From contig OX597819.1 of the NCBI GenBank assembly GCA_951406725.2, positions 80,290,001-80,354,000 on the forward strand: a DNA stretch of 64,000 bases, given 5' to 3'. The position numbers and the translations under genes were made by a program. Each line of letters begins with the position of its first letter. The first letter of the stretch is position 1. Shown piece after piece: positions 1 to 64,000 of this stretch. The stretch comes from Octopus vulgaris. Its lineage: Eukaryota. The notes beneath the pieces were generated by a model. The model had not been told where the DNA came from. It made no database searches and saw nothing but the letters and a program-made list of their open reading frames with translations.

Positions 1-322
1 TTCAACAAAATGAAAACTCTGATACGTATAATATTAATTGTATTGCATTTATTTGAATTGTTATTTAATTCTATTACATAGATTAGATATTATGATATTG
101 CTCATAATATCTACAATCTACAGTACACAGACGCATACGCATGCCTGTTCTCACCCTCTTACATTCGTTTATGAGACCGAGAATGATGTTAAAGACAGAA
201 GCTCATGCTACGTTGATGGACTGAACTGGGAATCACCTAGTTAATAGCGGATTTTTCAATACACACGCACACGAGCGCCAACCAAACAGATGTATCCATA
301 CGCATACACACACACACACGCA

Positions 323-540
323 TACGAAGGGTTGCTTAAAAATTCCAGACTTTAAGGTTATTGCGAAATACTTGGCTAGGGCCCAACCTTCCGAGTCCTT
401 TTACGGAACTTAGAAAAACTGAAGGACCGCTGAAATAAGTGCGTGAACCTGAGAGGAGAATATGTTGAATAAAATCATAATTAACTGATCCTCCTTTATT
501 TTCTTTTACCCAAAGCCAATAACGTTTAGCACTCCTCGAA
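323..540 (+). mobile_element. Mariner-derived MITE (internally deleted)
   Basis: Starts TACGAAGGGTTGCT and ends AGCACTCCTCGAA (imperfect TIRs). Internal AAGTGCGTGAACCTGAGAGGAGAATATGTTGAATAA reads KCVNLRGEYVE*, a mariner transposase C-terminus. Homologous copy at about 18880-19095. Confidence 0.75.
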
Positions 541-1019
541 TGTCTATATATGAATAATAGGAAATGCATGCATTGAGTAACATGTTTTATTACATAATAC
601 TACAATTGTTTCACCGCCGATTCACCAGTAGAAACATTGCTGAAACATTATGGTAAATATAAACTAAAACATTTTAAATAAGAACCTGTCATGAACTGGA
701 GTGGATGTAATCGACTTTCCCCTGCCCCAAAATATGCAACACTGGTGAATTGCCCTGTTTTCAGGCGACACCTAAAGAGACGAATATCACAGAATTCCAG
801 ATGTATATCCAATTATTTGATTGACCTCATAGCATTTGTTAACCGATGCCTGTAGACGAGCTTTGTAAAGCAAGCTACGTATATACCCAAATTGAATATA
901 TATACAACCATTCTGTATTATTTTCCATTACGTTTTTCTTGGATTAAGGTGAAGAGCTAGGAATACAAAGGACAGAGCGAAGAAACATCTCTCTCTCTCT
1001 CTCTCTCTCTCACTCTCTC

Positions 1020-1109
<90 letters not shown>

Positions 1110-1111
1110 TG

Positions 1112-1189
<78 letters not shown>

Positions 1190-1217
1190 AATATATATAA
1201 ATATATATATATATATA

Positions 1218-2175
1218 TAGGAATCTTAACGGACGGGAGATTTAGGCCAAAGACACGATACATGGTATATTTGCAGCTGATTTTCTCGTCAAAAATACCA
1301 TAGTAGTTTCGCTCTATTTACCATTCCATTTGGGAGGCGCCAGAGCTATACAATTCTAGGAAAATGGCATGCGAATGTATACAAGAACAGAAACAAATAA
1401 GACATTATATAAATACAACAAATAAAGAATTATGCATATATAACAGAACGAAGCCTTGCAGCTATACAACAAAGGAAAAGAATAATTATACTTATACTAA
1501 AAATACAACAGAAAGAGCTTTTCAACTATCGAACGAACTTAGTTGGGTGGCGCAAAGATGAAATGGAGACAGTCCTAGGGGACATAGAATGGGCCCAGAC
1601 CAGCATAACCAGTCTGATCAGGAGCAGACTGAAAAAGAACAACACCGCCTTGGCCGGACACCACTCACGTGGTAGGTGAGAGGAAATGTTGTAGAGAGCA
1701 GAGGAACTAAGGAAGGAGAGAGGGAAAGAAATGGAGACAGAAAGAGAGAACAAAAGAGCAGAGGGACCGGAGAATAAAAAAGAGAGAAAGAGAGAGAGGG
1801 AGAGAGAGAGTAAAGGTATAAGTGAGGTAAGCAAGACGGAAAGAGGTAGAGTAAGAGTGTAGATGGAAAGAGATAGAGTAAGAGTGTAGATGGAAAGAGA
1901 TAGAGTAAGAGTAGAGATGGAAAGAGAGTAAAACTCGCAGAATAAATATTCAAAGAATATTTTTTACAATAAAGTAACAAACACGGATATATCAAGGGTT
2001 AAATAGAACACAAGGAGAAAAAATTAGACGAAGACGGGCAAACGAAAAAATCAGACGTAAACTTAACGAACGGGAAATTTAGGCAAAAACAAGATATACA
2101 GAATATTAGCAGCTGATTTCTTCGTCAGTTAATGATCCAAAATATCATAGTGGTTTCGTGCCATTTACCATTACA
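1218..2175 (-). mobile_element. Non-coding element with diverged ~110-bp direct terminal repeats next to (TA)n (pLTR-like)
   Basis: 1225-1330 and 2061-2175 are diverged direct repeats (CTTAACG.ACGGGA.ATTTAGGC...GCAGCTGATTT...TCGTCA...CATAGT.GTTTCG...ATTTACCATT). Internal GCCGGACACC...TCACGTGG is shared with 60299-60320. Confidence 0.5.
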
Positions 2176-2595
2176 CATGCACACACACATCCATAAGCAT
2201 TCATATACATATGCGTGTATGTATGTCTCACATTCTCTCTGTATACGTGCATTTATACATTCATATACATATGCGTGTATGTATGTCTCACATTCTCTCT
2301 GTATACGTGCATTTATACATTTACACACCCACACATTTGTAATTAATAACAAAGCATAAAAAAACACAAAAAACAAATTAGGCCATCCAGCACAGTACTA
2401 ACCAAATTCATGACTGCTGTATAAGTATCTGATTTGTGCTTTTGGTTAGTCAAGGAAGCCGGGAACGTCTTCTCTGAGAAGTGGTCAAATTACTCGAGCA
2501 GCATTTTCATTTTACGTAAATGCTTATATATCCGCACTCTTAACTCCTTCATGACTGACTCAGTGGAAATTTCAGGATGTGACAGATGAAGATAA

Positions 2596-2631
<36 letters not shown>

Positions 2632-2837
2632 AAGGAGGCCTACACACACCATTTGGTTGGTACTCATGAGAGCTGAGTAAACTGGAGCTCGCTCAAGAAC
2701 ACCCCCACTTCGTGCAGATATTGAAACCATTATCTTACAATTATTATCTCTTAAACGTTTACCATAAGATCATGCGCTTTCATTGATATGTATGTATATA
2801 AACAACGATTCATATATACATACACTCACACATATTA

Positions 2838-2947
<110 letters not shown>

Positions 2948-3040
2948 CAACAATTGAGGGTAAAATTAATTAATTATTAATCAATTTCACCAAGTGTTCA
3001 GTATGCAAAGGGACCATTTAAGGCGAATTCAAATTATTAC

Positions 3041-3417
3041 ATTATATAAAAGGGCTTAGTAAAATAAATTACTTTGCCGCATACTGAACTCATTAGAAAT
3101 AGCAGCTAAAAAACTTTTTTAAAGCTATTTCTAATACTTAAAGAAAATCTCTCTCATATATAGTGTTTGCTTAATTCAACTCACAAAAGTTTGGGGGTAA
3201 GGACATTAAAAAATCAAATGCTAAGGTTATTCTCAAATAACCTTAGCATTTGATTTTTTAATGTCCTTACCCCAAACTTTTGTGAGTTGAATTAAGCAAA
3301 CACTATATATGAGAGAGATTTTCTTTAAGTATTAGAAATAGCTTTAAAAAAGTTTTTTAGCTGCTATTTCTAATGAGTTCAGTATGCGGCAAAGTAATTT
3401 ATTTTACTAAGCCCTTT

Positions 3418-3425
<8 letters not shown>
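3041..3425. repeat. Near-perfect long inverted repeat (~190-bp arms, 4-nt spacer)
   Basis: 3041-3231 is the reverse complement of 3236-3425 apart from homopolymer-length differences. Spacer CTCA. The element is flanked by (TA)n on both sides. Confidence 0.95.
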
Positions 3426-3459
<34 letters not shown>

Positions 3460-3577
3460 TTTTATCTCCATTCAACAGAATATCCCTCCCCACTTTCTAG
3501 CAGTTCAAAATAACTTAAAGAAAATTCTTCAGTCAGAAGATAAATAAGTATATGTATTGATGGAAAACCTCTATAAA

Positions 3578-3661
3578 TGGCTGATGATTGCTCAACATTT
3601 TAAAACTGTTGAAATACTTAAAGTGTTTAATAAAATGATGTAGCGTGAAACGATCGTACCA
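3578..3661 (+). ncRNA. Type I hammerhead ribozyme motif (Penelope-like type, palindromic stem III)
   Basis: TGG-CTGATGA-[extended stem II with TGCT/AGCG and CATTTTA/TAAAATG]-GAAAC-GATC-GTA-CCA. Intact core boxes, GUA cleavage triplet, inside a (TA)n-flanked ~340-bp island. Confidence 0.75.
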
Positions 3662-3793
3662 AATTACCGAAGATATTCTTGTTGTTTATTTTGATTATAA
3701 TCACCCCATGGATTTATATGAATAACACCGTACAATATTCTGGTGCCTCTGACTTAAGTACCATATTCATTTGAATCTAAATTTTGCTGAAAG

Positions 3794-3825
<32 letters not shown>

Positions 3826-4119
3826 ATAAAAGGACAGAGAATATAAAAACAACATGAAAATGACCAGCTTGTATAAGTATGGCTATAAACTTTGATTATT
3901 AATAGAATATATTAATACAGGAAAATAATAATATAAAGTGAAATGACACTATAAGTGTTTTAAGGACTAAACTGATTTTAATAATTTTCTAATTAAGTTA
4001 ACTTTAAATATTTAAGCTCAGACAATTATTATCAGTTTTTTAAGACCTTGGAGATTATATGACATCAAGTCCTTGATTAATTCTTTTTCAATATTTTATT
4101 ATTTGCATTAATTCTTCTT

Positions 4120-4310
4120 TGACAGAACTGTTATACGAGGACAACAGAATACCTACGGATAATTTCTTCAAAACAACTATCTCCTATCTACCAGTAAAAA
4201 TTGATATGCTTGGTTTAGTGAATAGATGCCTAAGTGACGATCTGAATAAGCTAGGGTTTTCAGAAAAAGAATCAAACAGCTAATTCACACATTACAAATA
4301 TAATGAGTGG
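4120..4310 (+). mobile_element. Degenerate C-terminal fragment of an RLE-type LINE
   Basis: Translates in part to GLVNRCLSDDLNKLGFSEKE, resembling the end of R4-like RLE ORFs. Stops and frameshifts present. Confidence 0.35.
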
Positions 4311-4560
4311 ACACGACATGAACGACATGAACACAGAAGAAATTCCAGAGAGACTATGTTTTGAGAAGGACGGGTTGGCCATTGTAAATCTTCCAGGGTC
4401 TAGGTGTTCGACCCAACAAGGATGATATGAGGTGATTGGACGAGTGAGTTGGCAGTGTCTGAGTTGTGGAGGTATGAGACCAGTCAAATCTGACGAGCAG
4501 ATACCGTTATAAAAAGATATATGGCAATTGGTACCTAAATACAAATGCAAAGTGTTGCCA
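4311..4560 (-). mobile_element. CR1/Jockey-group LINE 3' ORF2 remnant
   Basis: ORF 4272-4616(-) contains FYNGICSSDLTGLIPP...TR...HP...SF, the typical post-RT C-terminal signature of these LINEs. Confidence 0.6.
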
Positions 4561-4985
4561 CGGGTTGATAATCTCAGATTAATGAAATTCTTCAAAACTA
4601 GCATGTCATTTATCATTCAAGTACATGCTCCTATTTATTTCTCTTAGGTAATTTTGGTTTCAAGTATGGAAATTATTTAGGCCATAAAATGTGTTCTTCA
4701 CTTTTTCAGTATATCTGTCTCCCCTGCTGAAAATAAGGTACGAACATGAGGCTACAGGTGCCTTCCTGTCTTCAGACTACCAGACATTCTTTCCCTTATT
4801 AGAATGTCAATTTTAGAGAATTATTGATTTTTGAAATTATCTCACTTTTTCATTTTGGAGTTAGCCCAATTGCCACCAAACGATTGGTCTTACGTCTCAG
4901 ACAATGGAGATAATTCTAATAAATCAGGAATTTATCTTGTTCGCTGTCTAATATACACCTTGTTAGTCTTCGTGATATATATGTT

Positions 4986-5049
<64 letters not shown>

Positions 5050-5652
5050 CAAGAGGCAGTGTTTGTGTGTATATACATACTTGCTTACTCATACACATAC
5101 ATACATACATACAAACATACATACATACATACATACATACATACATACATACATACATACATACATACATACGTAGGTACGTACATACATACATACATAC
5201 ATACATACATACATACATACATACATACATACATACATACATACATACATACATACGTACGTACGTACATACATATGCGACAGCTGTCCACTCGTGAACC
5301 AAGAAGACCATCATTGACCATTAAAAACATTGTGCACCCCGGCACAATTATACTTTAAATAATGAGCCCATCCCTGCATAGACCTACACATCTGCACATA
5401 CGGCAGACCAAAGTTTCCCCATTCATTACACTGGTGATGTGTTTTCGAGCAGCTCTCTTGAGTTCAGCATAAAAAGTGATTGTTTCTTCAAGCATACACA
5501 CTTCCTTTATTTGTTTCATTCATTGATGGCGATGACAAGCATCGCTTCTCTAGAGGATCCTTAGGCTGTCACTATATAGTGAGCTTGCTTGTAGAAAGCG
5601 CCCTCAGAAGAAACAGTGTAAAGTCTTTGCTCGGGACATACAGACAAGCACG

Positions 5653-5691
<39 letters not shown>

Positions 5692-5879
5692 AGACACACA
5701 CACATACACACACACACGAAGACACACACACACACATGCTCATACATACATACATACATACATACATGCATGCATGCATACATACATACATACATACATA
5801 CATACATACATACATACATACATACATACATACATACATACATACATACATAACTAAAGCTATATTTTTGTAACATAAA

Positions 5880-6745
5880 TAACATCAAGAGATAAAACTA
5901 GTCACAACATTCTCACGAGGTATAGGAATGGAGTTTAGACAACATAAATGCTCAGGAAAGATTGTCGACCAGACAGGGAACATGTACACCAAATGATTGC
6001 CTATCTCTTCTATCTCTAATGATGAAAACTGTAAGAACCTTGGAATCGATGAATATGTTGCATGCGTTGATGCTTTAACTAAAGTCAGAATAAAAAAAAG
6101 AGTACTCTGGAACTCAGAGCTGTCTGCACTTTACAAGACCACATCGCACAGTTCTTTTGTAGTGCTAATGCTCTTACTAACATTTGGGATATTAGACTGG
6201 ATACTTGACGATACTCGTAGCCTAGACATCAAAATTAGATAGATACTGACCGCAACGACAGTAGCACCAATAAGATCTTTGTGAAAAGTGAGGACGGTAC
6301 AAGCATAAGATCAGTCCAAACAGCCTTTGAATATCGCATTGTATCACGCAAACAACACCTGCTAATCAGTAAAGAAAGAAACGAGCACATTAAAGTGGGA
6401 GCAACATCTTCAGAATTGGAGAAGAAACACTGAACAGGTACTCTGAGGATACAATCGTCTCATGCAACCAAACGGAAGCTGGACTGGGCTACCTGATCAA
6501 ACGCTTGAGGGAGAAGCAGCATCATATCAGTAATAAGCAATGCGTGGGTACAACTATTATGAGCTAGAAGATAACAACATTGACAAGAAGAGTAGCCTCT
6601 GCTGGACCTGTGATAGGTACATTACATCCCACCTAGAAGGATATGCCTTCCCTATACAGGAACAGGAGATAGTTGCTTAATACCTGATAAACAAGAGATA
6701 TAAAGATATCACCAAACATCAACGCTGTGATAGAAAATGTCGTCA
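5880..6745 (+). mobile_element. Degenerate R4/Dong-type non-LTR retrotransposon fragment (RT C-terminus and downstream region)
   Basis: KNLGIDE...RIKKRVLWNSELSALYK...TFGILDW...SLDIKIR (ORF 5997-6242), followed downstream by ITSHLEGYAFPIQEQEI-like text. Many stops. Confidence 0.7.
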
Positions 6746-7138
<393 letters not shown>

Positions 7139-8406
7139 ATACATAGTACATTCATACATACATACATATGTGTGCGTGTTTGTGTGTATGTATACATAAA
7201 ATAAGGTTCCACCGATGCTTACGTACGTGTTGTTTAATCAAGGTCAAACTTAACGTTCTGTCCAGCGGCCACATACGCTCCAGCCATAGAAATCGCGTCC
7301 ATTTTCCACCACAGTGCATGGAAATGCTACACGATGTCGTGTTTCATACGTTTTTAAAATGATTAGGTGTGACATGAGGGAAATTTGGTTACTCTTTTTA
7401 GCAGGTCCAGCAACACATCATAGAGGTTCCCTTTCATTAACAATGCTCCTTCTAAACTATGATTAGAGTACTTTTTTAATGATTTCCTTATAACAACAGA
7501 TGCAATTCAGTAACCGAGGTTTCTGTCTGACTTTACTATCACGCCAGTCAGTCAGTCGCCGAGAAGACAGTATTCCTATAAACAAGATTATCAGAAGGTC
7601 ACAATTTGATTCTCACACGAGGCAGTTTAAACAGATATACTTAATCATAACACACAAAGGAACTGACGAACACTCACAACAACAGCCACGACAGCAACGA
7701 AAACTTGAGTAGCTGATATCCATCACGAAACATCTACCAGTCAATAATACATTGAGTGATTCGGAGGTCACGGGGTTCGATTTCCACACGAAGAAATATG
7801 TAAACTCTTTGGTTTATTAGCACTAATAAACACACTAACGGCATAACAAAACAAAAACGTCCGTACTCATCACGAAAAACGAAAATTCATATCAATACAA
7901 TGAGTGATCTAAGAGATCAAGAGTTCTATTTCATGCAAAGCGAATCGACCAGTTACATTAATTGATTTGATAATACTAATAACACAATTTTCATAACATA
8001 TACGTGGCAAGACGAAACTATAAAAACATAAAAATAAACATAATAATAAAAAAAAAAAAAGCTCACAAAAATCACCAACGCCAACGATAAAATACTGGGT
8101 TTTCTCGGGAAAGTGGGTTGGCGATAAGCAAGTAAAGCGTAGGACAAATTTGAAGAATGTAGTTTAGTGTCTGAAGGAAATGATAAGCGGATGTAGAGAG
8201 CAGTAAAAAGACCCAACGTAATGACAGAAGAGTAGATGTTGAGATTTATTGAGGGCTACAGATATGAATACATAAATATGATTTGATTACTATAAATAAA
8301 TATCTCCTATATTTCCACTGTTTGTCATTTTTTGCGTGCTACATTGATCAGCAAAATATACGTACATGTGTGTGTGTGTACATGAATACATATACATACA
8401 TATGTG

Positions 8407-8456
<50 letters not shown>

Positions 8457-8465
8457 TACAAATAT

Positions 8466-8512
<47 letters not shown>

Positions 8513-8528
8513 AATACATCTATGTATT

Positions 8529-8559
<31 letters not shown>

Positions 8560-8915
8560 GAATATATTGAATATACATATGTGTATATATGTATGTATAT
8601 AGATAGGTATGCACACAAAACGTATGTGTCTATGTGTAGTATATATATATATATATATATACATATATATATGCATATGGATATATATTTATATGTCTAT
8701 GTGTGTGTATTTATATATATGTATATACATGCATATACATAAATATATATGTATGTATATGTGTGCGTGTATATATACACAGATACTTACATATATACAT
8801 AGTACTTACTTAAATGCACACACAAATGCTCACATAGAAATATATATTATACTTATATTTATGTATGTACATACACACAGATACACACAAACATATATAT
8901 ATATACAAATATACA

Positions 8916-8955
<40 letters not shown>

Positions 8956-9799
8956 CATACATATACACACACATAGATGCATAATATATGTATGCATGTG
9001 TGTCTTTTGGTATGCGCACCTACGAAACCATATATACAAATGTGTACGTCTACATTTATGTTTTACTGTAGGTTTATATAATCGACAGTGTGAAAAGTTC
9101 ATGTGTCCTTAACTATATGTTTGTGTGTATATATTCTTATATATATATGTGTGTGTGTGTATGAGTGTATGTGTTTGTGTGTGTGTATGAGTGTATGTGT
9201 TTGTGTGTGTGTATGAGTGTATGTGTTTGTGTGTGTGTTGTGCATGCGTGTGTATGTGTGTGAATAATGATGAGGTGTTTGTATCAGTGCATGAGGTCGT
9301 GTTTGTTCGGAGAATTATGTAGATTTAATCGAAAAATGATGTACATGTACAGTGGGGTAGATTCATATGCATTTAATTGGAAAGCAGCAACTCACTCTCT
9401 ATCAAGGTTTACACTGACTCACTTTCCCCTCCCCCCACTTCAACCTTACTGTCTATCTTTCTCTACTGTCCCTCTTCCCCCCCCTCTCTCTCTCTCTCAC
9501 TCTCTCTCACTCTCACTCTCTTCCTTTCTTTGTGATTGGCTCTTATTCTTTACATTTTTTTACTGCCCGCACTCAAATACACACATATATGCTCAGATGG
9601 CTAAGCACATATGTGTGTGGGCGCATGAATACACACACACACACACACACACACACATGCATATACATATATATGTATATATGTATATATGTATGTATAT
9701 ATATATGTGTGTGTTTGTGTGTATTTATACACACACACATATATATATACATATATATATATACATATATATAAATCTATGTATATATATATATGTATT

Positions 9800-9875
<76 letters not shown>

Positions 9876-10439
9876 GTGTGCATATATGTGTGCATATACA
9901 CACATGTATACATATGTATATATATGGTGTGAGAGTGTGAGAGAAAGGAAAATAAGCGCAATCAAAATGGAAAGAAATTGAAAGAAAAATCGCGTCAATG
10001 CAAAGAAACAAATGAAGAAATGAAAAGATCGAAAGAATATAGACAGAATGGAAGAAAGAAACGGAGAAGGAAAGAAACGAAGTAAGATGGAATGAAAGAT
10101 AGAAAGCAAGGAAAAATATAGGAAGAACGACAGCAAGAAAGAAAGAAAGAAAGAAAGAAAGAATGAAAGAAAGAAAGAAGGGAAAAAAGGAAGATGGAAA
10201 GGTAGAGGAATGAAGGAAAATGTGGGTGAACGAGATGTTAAATAATGAGTCAATAAAAAAGCTGAGGGAATGATTGTGCAGTAAAAAAAAAAAACAGGAC
10301 AGGAAGCGTGTGGGTATATGTGAGTGTGAGAAAGAGACAGATATACATTCATACAGGCAGACGAACAGACAGACGGACGGACGGAGAAACAGAGAGTCAA
10401 GGAACGAGATAGAGAAAGAGCACAGAGAGGGGTGATCAA

Positions 10440-10790
10440 TTCTCTTTTTGTGCAGCCTTGCTGGAGGGCCATCTTGAAGGATTTTAGTCGGACAAAGCGT
10501 CTCCAGTACCTATTGTTTTGAAGTCAGGTACCTGTTATGTCGTTCTGCTTAGCTAAACCGTTAAGTGAAGAGAGCATATACAAACTAACACCGGTTTTCA
10601 AGTAATGAAGAGGGGCACACACAAACAGAAAGATGTACACACACACGGACACACACACATACAACATACAACGAGCTTCAAGACGGTTTCCGTTTACCAA
10701 TTTCACCCACTAATCATTGGTCGGCCCTGTACTATAATAGAAGACATTTGGCCAAGGTGCCGTGCTGTGGGGCTAAACCCAAAACCATAC
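10440..10790 (-). mobile_element. Diverged SINE family A copy
   Basis: GAAGACATTTGGCCAAGGTGCCGTGCTGTGGGGCTAAACCC and GTTTCCGTTTACCAA match the family A reverse complement. Confidence 0.65.
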
Positions 10791-11340
10791 CTTTTCAAAG
10801 AGAAGAACTGAGATTAAATTGGAAAGGGAGTTGGATGACAATGGAGAGAAGTTGAGATTTTGAGTGAAGGGGAGAGTTTAGAGTCTGTAGTAAGAACTTG
10901 GATACAGAGTGAATGAGAGGAATATACTGATAGAAAGAAACTGAGATATAGAGAGAGACAGGGGATAGTAATGACAGAGAGACACTTGATTAGAGTGAGA
11001 AAGAAAGAAAGAAAGAAAGAGAGGAAGCGAGAAAGAGAGAGAAAGAGAAAGAGAGAGACAAGGAAAGAAAGAGACCTGACGCCTGTAGACTGGGAGACAG
11101 GCAGAACAATGATAAGAACATAAAAAGAAAAGGGGAGAGAATGGAAGCGGGATAGATTTACTGAGAAACTAAAATGTATGGAGAGACACAGAAAGACGCA
11201 AAGAGTGAGAGAGAGGGAGAGTAAGGAGCATGAGGCTTAAAATATAATAGAGAGTGTGGAAAAGGAGAGATTTACAGAAGGACATATGTATATATGTATA
11301 TAAGACACCAAAAGAGAATGACTCTCCCCTGACACAACAG

Positions 11341-11388
<48 letters not shown>

Positions 11389-11956
11389 GAGAGAAGGGAG
11401 AGAGAGAAAGAAGGAAAAAGAAAGAAAGAAAGTGATTTGGTGAGGTATTTATATGTATATAGAGGAAAAGCAGACATAAGGGAATAAAAATTTGAGAAAA
11501 ATGGAGTAAGGTGTTGAGATGAAGAGTGTTGAGAGAGGTATGGAATTGAGGTAAAGCGCGCGAGAAAGAGAAACAGGAGAGGGACAATGTGTCGTTATGA
11601 TATATAAACTATATTAGAATGAGAGGGAAGAAATGAAAAAAGAATGTTTTGAGAGAAACTGAAATATAGATTAATAGAAAGACACAAGACAGAGAGACAC
11701 GGAAATGTAGTTTGTCGTTACACACAATTGAGAGCAAGAAATAACTGAGAGAACACGATAGATAATGTGTGTATGTGTGTGTATGTGTGTGTAGAGGGAG
11801 AGGGGGGAGAGGGAGAGAGAGAGAGAGAGAGAGAGAGGCTGAGACAAAGAGACAGCGAGAGACAAAGAGTAGAGAAAGAGAGAAAGTAGGGGATATGCTG
11901 AGACAGTCAAATCGAAAGTGGGGACGTTATTGTCGTTAGAGAATATTCGAGGAAAA

Positions 11957-12090
<134 letters not shown>

Positions 12091-12446
12091 AAAATCTGAA
12101 AAGAGATTTGGAGAGGAGTTAAAAGATATATAGAGAGGTTTTAGAGAGAGAGAGAGAGAGAGAGAGGGAGGTGTGGAGAGAAACTCTATAATTTACCAGT
12201 TAACATAGCTCACCAGGTCTCCATCTCGGAAGATATGTTGATGTTGACAGAAAATCAAAGAGGCATTACCATAATTTGTGCATAGCAGATAGTTTTCGCT
12301 TGAACTACACAGAATTCTCGACCCTTTCGTCACTTTTATCATTTATATTGCCCAACTAAATCAGAACTATTTTCGAAAATTGCATCCCCCTTATCTCTCT
12401 CGCCTATCCCCTACTCTATCTATCTATCATTCTAATATGTACACAA

Positions 12447-12568
<122 letters not shown>

Positions 12569-12949
12569 AGGAAGATGGATATGCGCTTGACTATCTTCTT
12601 ATATATCTATGTATCTCAATATCTATATTGCCTAAAGAGATAGCTGACTGTCATTTTATCTATCTATATCTCGATCGATCTACATATCGACCGATCGATC
12701 TATTTATTTAACTACGTATCCGCTTGAATTATACATTACGACACACACATACACACAGACACACACGCACACACACACATATTTATATATTTATTTTTTT
12801 TTGTGTGTGTACTTCCATGTATATATGCACACAACGACGCACACAAATGTCGTTTCATATTTATACGCTTATCTTTCAAAATGCGCGTCAGTCATTGCTA
12901 TCTCTGTGTCTGTCTGTCTGTCTCTCACTTTTCTCTTTCTCTCTCTCTC

Positions 12950-13009
<60 letters not shown>

Positions 13010-13045
13010 TAATTTCCTCCACGTATTCACATTCAAGTATGACTA

Positions 13046-13077
<32 letters not shown>

Positions 13078-13103
13078 CATATATGTATATATATGTATGT
13101 ATG

Positions 13104-13134
<31 letters not shown>

Positions 13135-13158
13135 GTACACACATATATACATATATAC

Positions 13159-13204
<46 letters not shown>

Positions 13205-13404
13205 ATGCATATATATATATGTATATATATATGTGTGTGTATATATATGTCTGTGTGTGTATGCATGAATGTATAGATACACACATACACATATATACAT
13301 ATACATATATATACATATTATATATATATACGCACATATTCATTAATTTATATATAGCTAGATAACATATTTATATAGGAATAGATATGCTTCTATATAT
13401 CTAT

Positions 13405-13440
<36 letters not shown>

Positions 13441-13443
13441 ATA

Positions 13444-13488
<45 letters not shown>

Positions 13489-13576
13489 GTATATATGCAT
13501 ATGTACACATTCATACATGTGTGTATATGTATATGTGAATATATATATGTGTGTGTAAATATATGATATATATATA

Positions 13577-13656
<80 letters not shown>

Positions 13657-13855
13657 CATAGAATTATGCACGAATCTATACGTAAAGAAATATATGACCA
13701 GTATTTTGATAGAAATGCCAACAAACTACGACCTCTCTTACACATATTCACACGCAGGCGCGCGCACACTCGTGCGGTCGAATGTGCACACATTTACGCA
13801 CGTAAACACACATTAAAAACCAAGGCTTACACACACATTCACACACACACACACA

Positions 13856-13897
<42 letters not shown>

Positions 13898-14186
13898 AAT
13901 ACGCAGACACACACACACAAATACGCAGACACACACACACACACACTCCTGCTATACATTCTCACATTTGACACATTCAAATTTACATCGAGATACACTA
14001 ATTTCCCCCAATACCACTTTCTCCAACACTACCACCATCTTCATCACTACAAACAACAATAACAACACCAAGAAATACGACTACATCGTTACCACCATCA
14101 TGTCTATCTCCATCACTACTCCATACTACTTAGCTGTTATTAAATGATTTATAGCCTAATTGCGTATTTGACCATATAAATTCGGA

Positions 14187-14408
14187 CCATCATTTTTGCC
14201 TCCGGGGTCCCCGCCGCCCGGGTGATGTAAGAGGTGAGTAGGAAGGCTTTTCACGGGCGCCAGGCCTTTTTAGCATATAAGCTGAAGGATAGCTGATGGT
14301 GGTGCCGACGCCCCCCTTAGAGTAAGTTTCATTTCTTGCAGACACCTCGACTGATTTTTCTTGAACTTTAACCTCATGCCATAGCCTGCTGTCTTGCTCC
14401 ATCATTTT
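14187..14408. mobile_element. GC-rich ~200-bp insertion bounded by a 10-bp direct repeat (probable TSD)
   Basis: CCATCATTTT occurs at 14187-14196 and 14399-14408, flanking a segment much richer in GC than its surroundings. Confidence 0.5.
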
Positions 14409-14423
14409 ACTTATTTATATTTT

Positions 14424-14467
<44 letters not shown>

Positions 14468-14724
14468 TACTACTTATTGTTTTTCTCATTTTACCCCCTA
14501 CCTACTTTCCCATCCATCTACTCATTCACCCGCTTTGTCCCAGTCTATGTGCGCATCCGTGAGGTGTTTCCTTCTCTTAGTTATCTGCTTAACTGCTTTT
14601 CTCTTTCCCGACCAGTTGCTTCGGTCAAACTGCAGGTGGCGGAATTATTAAGACGTCGAAATAAATGCCTGGCAGTATTTGTTCTGGTTCTTTATATTTT
14701 GAGTTCAAATCTTGTGGTAGACAA

Positions 14725-15092
14725 CTTCAGGTTGAGTAGCCCATCCTGCACAAAGGGTCCCTGAATCAGAGTTGTTTAAGAATGATGAACGAAGCACCCA
14801 TGCTTCCAGAGCTGAATTATTCAAGCTACAAAGAATTCCTCTCAACACAGGGCTATGATGCTCCACCATTATTTCTGTTCGTGATCAGAGATAGACATAT
14901 CGTCAGCCATTAAGGGACATGCTCAACTGATTAATGCCAAGCTGCTGGCAAACAAGTCTGTGGTATTGAGCAGAATATTTGTTGTAGCCCATCTTTTAAA
15001 CCAAGGCAAAACATGTACATGATAACACTTCCAATCAGAAACGATCAAAAGCCATGAGAGCCACTGCCTGGTTGCCTGGAACTGTATCAGAG
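14725..15092. mobile_element. Non-coding interspersed repeat abutting (TTA)n (partial copy of the 22584-24425 element)
   Basis: Collinear with 22775-23067 joined to 24325-24425, and ends at a long (TTA)n tract. Confidence 0.8.
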
Positions 15093-15333
<241 letters not shown>

Positions 15334-16202
15334 TCAGTAGTTTTATTTTTATAGCGTGCTTTCACTTCACTACCGAGCGCAGCTCTGTATGCCTTGGGTA
15401 TGTGCTGTGATTTGTTGTGATGCTCTGATGGTTATTGTATGGAAAGTGTTCTGCGTAGGATGTGTGCAGTGCCTAGTAGTGCAATTTTCTGTATGTTATA
15501 TGTGTTTGTAAGTCCACATTCTAGTTACCTCTATTTCCAGCTCTTTGTATTTTGAGAGTTTCTCCATTTCTTTTAGAGACACGTCGTCATCAGCCGGTAT
15601 TGATACATCAATTAGAAAGCTTTTTTTTTTCTTCATGATCTCTGACAACTATATCTGGTCTGTTGGCCTTAATTTCTCTATCTGTGTGTATCGGCATATC
15701 CCAGAGTATGGTTGCTTTCTCGTTTTCTGTGACCTTTTCTGGTGTGTGCCTATACCATCTTTTTTCTGTTGTTATTCCATAATGTTGGCATAGCTTCCAA
15801 TGTATGTAGGTCCCAACTCTGTCATGTCTGTGAATATATTCCTTCTTAGCCAGGACTGGGCAGCTAGAGATAATATGATTTATTGTTTCTTGTCCATCTC
15901 CACATATTCTGCAGTTACTTGTAATATTTCTTTTCATTACATGTTTTTGGTAATTTCTGGTGGGGAGGCTTTGGTCTTGTGCTGCAATTAAAAATCCCTC
16001 TGTTTCTGCTTTGAGTCCTGAGCTTCTCAACCATTGCTGGGATTTTTCTTTGTCTATTTCTTTTGCGTTTAGTTTAGTCCAGTATTTACCATGAAGGGGC
16101 TTTTCTTGCCATCGTTTTATCATGGTTCGTTGCTGTTCTATTTTTTTAGTTTGGATTTCATTTGTTTTATAGCTTTTGTTGTTTTGTTATAGCTTTTGTT
16201 GT

Positions 16203-16205
<3 letters not shown>
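15334..16205 (-). mobile_element. R4/Dong-clade LINE 3' fragment (CCHC finger + restriction-like endonuclease), 5'-truncated, inserted in (TAA)n
   Basis: ORF 15608-16123(-): WQEKPLHGKY...AETEGFLIAAQDQSLPTRNY...CRICGDGQETINHIISSCPVLAKKEYIHRHD...ILWDMPIHTDREIKANRPDIVV. Frameshift near 15620. (TAA)n on both sides matches Dong-type target preference. Confidence 0.9.
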
Positions 16206-16288
<83 letters not shown>

Positions 16289-16299
16289 TATTATTATTA

Positions 16300-17024
16300 T
16301 CATATGGGTTTTTCTTCTTCTTTCAAATTTGCTTCTATTTCTTGCCGAGTGTCTTCCCGACTCCTTGGGCAAATAAACTCATAGTATACATTGGTAAGCC
16401 ATTAAACTAAACTCACTAGTTCGTTCATTTTTTTTTTAATAGAAATAATGTTAAATTAAAATACATGGGGAGTAATAGTTCTCACATCGACAATGTTCTT
16501 CTCAATACATGTGATGTACCAGTTAAGACAAACTTTTGCACTTCTTGCAGGGATGGTAAGCCAGGGATCATTCTCATATAATTTTCGGTTCCCTTCTTGA
16601 TCATTCCTAGTGCTCCTATGATCACTGGTATTGTAACCGCCTTGAGATGCCACATTTTCTCAATTTCAATGAGCAGGTCTTTATATTTTCTGACCTTGTC
16701 AAATTCTTTCGCCTTATTATAATTATTATTATTATTATTATTACTTTTTTTTTTTCTTCCTTCAAATTTGCTTACATTTCTTGCCGAGTGTCTTCCCGAC
16801 TCCTAGGGCAAAGAAACTCATAGTATACATTGGTAGGCCATTAAACCAAACTCAGTAGTTCGTTCATTTTTTTTTTTTTAAATTAAAATACATGAGCAGC
16901 AACAGTTCTCACATCGACAATGCTCTTCTCAATACGTGTGATGTACCAGTTAACAATGCTCTTCTCAATACGTGTGATGTACCAGTTAACAATGCTCTTC
17001 TCAATACGTGTGATGTACCAGTTA
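16300..17024 (-). mobile_element. Two tandem 3' fragments of a second R4/Dong-type LINE family
   Basis: Reverse-complement homology to 21660-22065. Copies at about 16300-16715 and 16745-17024, separated by (TTA)n. The second carries a 36-bp unit three times at its truncation end. Confidence 0.85.
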
Positions 17025-17036
17025 ATTATTATTATA

Positions 17037-17086
<50 letters not shown>

Positions 17087-17106
17087 CATCATCATCATCA
17101 TCATCA

Positions 17107-17165
<59 letters not shown>

Positions 17166-17169
17166 GACC

Positions 17170-17565
17170 TTGTAGAATCGAGAGCACGCCGAGCAATATA
17201 CTTAGCAGTATTTTGTCCACCTTTATATTCTGTGTTCAAATCCCTCTGTGGTCGACTTTGTCTTTCACTCTTCCAGGGTCGATAAAATAAGTACTAGTTG
17301 AGCACTAGAGTTGATGAAATGGACTAGCTCCCTCTCCCAAATTTCAGGCCTTGTGCATATAGTAGATAGGATTATTATGTCTATGAACAATGTGATGAGC
17401 TGGTAGGTATTTCGCCCGCCGCTACGTTCTGAGTTCAAATTCTGCCGAGTTCGACTTTGCCCATCATTATTACGGGGTCGATAAATTGTGTACCAGTGAA
17501 ACACTGGATTCGATATAATCGACTAACCCTCTCCTCCATCAAATCTTTGGCCTTGTGCCTATAAT
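17170..17565 (+). mobile_element. Two tandem SINE family B copies (Meta-domain-like)
   Basis: GTTCAAATTC.GCCGAGGTCGACTTTGCCTTTCATCCTTTCGGGGTCGATAAA.TAAGTACCAG-type core, resembling the MetaSINE central domain. Confidence 0.7.
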
Positions 17566-17592
17566 AAAAATTATTATTATTATTATTATTAT

Positions 17593-17625
<33 letters not shown>

Positions 17626-17632
17626 CAGCAGC

Positions 17633-17679
<47 letters not shown>

Positions 17680-17734
17680 GAGGAGGAGGAGGAGGAGGAG
17701 CAGTAAATCTTCATCATCAACATGCGCTTTGTAT

Positions 17735-18015
17735 TGTTGTTTGTTCCTTCTCAAGCCACACCTGGCTCATAAGGGCCGGTTTCCCGGTTTCCTTGGCGTA
17801 TAGGTTCCCCACATGGACGGAACGCCAGTCCGTTGCAGGAAAGAGTGAGAGAAAGTTGTGGCGAAAGAGTCAGAAGTTCGCCATTACCTTCTGCCGGGGC
17901 CACGGGGAGCGTAGGTGTTTCACTCATAAACACATACATCACCCGGTCTGAAATTCGATTCCACGATCCTTCGACCGCGAGTCCACTGCTCTAACCACTA
18001 CGCCATGTGCTCCCA
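17735..18015 (-). mobile_element. tRNA-derived SINE (family C head, V-domain-like body)
   Basis: Minus-strand head TGGCGTAGTGGTTAGAGCAGTGGACTCGCGGTCGAAGGATCGTGGAATCGAATTTCAGACCGG (A/B boxes), then CTGGCGTTCCGTCC...GAAACCGGG and a CAAA tail. Confidence 0.75.
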
Positions 18016-18879
18016 CGCTTAATATTGTATTGTTCAGTTATTCATCAAAATCAACCATTGACCTCATAAGAACCTCTCGCCAACTATTTAAACCTTACAT
18101 ATGAATACCATCACTACTAACGGTACTACTACCAATACCAACAGTACCAATTCCATATTACCACTACTATATCATCCCAGTATAGCAATATGCTATTATG
18201 CCGGTCCAACCAGCACCGCTGCTATGTCAGGCGACCCAATGTAGGAGCGCCTACTTACTTGAAATAACAGTTAATCTGCCGACAAATGACACACTTCAAA
18301 CCACGACTTGAAAACTAAAAATTAAAATAAACCCGCTGAATAATGGGATACAATTCATGGGCTCGAACATCTTTGCTCATAGGTGTATTCGATTGATGTT
18401 GACCTATGGCTAAACAAAATCATTGCACCACTATACCAATACCACCTTACGATACTACCACTACTACTATCATCACAACTAACTCTCACCGCCACCACCA
18501 CCACCATTTCTGGTATCACCATCACCATCACCATCACTTCCATCATTTCCTCCTCCATTAATATTGCTCATTGCATATATCTGATGCTGGTCTGACCACG
18601 ACAGAATCTATAATAATTCTTAGTTTATATATAAATTATACAGTCAAAATTTTCCAAGTTGAGTTTTGTAGGTTGCATCAGTGTATATTGTTAAGTACTA
18701 CTACAACATAGCCGACGAGAATGGATGTGTATATATCGACGTATAAATGTGTATGTGCTTATATGCATGTATTGCAGTGTGATCTTATGGATGTGAATGG
18801 ATATGAATGTTTTTATGTATGTATGTATGTATGTATGTATGTATGTATGTACGTGTATGTATGTATATATATATATATA

Positions 18880-19095
18880 CGTTGTGAGAAAGGATGAAAC
18901 CTCTTGGCTTTAACGGGAAAGGCCTGTTTGGCGGCCCAAACTTCCGAGTTATTTTACAGGGCTTAGAAAAAAAATGAAGGACCACTGCAATAAGTATGTG
19001 AATCGGAGAAGGGATTATGTTGAATAATATATATTAACTGATCCTCCTCTATTTTCTGTTACTTAAAGCCAGGAACTTTTCAGCCCTCCCTAGTA
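18880..19095 (+). mobile_element. Mariner-derived MITE, relative of 323-540
   Basis: Shares CCCAA.CTTCCGAGT...TTAGAAAAA...GAAGGACC.CTG.AATAAGT...TATGTTGAATAA...TTAACTGATCCTCCT with 323-540. Confidence 0.7.
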
Positions 19096-19262
19096 ATATA
19101 TATATATCGAAGTAACGAAGCAAAGCACTGATTGCGTATAATCACAATTTAGGTTAAGTTGAAATATATGTGTCACATATTTCAACTGCTAAAGGCAAGT
19201 ACACTGCAGTTACCGTAGAGAAAAAAAAATCTCTCTTATGGTAAAAAGGTGTGAAAACAGCC

Positions 19263-19365
19263 AGTTCGTTCAGAGTCGCCATCTCTCGGATATCTCAGAC
19301 ATCGATGTTTCGAGTTTGACTCTTGTCGACGAGATGTACCTAAGAGAGGCAACTCTGAACGAACT
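19263..19365. repeat. Imperfect ~100-nt hairpin
   Basis: AGTTCGTTCAGAGT...CTCTC...ATCTC pairs with GAGAT...GAGAG...ACTCTGAACGAACT. The outer 14 bp are perfect. Confidence 0.8.
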
Positions 19366-19437
19366 AAATATAGCGTGTAGTTTATATTCAGTCAACACGT
19401 TAACTGATTTGCGCTAGTAGATCGCCCGATCGTTAAA

Positions 19438-19507
<70 letters not shown>

Positions 19508-19518
19508 TTAATAATAAC

Positions 19519-19584
<66 letters not shown>

Positions 19585-19585
19585 T

Positions 19586-19906
19586 TTTTGCGGTGTGTCT
19601 CTCTTGAGATGGCCTACCTAATGCATAGTAATAAGCGTATATTACTTCTTTATACTCTTCTCGGGTCCATTTGTTCCGCTTACATTTTTCTTTCTGTGGT
19701 GGTTGTGGTGGTGAACTTGGAGGGCTCGAGTTGGGGGATTTCCCGTTCAAGTGACCATCCATGTCCGTATTCGGAGAAGAGTTTGTGCCAGTTGATGACT
19801 TTTCGATCCCAGGCTGGCTCTTCCCTGGGGGACGCGCTTCCAGATTAACCATAGGACAAGCGATTTGGTATACTGATTTAGTTTTCCTTTTAGTTTCCAA
19901 AAACAT
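19586..19906 (-). mobile_element. N-terminal fragment of an R4/Dong-type LINE ORF next to (TAA)n
   Basis: KRNKWTREEYKEVIYAYYYALGRP resembles the N-terminal R.KWT.EE...V...YY motif of R4/Dong ORFs. It abuts (TAA)n at 19440-19585. Confidence 0.6.
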
Positions 19907-20305
19907 TTTGGTGCTACGATAATGTTATCATTTTTTTAGCTTTGATTGGCTCGTGGGGAGACGGCCATCATTGCCGTTACAATTATAATCGTACCATTAT
20001 AGCAGCCGTAGTCGGCTTATTATTGTTATTATCATCACCATTACCATCACTATCATCATTATCACCACCATTACCATCATCATTATCATCATCACCATCA
20101 CCATCACCACCATCATCATCAATGATATTGTTTTATGTGTAGTCACAGCAGTATCTTATTATTGTTATTTTTGTTTTTTATCATTATCACCATCACAGTA
20201 GTGTCTGTCTGTCTCGTTGGCTGGCTAACTGTCCTTTTTAGGTGCGGTCCTATCGGTCAAAAAAAGTTCAGATGTTTACTACTATTAGGCTTAAGAAAAA
20301 TTAAG

Positions 20306-21350
20306 GAAGGGCTGTTCTGTATTGTTTGTGAATAGAGAAGTTGTGTTCGACCAGAGAGAATCGTAGCATCATCATTTTTTTTTTTTCCACGTGCGTTTGT
20401 GTTATTGCAATAAAAAGTGTTTGTATATTTCCTGTAAGGTAATATTGTGGAGGTTGAAGTTGACTTTTCTAGAGATGTTTGTATGTCCAGTTAGAAGAAC
20501 AGGTGTGTTTTTACAATAAAAAGTATATGTTTACATTTATATTTGAATATTCAGGGAGGAAGCAAAGAAAAGTCAGATTTTCATAGAAAGTTTTAGGGTT
20601 TTGTAAGTCCACAAAAAGAAAAAAAGGGAAAGGCGTGATGTTTTTAGAGAGAAGAAAAAAAAAAAAGGATGTTTACAGAGGCAATTGTGGGTATCAAAGT
20701 TTTTAAAGCTGGTCGAATGTATGATTGAAAACTGTAGATATGTAAATTTGTAAATTTTCTTAACTTATTTTGAAGGGCTGTTCTGTATTATTTCTGAATA
20801 GAGAAGCTGTGTTCGATCAGAGAGAATCTTAGCATCATTATTTTTTCCATGTGCGTTTGTGTTATTGCAATAAAAAATGTTTGTATATTTCGTGCTTATT
20901 TTGAAGGGCTATTCTGTATTATTTGTGAATAGAGAAGCTGTGTTCGACCAGAGAGAATCTTAGCATCATTATTTTTTCCATGTGCGTTTGTGTTATTGCA
21001 ATAAAAAGTGTTTGTATATTTCGTGCAAGGTAATATTGTGGAGGTTGAAGTTGACCCCTCTAGAGATGTTTGTATGTCCAGTTAGAGGAACAGGTGTGTT
21101 TTGCAATAAAGAGTATATGTTTACATTTATATTTGAATATTCTGGGAGGAAGCAAAGAAAAGTCAGATTTTCATAGAAAGTTTTAGGGTTTTGCATGTCC
21201 ACAAAAAGAAAAGCGTGATATTTTTAGAGAGAAGAAAAAAAAAGGGTGCTTACAGAGGCAGTTGTGGGTATTAAAGTTTTTAAGGCCGATCGGATGTATG
21301 TTTGAAAGCTGCAGATATGTAAATTTGTAAATTTCTTAACCCACTTTGAA
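20306..21350. repeat. Tandem duplication (two ~450-bp copies plus one ~125-bp partial), possibly a LINE remnant
   Basis: GAAGGGCT.TTCTGTATT.TTT.TGAATAGAGAAG starts at about 20306, 20772 and 20902. Copies 1 and 3 are collinear for about 450 bp. Confidence 0.85.
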
Positions 21351-21513
21351 GAGAATTTCAAATACTCACGAGGTATTGTAGATGTTCCAGTCTTTGAGAG
21401 TTATTTTTCCCCGTTGCTAAACTGGCCCATATTAGTGTTTCTATGGCTTTCAGCCACCGAACTGTCAGAGCACTGATGAACACGTCCAGCCGCTGTCAAG
21501 GCTGGCGCTCTTC

Positions 21514-22065
21514 TAATAAAGAAAATGTAACCATTCTGTGGGACTTTCCAGTACATACAGACCGAACCATCAAGGCCAATAAACCAGATATTGTTGTGAA
21601 AGACCAAAACAATAAAGTTTGCTTATTGATCGACATGAGCATCCCCTGTGATCATAATATCTCAGCGAAAGAGTTTGACAAGCTCAGAAAATATAAAGAC
21701 CTACTCATTGAAATTGAGAAAATGTGGCATCTCAAGGCGGTTACAATACCAGTGATCGTAGGAGCACTAGGAATGATCAAGAAGGGAACCGAAAATTATA
21801 TGAGAATGATCCCTGGCTTACCATCCCTGCAAGAAGTGCAAAAGATTGTCTTAACTGGTACATCACACGTATTGAGAAGAGCATTGTCGATGTGAGAACT
21901 GTTGCTGCTCATGCATTTTAATTTAACTTTAAAAAAAAAAAAATTAACGAACTACTGAGTTTGGTTTAATGGCCTACTAATATACACTATGAGTTTCTTT
22001 GCCCTAGGAGTCGGGAAGACACTCGGCAAGAAATGGAAGAAAATTTGAAAGAAGAAAAAAAAAGT
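21514..22065 (+). mobile_element. R4/Dong-type LINE 3' end (RLE domain + 3' UTR) ending in (TAA)n
   Basis: ENVTILWDFPVHTDRTIKANKPDIVVKD...LLIDMSIPCDHNISAKEFDKLRKYKDLLIEIEKMW...IPVIVGALG...GTSHVLRRALSM* (PD...D..K..KY nuclease motif). Confidence 0.9.
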
Positions 22066-22126
22066 AATAATAATAATAATAATAATAACATTAATAATAA
22101 CAATAATAATAACAATAATAATAATA

Positions 22127-22252
<126 letters not shown>

Positions 22253-22583
22253 TAATCTCTTTTTAATTCTTTTGATTCTTCTCATGAGGAACGAATTGCG
22301 TGTTCTAATATAGAAATATCGATGTTACATGTAGAACTTTAGCGGACAATATTTTTGCTATTCTTAGAACTGGTTGTATTTGGAAAGAGCATTAATGTGT
22401 GTCAATTCCTTCACTTTAAACCCCCCAATTTTCCTAATTGTCAGTTAAAATCTTTATTAGCCAATAGTTATATATAGATACGTAATTAAAATGTAGACAG
22501 ATACGTTATAGCTTGGTATGTATGCATGTTTCTTCTTCTTTACTATTATTGTTGTTGTAATTATTATTATTATTATCATTATT

Positions 22584-24425
22584 GAGTGAGAGAGCAGTTC
22601 ATGCCATCAAAGTGGCACTGGGGTAAAATATACGAAGCCCAATATACCCATCATAACTACCCGTCTGATAAGGGTACACCAGTCACATGCATCACAACCA
22701 TATGTGCGCGACATAGTGATCTCATATCAAGATAAACACCACATGACCTTGCAGGTGGGGCCCAGTTAGAATTTTCTTCACGTCAAGTAGCCCATCCCGC
22801 TCAAAAGGTCCTTGAATAGGGGTTGTTTAAAGATGATGAACGAAACACCAATGTTTCCAGATGTGAATCATTCAAACCCCAAAGAATCCCTCTCAACACA
22901 TGGCTATGATGCTTCCCCACTACTTCTGCTCGTGATCAGAGATGCACATATCGTCAGCCACTAAGGGACACGCTTAACTGGTTAAGGTCAAATAACTGAC
23001 AAGCAAATATGTGGTATTGAGCAGGATATTTGCTGTAGCCCATCTTTTATACCAAGACAAAACAATGTACGAGGGGCGTTCAATAAGTAATGCCCCTGAC
23101 CCACTCCCCATAGCAGTAGAGCAACGACACTTGGCACAGTTATTAGTCTTTTCCTACATAGGAACTACCCAGAGTTATGCATTTCTCCCATCGTTTGATA
23201 CAGCTCTGAAGACCGTTTTTGTAGAAGACCCCAGCTTGGTCCTCCAACCACGACGTGACTTCAGAAATCAAGGCTGCATCATCTGGGAAACGCTTTCATT
23301 TCAAAATCAACTTCATGGCTAGGAAGAGGTGAAAATCAGAGGGTGCAAGGGGATGAGTTCATAGCTGCACGCCTGTGCTTCTGATCTGGCGACACGCGAG
23401 TTGTGGACCGGAGCGTTGTCCTGCAGGAGGAGGATGGCTTTGCTGATCTTGCCCCGCCTCTTGATTTTCATAGCTTCTCTTAATTTCCTCAAAAGTGAAG
23501 CATAATAGGCTTCTGTAATAGTGGTACCCTTTGCCAGGAAATCTGTCATCACTACTCCGTCCTGGTCCCAGAAGACTGTGAGCATAACCTTGTCAGCGGA
23601 GGGCTGCACCCTTGCCTTCTTTGGAGGAGGTGAGTCACGGTGCTTTCACTGCATTGACTGGGCTTTGGTCTCTGGATCATAGTGATGGACCCAGGTTTTA
23701 TCCTGTGTGATCAGTCTTTTGAAAAATTTTGACTCATCTTCTTGGCACATCTCCAAATTCATCCTCGAGCACTCAACGCGTTCTTGCTTCTGGAAAGGTG
23801 TGAGCAACCTGGAAATCCATCTGGCAGACACCTTTTGCATATGCAAATGGTCATGAATGATAGTTTCCACAGACCCGGTACTAATCTTGACCTTATGGGC
23901 TATTTGGCGAATAGTTATGCGTTGACCTTCCAAAATGGCAGCCTCGACTTGACGGACAGACGTCTCATCAACGGCAGAAGGGGGCGACCAGATCTGGGAG
24001 CTGTTTCTACAGAGTTCCGACTATGTTTGAATTCACAATGCCAGCGTTTTACAAGGTCATATGATGGGGCATCATCACCATAAGTTACTTTCATTTCATC
24101 AAAAGTCTCCCGTGGTGTGCGTCCTTTCAAATACAAAAACCAGATCACTGCTCGACACTCAACAGGCTCCATTTCACACTTGACTCAATTCAAACACCTG
24201 TAAATCAGAAACCACAATTAGTTCAGAGCTGTAATTCGCCACTTAATCTATAGAGGTATAAATAAGTGCACATGCAAACAATTGCAAGTGGGTCAGAGGC
24301 ATTACTTATTGAACGCCCCTCGTACATGATAACACTTCCAATCAGTTAAGATCAGAAGCCACGAGAGTTACTGCCTGGTACTGCATCAGGGCATTCAGAT
24401 GTCACGCAAGCCACTGCCTGGTATT
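22584..24425. mobile_element. Non-coding (TTA)n-flanked interspersed element interrupted by a mariner
   Basis: Both flanks of the mariner join seamlessly in the homolog at 14725-15092. (TTA)n lies on both sides. Confidence 0.75.
23068..24324 (-). mobile_element. Full-length mariner (Tc1/mariner) DNA transposon with a frameshifted, inactive transposase
   Basis: TA TSD and TIRs CGAGGGGCGTTCAATAAGTAATGCC / GGCATTACTTATTGAACGCCCCTCG. ORF pieces: MEPVECRAVIWFL...RSGRP (HTH), KVSARWISRLLT (WVPREL-like), LITQDKTWVHHYDPE, KVMLTVFWD...LLLQDNAPVH. Confidence 0.97.
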
Positions 24426-24443
24426 GCATTATTATTGTTATTA

Positions 24444-24499
<56 letters not shown>

Positions 24500-25564
24500 G
24501 ACAATACGAAGAGCCCGATACGATTGCAATAGATATTTTACTGGTTGGACGATATTTCGACAGCTTACTTGTCTTTGTCGAGTTCAAAACAAAAAGTGAT
24601 ACTTAGATTTGGATTACAAAACGGTATCATATTTTGAACATTAGAAAAGTCTCGTAGATTATTATTGCTCCACTTACAGATTGAATTTGGAAAGTGTTAG
24701 TAACTTTCGTTGCTTAAAAATCTGAGCCTTTCGAAATTCTCATTCAAACATTTACTAACATCCCGAAGTGCTGTTATGGTTGTCAGTAAAAATGAGAATC
24801 GATAATCTGGGTACACTAGCTGCAAGTCTTAAAGCATTTGCGCGTATTTTTCACTGATCTTGGAAGATATGTTTACTGCGCGTGTGCGTGCGTGCATGTG
24901 TGAGTGTGTAGGAATGTTGAATGTGTATATCTGTATCTTGCGTAACAGTGTTTGATGTTGTGCGGCAGTATGTAGGCGCATATGTGTATGCCTCGAGTGC
25001 GATGTGCATATGTGCATGGAGTATATACAAAATTAGAGAGGAATTGAAAAATATATAGGGTATTTGTGTCCTTATAGTTGCATGGTGTATTGTGTATTTA
25101 TATGTATTATTGCGTAGCAGGCGGAATAAGTGTGCATCTGTCTATCACGTCTGTGTATGTGTGAATGACTCCCTATGTATGTGTCCGTCATCGAGTCTTC
25201 GGTGTACTTGTATGTGTGTGTGTGTGACCGTTGCTGTGTTTTCAGTGTGTGTGCATGTATAGTTAAAGAATCAATAAGCGTGTACGTAGTATACATGCAT
25301 GTGCGTGCGTACCTGTATGTATGCGTACATGCAAGAGCGTGAGTGTGTTGGTGTGTGTGTGAAATTTGAATGTTTGTATGAGTTGATTAGAGACAAATAC
25401 TAAGAGACAGTGAATGAAAATGATGTCCATGAGAAATAAAATTATCAAGAAAAAAATTAATTCCTGTTTTCTTTTCAGAAACGAGAGTTTTGTGATCCAA
25501 TATGCATCGCATGACCAAAAACAGACAGATGCTGATCGGAATAGTCCGAAGAACGGGAGTGACG

Positions 25565-25735
25565 TGAGACAGACGAATCGTTGCTGAGCGGGATGAGTTC
25601 AAATTCCGCCGTGATCGACTTTGTCTTTCATCCTTTCAAATTCAGCCGAGGTCGACTTTGTCTTTTGTCCTTTCGATGCAATCGACTTAACACTCTCCTT
25701 AAATCTCAGGCTTTGTGCCTACAATAGAAAGAATT
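25565..25735 (+). mobile_element. SINE family B copy with internal duplication
   Basis: GAGTTCAAATTCCGCCG...CGACTTTGTCTTTCATCCTTT occurs twice. Confidence 0.65.
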
Positions 25736-26085
25736 ATTATTGGAGTGACAAGATATATATTTATGATTCCGGCTGTATCGAACTATCGCTAAACTAGAAT
25801 TCTTGAAGAAAAAAAAATCAAGCTCAATGATTCATATTACAGATGGATGCGATATCTGCGACAATAAAAATTTGCAAGATCTGTTTAAAATTTTAATGAT
25901 GAGTTGTTGTGCGAATGATAACGTAGAGAGCAAGAACCTATTTTTTTTCTATAATGCTGTATTACTTGCAACCGTCCTCACCGCAAAAAAACCTGGGCGA
26001 GGGTAAACCCTTTTAGTCACCGAGAATCCGACCATGCAACAGATTGTATCGGATTCTATAAATCTATTACGTCCATTACTTTTAA

Positions 26086-26190
<105 letters not shown>

Positions 26191-26438
26191 GCAAATATAT
26201 ATATATAAAGAGAGAGAGGGTGAGAGGGAAAGAGAAAGGGACAGATGGAAATAAATTGATAGATAGATACAAAATGAATACCTATGCATATATATACACG
26301 CATACATACACACATTCCTACACACATACATTCCTACATACATACATACATACATACATACATACATTCCTACATACATACACACATACATACATACCTA
26401 CATACATACATACATACATACATACATACATACATACA

Positions 26439-26469
<31 letters not shown>

Positions 26470-26729
26470 GAACATATGAACATATGAACATAGGTACACA
26501 GGTACATACATACATATGCTAACTGTTAGCTGTTGAGTCATATCAAACAATCTGAAGGTTCAATGATTGATATTAACAATGAGAACAACAGCTTCCACTG
26601 CGATTGCCGGCCACCACCACTATTAACACGACCAGTTCCAATATTACTACTACTATTATTAATATTTCCACCGCTGCTGAGCTTTTCACCACCAAACACT
26701 ACTAATGATAATGATAAAATAAGGATAGA

Positions 26730-27665
26730 AAGAACGAAGAAAAAGAAATAAAAGAAGTAGAAGGAGAAGAAGAAGAAGAAGAAGAAGAAGAAGAAGAAGA
26801 AGAAGAAGAAGAAGAAGAAGAAGAGCAACAACAACAACAACAAAACAAGGGGAGGAAGAGGAAGGAGGAGGGTGAAGAAAAAGAAGAGGAAAAGAAGAAG
26901 AAGAAGAAGAAGAAGAAGAAGAAGGAGAAGAAGAAGAAGAAGGAAAAGAAGAAGAAGAAGAAGGAGAAGAAGAAGAAGGAAAAGAAGAAGAAGAAGCAGA
27001 AGAAGAAGCAGAAGAAGAAGAAGAAGAAGAAGAAGAAGGAAGAAGAAGAAGAAGAGCAACAACAACAACAACAAAACAAGGGGAGGAAGAGGAAGGAGGA
27101 GGGTGAAGAAAAAGAAGAGGAAAAGAAGAAGAAGAAGAAGAAGAAGAAGAAGAAGAAGGAGAAGAAGAAGAAGGAAAAGAAGAAGAAGAAGCAGAAGAAG
27201 AAGCAGAAGAAGAAGAAGAAGAAGAAGAAGAAGAAGGAAAAGAAGAAGAAGAAGAGCAACAACAACAACAACAAAACAAGGGGAGGAAGAGGAAGGAGGA
27301 GGGTGAAGAAAAAGAAGAGGAAAAGAAGAAGAAGAAGAAGAAGAAGAAGAAGAAGAAGAAGGAGAAGAAGAAGAAGGAAAAGAAGAAGAAGAAGCAGAAG
27401 AAGAAGAAGAAGAAGAAGAAGAAGAAGAAGAAGAAGAAGAAGAAGAAGAAGAAGAAGAAGAAGAAGAAGAAGAAGAAGAAGAAGAAGAAGAAGGAGAAGA
27501 AGAAGAAGAAGAAGAAGAAGAAGAAGAAGAAGCAGAAGAAGAAGAAGAAGAAGAAGAAGAAGAAGAAGAAGAGAAGTAGAAGAAGAAGAAGAAGAAGTAG
27601 AAGGAGGAAAAAAGGAGAAGAAAGAAAGAAGAACAACAACTTCAACAACAGCAACAACAACCACA
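26730..27665. repeat. Compound (GAA)n tract with a higher-order ~200-230-bp repeat
   Basis: The block GAGCAACAACAAC...AAAACAAGGGGAGGAAGAGGAAGGAGGAGGGTGAAG recurs at about 26823, 27054 and 27254. Confidence 0.9.
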
Positions 27666-28014
27666 ACGATAATATGTTAAATCAATGACAAATCCTTTAT
27701 TGAAAAGAAAATGAAAATCCGATAATGAAGAAAGAAAAAAAGGAAAACCGAAACGTCGAATTTGACAATCGTAACCATTTATTTGATGGCTGGTTGGCTG
27801 ATTCTTTGGTTCAATCCTCTGCGGTATAGAACAGCAATTGTCAATGATACGTTTGTAGCAATCAGATATGACAGTTTCCTGAGGTTTGTCTGTGCTTGCT
27901 GTTGGCCTTTTCCAACATGTCTATTTGAACGTGTTAATTACTTAAAGGCTGAAACAGAGGCGCCATCTTTGATTTGCTTGCTTTCTATAAGTCTTTGCAC
28001 ACACACAACATACA

Positions 28015-28047
<33 letters not shown>

Positions 28048-28217
28048 GCATGCATGCATACATACATACACATCTAGGTATGTGCATGTATATCTCATAC
28101 AAACACACACACACACATATACATATACAGTTATATATAGATATGTATGTGCGCTTGTAAGCGTATATATTTTTTTATACACACACACACACAAATATAT
28201 ATGTATATATATATATA

Positions 28218-28248
<31 letters not shown>

Positions 28249-28751
28249 GCGTACATATATGTATATATGTACATGTATGTATGTGTGTGTATGTATGTAT
28301 GTATGTATGTATGTATGTATGTATGTATGTATGTATGTCTTTATTCCTTTCTTTTATATCTCTCTTGGATTACAATTATCACCAGTTATGTATTGTTGTT
28401 TTGAATGTTGTTGTTGTTGTTGTTGTTGTTCTTCTTCTTCTTCTTCTTCTTCTTCCTCGTGTTTATTTATTGTAGTTGGTATTGTTGTGATTCTTGTTGC
28501 TTGTTTGTTGTTGTTGCTGTTATATTTTGAAAGGAAGTTACGGTGTCATGTGGTGGTTGGTCAGTAAACTTTGGTTTACTGACAGAAAAGATATGAGGCG
28601 GGATCGAATTTCAACGTAAGGTAGGAGGCATGGATAGGGAAGAAAGAGAGAGAGATGGAGGGTAGGAGAGAAAGTGAGGTGGGGAATATACTGATTGAGA
28701 TAATGACACCATTGTAGTAATGTATTGACGAAAAGATAAACGGTAAGAAGG

Positions 28752-28812
<61 letters not shown>

Positions 28813-29396
28813 TGATGATGATGATGATAATAATAAGAAGAAGAAGAGGAGGAAGAGGAGGTGAAAGAGGAGGTGTAGGAGGAGGATCACGACGATAATC
28901 ATTACCATTATCGTCATCAGTATAATCATCGTGAAGACGAATATAGAAAAGGGAGGAAGTAACAGTAGTGGTGGTGGTGGTGGAGGTGGTTGTGGGAGTA
29001 GTAATAATATTAGTTGTAGTTTTAGTGCTGATGCTAGTGCTAGAGCTTATGGTTGTCATGTTAGTAGTAATATTGGAATTTGTTATGTTGTTATTGGTGG
29101 TGATTTGAGGATCAATGTTAGTATTACTGGTACCTAGAATGAGAGTGGTTTTAGTGGTAGTAGTAGTAGTAGTATTAATAGTACTACTAGTAACATGTCT
29201 AGCTTTTGTAGTGGTGGTAGTAGTAGTTGTAGAGATAAGGTGGTAGTTGTGGTGGTGATAGTTGTAGTAGTAGTGGTGTTGGTGGTGATGGTTGTATGAA
29301 TAACAATAGTAATGGTAGTAGTGGTTATAGTAATAGTAGTAGTAGTAGTGGTGGTGGTGGTTCTATAAATATCAATAGCAATAGTAGTAGTAGTTA

Positions 29397-29447
<51 letters not shown>

Positions 29448-29839
29448 CATTAGTAGTGGTGGTGGTTGTATAAATAACAATAGTAGTAGTAGTAGTTTGT
29501 TTTTGTGGTGAAATATTAGTTATCACATATGCGCGCCTCTTCCAACATAGGATGCATGTGGTTGGAGCTTTACGTGTGACATATATGAGTTGGGGTGGAT
29601 ATAATATAGTGTGATGTATATGTGTTTGTGAGCATGTATTGCATTGAGAAATACGGATATACACAGAAACACGCGCGCGCGTACATGCACAGACTCACAC
29701 ATACATAGACACTCACATACACAAACAAACAGGCATATGTTTCGAGTAAAAAAATTCCACGTGGTGAATTGAAGTAAATAATATAAAAAGATGGAAAGAG
29801 TACAGAAATTTTACGTAGGAAAAATATCAATACTTTTGT

Positions 29840-30420
29840 GAAATAAAATATTTACATAGTCGACCGGTTTCGATTATGTTAATCATGACTAAGTAGTAAG
29901 CGATACTTTTAAAATGTCATGCTATCATACACAATTTTCATTTTATATTCGTAGGAGGATAGATATTTTGTAAATGAATGGGAGGTAAATAAATTTTAGG
30001 TAAATGAATGTTATTATTAGAAGTAGAAAAGATAATTACCTTTCTTTTGTGGAAAATGAATTGATTTCTGTAGATTAAAAGATATATATTTATGAACTAA
30101 TATATTCACGTAGTCCAAAATTGGTTATATATTCATATTCAGGCACGAGTGATATTTCTCAATAAATCTAGTCTATTTACTTAACTGTTGTTGTACAGAA
30201 GTTATTCTATTGCATTGGTATGCAGCGAAAAATTTTGAAGTTTGGTTGGAGAATCTTCGCACGTCTCACTATGTGTACGTTTAATAGTACTTGTTTATAT
30301 CTTGAGAGATGGATTTTTTCTATATGCAGTGTTGTTCTCCGCCCGGGTCTTAATTTTGTATATTAGTCCTTGATTAAAATGGAATTTCGAACCTTCTAGT
30401 AGGTTGGAACAAAGTGAAGA
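29840..30420 (-). mobile_element. Degenerate Penelope-like element 3' part with decayed hammerhead motif
   Basis: Minus-strand CSNLLEGSKFHFNQGLIYKIK and PNFKIF resemble PLE endonuclease-region text. Downstream: AGTC-ATGA-TTAACATAATC-GAAAC-CG-GTC-GACT at about 29858-29890. Confidence 0.55.
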
Positions 30421-31215
30421 AAGAAGACATTCTACGGAAAGGGTTAGTTAAAATTTGGAACAATTATGCAAAAACTTACATTCGAATTTTGTGAATAAAT
30501 TCGAAAAAAGAAAAATCCTCAAAAATTGAAACATAATGAAAATATGCCAACATCAACAGATTTAATTAAAAGCTGCATTAACCATATTTGGATTTTTAAA
30601 AAATTTAACGCTAGAAAATGTCGATTTCTGCAACATGCCTAAAAATAACAAGATAGAAATATACGAAGGATCGTAAATGTAAGTCTTAGATGGATGAACT
30701 CAACATGTGTAAATGTAAATCTATGATGTTTTGCTTATGTATATCGCCTGAGGCTTGTTACACTTTGAGTCCTGTTATTTTGCTTATGTTACATAGGCTA
30801 GACGTATCTTTTCAGCTTATGCTTTCTATGTTTTAAACTTTAATATGTTTATTCAAGTCGTCTGGGTTGTTGTCTTCTTTTATTAGTTGTTTGTATTTTC
30901 GTTGCGTATTCTTTCTTTTAACTCTCATTATTTCAGTGCCTCATATACTTTTCTAGTTTTAGGATACCATCTTAAATTATTTATTATGTTAAGGCCCAGA
31001 ATTACTTTTAAATTTATGCTATTTTTTCTCCAAATAAGTGTGCTTATGTGCTGTTGTAGTCTCGATGTGGTGTAGATTGTTGCTGTAAAATAGTTATGTA
31101 TTTTAAAAACGCATTTCTCTTGTGACCATTTACACATTTTCTGTTATACGCAGGCTTTTAAGAATAGAAACCAACATTTTGTTGGAGGTTTCACAATTAT
31201 CTTGAATACTATCTC

Positions 31216-31467
31216 ATTGGGTTGGTGCATAATTAGTGCGGCTTTTTTTCAACAAATGTTATTCAACGAAAACAATAACAATATTTATCAAATACATCTT
31301 TAAATGACGGTCTGACCATCTGCCAAGCAAATGGAAAGCAGTAATTGAAGTAGATGGTGAATATGCTCGGGAATAATCATTGAAAGATGTTTTTGTTATG
31401 TTTTTATTGTTTTTGTTGAATAAAATTTGTTGAAAAATTGCCGCAATAATTATGCACCCACCCAATA
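31216..31467 (+). mobile_element. Mariner-derived MITE
   Basis: TIRs ATTGGGTTGGTGCATAATTA / TAATTATGCACCCACCCAAT. The interior reads LPSKWKAVIEVDGEYARE*, a mariner C-terminus. Confidence 0.85.
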
Positions 31468-33503
31468 TTAAGAGTTGTTTCTGGTAAAACAGCGTTTTTG
31501 CAGGCTATTGTTTTTTATTTATTTATTTATATTTTTTGTTTTTTCTCTACAGAAAATTTATTGAAGGGATTCACCGTTTAACCTTGAAGTGTATGTTTTA
31601 TTTTATTTGAATCAATTACCATGTATTTTTGTGAAGGACTGGATATGTCAAGGAGTGGTCTGACTTGTGCTCATCAGTGTATTTACACCTGATAGCTAAT
31701 CGTTTATTAGTGCGAACATTCGCAATATATTATTAAATGAGAGAAAAATTAATATTTTACTGATAATTTAATGTATTACATACACAATTATCCTTCAACA
31801 TTTCGCTCATTTGTTACAGATTTTCTTCGTAATTTCATGGACATTAATTGATATTTCATCGGTGCAGTGAAGTAACGATGTCTTCATGTTTGTCTGTTGT
31901 TATTCTTTATTTGTCAATGATGGAGTTCGTCTTCTTTTTCTTGTTATTTATTCTTATTCTTACTCTTATTCTTCATATCGTTATTATCAGCCCGATGGAC
32001 GACAGATTCGCTAGGGCGCCTGAAAACTGATGTCAGCCATATTTTCATTATTTTGGAGTCTAATTTATACCAGTCATGTGCTGAAAGCATGTTTTGATTG
32101 CTTTGCTATGTGGCTATATGTGGATATAATGTATTTGTGAGTACGTCTTTGCTAATAAGCCGGAATATCTTTGCTATGAATGTAGTACAGCACAACACTA
32201 GGAAAGGTGCATACAGTGTACTTAAATGTGGATCTTACATTCGTTTTATAGAGAGTCTCCAGCTGCTCAGGTCTGAAGTATTTCAATATTTACTGGGCAT
32301 GAAGAATTTTGGGGATTTTAATGTTATATAATTGTGCACAACCACATTTAATACGTTCGTGTGTACTCAAACGTTGGAAGACCCTTCACTGCGGAAATAG
32401 TCGTGAGAGAAAATTCTTCTCACATAAAAAATACGCAGAAGCACAATAGGATAAAAGGACGCACGCATTTCTGCGTCATTGCACGTTGTCAGTTACGAAT
32501 GCCGAATTCTTCTTTCACAGCTTCGCAAGAGTGGTAGTTCGTATTTATAAAAGTAAACAGTAACACTTGGTCATGGAATTGAATAATAAGAGTTACACGA
32601 AGTAGCTTTGAATAAAATATAATTGCGTGCAAAATTTTATGCGTTTGGTTGCACTCAGATGTGGGAAGACTTTTAACCGGAGAAGTAGACCCTGGAGTAA
32701 ATTATCCTCTCGAACAAAATATGTGAAAACAAATCAGGATATGAATATCGTCAGCGGATCGTAGGACGTATGCATATGTATACATGCGTGTGTATCATCA
32801 TATTTGGGTCGTGTTTGTCATTCATCGCCACTTGACAGGCGGTATTAGTTTCTTTAGGTCTGCATAACATGGCGGCCCGGCAAAACATCGATAGAATAAC
32901 TACTTAACTTTAAGAAACTAATTACCGGAATCAATTTGTGAGACTAAACCTTTGAAAGCAGTGCCCAGCATGGCTACAGCCGAAGACTGAACCAAGTAAA
33001 CAATAAAAGTGAGTATATTTTTCGTCACGATTCCCCGTTGATTGCATTTTTCCAAATTTTCCTCATGGATATATTGTTTTCTTATATCACATCTAAGTCA
33101 ATATTTGTATCTCAACCTAATAAAAATACCTGAAATATTTGTGTACGTTCTTCAAGTCTTCGGAGAATCTAGAATAAGACTGATTCTTTGATATCTACAG
33201 TGATTCTATTTTGGTGTTTTGATGTCTCTGCTCATGGAAGTTCTTAAATTTTGGTAAATATATGGCACTTGGAAGACTAGAATTATGTGTGTTTAGATAT
33301 ATGGTGAAGAGGATAGGAGATGAGGAGAGCAATATTCATAGAATGAGGGCTGAAAGACAGCCTCGACACCGGTTTTGCACTAAGATATACATGCATTATA
33401 AAGTACGTACATACATAGCCATAGACACACACACACACATATATATATATATACACACATACATATATACATGTATACATGTATGTATATCCATATATAT
33501 ATG

Positions 33504-33556
<53 letters not shown>

Positions 33557-33963
33557 GCATACATACATACATGCATACATACATATGTATGATTACTTAG
33601 ATATACACCATACATACACACAGAGAGCATGAGCGGAGAGAGAGGAGCCCTTGAAGTACCTGTTCAGAAGACTAGAGTTCGGCCACCTAGGACTCGTTGT
33701 ATCAGATACAAAATTATATGCCAGTGCGTATGTGTTTGTGTGTCTGTTTGTGCGTATGCGTGCGTGTCTTTTGTTTTCGCATGTGCGTTTATATGTATTA
33801 TCTATGAGATTCTCTTTTTCTTTCATTTCCATTGAAATTTGTAAATTTAAGCAAATATTTTCAAAATAAACACCCCGGTCTATTATGACACAAGAAAATA
33901 TTCGCTTACCCTAAAACCTAAGGAAGACTTCCATATTCCTTTCAAGATTGTCTTTAAGATAGT

Positions 33964-34146
33964 TTAATACAATGTTGACGTTTCACAGCCATACAGCAAA
34001 CCAGAAATAATGCGTATATTGAAATTACAATGAAGGTTATAATTTTCCAAAAGATATGCATGATTTTTTTGCATACCATTTGTAAATTCGCAATACTTGT
34101 TATATTCGGTAGAATTTTTACGATACAGAGTTATTGTAGGATCCAC
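33964..34146 (-). mobile_element. Possible RTE-type LINE remnant
   Basis: IISGLLYGCETSTL resembles the RTE post-RT motif LLYGCETWTL. Confidence 0.4.
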
Positions 34147-34543
34147 ACAAGAATTTCATAACACAAGGCTGATCTTATACGGAACGAAAGTGTTATCAAG
34201 ATTTATTGTGAGGCGTAACATATTATATACCAATGAAATTTTATGCATTTAGGGGGTTTGAAGACTTTTTCTTTGCGGCTGATAATATCTCAGTCATCAG
34301 TGTACAAGAGGTCTCTTATCAGGTTGTGAGATTTGAAATAAAGTCGTTCAAGATTGAAAAACTAACTCTCCATTTTTACGGTAAAACAGCCTCAGAGCAA
34401 TGTGTGTGAACGTGTGTGAATGTGTAATGCATTGATGTATATGTGTTTCTATATACTTCACAATAACATCATGTGTGAATACACACACACACACACAGAC
34501 ACACATAGAATGCTCATTTATGTATATATCATGAATGTGTGTG

Positions 34544-34617
<74 letters not shown>

Positions 34618-34667
34618 CATATACATATATATACATATATATGTAAGTACATATATATTTTTTTTTT

Positions 34668-34875
34668 TTTACTTGTTTTAGTCATTTGACTGTGGCCTTG
34701 TTGGGGTATTACCTTGAAGAATTTTAGTCGAACAAATCGATGCCAGTATATATTTTTAAAGCCTAGTACTTATTCTGTCGGTGTCTTTTGTCGAACCGCT
34801 AAGTTACGGGAACGTAAAGACACCAATACCGGTTGTCTAGCGGTGATGGGATGGACAAACACAGGCACAAGGGCA
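34668..34875 (-). mobile_element. SINE family A-type 3' half
   Basis: TTACTTGTTTTAGTCATTTGACTGTGGCC...AGTACTTATTCTGTCGGTGTCTTTTGTCGAACCGCTAAGTTACGG is the reverse complement of the 47270-47435 tail. Confidence 0.75.
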
Positions 34876-34949
34876 CACATAAATAGATATGTACCTATAC
34901 ACATACATGTTTATATATATACATGTGTGTGTGCGTGTGTGTATGAGTA

Positions 34950-35022
<73 letters not shown>

Positions 35023-35619
35023 CGTGCGTGTGTGTGTCTGTGTATGAAGCAGACTAAAACAAAGATAGGTCAGAAATGGATAGAGAATGGAAGAATGCTT
35101 GTGAAAATGTAGAGCGAAACGTTGGGAAGATAAAATATCTTCTTAAAAGAGTATTGCAAACCTAATTTTATCAAATAAGTTAGGAGTGTAGTAATAAAAT
35201 TTCCATTAAATTATTAAAACAATAAGGCTGGTTTTAAAATAGCGGGTAAAAGCACGAATACGACGAAGTTTTTGAGAAGTTAGTGAGACACTATATCTTA
35301 CAGTATCTAAACGTGTTAACGCTATGCACGCATAACTGATATCACTGAGAGTGAGAAATATTGGAAGTGTGAAGCGGAGGGTCGGGTGTCGAAAAGTAAA
35401 TTGGGACTGATAAACTACACGGAAGGGCAGTGCAGCATAAGAATGAGATAAATGTTCAATATAAATAAATATACCTTAAATGAAAGGAAAATGACGTAAA
35501 TGGCAAAAATAGATAAAGTATATGAAAAATAGGATGTTAAGATTTCCAACATTCAAATTGTTCTTTATTTTGCCAGCTTCCGCCTATGGCTATTCCACTT
35601 ACATTTTTGTATTGCTTTC

Positions 35620-35840
35620 GCTTGGCAGAAACGTTAGCACGCCGGGCGAAATGCGTAGTCGTATTTCGTCTGCCGTTACGTTCTGTGTTCAAATTCCGCC
35701 GAGGTCAACTTTGCCTTTCATCCTTTCGGGGTCGATAAATTAAGTACCAGTTACGCACTGGGGTTGATGTAAACGACTTAATCCGTTTGTCTGTCCTTGT
35801 TTGTCACCTCTATGTTTAGCCCATTGTGGGTAATAAAGAA
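35620..35840 (+). mobile_element. SINE family B (Meta-domain-like), well preserved
   Basis: TGGCAGAAACGTTAGCACGCCGGGCGAAATG...GTTCAAATTCCGCCGAGGTCAACTTTGCCTTTCATCCTTTCGGGGTCGATAAATTAAGTACCAG. Confidence 0.8.
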
Positions 35841-36124
35841 ACATATATTGTATTCCATTATTACATGCATTTATTTATGTATTAATTAATTAATTTGTTT
35901 GTTTGTTTGTTTGTTTGTTTGTTTGTTCATCTATTTGTTCAATAAATTACTATTTTATTAGCCCTTATTTTATCGGTTGTTTGCAGCGATATCAACTTTC
36001 AAATAAAGAGTAATATTTATTCAACGTGGAACTCGAGAGCAAAAGTTGCGAAAATTCATTTCTTTAGTTGCTGCAGTTGTTGTTGATGTACTGTGTATGT
36101 GTATGTGTATGTGCATGTGTATGT

Positions 36125-36455
36125 AGGGTAAAGACTTCCTTCGGTATTGAATGGCCAAAGGATTGCACCTAGAAAGTTCCCCTCCGCAAGTCTGTGCAAG
36201 GTTGTTTATGGAAGACCAGCAACCACCCATGCATACCGGCGTCCCCACTCCACGCCACCAATATTATCCAAGAGAAAGGCAAATGCTGATACAACAAAAC
36301 ACAAGTGAGGTCGCAACTCATTTCTACAGCTGAGTGAACTGGAACAACGTGAAATAAAATGTCTTGCTCAAGAACACAACACAGCCCGGTCCGGAAATCG
36401 AACTCACTACCTCATGATTGTGAGCCCGATGCTCAAAACACTTGTGCGCCTTCAC
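36125..36455 (-). mobile_element. tRNA-derived CORE-like SINE (family D)
   Basis: Minus strand GAGGTAGTGAGTTCGATTTCCGGACCGGGCTGTGTGTTGTGTTCTTGAGCAAGACATTTTATTTCACGTTG (B box plus CORE-like domain). Confidence 0.7.
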
Positions 36456-36661
36456 ACGCACACATGAACCGTTAATCCCAAAACATTTTTCTCTCCCCGT
36501 TTTTTGTTTCGTTCTCTCGCCATATTTTCCCTCTCAATCATTTCTTTCAAAGAGCACAAGCGCGATACGTCAAAGACATTTCCATTCTTCCCGACCGTCA
36601 AATTAATACGCCTGCTTGTTGTCCCCTCACCTGTTTTGATCTTCTATTTTCTGTAAATTTG

Positions 36662-37220
<559 letters not shown>

Positions 37221-37599
37221 CAAATAAAAAAAACGAAGTACAAGTACAAAAAACAAAACACGAGGACGTGGTACATGCAAAGTATTAGCAGACGTTCAGG
37301 GAAAGAAAGATGGTATAACGTTTCGAGCAAAGAAAATAGAAAAGGAAGACGGAGGAAAAAAATTGCCAATGATTCACACACACACACAATCTCATTTGCG
37401 GACCCATGAAAAACGAAACTCTACTTGCTACTTTACTTATCTATCTGTGCATAGCTGTCAATGCTTTGTATGCAATAAGGTCTGCAAATCTAACAGAGGC
37501 CTCAAAAGACCATTTAAGATCCACAAAGATACGAACTTAACTGCAGCTCTTGATGCTCCAAAGCAGATATGAAATTTGTGTGGGTGTTTTATATGTATA

Positions 37600-38670
37600 T
37601 ATAAAGAGAAATGGGTACAGTGAACTTGCAGTGAGGAGTGGAATATCCAACGTTTCGGATTGGATCCATCGTCACGGGACAGAGTAAAGAGAAGTAAAAT
37701 AGAAAAAAGTCAAACAAGGTTTACCGTATTCCACTCTCTCTCTCACTTACCACCCGTCCCTCCTCCCTCTAAATCACAAACTCACCCACAACTTTTGCAT
37801 TCTTCTTTCAGCCCCAACAACCGCCCCTATTTTTCCACACCGCCTCACCTGCCTTATAAAAAAGATAGGACTCTTAGAAATCTCCTTGTTAGAACCTTTA
37901 CAGCTTCCAGCTCCGCACAACCTGGAACATTTAAATGTTCTCGCCGACGATTTAACACATGTTACTACATCATGGGGCTCCATCACCATCACGGGACTCA
38001 AGAAAGAATATCACATAACAGCCCACTTCTGTTGCACTTCGGCGAATCTCATATATTGTATCATATACAAACTCTGCGGTGCTCTTTACATTGAAGAAAC
38101 AGTGCGACGCCTAGAGGATCGCTTTCGCGAACACATCAGAAGCATAATGCTACGAATACCAGGCCAAACAGTCGCCATCCACTTCAACGCTATGAACCAT
38201 TCCATTGCGGAACTATCTGTGTATGGCCTGGCCTTGCACCACGGACCCTGCTTCTCTAGGAAACAAAAGGAGCAACGTCTCATATTTGATCTTTGCACTA
38301 TATCCCCAACAGGTATGAAAAAACATTTTTCTTTTCATCCTTTCACCTCCTCTTAATTCTTTTTTTACACCTTTTAATCCCCTTCCACCCTTTCTCTGCA
38401 ACATTCCTGTATTTACTTACCTATACTCTCTCCATTCTCCTTTTCCTTCTCCTTTCTGAACGTCCTCTCCTATAACTTCTGTTTCACTTTAGAAGCCCGT
38501 GTTATTCTGCGTCCATTATCAGTTGCAGCCAGTTTTTCAATGTGAGAGGATGCAAACTCTTTTTTCTCTTTTTCTCTACCCTCTGACGAAGAATTTGAAT
38601 CCGAAACGTTGGATATTCCACTCCTCACAGCAAGTTCACTGTACCCCTTTCACGTTTTTCTATATTTTTT
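37600..38670 (+). mobile_element. Penelope-like element 3' fragment: GIY-YIG endonuclease pseudogene, hammerhead-like motif and inverted terminal copy
   Basis: RTLRNLLVRT...PGTFKCSRRR then ITAHFCCTSANLIYCIIYKLCGALYIEETVRRLEDRFREHIRSI...VAIHFN...EQRLIFDLCTISPTGM. CTGACGA...CCGAAACGTT at 38583-38610, with an inverted copy at about 37614-37680. Confidence 0.88.
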
Positions 38671-38932
38671 CCAAGTCTTGCTGATGCAGATCTACTAGAT
38701 TATTGCCTGATTATATATGTAGAAGACACTTTCCCAAAGTGTCACGCAGTGGGACTGAACCCGGAACCATGTGGTTGGTAAGCAAGCTACTTACCACAGT
38801 AAGTAAAATTGTGATGATGCTGATGGCGCTACCCCAGTGGTGCAAAACCAGAACCAGATGGTTTGAAACTCTGAAAATAGTATATTTTAAAAATGGTAGA
38901 TTACCGTTCGTTTCTTTCAATTATCTGAGCAA

Positions 38933-38983
<51 letters not shown>

Positions 38984-39359
38984 AACACATGCGCACACAC
39001 ATACATATGCACAAAGGCAAAGAAAATTATTCGCAAATTACTCTGTCACGCCATGTTGGCTTCGTAAATCTGCATAAAATTTGTTTGAAAAGCCATCATA
39101 AACATATTTTTACTGTTCAATGCTAATTTAAGCATTTCTAAAAAGAAAATCAAACACACTTCAATATTCAAACCAATAAATCTGCACTAAAAAGAGCACA
39201 GAGCTTGTATTATCACATCGATTTCCTACGACAGTATCGCGGTCGTATATGACAACAGTATCATCATCGTCATTGGCAGCAAATGCAGAACCAGCAGCCG
39301 CAGAAGTAGCAAAGCGAGCAGTATTTCCGCGCTTCCATTCAACAACATTGACATCATTT

Positions 39360-39392
39360 CCGTCATCATCATCATCGTCATCATCATCATCG

Positions 39393-39436
<44 letters not shown>

Positions 39437-39888
39437 GTCGTCGTCGTCCTCGTCATCGTCGTCATCATCATCATCATCATCATCATCATCGTCGTCGTCT
39501 TCGCCTTCGTCATCGTCGTCATCATCATTCTCGTTGTCGTTGTCGTCGTCGTCATCATCGTAGTCATCGTCATCATCGTAGTCATCGTCATCATTGTCAT
39601 CGTCGTTATAATCATTATCATCATAATTGTCGTCGTCGTCGCCGTTGTCGTCGTCATCGTCATCGTCTTCGAAGTTGTTACTGTCGTTATTGTCATCACC
39701 GCCGTCGCTGTCGCCGTCTCATCACCGTTGTCATTGTCATCATCATTGTTACCATAATCATCGTCGTCATCATTCACTTCGTTGTCGCTGTCGTTATCAT
39801 CATCTTCGCCGTCATCGTCGTCGTCGTTGTTGTCCTCGTCGACGTAATCGTCCTCTTTTTCGAGGTCGTCGTTTGTCAACGTCACAAC

Positions 39889-39943
<55 letters not shown>

Positions 39944-39944
39944 G

Positions 39945-39976
<32 letters not shown>

Positions 39977-40049
39977 GTCGTCATCATCATCATCATCGTC
40001 ATCATCATCACCATCACCATCAGTATCATCAACAACAACGACAACGACG

Positions 40050-40088
<39 letters not shown>

Positions 40089-40110
40089 GCAGCAGCAGCA
40101 GCGACAACAA
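39360..40110. repeat. (CAT)n/(CGT)n/(CAA)n low-complexity tract
   Basis: Degenerate trinucleotide repeats. Similar tracts at 28750-29500 and 43590-44930. Confidence 0.9.
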
Positions 40111-40429
40111 CATAAGCGGCGGTAGAAGAAGCAGCAGCTTCGTTACTGTTCCGAACAATATCAATTCTACCAAAACAGAAAAGAAAGAAAAATAAAGAAA
40201 GAGCGCAAATATATTTTAGTCAATATATTTTAAAATAACAAAAATGCAAGAAATATTTAGAGCCAAAACAATACTAGCGCATACGTATGCATGTACAAAC
40301 ATAGACTTATGCACGACGAGCATACACATGCGCGCGCACATGCATGCACATGAACATATTCATATATATATATACACATACAAGCATACATATATATATA
40401 TATATATATATACATATACATACATACAT

Positions 40430-40478
<49 letters not shown>

Positions 40479-41499
40479 CATATATGTGTGTGTGTTTCAG
40501 TGTGTGTCTGTGTGAGTGTGTGTGTTTGTTTGCCATCATGGCTTGACAACCAGTGTTGGTACATTTAAGTCTCCGCCTCGTAGCGATTCAGCAAAAGAGA
40601 CCGATAGAATAAGCTTCAGAGTTTAAAAATGTAAGTACTAGTCGATTAGTTCGACCCAATTTTTTCAAGCCGATGCCTCAAATACACACACACACAAGCT
40701 CGCACACACACACATATACATATACTCTTAACCTTTCTGTCCCATCCCTTTCTTAGCCTTCATTCTTTGATTTCCTTTTCCTCTACTTAACTTGTCTGTT
40801 CCTCTCTCTCATTCTTCACTCTCTCTCTCTCCCCCTCTCCATTCTTCCTGGTTTCCTCGCAGCCATTCCCCTTCTTCTCTCCCTTTCTCTTGCTCCTCCT
40901 CCCCCCTTCCCGTCGTTCACCCGCGACGTGACTTCCGCTGCTGTCTCTCTGGCTTGGCCCTCTCAAGGTAATGGACGACATTCTTTTTGCTCCGCTCGTC
41001 GTTCATAAAAAATTCCGCGTTCGCAATACTTATTTTCGTTCGGCGTTAACAGCCCTTCTTATCTTGTTTTTCGTTGTCCTTTTACTGTTTATAATTTGTA
41101 CTGTCGTTACTGTCCTGTTTTTGTTACCATTTTTTACCCCTCTGCGAAAAGATCTCAGAATTTTAATTGATTTGCTTTTCGCAGGAAGGAAAGTTTCTTG
41201 TCGAAGATACGTCTCGCTTTTATCCTTCGAAACGTAGAGTTGATGAAACCATAGCGACTGAAGAAGGGGTTTTTTCTTTGTGCTAATTGTCCTGTACTCT
41301 ATATTTTTGTTGTTTTTAAAAAAATGTCCAGTTCCTTTGGTTTGTGTCTATGTTTTCGTTTCTCATTGTGTTCGACGTCCTTTTGGTGTCCTGTACTCAT
41401 ATATGCGTGTATATGTACATGTAGAGGTAGGTACGTACATATATGTTTATATATATGCATATGTTTAATTTATTTATTAATATATATATATATATAATA

Positions 41500-41905
41500 T
41501 AATATAATAATAAGAGTAAATAATTTCTATATTATATTATATTATATTATATTACTAATTGGATTTATTACTCTTATTATCATATTACTAATTGGATTTT
41601 TCACTCCCTTACGACAACCCATAATTCCTACCCCTATGGAACTATTTTTGTAATGCGCATGGAAAAATTTTGGAGGGAAGATTTACGAATTCAAACGTCT
41701 ATGTAGGTTTAGCCTATGCTCGCTTTCTTCAACTATTTTGATGTCGCATGGTCAGAAAGTTCGAGGTACGTAGCATTTGATAAATCTATGATAAATCTAT
41801 TTCAAAGGAAAGCTGGGTTGAAGATGGATGTGAAATATATATGCAATATATATGAAATATATATTCAATATGTTTATAATCCAGAAACATGATGTTCGCA
41901 GATAA
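41500..41905 (+). mobile_element. Diverged relative of the 54763-55610 hammerhead element
   Basis: Shares GGATT..TCA.TCC.TTACGA..ACCC, GCGCAT...AATTTTGGAGGGAA.ATTTACG, ACTAT..TGATGTCGC..GGTCAGAA and a decayed hammerhead TTGAAGA-TGGAT...ATCCA-GAAAC-ATGAT-GTT at 41813-41901. Confidence 0.7.
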
Positions 41906-42911
41906 CTGCCAGACTTCGTTTTCGTTATCTATTGCTTCTGTTTTGCATATGTGAATTACAGGGTATGTCGTGTGTGGAGCCCCACTTGTAGAAAATAGAA
42001 ATAAACAGTCTTGACTGCTATTTCTAATTTTTCGTACACACATGCATACATACATACATACATACATACATACATACATACATACATAAATACATACATA
42101 CATACATACATACATACATACATACATACATACATAAAAAAGCTAATTCGAAGACTACAGTTGCAATCCTTCACTAGAACTGTGAAAATCTGTAAAACTA
42201 TCCAGAAGTTTATCATTTAAATATATATGAGCACGTCTAGATATGTAACTATATGCATGAGAATACATACATAAAACATACAAATCTACACATACATACA
42301 TAAATACATAAAAAAGCCAGTCGTTGATGTTGAAATTCCCAAAGTGCAGCAATATCACGCCAACATCGTCCTTTTTCGTTAGAACATTGCATTGTTGCTT
42401 AGCTCTAATCCAACCGTGACAATTCATTTTCCGGATCTTTGTGGTTTTCGTCACCGTTTACAATTACGTTTAAAACAATTTTTTTAATGTATCATATAAA
42501 TGTAACTTTTGACGTTGAAGTTGCTGTTCATTTGCTTTGGAAATAGAAATTTTCGCCACGGTGATATGTAAAATACGCACTTCTGATTGGCCAAAATACC
42601 TAAATTTTGCAAATTTTAAAGGCTAATAACTTTTTAATTATGGATTTATATGGAAAATGAATTTCATTTTCATAATTAGTATACAAAACTTAATCCATAT
42701 ACCAAATTTGAAAACAACTGGAAAAAAAAAATTGTGAACAGCGACGAAAACCAGAAAGATCCCATTTTTCTTTTTCGTTTCAAATGATTGTTCATCCAGC
42801 ACTGAATTATACGAATTCAATTTTCTCCTCTTCTGACAGTAAAGGGTCGTTCCGAAATTTAGTTTATAATGACTTTCCTCATTGTCTCATATATTTTGCT
42901 GCTGCTGTTGT

Positions 42912-42993
<82 letters not shown>

Positions 42994-43453
42994 ACTGCTA
43001 CTGCTACTGCTGCTTTTGATGATGATGATGATGATGATAATATCGCTGCTGCTTATACTGCTGCTGCTGATGACGATGATTTTCAGTTTTCTCATTGGCT
43101 CGTTTGTGTTGTTTGTTTTTGTTGCTGTTGTTTCTGTTGCTGCTGCTGTTTCGTCGAATATATGAACCCACATTATGCACAACTATAATCAAATGTAGCC
43201 TAACCTTAAGACCATCTTGTCTTTCTTATAGCATGAATTATTTAATCCATCCTTCCTTGGTTACGTCAGTGATCTGAGGGAAGCAGCAGCTGTTTTTAGC
43301 TCATCGTATTGTTTTTGTTACTAGTGGTGGTCGTAGTGGTGGTGGTGGTGGTGGTGGTGGTGGTGGTGGTGGCCTTGGTGATCGTCGTCGTCGTCGTTGT
43401 TGTGGTAGCTTTGATATTTGCTTGCAGAGCTGATGTCATTATTTATTTATTTA

Positions 43454-43571
43454 TGGCGGCAAACTGGCAGAATCGTTAGCACGCCAGGCAAAATGTTTAG
43501 CGGCATTTCGTCCACCTTGACGTTCTGAGTTCAAATTCAGCCGAGGTCGACTTTGCTATTCATTCTTTCGG
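43454..43571 (+). mobile_element. SINE family B 5' part
   Basis: GGCGGCAAACTGGCAGAATCGTTAGCACGCC...GAGTTCAAATTCAGCCGAGGTCGACTTTGC. Confidence 0.75.
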
Positions 43572-43920
43572 TAGTGGTAGTGGTGGTAATGTGATATTCA
43601 TGGTAACGATCGTGGTGGTGGCGGCGGCAGTTTTGATAGTGGTGGTGGTGTTGGAGGTGAAAGTAGTGATGGGGGTGGAAGAGGTGGGGGTGGCGGTGGT
43701 GGTGGTGGTGTTAGTGGTGTTGGTGGCAGTAGTGGCGGCGTTAGTGGTGGCGGTGGCCGGAGAGTAATGATGGTAGTGGTGATGGGTAGCAATTTCTGAT
43801 GGTTGGAGTGGCCGTGTCGGTGAAGATAACAGGTGGCGTTGTTACTGGTGCTTGGTGACATTGATTGTGATAATGGGGATGTTGTGAAGAGGTGCTTGTG
43901 AACAGGGTGCTGGTGGTGGT

Positions 43921-43964
<44 letters not shown>

Positions 43965-44082
43965 ATAGTGGTAAGAGCAGCAGCAGTAGAAGCAGCAGTA
44001 GTAATAACAGTAGTAGCTGTAGTAGTAGAAGTAGCAGTAACTGCAGCAGCAGCAGTAGCAGCAGCAGCAGCAGTAGTAGTAA

Positions 44083-44135
<53 letters not shown>

Positions 44136-44695
44136 TCTGTAGCAGCAGCTGCTGTAGTAGTAGTAGTAGTGTTGGAAGTAGTGGTGCTTGTCTTAGTAAA
44201 AATATTAATGGTGATGAGGTAAACATGGTGTGAAGTATTGCCAGCAGCGGCGGCGGCGGCGGCGGTGGCCGTCGTGGTCATGGTGGTCTTCATGGTCGTG
44301 GTGGTCGTGGTTGTGGTGGTCGTGGTCGTGGTGGTCATGACGCAGTAGCATGTTATGTAAGGCCACTCACAGTAATAAATCACACAAGACACAAGTCTAA
44401 TGAATAAAACAATTTGCAGTTTATACAACGGCATTTGTCATCACTGTCGTCATCATCATCATCATCAACATCATCATCACCACTACCATCATCATCGTTG
44501 ACGTTGCTCGTCGTCATCGTCGTGAACGTCAGCTTCAACAGCATCATCAATGTCATCATCGCCGTCATCATCGTTATCATTATCATCGTCTTCTTCATCT
44601 CCCACACCGTCAGTCATCATCGTCATCATCATCATCATCATCATCATCATCACCACCACTACCACCATTATCATTATTACCACCACTACTACTAG

Positions 44696-44726
<31 letters not shown>

Positions 44727-44741
44727 GTCGTCGTCGTCGTC

Positions 44742-44778
<37 letters not shown>

Positions 44779-44864
44779 CCACCACTACCACCATCATCAT
44801 TATTACCACCACTACTACTACCACCACCGCTATCATCATCATCATCATCATTGTCATCGTCGTC

Positions 44865-44931
<67 letters not shown>

Positions 44932-45276
44932 ATGCTGTTATCGTCATTAGTGTTAGTAACAAAGGGCAGTTTCATCCTTCTGTCTATCATCATATATTCA
45001 TCAATACTATTAATTTCGTTGGCGTGTTTGTTTTTGGATTGGGTTAATTTTACTCCTGTTGCCGTCGCTGCACTTGGCTGTTTTTACAGTCGTTGTTGTT
45101 TAACGTAAGGGTAAATATAAAAAAAAAGAAAACAAGACCCCTGAATGAAAGAAAGAAATGGATTGGCTTAGAAATTATAGTCGATGCGGTTGTAAAAGAT
45201 TTTTGTTGATGTTTTACTTGGTCTTGTTGTTTAAGGATTTAAAATTAAAGACTAAGGAAAAATTAAGTTAACAAAC

Positions 45277-45595
45277 TGGTGGTACTCCATCGGTTACAAC
45301 GCCGAGGGTTCCAGTTGATCCAACCAAAATACGGAACAGCCTGTTCATGAAATTAACGTGCAAGTGGCTGAGCACTTCACACACGCGAGTACCTTTAACG
45401 TAGCTCTAAGGAACATTGAGCATAGCACAGAATGTGACAAAGCTGGTCCCCTTAAAATGCAGATACAATTCAGTTTTGCCAGCTAAGTAAACTGGAGCAA
45501 CGTGAAATAAAGTGCCTTGCTCAAGGACACAACGAGACGCCGGGAATCGAACTCCCAACTTCATGATCGTAAGTCGAATACCCTAACGACTAAGT
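45277..45595 (-). mobile_element. CORE-like SINE (family D head, alternative tail)
   Basis: AACTGGAGCAACGTGAAATAAAGTGCCTTGCTCAAGGACACAAC...GGGAATCGAACTC is shared with 36330-36410. Confidence 0.7.
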
Positions 45596-45957
45596 TGTTA
45601 GAATTTGTTTCTTAGTTGTTGTTTCTTCCTTAATACTACGAAGTTCTTAAAATTTCTAGTTAATGGCAATATATCATTCTTTTTAGAAGTGACCAGCATG
45701 ACATAATCGGAAGTATATTAATCATACTTTTTATGAAGATAGCCATTTCTCATGTATAGTCTACAGGTAATTTGTGGATTTTCTGTTTATTGGAAGAGTA
45801 ACTTATTAAAGGAACTTCCCCATCATTTGAATTTTCAAATAGTTGGTGTCCTTAGGAGTGCATCAAGAGATAAACGCCTGCGTCTGGAATATATATCCCA
45901 CTTGACTTGATACATACATACATACATACATACGTACGTACAGACACATACACACAT

Positions 45958-45993
<36 letters not shown>

Positions 45994-45994
45994 T

Positions 45995-46031
<37 letters not shown>

Positions 46032-46093
46032 ATATAGATATATAGATATGTATGTACGTATATATGTACATATATTTATATACACATATATGC

Positions 46094-46124
<31 letters not shown>

Positions 46125-46170
46125 CATACACACACACATAAATATATATATGTGTGTGTGCGTCTGTGTA

Positions 46171-46377
46171 GGATAATCCCTCGCCATATCGCGGTTCACC
46201 TATAGCAGTTCACCTATTTAGGTTTATTATTGAAGCTTACGTCGATTGCTCCGTGGTGTTGCCTTGCATTTATGATAAAATGAATATCTACAAATTATAA
46301 AAATAATAATAATAAAGTATACAGTACTGTTTCTACTTCGCGGAATTTCACTTACCGCGATGGCCGAGCGATTACTG

Positions 46378-46379
<2 letters not shown>
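46171..46379. mobile_element. pogo/Tigger-like MITE
   Basis: TAATCCCTCGCCATATCGCGGT ... ACCGCGATGGCCGAGCGATTACTG-TA are imperfect TIRs ending CTG-TA. Confidence 0.65.
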
Positions 46380-46412
<33 letters not shown>

Positions 46413-46413
46413 T

Positions 46414-46497
<84 letters not shown>

Positions 46498-46539
46498 TGT
46501 GTATCAGAAGAAAACACCGAGTGCTTCGACAAGATTTCA

Positions 46540-46975
46540 ACCTATTAAGCTCAGTATCTCTCCACACGGTGGGTCCGCCACAGCTGGACATATTGCGTTG
46601 CAACCAGACTCATGACAGTTCTGTGACCTTACATGCATTCACAAACCTCCTGGTAATCCAAACACTGCCCTTAACTGCTTCCTCTCCACATTCTTTGATG
46701 GTCTTCAGATACACCAGCCACCTTCAGAAACCTTCTAAGAAAAGCTGCTGGGAAACGCTTGCAGACGACCTCGAACGCAACCAGCTCGCAGATGTAACCC
46801 TTCTCCTGAATCTCAGCTATCAGCTCTTCATAGCCCAACACCTTCCGCTCATGGGCCTCAGCAATGCTCTCCTTCCTTGGCACAGTAAGCTCCCCAAGGA
46901 CCACACATTTCTGACTCTCATCTACCAAAACCAGGTTAGGCCGGTGTGCTGACACAACGATGTTTTCAGGCAATG
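46540..46975 (-). mobile_element. HERO-like RLE LINE 3' fragment
   Basis: PENIVVSAHRPNLVLVD...VVLGELTVP.KESIAEAHERKVLGYEELI...GY....FEV matches the RPD..ELTVP.E...EA.ERK..KY pattern. Confidence 0.8.
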
Positions 46976-47060
46976 GCTTGTCTATTTACAATTCTGCCAA
47001 CACATCTTCAGGTTCTTTTTCAAAATATTGTTAATCTAATTTTACATCACCTTAAAATTA

Positions 47061-47455
47061 AGTGTGGTAAGTAGCTTGCTAACCAACCACATGGTTTCGG
47101 GTTCAGTCCCACTGCGTGGCATCTTGGGCAAGTGTCTTCTACTATAGCCCCGGGCCGACCAATGCCTCATGAGTGGATTTGGTAGACGGAAACTGAAAGA
47201 AGCCTGTCGTATATATATATGTATGTGTGTGTGTTTGTGTGTCTGTGTTTGTTCCCCTAGCATTGCTTGACAACCGATGCTGGTGTGTTTACGTCCCTGT
47301 CACTTAGCGGTTCCGCAAAAAGAGACCGATAGAATAAGTACTGGGCTTACAAAAAGAATAAGTCCCGGGGTCGAGTTGCTCGACTAAAGGCGGTGCTCCA
47401 GCATGGCCGCAGTCAAATGACTGAAACAAGTAAAAGAGTAAAAGAGAGTAAAGAG
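47061..47455 (+). mobile_element. tRNA-derived SINE family A, near full length
   Basis: GTGTGGTAAGTAGCTTGC...GGTTCAGTCCCACTGCGTGGCATCTTGGGCAAGTG, short (TA/TG) linker, 3' half ending GAAACAAGTAAAAGAGTAAAAGAG. Further copies or fragments lie near 32800, 38715, 40500, 49550, 58495 and 63430. Confidence 0.85.
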
Positions 47456-47888
47456 AATTAAAGATTATAGATTATACATTATAAAGATGAATTAGTATAC
47501 ATCTATCAAACTTATAAAATCAAGTATATAATGTCAAATACAAAATATAAGATATAAAATATACATCAGAATATAAGTATCTGTGAATAAATGTGAAAAA
47601 CAACATAAAAAGTGTAAATACATATCCTCCTATGGTGGAACCAAGATGTCTTTCAAAATGGCGATTAGAGGAAGTGAAGATAGCAGAGGACTATGGGAAT
47701 AAATAGGTGATTAGTACCAAGGGAGCAATTACACTATTATTATCTTCAATCTAACTATGTTGAGGGATATATATAATTTGTATTATATAATTTTTAGTAC
47801 TATTTATTTATTTATTTAATTATTTATATAATCTATTCAAGTGCTGTAGAAATCAAAAGTATGTGGTTATTTCATTCAGGTTGGGGGT

Positions 47889-48135
47889 TCAGTATTTCAT
47901 TTTATTGAAAGTAAAATTACTTTTGTGTCTACATTTAACTCCTCGTTCGTCGTATGTGTTTAGTAATTTATCTGTAGACTGTAGTATTTTCATAAATTCT
48001 GTTATACATAATAAACACATTTTATTCCCAATATTATAAGCTCTACCTATTATACTCCAAGTGTGTAATCTCTTTTTATAGATTTTAAATCCCATATATT
48101 TACTTAAACCTGTGGAATTACTTAAATTATGATTT
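47889..48135 (-). mobile_element. Penelope-like element C-terminal fragment
   Basis: WSIIGRAYNIGNKMCLLCITEFMKIL...LLNTYDERGVKCRHKSNF fits the W.I...Y...C.LC..E...I...LLN...E...CRH motif. Confidence 0.75.
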
Positions 48136-48145
48136 TTGAAAGTCT

Positions 48146-48181
<36 letters not shown>

Positions 48182-48242
48182 AGAAAATGGAGCATTTGAA
48201 ACATCCAAATCAGTTTATTTACATAGCAGTCGATTACGTAAG

Positions 48243-48330
48243 TCTTACGATCATTTCAATATCCGCCTTCGTTCATTTTACAATTAACAATTGCCTTATG
48301 AATTCAGAAGACAGAAATCACGTCAGGGTC
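48243..48330 (-). ncRNA. Decayed type I hammerhead motif
   Basis: Minus strand: CTGACGT-[GATTTCTGTCTTC...GAAGGCGGATATT stem]-GAAAT-GATC-GTA. Same GATCGTA end as the 3578 motif, with core substitutions. Confidence 0.5.
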
Positions 48331-50711
48331 AAAATCGACATATTACTTTTACATCCTAATAGATTGAGCATTCATTACCGACTGGGATAGCAGCATGGGT
48401 TTTTTAGTGTGTGTGAGTGTATGTCAGCGTCTGTCTTTACGCTTAATTATTCCCTGTTTCTTCTTTCTATATGTATATGCGCGTGCATGCGTGTGTGTGT
48501 GTGTGTATGTGAGAGAGATAGAGAGAGAAAGAGAAAGAGAAAATGAGAGAGGGAGGGGGTTATTTGTCTTTGGAATTCTTTTCTAAAAGTAGCCACAAAG
48601 TTTGATGACAGCAGGACAGTAGTGAGCTGATGTCTTGGATAATTTTAGGTCAAATACTACCATGCCCCTCATATTATTTATATTGTTTTTTTTTGTTGGC
48701 TTTTTAGGTCGTGAAAAAAAGCTATACAATATATATATTCATATACTATTTATTTTTCAGTATCCAAATCCACTTATTTTATTTCTCTTAGTTTAACTAA
48801 ATTTAGTGAATTTTCATTTAATGATACCATTTATTTATCTTTCATTTTCTAGGTTTATTAGTTTTATTGGTGTTTAATGTTAATGCTTGTCAACTTCTAA
48901 ATTTATTTATTTCAATAGGGGCATGATTTTCCTTGTATCAGATGCATAATGCTAAATTTTAATTATAGGTATATTTCAATTAGTGAGTTTAAATTTCACC
49001 ATAAGAGTTATTCCTACGAATATTCAATTTTATTCAATTTTATCATAGATTGTTTACCTATATATAGTTTATTCAACATTATTAAAAAGATTATTAAGAT
49101 TATTAAATATATTTATGCATAGACATATACCCTCACATATTATCTTTAATCTGTGCATTTATATATACACCTACATATATGCACGCACATATATATACAC
49201 GCACACACATTCGTGCGCGTGTACTCCCCACCACATACACATACACACACTCATATTTCAGTTATGAATCCAATTCCTCCATATAATTAGTTAATATAAT
49301 TATTGATTTATTTAGGTGTATTAGCTGATCGTAAGAGTTACACATCGTATTCTTCCAATGGGATTATTATTATAACCATTTTTGACATTGGTTTATTCAC
49401 ATCATGCTTCTAGAATTATATTATTACTAACAATGCGCCCCGGCGTTGCCTGGGTGTTATGACCCACAGTCACATTGTATTATGGGCAGAATCGGCACAC
49501 GTGGAGTATGAAGCAAAAAACGGTCATTTTCAGATGAACAACGCTGCAGTTTCCGTGAACCAAATTCAGTCACAAGTCTGTGGTTAGCCTAGGGCAAAAT
49601 TAGAAAACACTTGCCCAAGGTACTATGCAGAAAGACTGAACGTGGAACCACGTGGTTGGGAAGCAAACTTCTCAACCACATAGTCATTCTTGCACCAAAT
49701 GTGTTTGGGTGTGTGTAGGTGTGTGTGCTTACATTTGTTGTTAAATCGAGTATTGTGTCCCACTTTGTCTCAAAGTTAGCAGTTCATCAAGCAGAGTTCT
49801 ATACAATAAATGCTATATTGAAATATGAACTGAGGTCAGTATGATCAATTAAATTTTTGAAGGTGATAACCCATTATAGCGACAGTCGAAAGACTAAACC
49901 CAATGAAATAATGTTTAAAGACTTCATAGCTTCAAATTTAAGGAATTGGATTACTAACCCCAAGATAATGAATGAGGTCCAAACCTCATAATGAATGAGG
50001 TCCAAACCTCATAATGAATGAGGTCCAAACCTCCCACTCTATACGATAACACTATATTTACATCTCAGTCTACTTGACTTCCAATAATTAACGATTTTAA
50101 TTTGAAGTTGAATGGTTAGCAGTAAGAAAGATGTCCAGATTTCTTTAAAATTATTGTACAAAATATTCTGAGATAAGGTATTTTTTCACAACAAAACACA
50201 CACTCACACACACACATACACGCACGCACACACACACACACACACACACGCACATACACATAGATGCGTCTGTGATAACTTGAGCTACTACAAATAGCAG
50301 CCAAATCCCTCTTAAAACACACGCTTTCATCAAAAGCTAGACTCAGATTTACAGCATTTCAGGAAGAAAAAAAAAAGCGATTGGACTGCTACATCAGAGG
50401 CAACTCTGTGCTAAATCAAACATAGACAAATATACTTCATTTAAAGATTATCTGCTAAATAATACCAATAAAGCTGGCGCTATATCTTCGAAGTTTCATT
50501 CCCTGGTAAAATTCCCTTAGCTAATGACCTCAAAATTCTGCCAACCAAGTTAGTTTTCGAGGTTATTTTTGTTGTAAAAAGCAGCTGTGCAAAAAACATA
50601 CTTTATTTGGTAGTCGAAAGACTACTAAATCTTTTGATACCTCATACGTCAAAATCGGCAACTCAGTTTTCGAATCCATAAAGAACACACACATACACAC
50701 TCCATTTCATA

Positions 50712-50829
<118 letters not shown>

Positions 50830-50907
50830 ACTATTATTATTATTAGGCATATGCTTATACTTATTCTCTATTCAATTTACTATTATTACTATTTTTTTAA
50901 TTTTATT

Positions 50908-51125
50908 CTAATTGTACTTATTCAACGTGTATTTAACTCTGTGCTGGCAAGAAACTCCTCTTTCTCTCATGCTGTTGATCAATTTACGCTTCGATGTCAT
51001 GATATGGAATATTTCCTCTACGCGTAAGTCACACCTCTTAGCCTCAGCGCCATAGGATTTAGCCCAACTAATTACTTCCCACTTCAGCTTATAATCCTTA
51101 TTTTTTTCTTTTAACTGTAGCTCTT
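50908..51125 (-). mobile_element. Penelope-like element C-terminal fragment
   Basis: QLKEKNKDYKLKWEVISWAKSY...KRCDLRVEEIFHI...LINSMRERGVSCQHRVKYTL, the same motif as 47889-48135. Confidence 0.75.
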
Positions 51126-51428
51126 CAGTGAAGACCTTGCAGGACACATAATCAGCATAACCAGACACAAAACGTCTCCACGAAAGAGAACATGCATAAA
51201 GTTACGCCAATTGTGTATCAAAAATCTCTATCCAAATGTCTTCATGCTGGTGAACCAAACCGTCTTCTTCTAGCATATTAGAAATCCACCTTGGTGGCTA
51301 TTGCTCTAATTTATATATGTAATATCATTCATAGTCTTCAGACATTTTTAAGTATGCTAGCCACTGGTTTGAATTAATTTTAATAAATAATATTAATTTC
51401 CAACCTTATTATCTAACTTATACACACC

Positions 51429-51468
<40 letters not shown>

Positions 51469-51483
51469 GACAGACAGACATAC

Positions 51484-51567
<84 letters not shown>

Positions 51568-51572
51568 CGATC

Positions 51573-51638
<66 letters not shown>

Positions 51639-52019
51639 CAGACAGATGGATATACATATTTATATATGTATGTAGAAAGAGACAAAAGTGACAGAGGGTG
51701 CTGACTATAAGAATTAAAACAACTCAAAAGCCACAACGCATTATCTTAATTGTGCCTTTAGGTTCAAATTTCTAATAAGGCACCCACATAATTTGTTGTA
51801 TATATGCAGCACGGACTTTGTCAGTGAACTGGTCATGGTCTGAAAGCGACGAAAATATTTTGGCAAATTACATTTAGATGCTGATGTGAATCTAACGGTT
51901 TTTGTGTGTTTTTTTAATGGCTTATAAACATCTGACACGCTGCTAATATTTTTGCTTCAGATCAGGACACTTGCTATGCAAGTACATCTCCGCAATATAT
52001 ATATATATATATATATATA

Positions 52020-52625
52020 TGCCTTTCTTACTTTGCACTTCACTGACCCTGCCTTTCTTTAGTCCCGCCAATTCTTGCCACGCTCTCTTTCTTCTCCCTC
52101 TCTTTAATTCCTTCTTTCTCCTTTTCTCTCTCTTCTCTTCTCCCGTGACCGCCGGTCAACTACAGCCTTTCGGCTTCTGACCAGCGCCAGAACAACACCG
52201 ATTTCTTCGTCTGCCGTAAGTCATTATTTGTCTAACACGACAGCTAATTTGAATTGTCTAAAGTCGAAAGACGCCTGTTGTTTTTGTCCTGTTATTATTA
52301 TTATTAATATTATTATTATTGCTTTTTGTATTTATATTCGTATTACTTTTTGTTTTTTGTATTTAATTTCGTGTAACATCGTCTGTTTTTCTGTCCTTGT
52401 TTCGCATACATTCGATCCTTTTTCCAAAAAATCTAATGCTCGTAGCTTAGTTTTTCCTGGGGCTGGCCAGATCGGAGCAATCTCAAGATTAATCTGCCGA
52501 AATTGCGAGGATGATCCGGTTCTTGACTGAAGATTAGAGGCTTCGAATGACCCGCCCGTTTTCGTAGCGTCTATTTGAATGTTTTGCGTTCTTGTCCCAT
52601 TTTGTATTTTTATATATATTTTTAT
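52020..52625 (+). mobile_element. (TA)n-flanked non-coding element related to 60227-60760(-)
   Basis: Shares CTGCC.GAAAT...GGT.CTTGACTGAAGA...GGC..CGAATGACCCG..GTTTT and a CGTGACCG motif with the 60 kb element. Confidence 0.55.
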
Positions 52626-52637
52626 ACATACATACAC

Positions 52638-52673
<36 letters not shown>

Positions 52674-52815
52674 GTGGAGAGAAAGAGAGGGGGAGAGAAA
52701 GAGAAAGAAAGAAAGAAAGAGAGAGAGGGAAAGAGAGAGGGAGAGGAGATACAGATTACAGATAGAGAGACAGACAGACTGACAGACAGACAGACAGACA
52801 GACAGACAGATAGAC

Positions 52816-52907
<92 letters not shown>

Positions 52908-53064
52908 GCATACATACTAATATACAAAGGTAGAAATATTTGTGTACATATATATAACAACATAAATGTGTATCTGTGTGCGTAGATATTTTTGTATGTA
53001 TGTATACACACACACACGCACACACACACATTCACATATATATACGTGTGTGTGGAGGTACTGA

Positions 53065-53128
<64 letters not shown>

Positions 53129-53654
53129 GTGCATGTATATATACGTAGCTACGTACTTATGTACGTATGTATGTACGTACGGATGTGTGCGTGCATGTAT
53201 GTATGTACGTATGTATGTATTTAGCTATATACCTCATTTACACGAGTGTATATACATTGATAACATGACAAAAAATCAAACAGAAAAGAGAACGTGCTTG
53301 ATGTGACAAACGGCACACCACACACACATACACAAAAACACACATAGACACACACACGCACACACTTACACACACATACATGCAAACACATACACTCACA
53401 TACGCTTATACATCCACATATATACACATACGCTTATACATCCACATATATACACATACTAACATCGCCATATTGAGAGCCACAACATATCCTTATGATA
53501 GCCTCAGTGCACTTTCGCTGACGAGTTAATCTTGCTCTATCAGACGACTGACAGTTTTGCTTCCTTAATAGTTCCATATACATTCACCTGTTGTATGGGC
53601 TGTTTTTCTTCATATTCTTCAGTTTTAGGGCCTTCATCATTACAATAGTTCAAA

Positions 53655-54545
53655 TGGCGGCGAGCTGACAAAATCATTAGTGCGTCGGGCAAAAATATTT
53701 TGCGTCATTTCTTCGGTTCTACGCTCTAAGCTGAAATTCCGCCGAAGTCGATTTTTTCCTTTCATCCTTTCAGAGTCGATAAAATAAGTCCCAGTTAATC
53801 ACTGGAGTCGATGTGATCTGATACAAACTAATATTTATATCAGATAGTGCAGTGAGCTGGCAGAATCGTGAGCATGTCGGGCAAAATGTTCTGAATTCAA
53901 ATTTTGCCGAAGTCAACTTTGCCTTTCATCGTCTTGGAATCGTTAAAATGAGTATCAGTTGAATACTGGGGTATATGTAATCGACTTAACCCGCACTCGA
54001 AATTGTTGACGTTCTGCTAAAATTTGATACCAATATTTATATCAGATAAGGCGGTGAGCTGGCAGAAAGGTTAGCATGCCGGGCAAAATGCATAGCGGGA
54101 TTTCTTCGGCTCTTTATGTTCTGAGTTCAAATTCCGCCATGGTCCACTTTGCCTTTCATCTTTTCGGGATCGATAAAATAAGTACTTATCTGACGAACAC
54201 TAAGGATCAATGTAATCGACTATCCCCTACTCCCAAAATTACTTGCCTTTTGGCCAAACTTGAAATCATTATTAGCGCACTGGCAGAATCGTTAGCACGC
54301 CGGGCGAAATGCTTAGCAGTATTTCGTCTACCGCTACGTTCTGAGTTCAAATTCTGCCGAGGTCGACTTTGCCTTTCATCCTTTCAGGTTCGATTAAATA
54401 AGTACCAGTTACGCACTGGCGTCAATATAATCGACTTAATCCGTTTGTCTGTCCTTGTTTGTCCTCCCTGTGTTTAGCCCCTTGTGGGTAGTAAAGAAAT
54501 AGGTATTCCGTCCGTCCTTATGTTCTGTGTTCAAATTCCACCGAT
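53655..54545 (+). mobile_element. Head-to-tail cluster of four or more SINE family B copies
   Basis: Heads at about 53655, 53850, 54050 and 54280, with a partial at about 54505. The spacer AATATTTATATCAGATA recurs at about 53830 and 54032. Confidence 0.85.
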
Positions 54546-54574
54546 GTGTGTGTATGTATGCGTGTATATATATA

Positions 54575-54605
<31 letters not shown>

Positions 54606-54607
54606 GA

Positions 54608-54685
<78 letters not shown>

Positions 54686-54813
54686 GTATGTATATATATA
54701 TATATATATATGTATATTTATATATATATGTATATATATATATATATATGTATAATTCAATAAAAGAAAAAATAAGAAGGCTAACAGCAGGCTGTTTCAC
54801 CTCATACCGAAGG

Positions 54814-54874
54814 AGCGCCGATGACGGAATTCAAACTGTTTTCCACGTTTGCGATCCAGAAACATATGTCCGCT
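54814..54874 (+). ncRNA. Type I hammerhead motif, copy 1 (CCGAUGA variant)
   Basis: AGCG-CCGATGA-[GGA..CAAAC/GTTTG..TCC]-GAAAC-ATAT-GTC-CGCT. Confidence 0.7.
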
Positions 54875-55358
54875 ATTAACGGTAAGTGATTGAATTCGTA
54901 TATTTGCCACTCCGGTTTTGTGTATGTGAGCCGTAAGGGCCTTCGTTTTTGGATTCTCCACTTATAGAAATTGGAAAAACGGTCTTTGACTGCCATTTCT
55001 AATTCCTTCGGTATGAGGTGAAAGAGCCTGCTGTTAGCCTTCTTATTTTTTCTTTACTATATACTGAACCTTACAAAGGTCTTGACAATTAATTTGTCGT
55101 ATTTACATACCGAAATTTACCGGTAAATAATTGTTGGTTACATGATAAACCACAGGAAAATTATTTACCATTTTTATTGAATTACCATGTGGATTCCTCA
55201 TTCCATTACGATTACCCAGAAGCGCGCATAGCAGAATTTTGGAGGGAAAATTTACGTTCCCAGTCGCCACTTAGTTTTAACATCTGCACTTTTCCCCCAC
55301 TATCTGATGTCGCTGGGTCAGAAGTGAGGGCTAGTGGCATTTAGTAAAACTATCGAAT

Positions 55359-55423
55359 ATAGCGCCGATGACGGAATTCAAACTGTTTTCCACGTTTGCG
55401 ATCCAGAAACATATGTCCGCTAT
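55359..55423 (+). ncRNA. Type I hammerhead motif, copy 2
   Basis: ATAGCG-CCGATGA-[stem II]-GAAAC-ATAT-GTC-CGCTAT. 6-bp stem I and palindromic ACATATGT stem III. Confidence 0.72.
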
Positions 55424-55658
55424 TAACGGTAAGTGATTGAATTCGTATATTTGCCACTCCGGTTTTGTGTATGTGAGCCGTAAGGGCCTTCGTTTTTGGA
55501 TTCTCCACTTATAGAAATTGGAAAAACGGTCTTTGACTGCCATTTCTAATTCCTTCGGTATGAGGTGAAACAGCCTGCTGTTAGCCTTCTTATTTTTTTC
55601 TTTACTATATATATGTATATATATATATATGTAAATATATATATACATATATATTTAC

Positions 55659-55711
<53 letters not shown>

Positions 55712-57081
55712 ACAGACACACACACACACGCACATATATATATATATCGATAGATGGAGAGATAGATTTACATACAAATATACTCGCATATATGCGTGCT
55801 AGGCTGCTTATTCTTATGATTTAATTCCATTACTCTCTCAATTACTTACACTGACTCCCAAACTCTCAAATATTTCCTTCTCTTCCTTTCTGTCTAAGTA
55901 TAAAATAACCTCTAAAATTGTCTTTCTAGCAAAATTTGCTTCCACCTTTTTTTATCTATTCTCCAAGTTTGCTCTCGACAAGTACACATTTTCAATATGG
56001 TACATGAATTTGTTTCCCTCTTTTACAATTGCTATCAATCCTTGGTTTCGTTCAGTTATTCTCTATACTGCTGTTAGTATATTAAACTAGTTCTCTGGGG
56101 CCTCCGCCCTATTTTAGTAGAATTCTCTTCGATTGATGATCTCTTATTCCTTCGATCTCTACTTCTCTCACTGCTTCTTCTATCCCTCTTTACATTTTCA
56201 CTGCCTGCATGCTTGACTTCCTGTCTCGATAGTTGGCTGATTTGCTGGTCATTTCCTTCTTTCTTCACTCCCACCTATGTCAGATTATCATCAATTTTTA
56301 TATTTAATGCATTTCTTTTTATATTTTCCTGTTTCCCCCTCCTCTCTCAGCACAGCCACTGCTTTCTCTTTGAATATCCTAACAGAGCGCAGAGTAAAAA
56401 CAATCAACAATATAGGGATATTAGCTATGGCGTTGGGTTTAATAAGCAATATATGTGTGGGTGTATCCACGTCTGGTGTGCGTGCGGGTATGTGTGCATG
56501 TGTGTACGTGTGTCGGTTTGCTTCCGCAAACAGAATAGATTAGAACTCAAACGTAAGTAAATATATTTTTCTCTTATTTTTTATAGGTAGAAAATACAAA
56601 GTGACTCAAAAACTGAGAATTTCGCGAGTGGCACTTATCAGGAGGGAGAGAGAGAGGGAGAGAGAAATCAACAAAACACAAATTGGTTTTAGGTTTCAAG
56701 TTAAATACCATATTGTAGATAAGTTCTTGATATGTACAGGGTAGTTGGATGAACGAAAGGGTAACAGTTGACATAGCATGATATACGCCAATGAAATCCG
56801 TTCATAAGTTCAGTATACAAGGGAGGGCAGGAGATGATAATAGGTTGGGATACGAGTAAACCTAATCCTAGATATAATAATCTTTATTACTTTCGGGAAG
56901 AAATTTGTAAATACCACCTCATTAGGGATGGTATGTGATATAGAAATACCATAAGATTTAGACTAAGAGAATCTAATAAATAGCCAAATCTGAAAGATTG
57001 CGCGTATGTAAATGCGATTATAGATTGTAGACTGATATGTGTATGAGTGCAAATATGTGTGCTTGTGCGCAAATAAATCTA

Positions 57082-57156
<75 letters not shown>

Positions 57157-57416
57157 CCAAAGTGTACGTACGCCGTTATATGTATATAAAAATGAATAGT
57201 CTAGGTGTGTGTGTATGATGTATGTATGTGTATATGTATATATATGTGTGTGCGTATACACACAAGAACACACACGTTTATCCATATGTAAGTATGTGTG
57301 CGTGCACGTACATAATATTTATGCTTGTGTTTGTTTACAAAAACATAAATGCATGCAATAAATATACGTGAATACGTGTTTGTATACATATGTATGTATA
57401 TATGTATTTATGTATG

Positions 57417-57450
<34 letters not shown>

Positions 57451-58069
57451 TGTATGATTTTGCATGTGCATAAGAACGTTATCTTATAGTCACAAAATGT
57501 ATACAAACACAATAACTCGTACATATAGAAAAAAATAAGCATATAAATATATATTTATGTGTAAATATATATTTATATAATAAATATATATTTATATATA
57601 TATATATATACGTACGTATGTTATATGCAGCATGTATTATTAGATATACACACTTATGTGTGTGTGTGAGTGAGTGATATCCTAATATATATGTAATGGG
57701 CATTATGTACGTGGACATAGAGATTTCTGTTTAACTTATGTGTACGCATTTAATTATTTATCTAAACACTCACAAACGCATAACAATGTAAATGCTTATT
57801 TTACATGTTTGGTTTGTATTCATTCACAAAGCATTGTTTGTCTGTCTATATCAAATACACACACACGGAGAGAGGGAGGGCCGAAAGAGGAAGTGAAGGA
57901 TAGACAGTTATAGATATACATATGTATACGTAGATATAGTAAATAGATGCACATACGCAGGATTGTATAAACACACGTATGTGTATATCCTTATACACAC
58001 AATTATATGTATATAAATATACATTCATATAAGCACACACTCAAATACATACGCACACACACACATATA

Positions 58070-58178
<109 letters not shown>

Positions 58179-58205
58179 ATGTATATATATATATATGTAT
58201 GTATA

Positions 58206-58250
<45 letters not shown>

Positions 58251-58251
<1 letters not shown>

Positions 58252-58374
58252 TTATTTTATAGAAGGAGCTTCTACAGGACTAGAACTGTTTCATTCAAAA
58301 GAAATCATCAGGACTGATGATTTCTTTTGAATGAAACAGTTCTAGTCCTGTAGAAGCTCCTTCTATAAAATAAA
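58251..58374. repeat. Perfect palindrome (61-bp arms, 2-nt spacer) centred on a hammerhead-like core
   Basis: 58251-58311 is the reverse complement of 58314-58374. The right arm begins CTGATGA-TTTCTTTTGAAT-GAAAC. The element is flanked by (TA)n and extends to about 58443. Confidence 0.9.
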
Positions 58375-58440
58375 TTAATTTACTCTGCTATGTATTGAGT
58401 ACCTTATTTACTGTGGTTAACCCCGACTCAAACCGGGACC

Positions 58441-58482
<42 letters not shown>

Positions 58483-58824
58483 TTAAAAATTCAAGATTTG
58501 GTAGACGGAAACTGAAAGAAGCCCATCGTATGTATATACGTGTGTGTGTGTGTGTGTTTTTACGACCCTGTAACGTAGCGGTTCAGCAGAAGAATCGAAA
58601 GAATAAGTACCGAGCTTGAAAAATAAGTACTGGTGTCGATTCCTTCGATTAAAAATTCAAGGTGGTGCCTCAGCATGGCCGCAGTCTAATGATCAAAACA
58701 GCTAAAAGATAAAAGATAAAAGATAAAAGCTATACGGTTCTAGGTTCAATCACACTGCGTGGCACCTTGGGCAAATATTTTCTACTATAACATTGGGCCG
58801 ACCAAAGACCGACTGTCATATATA

Positions 58825-58855
<31 letters not shown>

Positions 58856-58875
58856 AAACATATACATACATACAG

Positions 58876-58989
<114 letters not shown>

Positions 58990-59368
58990 GCGCATATATA
59001 TATGTATATATATATATTTATATATATATATATATACACACACAAACATGTTTACACGGATATTTACGGTCACACGCACATCTCTATATAACAATGGATG
59101 CATACAAATCTGTGTGTGTCCGTTTAAGTTTACCACGTTCCATTTATGCGTATGTTTGAGGCAATAAAACCGGAAGGAATGAGATAACGTGATTATATCA
59201 AGCATACGATACTCTATCATATCTCACAGTACTGTGCTATATCATATATCACACAAACACAGCGTATTCAATGACCTTATGTGCATATAAACGGGGAACC
59301 ACATACCCCCTGATGTATATCACTGATGCCCATAGTTTATATTCCACTAGTGAATATCACCAGTGTTG

Positions 59369-59399
<31 letters not shown>

Positions 59400-59852
59400 C
59401 GGTGGTGGTGGTGGTGGTGCTGCTGCTGCTGATAGTGAGAGTTATGGAGGGATTGGTAGTTCTCTTTTGTTGATGTTTCATTTTTTTAGTTTGTATTTCT
59501 TCTTGAAATATTATTAATCTAATTGTTTTCATATCCGATTTGAAGAGATGTTCGAAGGAGGAGGTGGAAAAGAAAGAGAGAGCGAGGGGGTAGTGGAGAA
59601 GATATATGTGTAAGGGAGGATGGGTAGAGGAAGGAGGACGTGATGCTGCTGATGGTAGTCGTGGAAGGTGGTAGCAGTGACGATGGTGAAGAAAAAAATT
59701 GTAATAACTAGGATTTCTACATTAGACCAACACCAATACACTCGTTCAGACAGACAGACACATACTCACAGGCACACGCGCATACATACCCATACACACA
59801 TACATACATACATACATACATACATACATACATACATACATACATACATACA

Positions 59853-59936
<84 letters not shown>

Positions 59937-60813
59937 CATAACATATGTGTATGCATGTTTCTGTTTCTGAGAGCAAGTGTGTACACATAAATGCATGTAG
60001 TTAGATAGATATAGACAACTTTATACATATATCAAATTATATTTATATAGATACATCATATACACGCACATATACATATACGTAAACGCTAAATTAAGGC
60101 TGTTATTCTAAAGCAGGTTTAAGAAAAACAACAGAATATTTACTGATGGGGAGACTCATATTTATTACAGATACAAATTTATCATACACAGACACAGACA
60201 CAAACCTTATACATATACAGTAAATTATGTTCCGTGGCCAAAGACAGAATACTCAGTACAACTGTCGGCAGTCAGGCCAAGAAAGAAAGGTCATGGCTGG
60301 CCGGACACCGGTCACGTGGAAGGAGGAGAGATGTGTAGGGGGAAGCGGGATTGAAGGATTAGAAAAAGAATCAGAGACCAAAAAAAAAGGTACAGGGGAG
60401 ATAAATGAGTGGGAAATAGTGGAAGTTAAAGAAAGAGAGGGCCAAGAAATGTGACTGGGAGGGGCGAGAAAAAGGAAGAAAAGTGAGTGGGGGAATAAAA
60501 GAGAGAGTAGAGTCGTACAAAAATTATAGCGTGAGGACAAGGGTGTACGTACGCCGCTACATATATATACATATATATGAATGGAACAAAACACAATTGA
60601 GGGCATTAAAACGTTCGGACAGATAGACGATACAAAGGCCGACAAGAGAAACGACAATTAGAAAGACAGGCAAAACAGACGGGTCATTCGTGCCCTTCTT
60701 TCTTCAGTCAAGTACCAGAAGTGATTACCATTTCGGGCAGTTACACTTTAGATGGTTTGATATATGTATAAATATAAAAATGGAAGAAAAGCGCAATAAG
60801 GGGCATGACGGCA

Positions 60814-60995
60814 CATACTGAACGTATACCGTATGTGTGTTTGCCGATAATCTTCGATATGGTGTGGTAGAAAAAACGCCCTCAAAGCACTGGTTGTTCT
60901 AACACCCGGCGCTCGGAGGCGCTTTAAGGGAGTATTCTCTATCACGCCATATCGCAGCTTATCGGCAAACGGTCATACGGTATGCGTTAAATATG
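60814..60995. repeat. Imperfect foldback (~75-bp arms), MITE-like
   Basis: AACGTATACCGTATG..GTTTGCCGATAA...CGATATGGTGTGGTAGA pairs with TCTATCACGCCATATCG...TTATCGGCAAAC...CATACGGTATGCGTT. Confidence 0.8.
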
Positions 60996-61419
60996 AGTGG
61001 TTGATAATGTTTATTATATCAGAGTTGAATGTATATACTGGAAAATTTGGGGAAATATTTGACCTTGTCTCAAGGTTTGAGACAAAGAGAACTATGAACT
61101 AAAGAATCATACGACATTTGTATTCTTATCTTTGGTCGTGATAGCACCTAAAACATAATTGTAATACGGACTCGCATTGTTAGATGAGTCCTTTATATAT
61201 ATATATATATGCGTGTGTGTGTGTGTGTGTGTATTTAGCAAGCCCTTATTATAATACGGCTTTCACTGTTAGGAGATTTAGGCATCATATCACCCTTGCT
61301 CCAACAATCCATTTCTAATACTAAGCGGAGGCTCCGTAAGATTATGTGGTTAGCAACCCTCTTAAATGTTAAGTCAGATAATTACCCTAATTTATCTAAT
61401 TCTGATTGATAAATATTAT

Positions 61420-62200
61420 CCCATTAAAGATTCTTATAGAAACTGTTCTGAAGGAACTGTTTAAATTTGAGTTACGATATATCCCCAGACATGAAATATA
61501 TTATAATTACAAACTAACCAACTAAATTAACAGAAGCTAAGTGCAATTACAGAAACATCAATACATTCCCAGTCGGCTAGTTGTATGCACAGGCAATAAT
61601 GTATGAAGCAAAAGTCTGTTCCATTAAACTGAGCTATACCACATAGTGTAAACACTACATTGGTATGCTGGAAAGTAGTTTTAGCTGAACTACACATCAT
61701 TGTCATATATATAGAGAAAATACAGCATTATCGGATTACATCTGGCATTATAAGGAGAATGATACTCACATTCGGAAATCTCGAAGAGAAGCAGATCATA
61801 CTGTTAGGCGTTCAACTTTTCTACTTTTGAGAAGAGGCTCTTCTTGAACAATATCAACAATTCTCTTAATTATTTAAGCATATGATCGGATTTTCTTTAC
61901 AAATGACACCATTTCATCATGAATAAGTTAACATTTTGGATATTCACATTAGTTCAGGATTAAAATGATTTACATTGAATTATCATACACTCCCTACATA
62001 TTTAATTGGTCTATCATGTATTTCTTCCGCAATATTAAAAATTACATCATTACACTTTTCAGAACACCGCTAATTTCCCTGACGATTTAAGGATAATCTC
62101 AGAAACTCGTCTGAGCCGTTTTACAGATGCCTTTTGTTTTTATTACATTTCGTAATTGTTATGAAATCTAAAATAAATACTTAGTTTTAAAATTTTCATA
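61420..62200 (+). mobile_element. Highly degenerate Penelope-like GIY-YIG remnant with downstream hammerhead-like motif
   Basis: MYEAKV...KHYIGMLESSF text (GIY-YIG-like), then CTGACGA-TTTAAGGATAATCTCA-GAAAC-TC-GTC at 62079-62111. Confidence 0.55.
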
Positions 62201-63429
62201 AGAATTATTCCCCTTGTAATATCTTAGAGTTACGGCATATAACAGGAAACAATTGCTATTTCTCACAAGATTAATGTGCTAGAATACCTTCGTGAAAGGT
62301 CGTCGTTCTAATATTGTCCGATAAAATTAGTAGAAATGCTGTCCCATGTTATATATATTGACTATACAAGAAGTTCTGACATTGACAAATACCGAGGCCA
62401 CACACATACCAATAGTATGTAAGTGTAATGTTTTTTACTTCTTTCGTTTTATCAATGAGAAGACAAATTACTGTATGCATCAACGTAATTCTTCTTTCTT
62501 CGCCTATTTTATTAAACATAGCAATTTTCTCGTCCTCTTTTCAAACATCACATCACTTTCAGTGAAAAAGACGGGAGAATAATAATGTGTGTGTATGTGT
62601 GTGTGTGTGTTTCTGGGAGTATGGATATATTCGTGCATACTCGTTAGTGTGCATGTATGTATGCATGTATTCGTACATGCATATATGTATGTGTGCATAT
62701 ATACAGGCATGTATGTTTTTATAAAGGTTTATATGTATGTATACTTGTATGTATCATGTATATATGTATACATATCAGAGCATTTCATCTCAATAGCGAA
62801 CCTGAATGAATATTTATTAAATGTGCACATGTTGACATTTAACATATAATTTATCCAGTCACAGTCTCAGTAGTAAAGTTCTTCTATTTGATACTCGCTG
62901 CTGACGACATACATTGATATGTAAATGAATATCAACGTCTGTTTCTCATAAAATATTGTATAAGTAGCTCTTAGCTGCTTCACCTTTTTTCTGTAGAACA
63001 GATACGAGTCGATACTCCTTAAGAGTGGGCAATAAGCAGTAGAAACTACACAGGCACGCTCAGGTTTCTCTTGCAGATAGAGGGCTATGGTTTTGCTATT
63101 TGATATGTATGCACATATGTATGTCTGTGTGTATATACACACCATGGATCCACGTTATCTAAGAAACGTTTCATATTCGATCTTGGCACCATGACACCGA
63201 CAAGTTTAAAAAAACAAAACAATATTCCTTCTACTCCTAGACCTCCTTTTCCTCCCCTCTCTCCACATATTTTCCCTTCATCTCATTGGTCACTCTGACT
63301 GCTTTTCCTCATTTCATTACTTTTTCCTCTCCCTTAGCGCTCTGTTTCTCTTACCATTCTTTGTTCACGTATGAAGCGCACGTAGTCTTACGTTCCTACT
63401 CAATTGCAGCCATATATATATGTTTAACA

Positions 63430-63568
63430 GAAGCTTGCTTCCGAACCACATGGTTCCGGGTTCAGTCCCACTGCGTGGCAACTTGGCCAAGTGTCTTCTA
63501 CTTTAGTCTCGGGCCGACTAAAGCCTTGCAAGTGGATTTGGTAGACGGAAACTGAAAGAAGCACGTCG

Positions 63569-63600
<32 letters not shown>
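63430..63600 (+). mobile_element. SINE family A 5' half
   Basis: ACCACATGGTTCCGGGTTCAGTCCCACTGCGTGGCAACTTGGCCAAGTG...GGATTTGGTAGACGGAAACTGAAAGAAGC. Confidence 0.8.
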
Positions 63601-63601
<1 letters not shown>

Positions 63602-63612
63602 AATTATGTATG

Positions 63613-63646
<34 letters not shown>

Positions 63647-63844
63647 TGTATCTATCTATCTAACAATCTATGTATCTATGTATGTGTATATGCTTGTCAC
63701 GGAATATTTATACATGCATATAGATAGTAATAGACACTTACATAAATGTCAGTGGCACCAATATTGATAGTATAACATATACATACATACATAAATACAT
63801 ACATAGATACATATGTATATATATACATATATACATACATATAC

Positions 63845-63920
<76 letters not shown>

Positions 63921-64000
63921 TTACATGATTTAGTGCAGCTATAGAATGAATACTTGTATGATATACGCCATTTTTTTTTATTTATTATTTTATATTTAAT

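Follow-up and report, generated by a model that had tools for sequence, protein, structure and literature searches.

The locus at positions 54,753-55,611 of the Octopus vulgaris stretch analyzed here (64,000 nucleotides, hereafter the window) is one recent copy of a protein-free, non-LTR retrozyme family, inserted in a (TA)n microsatellite. It consists of 1.45 head-to-tail copies of a 547-nt unit and a short inverted arm. There is little doubt that the element is a non-autonomous Penelope-type element. The favored reading, to which a probability of roughly 0.6 is assigned, is that the retrozyme RNA is slowly cut by dimeric hammerheads with a C at position 4 of the core (C4), is probably circular, and is copied in trans by a TA-targeting Penelope reverse transcriptase (RT)-endonuclease.

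Architecture of the Locus

Two near-identical direct repeats (54814-55063 and 55361-55611), which differ by one substitution and by one T of a T run, lie at a spacing of 547 nt (Table 1). Both contain CCGATGA...GAAAC ATAT GTC, with the triplet ending at 54870 and 55417, and (TA)n tracts border the element on each side. As the preliminary description had stated, the element is non-coding, with no open reading frame of more than 83 a.a. (stop to stop) wholly within it. The same description had compared the repeats with pseudo-LTRs; the direct repeats are real, but they form 1.45 tandem units rather than an LTR/spacer/LTR arrangement, and arms elsewhere in the family reach about 3.9 units. An inverted copy of the 3' end is likewise present at the 5' end, although it is 62 nt long and in two pieces instead of a single 52-bp segment. 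Finally, a hammerhead had been placed at the start of each repeat. Copy 2 is complete, with a 6-bp stem I, whereas copy 1 is down to 4 bp because the inverted arm substitutes the 5' side of its stem I.

Table 1. Features of the retrozyme insertion (window coordinates).
Feature	Position	Strand	Details
(TA)n-rich microsatellite, left side of target	54565-54754		Flanking (TA)5 or longer, on each side, in most insertions of the family
Short inverted arm	54753-54814	-	Unit 371-359 (13 nt, from the second 3' end) and unit 242-191, meeting over a 3-nt overlap
Full 547-nt unit	54814-55360	+	39% G+C, no ORF
Hammerhead copy 1	54814-54874	+	Stem I 4 bp; core CCGATGA 54818-54824; predicted cut after 54870
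Conserved box common to sister families	54990-55015	+	Second copy 55537-55562
120-nt tail between the fixed 3' ends of the family (unit 250 and 369-371), internal to the unit here	55064-55184	+	
Hammerhead copy 2, complete	55359-55423	+	Stem I ATAGCG/CGCTAT, 55359-55364 with 55418-55423
Copy 2 core and helix II	CCGATGA 55365-55371 (C4 = 55366); extra C 55372	+	Helix II base GGA/TCC, upper hairpin
Copy 2 3' side	Extra A 55405; GAAA 55406-55409	+	Helix III palindromic, ACATATGT; cleavage predicted after 55417
Partial second unit (unit 1-250)	55361-55611	+	Runs up to the first of the two fixed 3' ends
(TA)n-rich microsatellite, right side of target	55606-55708		

The truncation of copy 1 bears on the activity of the locus. 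The predicted pairing probability of stem I is about 0.1 in copy 1 vs. at least 0.9 for an intact stem. The earlier proposal that this locus releases a 547-nt monomer is doubtful, as the 5' stem I is truncated and the contigs found in sequencing runs (see below) represent another haplotype. According to these folding predictions the window locus itself probably does not release a monomer, and the copy is probably a dead end because its first hammerhead is missing part of stem I. The 547-nt monomer, taken from cut site to cut site, is predicted to be more stable than shuffled sequences (z -3.1 linear; z -2.7 circular, the latter on 40 shuffles), and the 3' half of the conserved box at 54990-55015 is complementary to 55106-55114.

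Anatomy and Age of the Family

The young age ascribed to the element in the preliminary description is borne out by its relatives, which are dispersed on many contigs. A search of the octopus's own genome (assembly G000) with the unit returned 152 matches from the best 40 of 991 candidates, with full units mostly 91-100% identical, and unit length among family copies is 547-555 nt. A pattern made of the core and the start of helix II matches the genome 301 times (control pattern, 0), while the conserved box has 480 exact matches and 792 in a looser form that includes sister families. The youngest clade holds 19 of the 45 full units (support 99/95), the window locus included. From 221 retrieved loci, 112 insertions were scored after removal of overlaps and of Penelope-like element (PLE) loci; two of these are sister families, L205 and L206 resemble one duplicated site, and the sample, having been picked by score and motif, favors long, hammerhead-bearing copies.

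The Penelope-type anatomy suspected earlier is found across these insertions, which have tandem and inverted arms, random 5' ends and 3' ends fixed at two points that lie 120 nt from each other. Of the 112, 65 have two arms that run in opposite directions. In 38 of these 65, the end of one arm falls near unit position 250 and that of its partner near 370 (bins 225-252 and 355-382); none has two 370 ends, and two have two 250 ends. The window locus is one of the latter, and its left arm holds a 13-nt remnant of the 370 end. One-armed copies stop near 250 or 370 in 43 of 47 cases, and TA is found on both flanks of most scored insertions. The cited sections of PMC8557442 describe the PLE pattern as one of partial tandems with inverted arms and a tail on one side, and the PLE tail, as the relevant excerpt of PMC11167929 has it, is the span between two internal RT start sites, demonstrated in vitro.

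The 5' ends are distributed differently. A total of 191 are scattered over the unit, with two exactly at the predicted cleavage site and no clear excess there. The arms therefore usually read through the cleavage site, for up to about 3.9 units (L034). Variants private to a locus, at positions covered at least twice per insertion, are present in all copies in 22 instances, in some copies in 7, and in one copy in 164; 16 of the 22 fully shared variants span inverted arms. For instance, the insertion L017/L020 (G000:C13:44507517-44509176) has a private 18-nt duplication right after the predicted cut site in all three units. Such sharing fits one template per insertion that is read repeatedly, whether from a circle or by template jumping, and it could instead stem from unsampled source loci. 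In L111 (G000:C1:43242888-43245908), a broken core, ACGAAGA, with an A at position 3, is present in both tandem units, which means that a presumably dead core was copied at least once.

The Hammerhead Motif

Comparison of related sequences supports the motif as a genuine member of the type I hammerhead family with a palindromic helix III. The preliminary description had proposed a check with hammerhead profile models. In the event, a Rfam scan of 53000-57500 gave no hammerhead at the locus even at E up to 1, and returned microsatellite look-alikes only. Nor does the isolated 73-nt motif exceed shuffled sequences in stability (z -0.3 and -0.9). The motif nonetheless goes beyond chance, because its stems covary and reversed control patterns give 0 matches. 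The expected stem covariation was found in 14 representative motifs (10 subfamily forms and 4 sister-family forms), in which 99.2% of cells are paired and both letters differ in 7 of 18 pairs, three of which lie in stem I and one of which goes from C3-G8 to U3-A8. Scores as high were reached by 0-1 of 500 shuffles, and slid alignments are 31-42% paired; both controls are inflated, as the structure was derived from the same 14 related sequences and kin can beat shuffles without structure. The strong covariation is contributed by the U4 sister families.

The letter after A9 and the A before G12 are unpaired in all forms, and are thus features of the motif rather than decay. Ten columns of the catalytic core (besides 4, 7, and 17) are invariant at the lineage level within the family, while N7 varies. 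Column by column within the family, neither the core with its stems (2 of 30 vs. 92 of 517 variable columns, p 0.085) nor the core taken by itself (p 0.14) is significantly conserved. The main forms of helix III are self-complementary (AACAUGUU, AACACGUGUU, and AACAUAUGUU) or nearly so (AACACCGUGUU, with one central mismatch). Helix III has switched between self-complementary forms, as would be expected for cleavage as a dimer, the mode that the cited part of PMC4209133 gives for PLE hammerheads whose helix III is palindromic. Double CpG decay could alternatively account for the CG to TA step in helix III.

A second hammerhead-like string, at 55009-55040 and 55556-55587 (GGTATGAG..GAAACAG CCTG CTGTT), was rejected as it has no CNGANGA core. 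A strict motif scan of the whole window gave no further hammerhead; the same pattern misses the known one, so this result carries little weight.

Age and Expected Effect of C4

The preliminary description had left it open whether C4 is a natural variant core or a mutation that predates the duplication in the window. It is a natural variant of the family, much older than that duplication. Among the 301 cores, 159 have C4 and 142 have U4, such that neither CCGATGA nor CTGATGA strongly dominates, and matches to the youngest helix III form comprise 94 C4 vs. 0 U4. In a tree of unit 1-250 (96 rows, outgroup L165), C4 is basal and runs along the backbone, with the U4 forms nested. A single C4 clade is rejected (p-AU 0.014, 37 picked rows), and therefore C4 is either ancestral with reversions or has more than one origin. 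Reversion from C4 to U4 is made easy by CpG decay. The history of position 4 drawn from these trees is limited by the single long-branch outgroup and by possible mosaics. The youngest clade combines C4 with C17, while all older forms have U17.

A viroid variant with the same U4C change (Ambros and Flores, 1998) had considerably lower activity in vitro and retained infectivity, according to the passage in PMC3088659, and single changes in the CUGA turn led to low activity in a mutational scan (PMC9901934, cited section). The relevant portions of PMC10085705, PMC3907566, and PMC1636495 give no cleavage rate for U4C. No report of octopus retrozymes or of an animal CCGAUGA core was found in the literature covered, which was mostly open-access main text. 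Search descriptors built on the canonical core would miss C4 families. The presence of C4/U4 and U17/C17 subfamilies in similar numbers within one genome is a natural experiment, which bears on whether Penelope-associated hammerheads must cut for mobilization and on whether the constancy of U4 that descriptors assume is true of animal ribozymes.

A Closed Contig in Public Sequencing Runs

Eight of 24 listed public runs were examined, none of the 24 being recorded as RNA; their RNA nature is guessed and DNA content is possible. Three runs from three studies (X2, X4, and X13) each have a single contig of 579 letters, which makes one full turn of the unit and overlaps itself by 30 letters, giving a closed 549-nt loop. 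These contigs keep C4 and GUC, have no flank, and break at differing points. In X1 the identical haplotype is split into three contigs that abut, X16 has thin coverage of most of it, and X18 has thin coverage of a GUU form. Of the large unlabelled runs, X19 (76% covered) has at least 500 short mixed contigs and X20 has 248. C4 is retained in six of six small runs, and the small total size and single haplotype of these runs suggest that they are RNA.

A loop can close in this way only where reads cross the cleavage site, as they would on circles or on an uncut RNA with terminal redundancy; a linear monomer that had been cut exactly would stay open. The closed unit-length contig fits a circular RNA, the contigs themselves carrying no strand or end information. 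Junction reads joining 55417 to 54871, proposed earlier as a sign of a circle, are uninformative because tandem DNA contains the same joint (genomic 55417 to 55418). As a sequence, the closed contig provides a target for proving the circular template that has long been proposed for Penelope-type copying.

The haplotype in the runs differs from the window locus by 8 letters and 2 insertions, and its nearest relatives are L010-type copies. Its two private letters never occur together in G000, where one is present at 1 of 153 sites and the other at 1 site, at different loci, and they are not among the matches listed for X19 and X20. L051 was considered as the source and rejected, since it has the first private letter yet is a 355-nt fragment of another subfamily. 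The simplest reading is that the source is a locus absent from the assembly, or one of another population or species. At L051, two long fold-back insertions (3300-3960 and 4690-5290) flank the short family fragment. Other contigs in X2, X4, X13, and X16, some at similar depth, match only two conserved boxes (55100-55139 and 55524-55562), and related families are therefore present in the same runs.

A Candidate Autonomous Partner

GIY-YIG loci are plentiful in the octopus genome, and 150 of 6136 candidates were scored. The specific Penelope partner implied by the preliminary description did not emerge, as 0 of 50 GIY-YIG loci taken from these 150 of 6136 have an end homologous to the unit. Box matches at L097, L078, and L142 were considered as PLE-end homology and rejected, being separate insertions beside PLEs, or weak and outside the PLE ends.

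One PLE (L131-L140; e.g., G000:C6:133343400-133349400) is young and abundant, and has an intact 781-a.a. frame with RT and GIY-YIG domains as well as an upstream frame of 479 a.a. with no Pfam match. It has two 3' ends, about 40 nt from one another, at which it runs into (TA)n; a helix is predicted to span both ends, and in L139 each arm shows a different one of them. A CxxxCxxC stretch precedes the nuclease in the 781-a.a. protein, a feature that the cited section of PMC8557442 describes for the clades Neptune and Nematis. The pLTR of this PLE contains a hammerhead-like motif, UUGAUAA...GAAACAUGUU, with U3-A8, which equals the core and helix III of the sister family L164/165. Since its ends are not homologous to the unit, the 781-a.a. 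element is a candidate driver by behavior only.

Proposed Mechanism and Alternatives

In the proposed mechanism, the transcript would come from a source locus that has two or more complete hammerheads, and two hammerheads would pair via their palindromic helices III and slowly cut at GUC or GUU. The monomer would then be closed to a circle, with stem I holding the ends, and its lone weak hammerhead would seldom cut again. A TA-targeting Penelope enzyme would nick both strands, and DNA synthesis would be primed inside the RNA at unit 250 on one side and at unit 370 on the other, run round the template and stop at random. The arms would be joined through short overlaps, and the window copy may be one such product. 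The observed parts of this scheme are the young, dispersed copies, insertion in TA, 3' ends fixed at two points, arms in inverted orientation, read-through of the cleavage site, the covarying fold, the long retention of C4, and the closed contig. Features that weigh against it are U4C, which is expected to lower activity, a single unpaired letter to either side of helix II, and U17 in every subfamily but the youngest.

The alternative that survives best, although it is unlikely on balance, is that the same Penelope-type element has a hammerhead that is inactive, or nearly so, and dispensable; the template would be an uncut, terminally redundant linear RNA, and the tandems would arise from the RT jumping back. 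U4C, U17, and the single copied broken core of L111 are in line with such an idle ribozyme, as are arms that cross the cleavage site without a clustering of 5' ends there. Insertion of a lizard PLE in vitro was unaffected by hammerhead mutants, as the cited part of PMC11167929 describes, and certain PLE clades are without hammerheads (PMC8557442, section on clades). The closed contigs are compatible with this reading too. Against it, those of three runs have no flank, and an idle ribozyme sits poorly with the ten other core columns, which have no lineage-level change, with the survival of self-complementarity in helix III through several replacements, and with the passage from U17 to the favored C17 in the youngest C4 subfamily.

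It is improbable that the abundant RNA represents a lineage partly maintained by viroid-like RNA copying of a circle, with the genomic copies as occasional retro-inserted snapshots. The dominance of one haplotype in runs of four studies under three organism labels would agree with this proposal, as would the private letters, which coincide at no G000 site and are not listed in X19 or X20, and RNA copying has been raised for plant and mussel retrozymes. On the other hand, error-prone RNA copying would explain the near-identity across studies less well than a single conserved source locus in DNA, the animals behind the runs may belong to a population or species different from that of G000, and a single locus can drop out of an assembly or out of contigs such as the incompletely covered ones of X19. 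No minus-strand hammerhead was seen. An extended version, in which an abundant 549-nt U4C circle is partly kept by RNA-to-RNA copying, Penelope writes it into TA, and C4 is a working, deliberately slow core, is no less improbable; if it were true, the genomic family would be a fossil record of a viroid-like RNA.

Any circle might also stem from spliceosomal back-splicing at a donor-like GGTAAGT 11 nt past the cleavage site rather than from a ribozyme. This is very improbable. While the heptamer is retained in the family's subfamilies, and introns are possible in PLEs (PMC4209133, in the cited part), the motif is absent from three sister families, no skipping joint was found in the 8 runs examined, and the closed contigs retain all 549 nt. 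A DNA-level satellite or local duplication with a chance likeness to a hammerhead, to which the missing Rfam match and the ordinary stability of the isolated motif might point, is scarcely tenable and already largely refuted by the stem covariation and by the insertion anatomy, in which copies scattered over many contigs stop at fixed points on the 3' side and at random points on the 5' side, have inverted arms and sit in TA.

Comparison with Known Systems

The retrozyme interpretation places the family in a known class, to which it adds C4 and U4 sister subfamilies within one animal genome. Like the metazoan non-LTR retrozymes in the cited sections of PMC7229834 and bioRxiv 10.64898/2026.07.22.740005, it has non-coding tandem units of less than 45% G+C, one type I hammerhead per unit, a structured monomer, and PLEs in the same genome. 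Like the mussel retrozymes of those sections, it has a presumably expressed sequence unmatched by database copies, and a similar mismatch has been noted for plant retrozymes. It differs in its unit of 547-549 nt vs. about 170-400 nt (a reported range and not a strict criterion), in having C4 in half of its copies and the canonical CUGANGA in 142 of 301, and, as far as those sections go, in its two-armed fixed-end insertions and the unpaired letters on both sides of helix II; cleavage and circles are predicted for the octopus family.

Neptune-type, endonuclease-positive PLEs, as portrayed in the excerpted parts of PMC8557442 and PMC11167929, share with the octopus family the partial tandems, an inverted 5'-truncated arm, microsatellite targets, a repeat-borne hammerhead, and a one-sided tail between two start sites. 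In contrast to them, the octopus family has no ORF, its tail is 120 nt vs. 30-40 nt, and its sequence is not homologous to the end of any PLE among those examined in the octopus genome. The minimal dimeric PLE hammerheads in the cited part of PMC4209133 resemble the octopus motif in their palindromic helix III, the extra letter after A9, a long helix II, U3-A8 covariants in relatives, and low expected activity; the octopus motif departs from them in U4C, a full 6-bp stem I, and an extra A before G12. The core change itself is that of the viroid U4C hammerhead, which appears as a single variant in the passage of PMC3088659, whereas octopus C4 is found in whole subfamilies across the depth of the family.

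Plant LTR retrozymes have a type III hammerhead, true LTRs, a 4-bp target duplication, and PBS/PPT, unlike the type I fold, tandem units, variable 5' ends, and TA flanks seen here. Viroid-like replicons have no DNA template, are copied from RNA to RNA, and usually carry ribozymes on both strands, whereas the octopus family has hundreds of DNA copies, the exact run haplotype being absent from G000.

Relatives and Neighboring Sequences

Sister non-coding families carrying the conserved box are present at L164/L165, L097, L155, L220, L158, and L172. Where visible, their helix II base is identical and likewise flanked by unpaired letters, and their cores are U3-A8 or U3-G8.

Several other sequences lie in the window. 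Just left of the element (53640-54545) are 4-5 diverged copies of a dispersed repeat of about 200 nt, the last of which is cut by the TA tract, and similar sequence is also present in L145. On the minus strand, possible coding exons of a host gene lie in 52100-52500, antisense to the element. Farther away, also on the minus strand, the fragment at 46674-46985 resembles the nuclease end of a non-LTR retrotransposon, and that at 23146-23295 the end of a mariner-type transposase.
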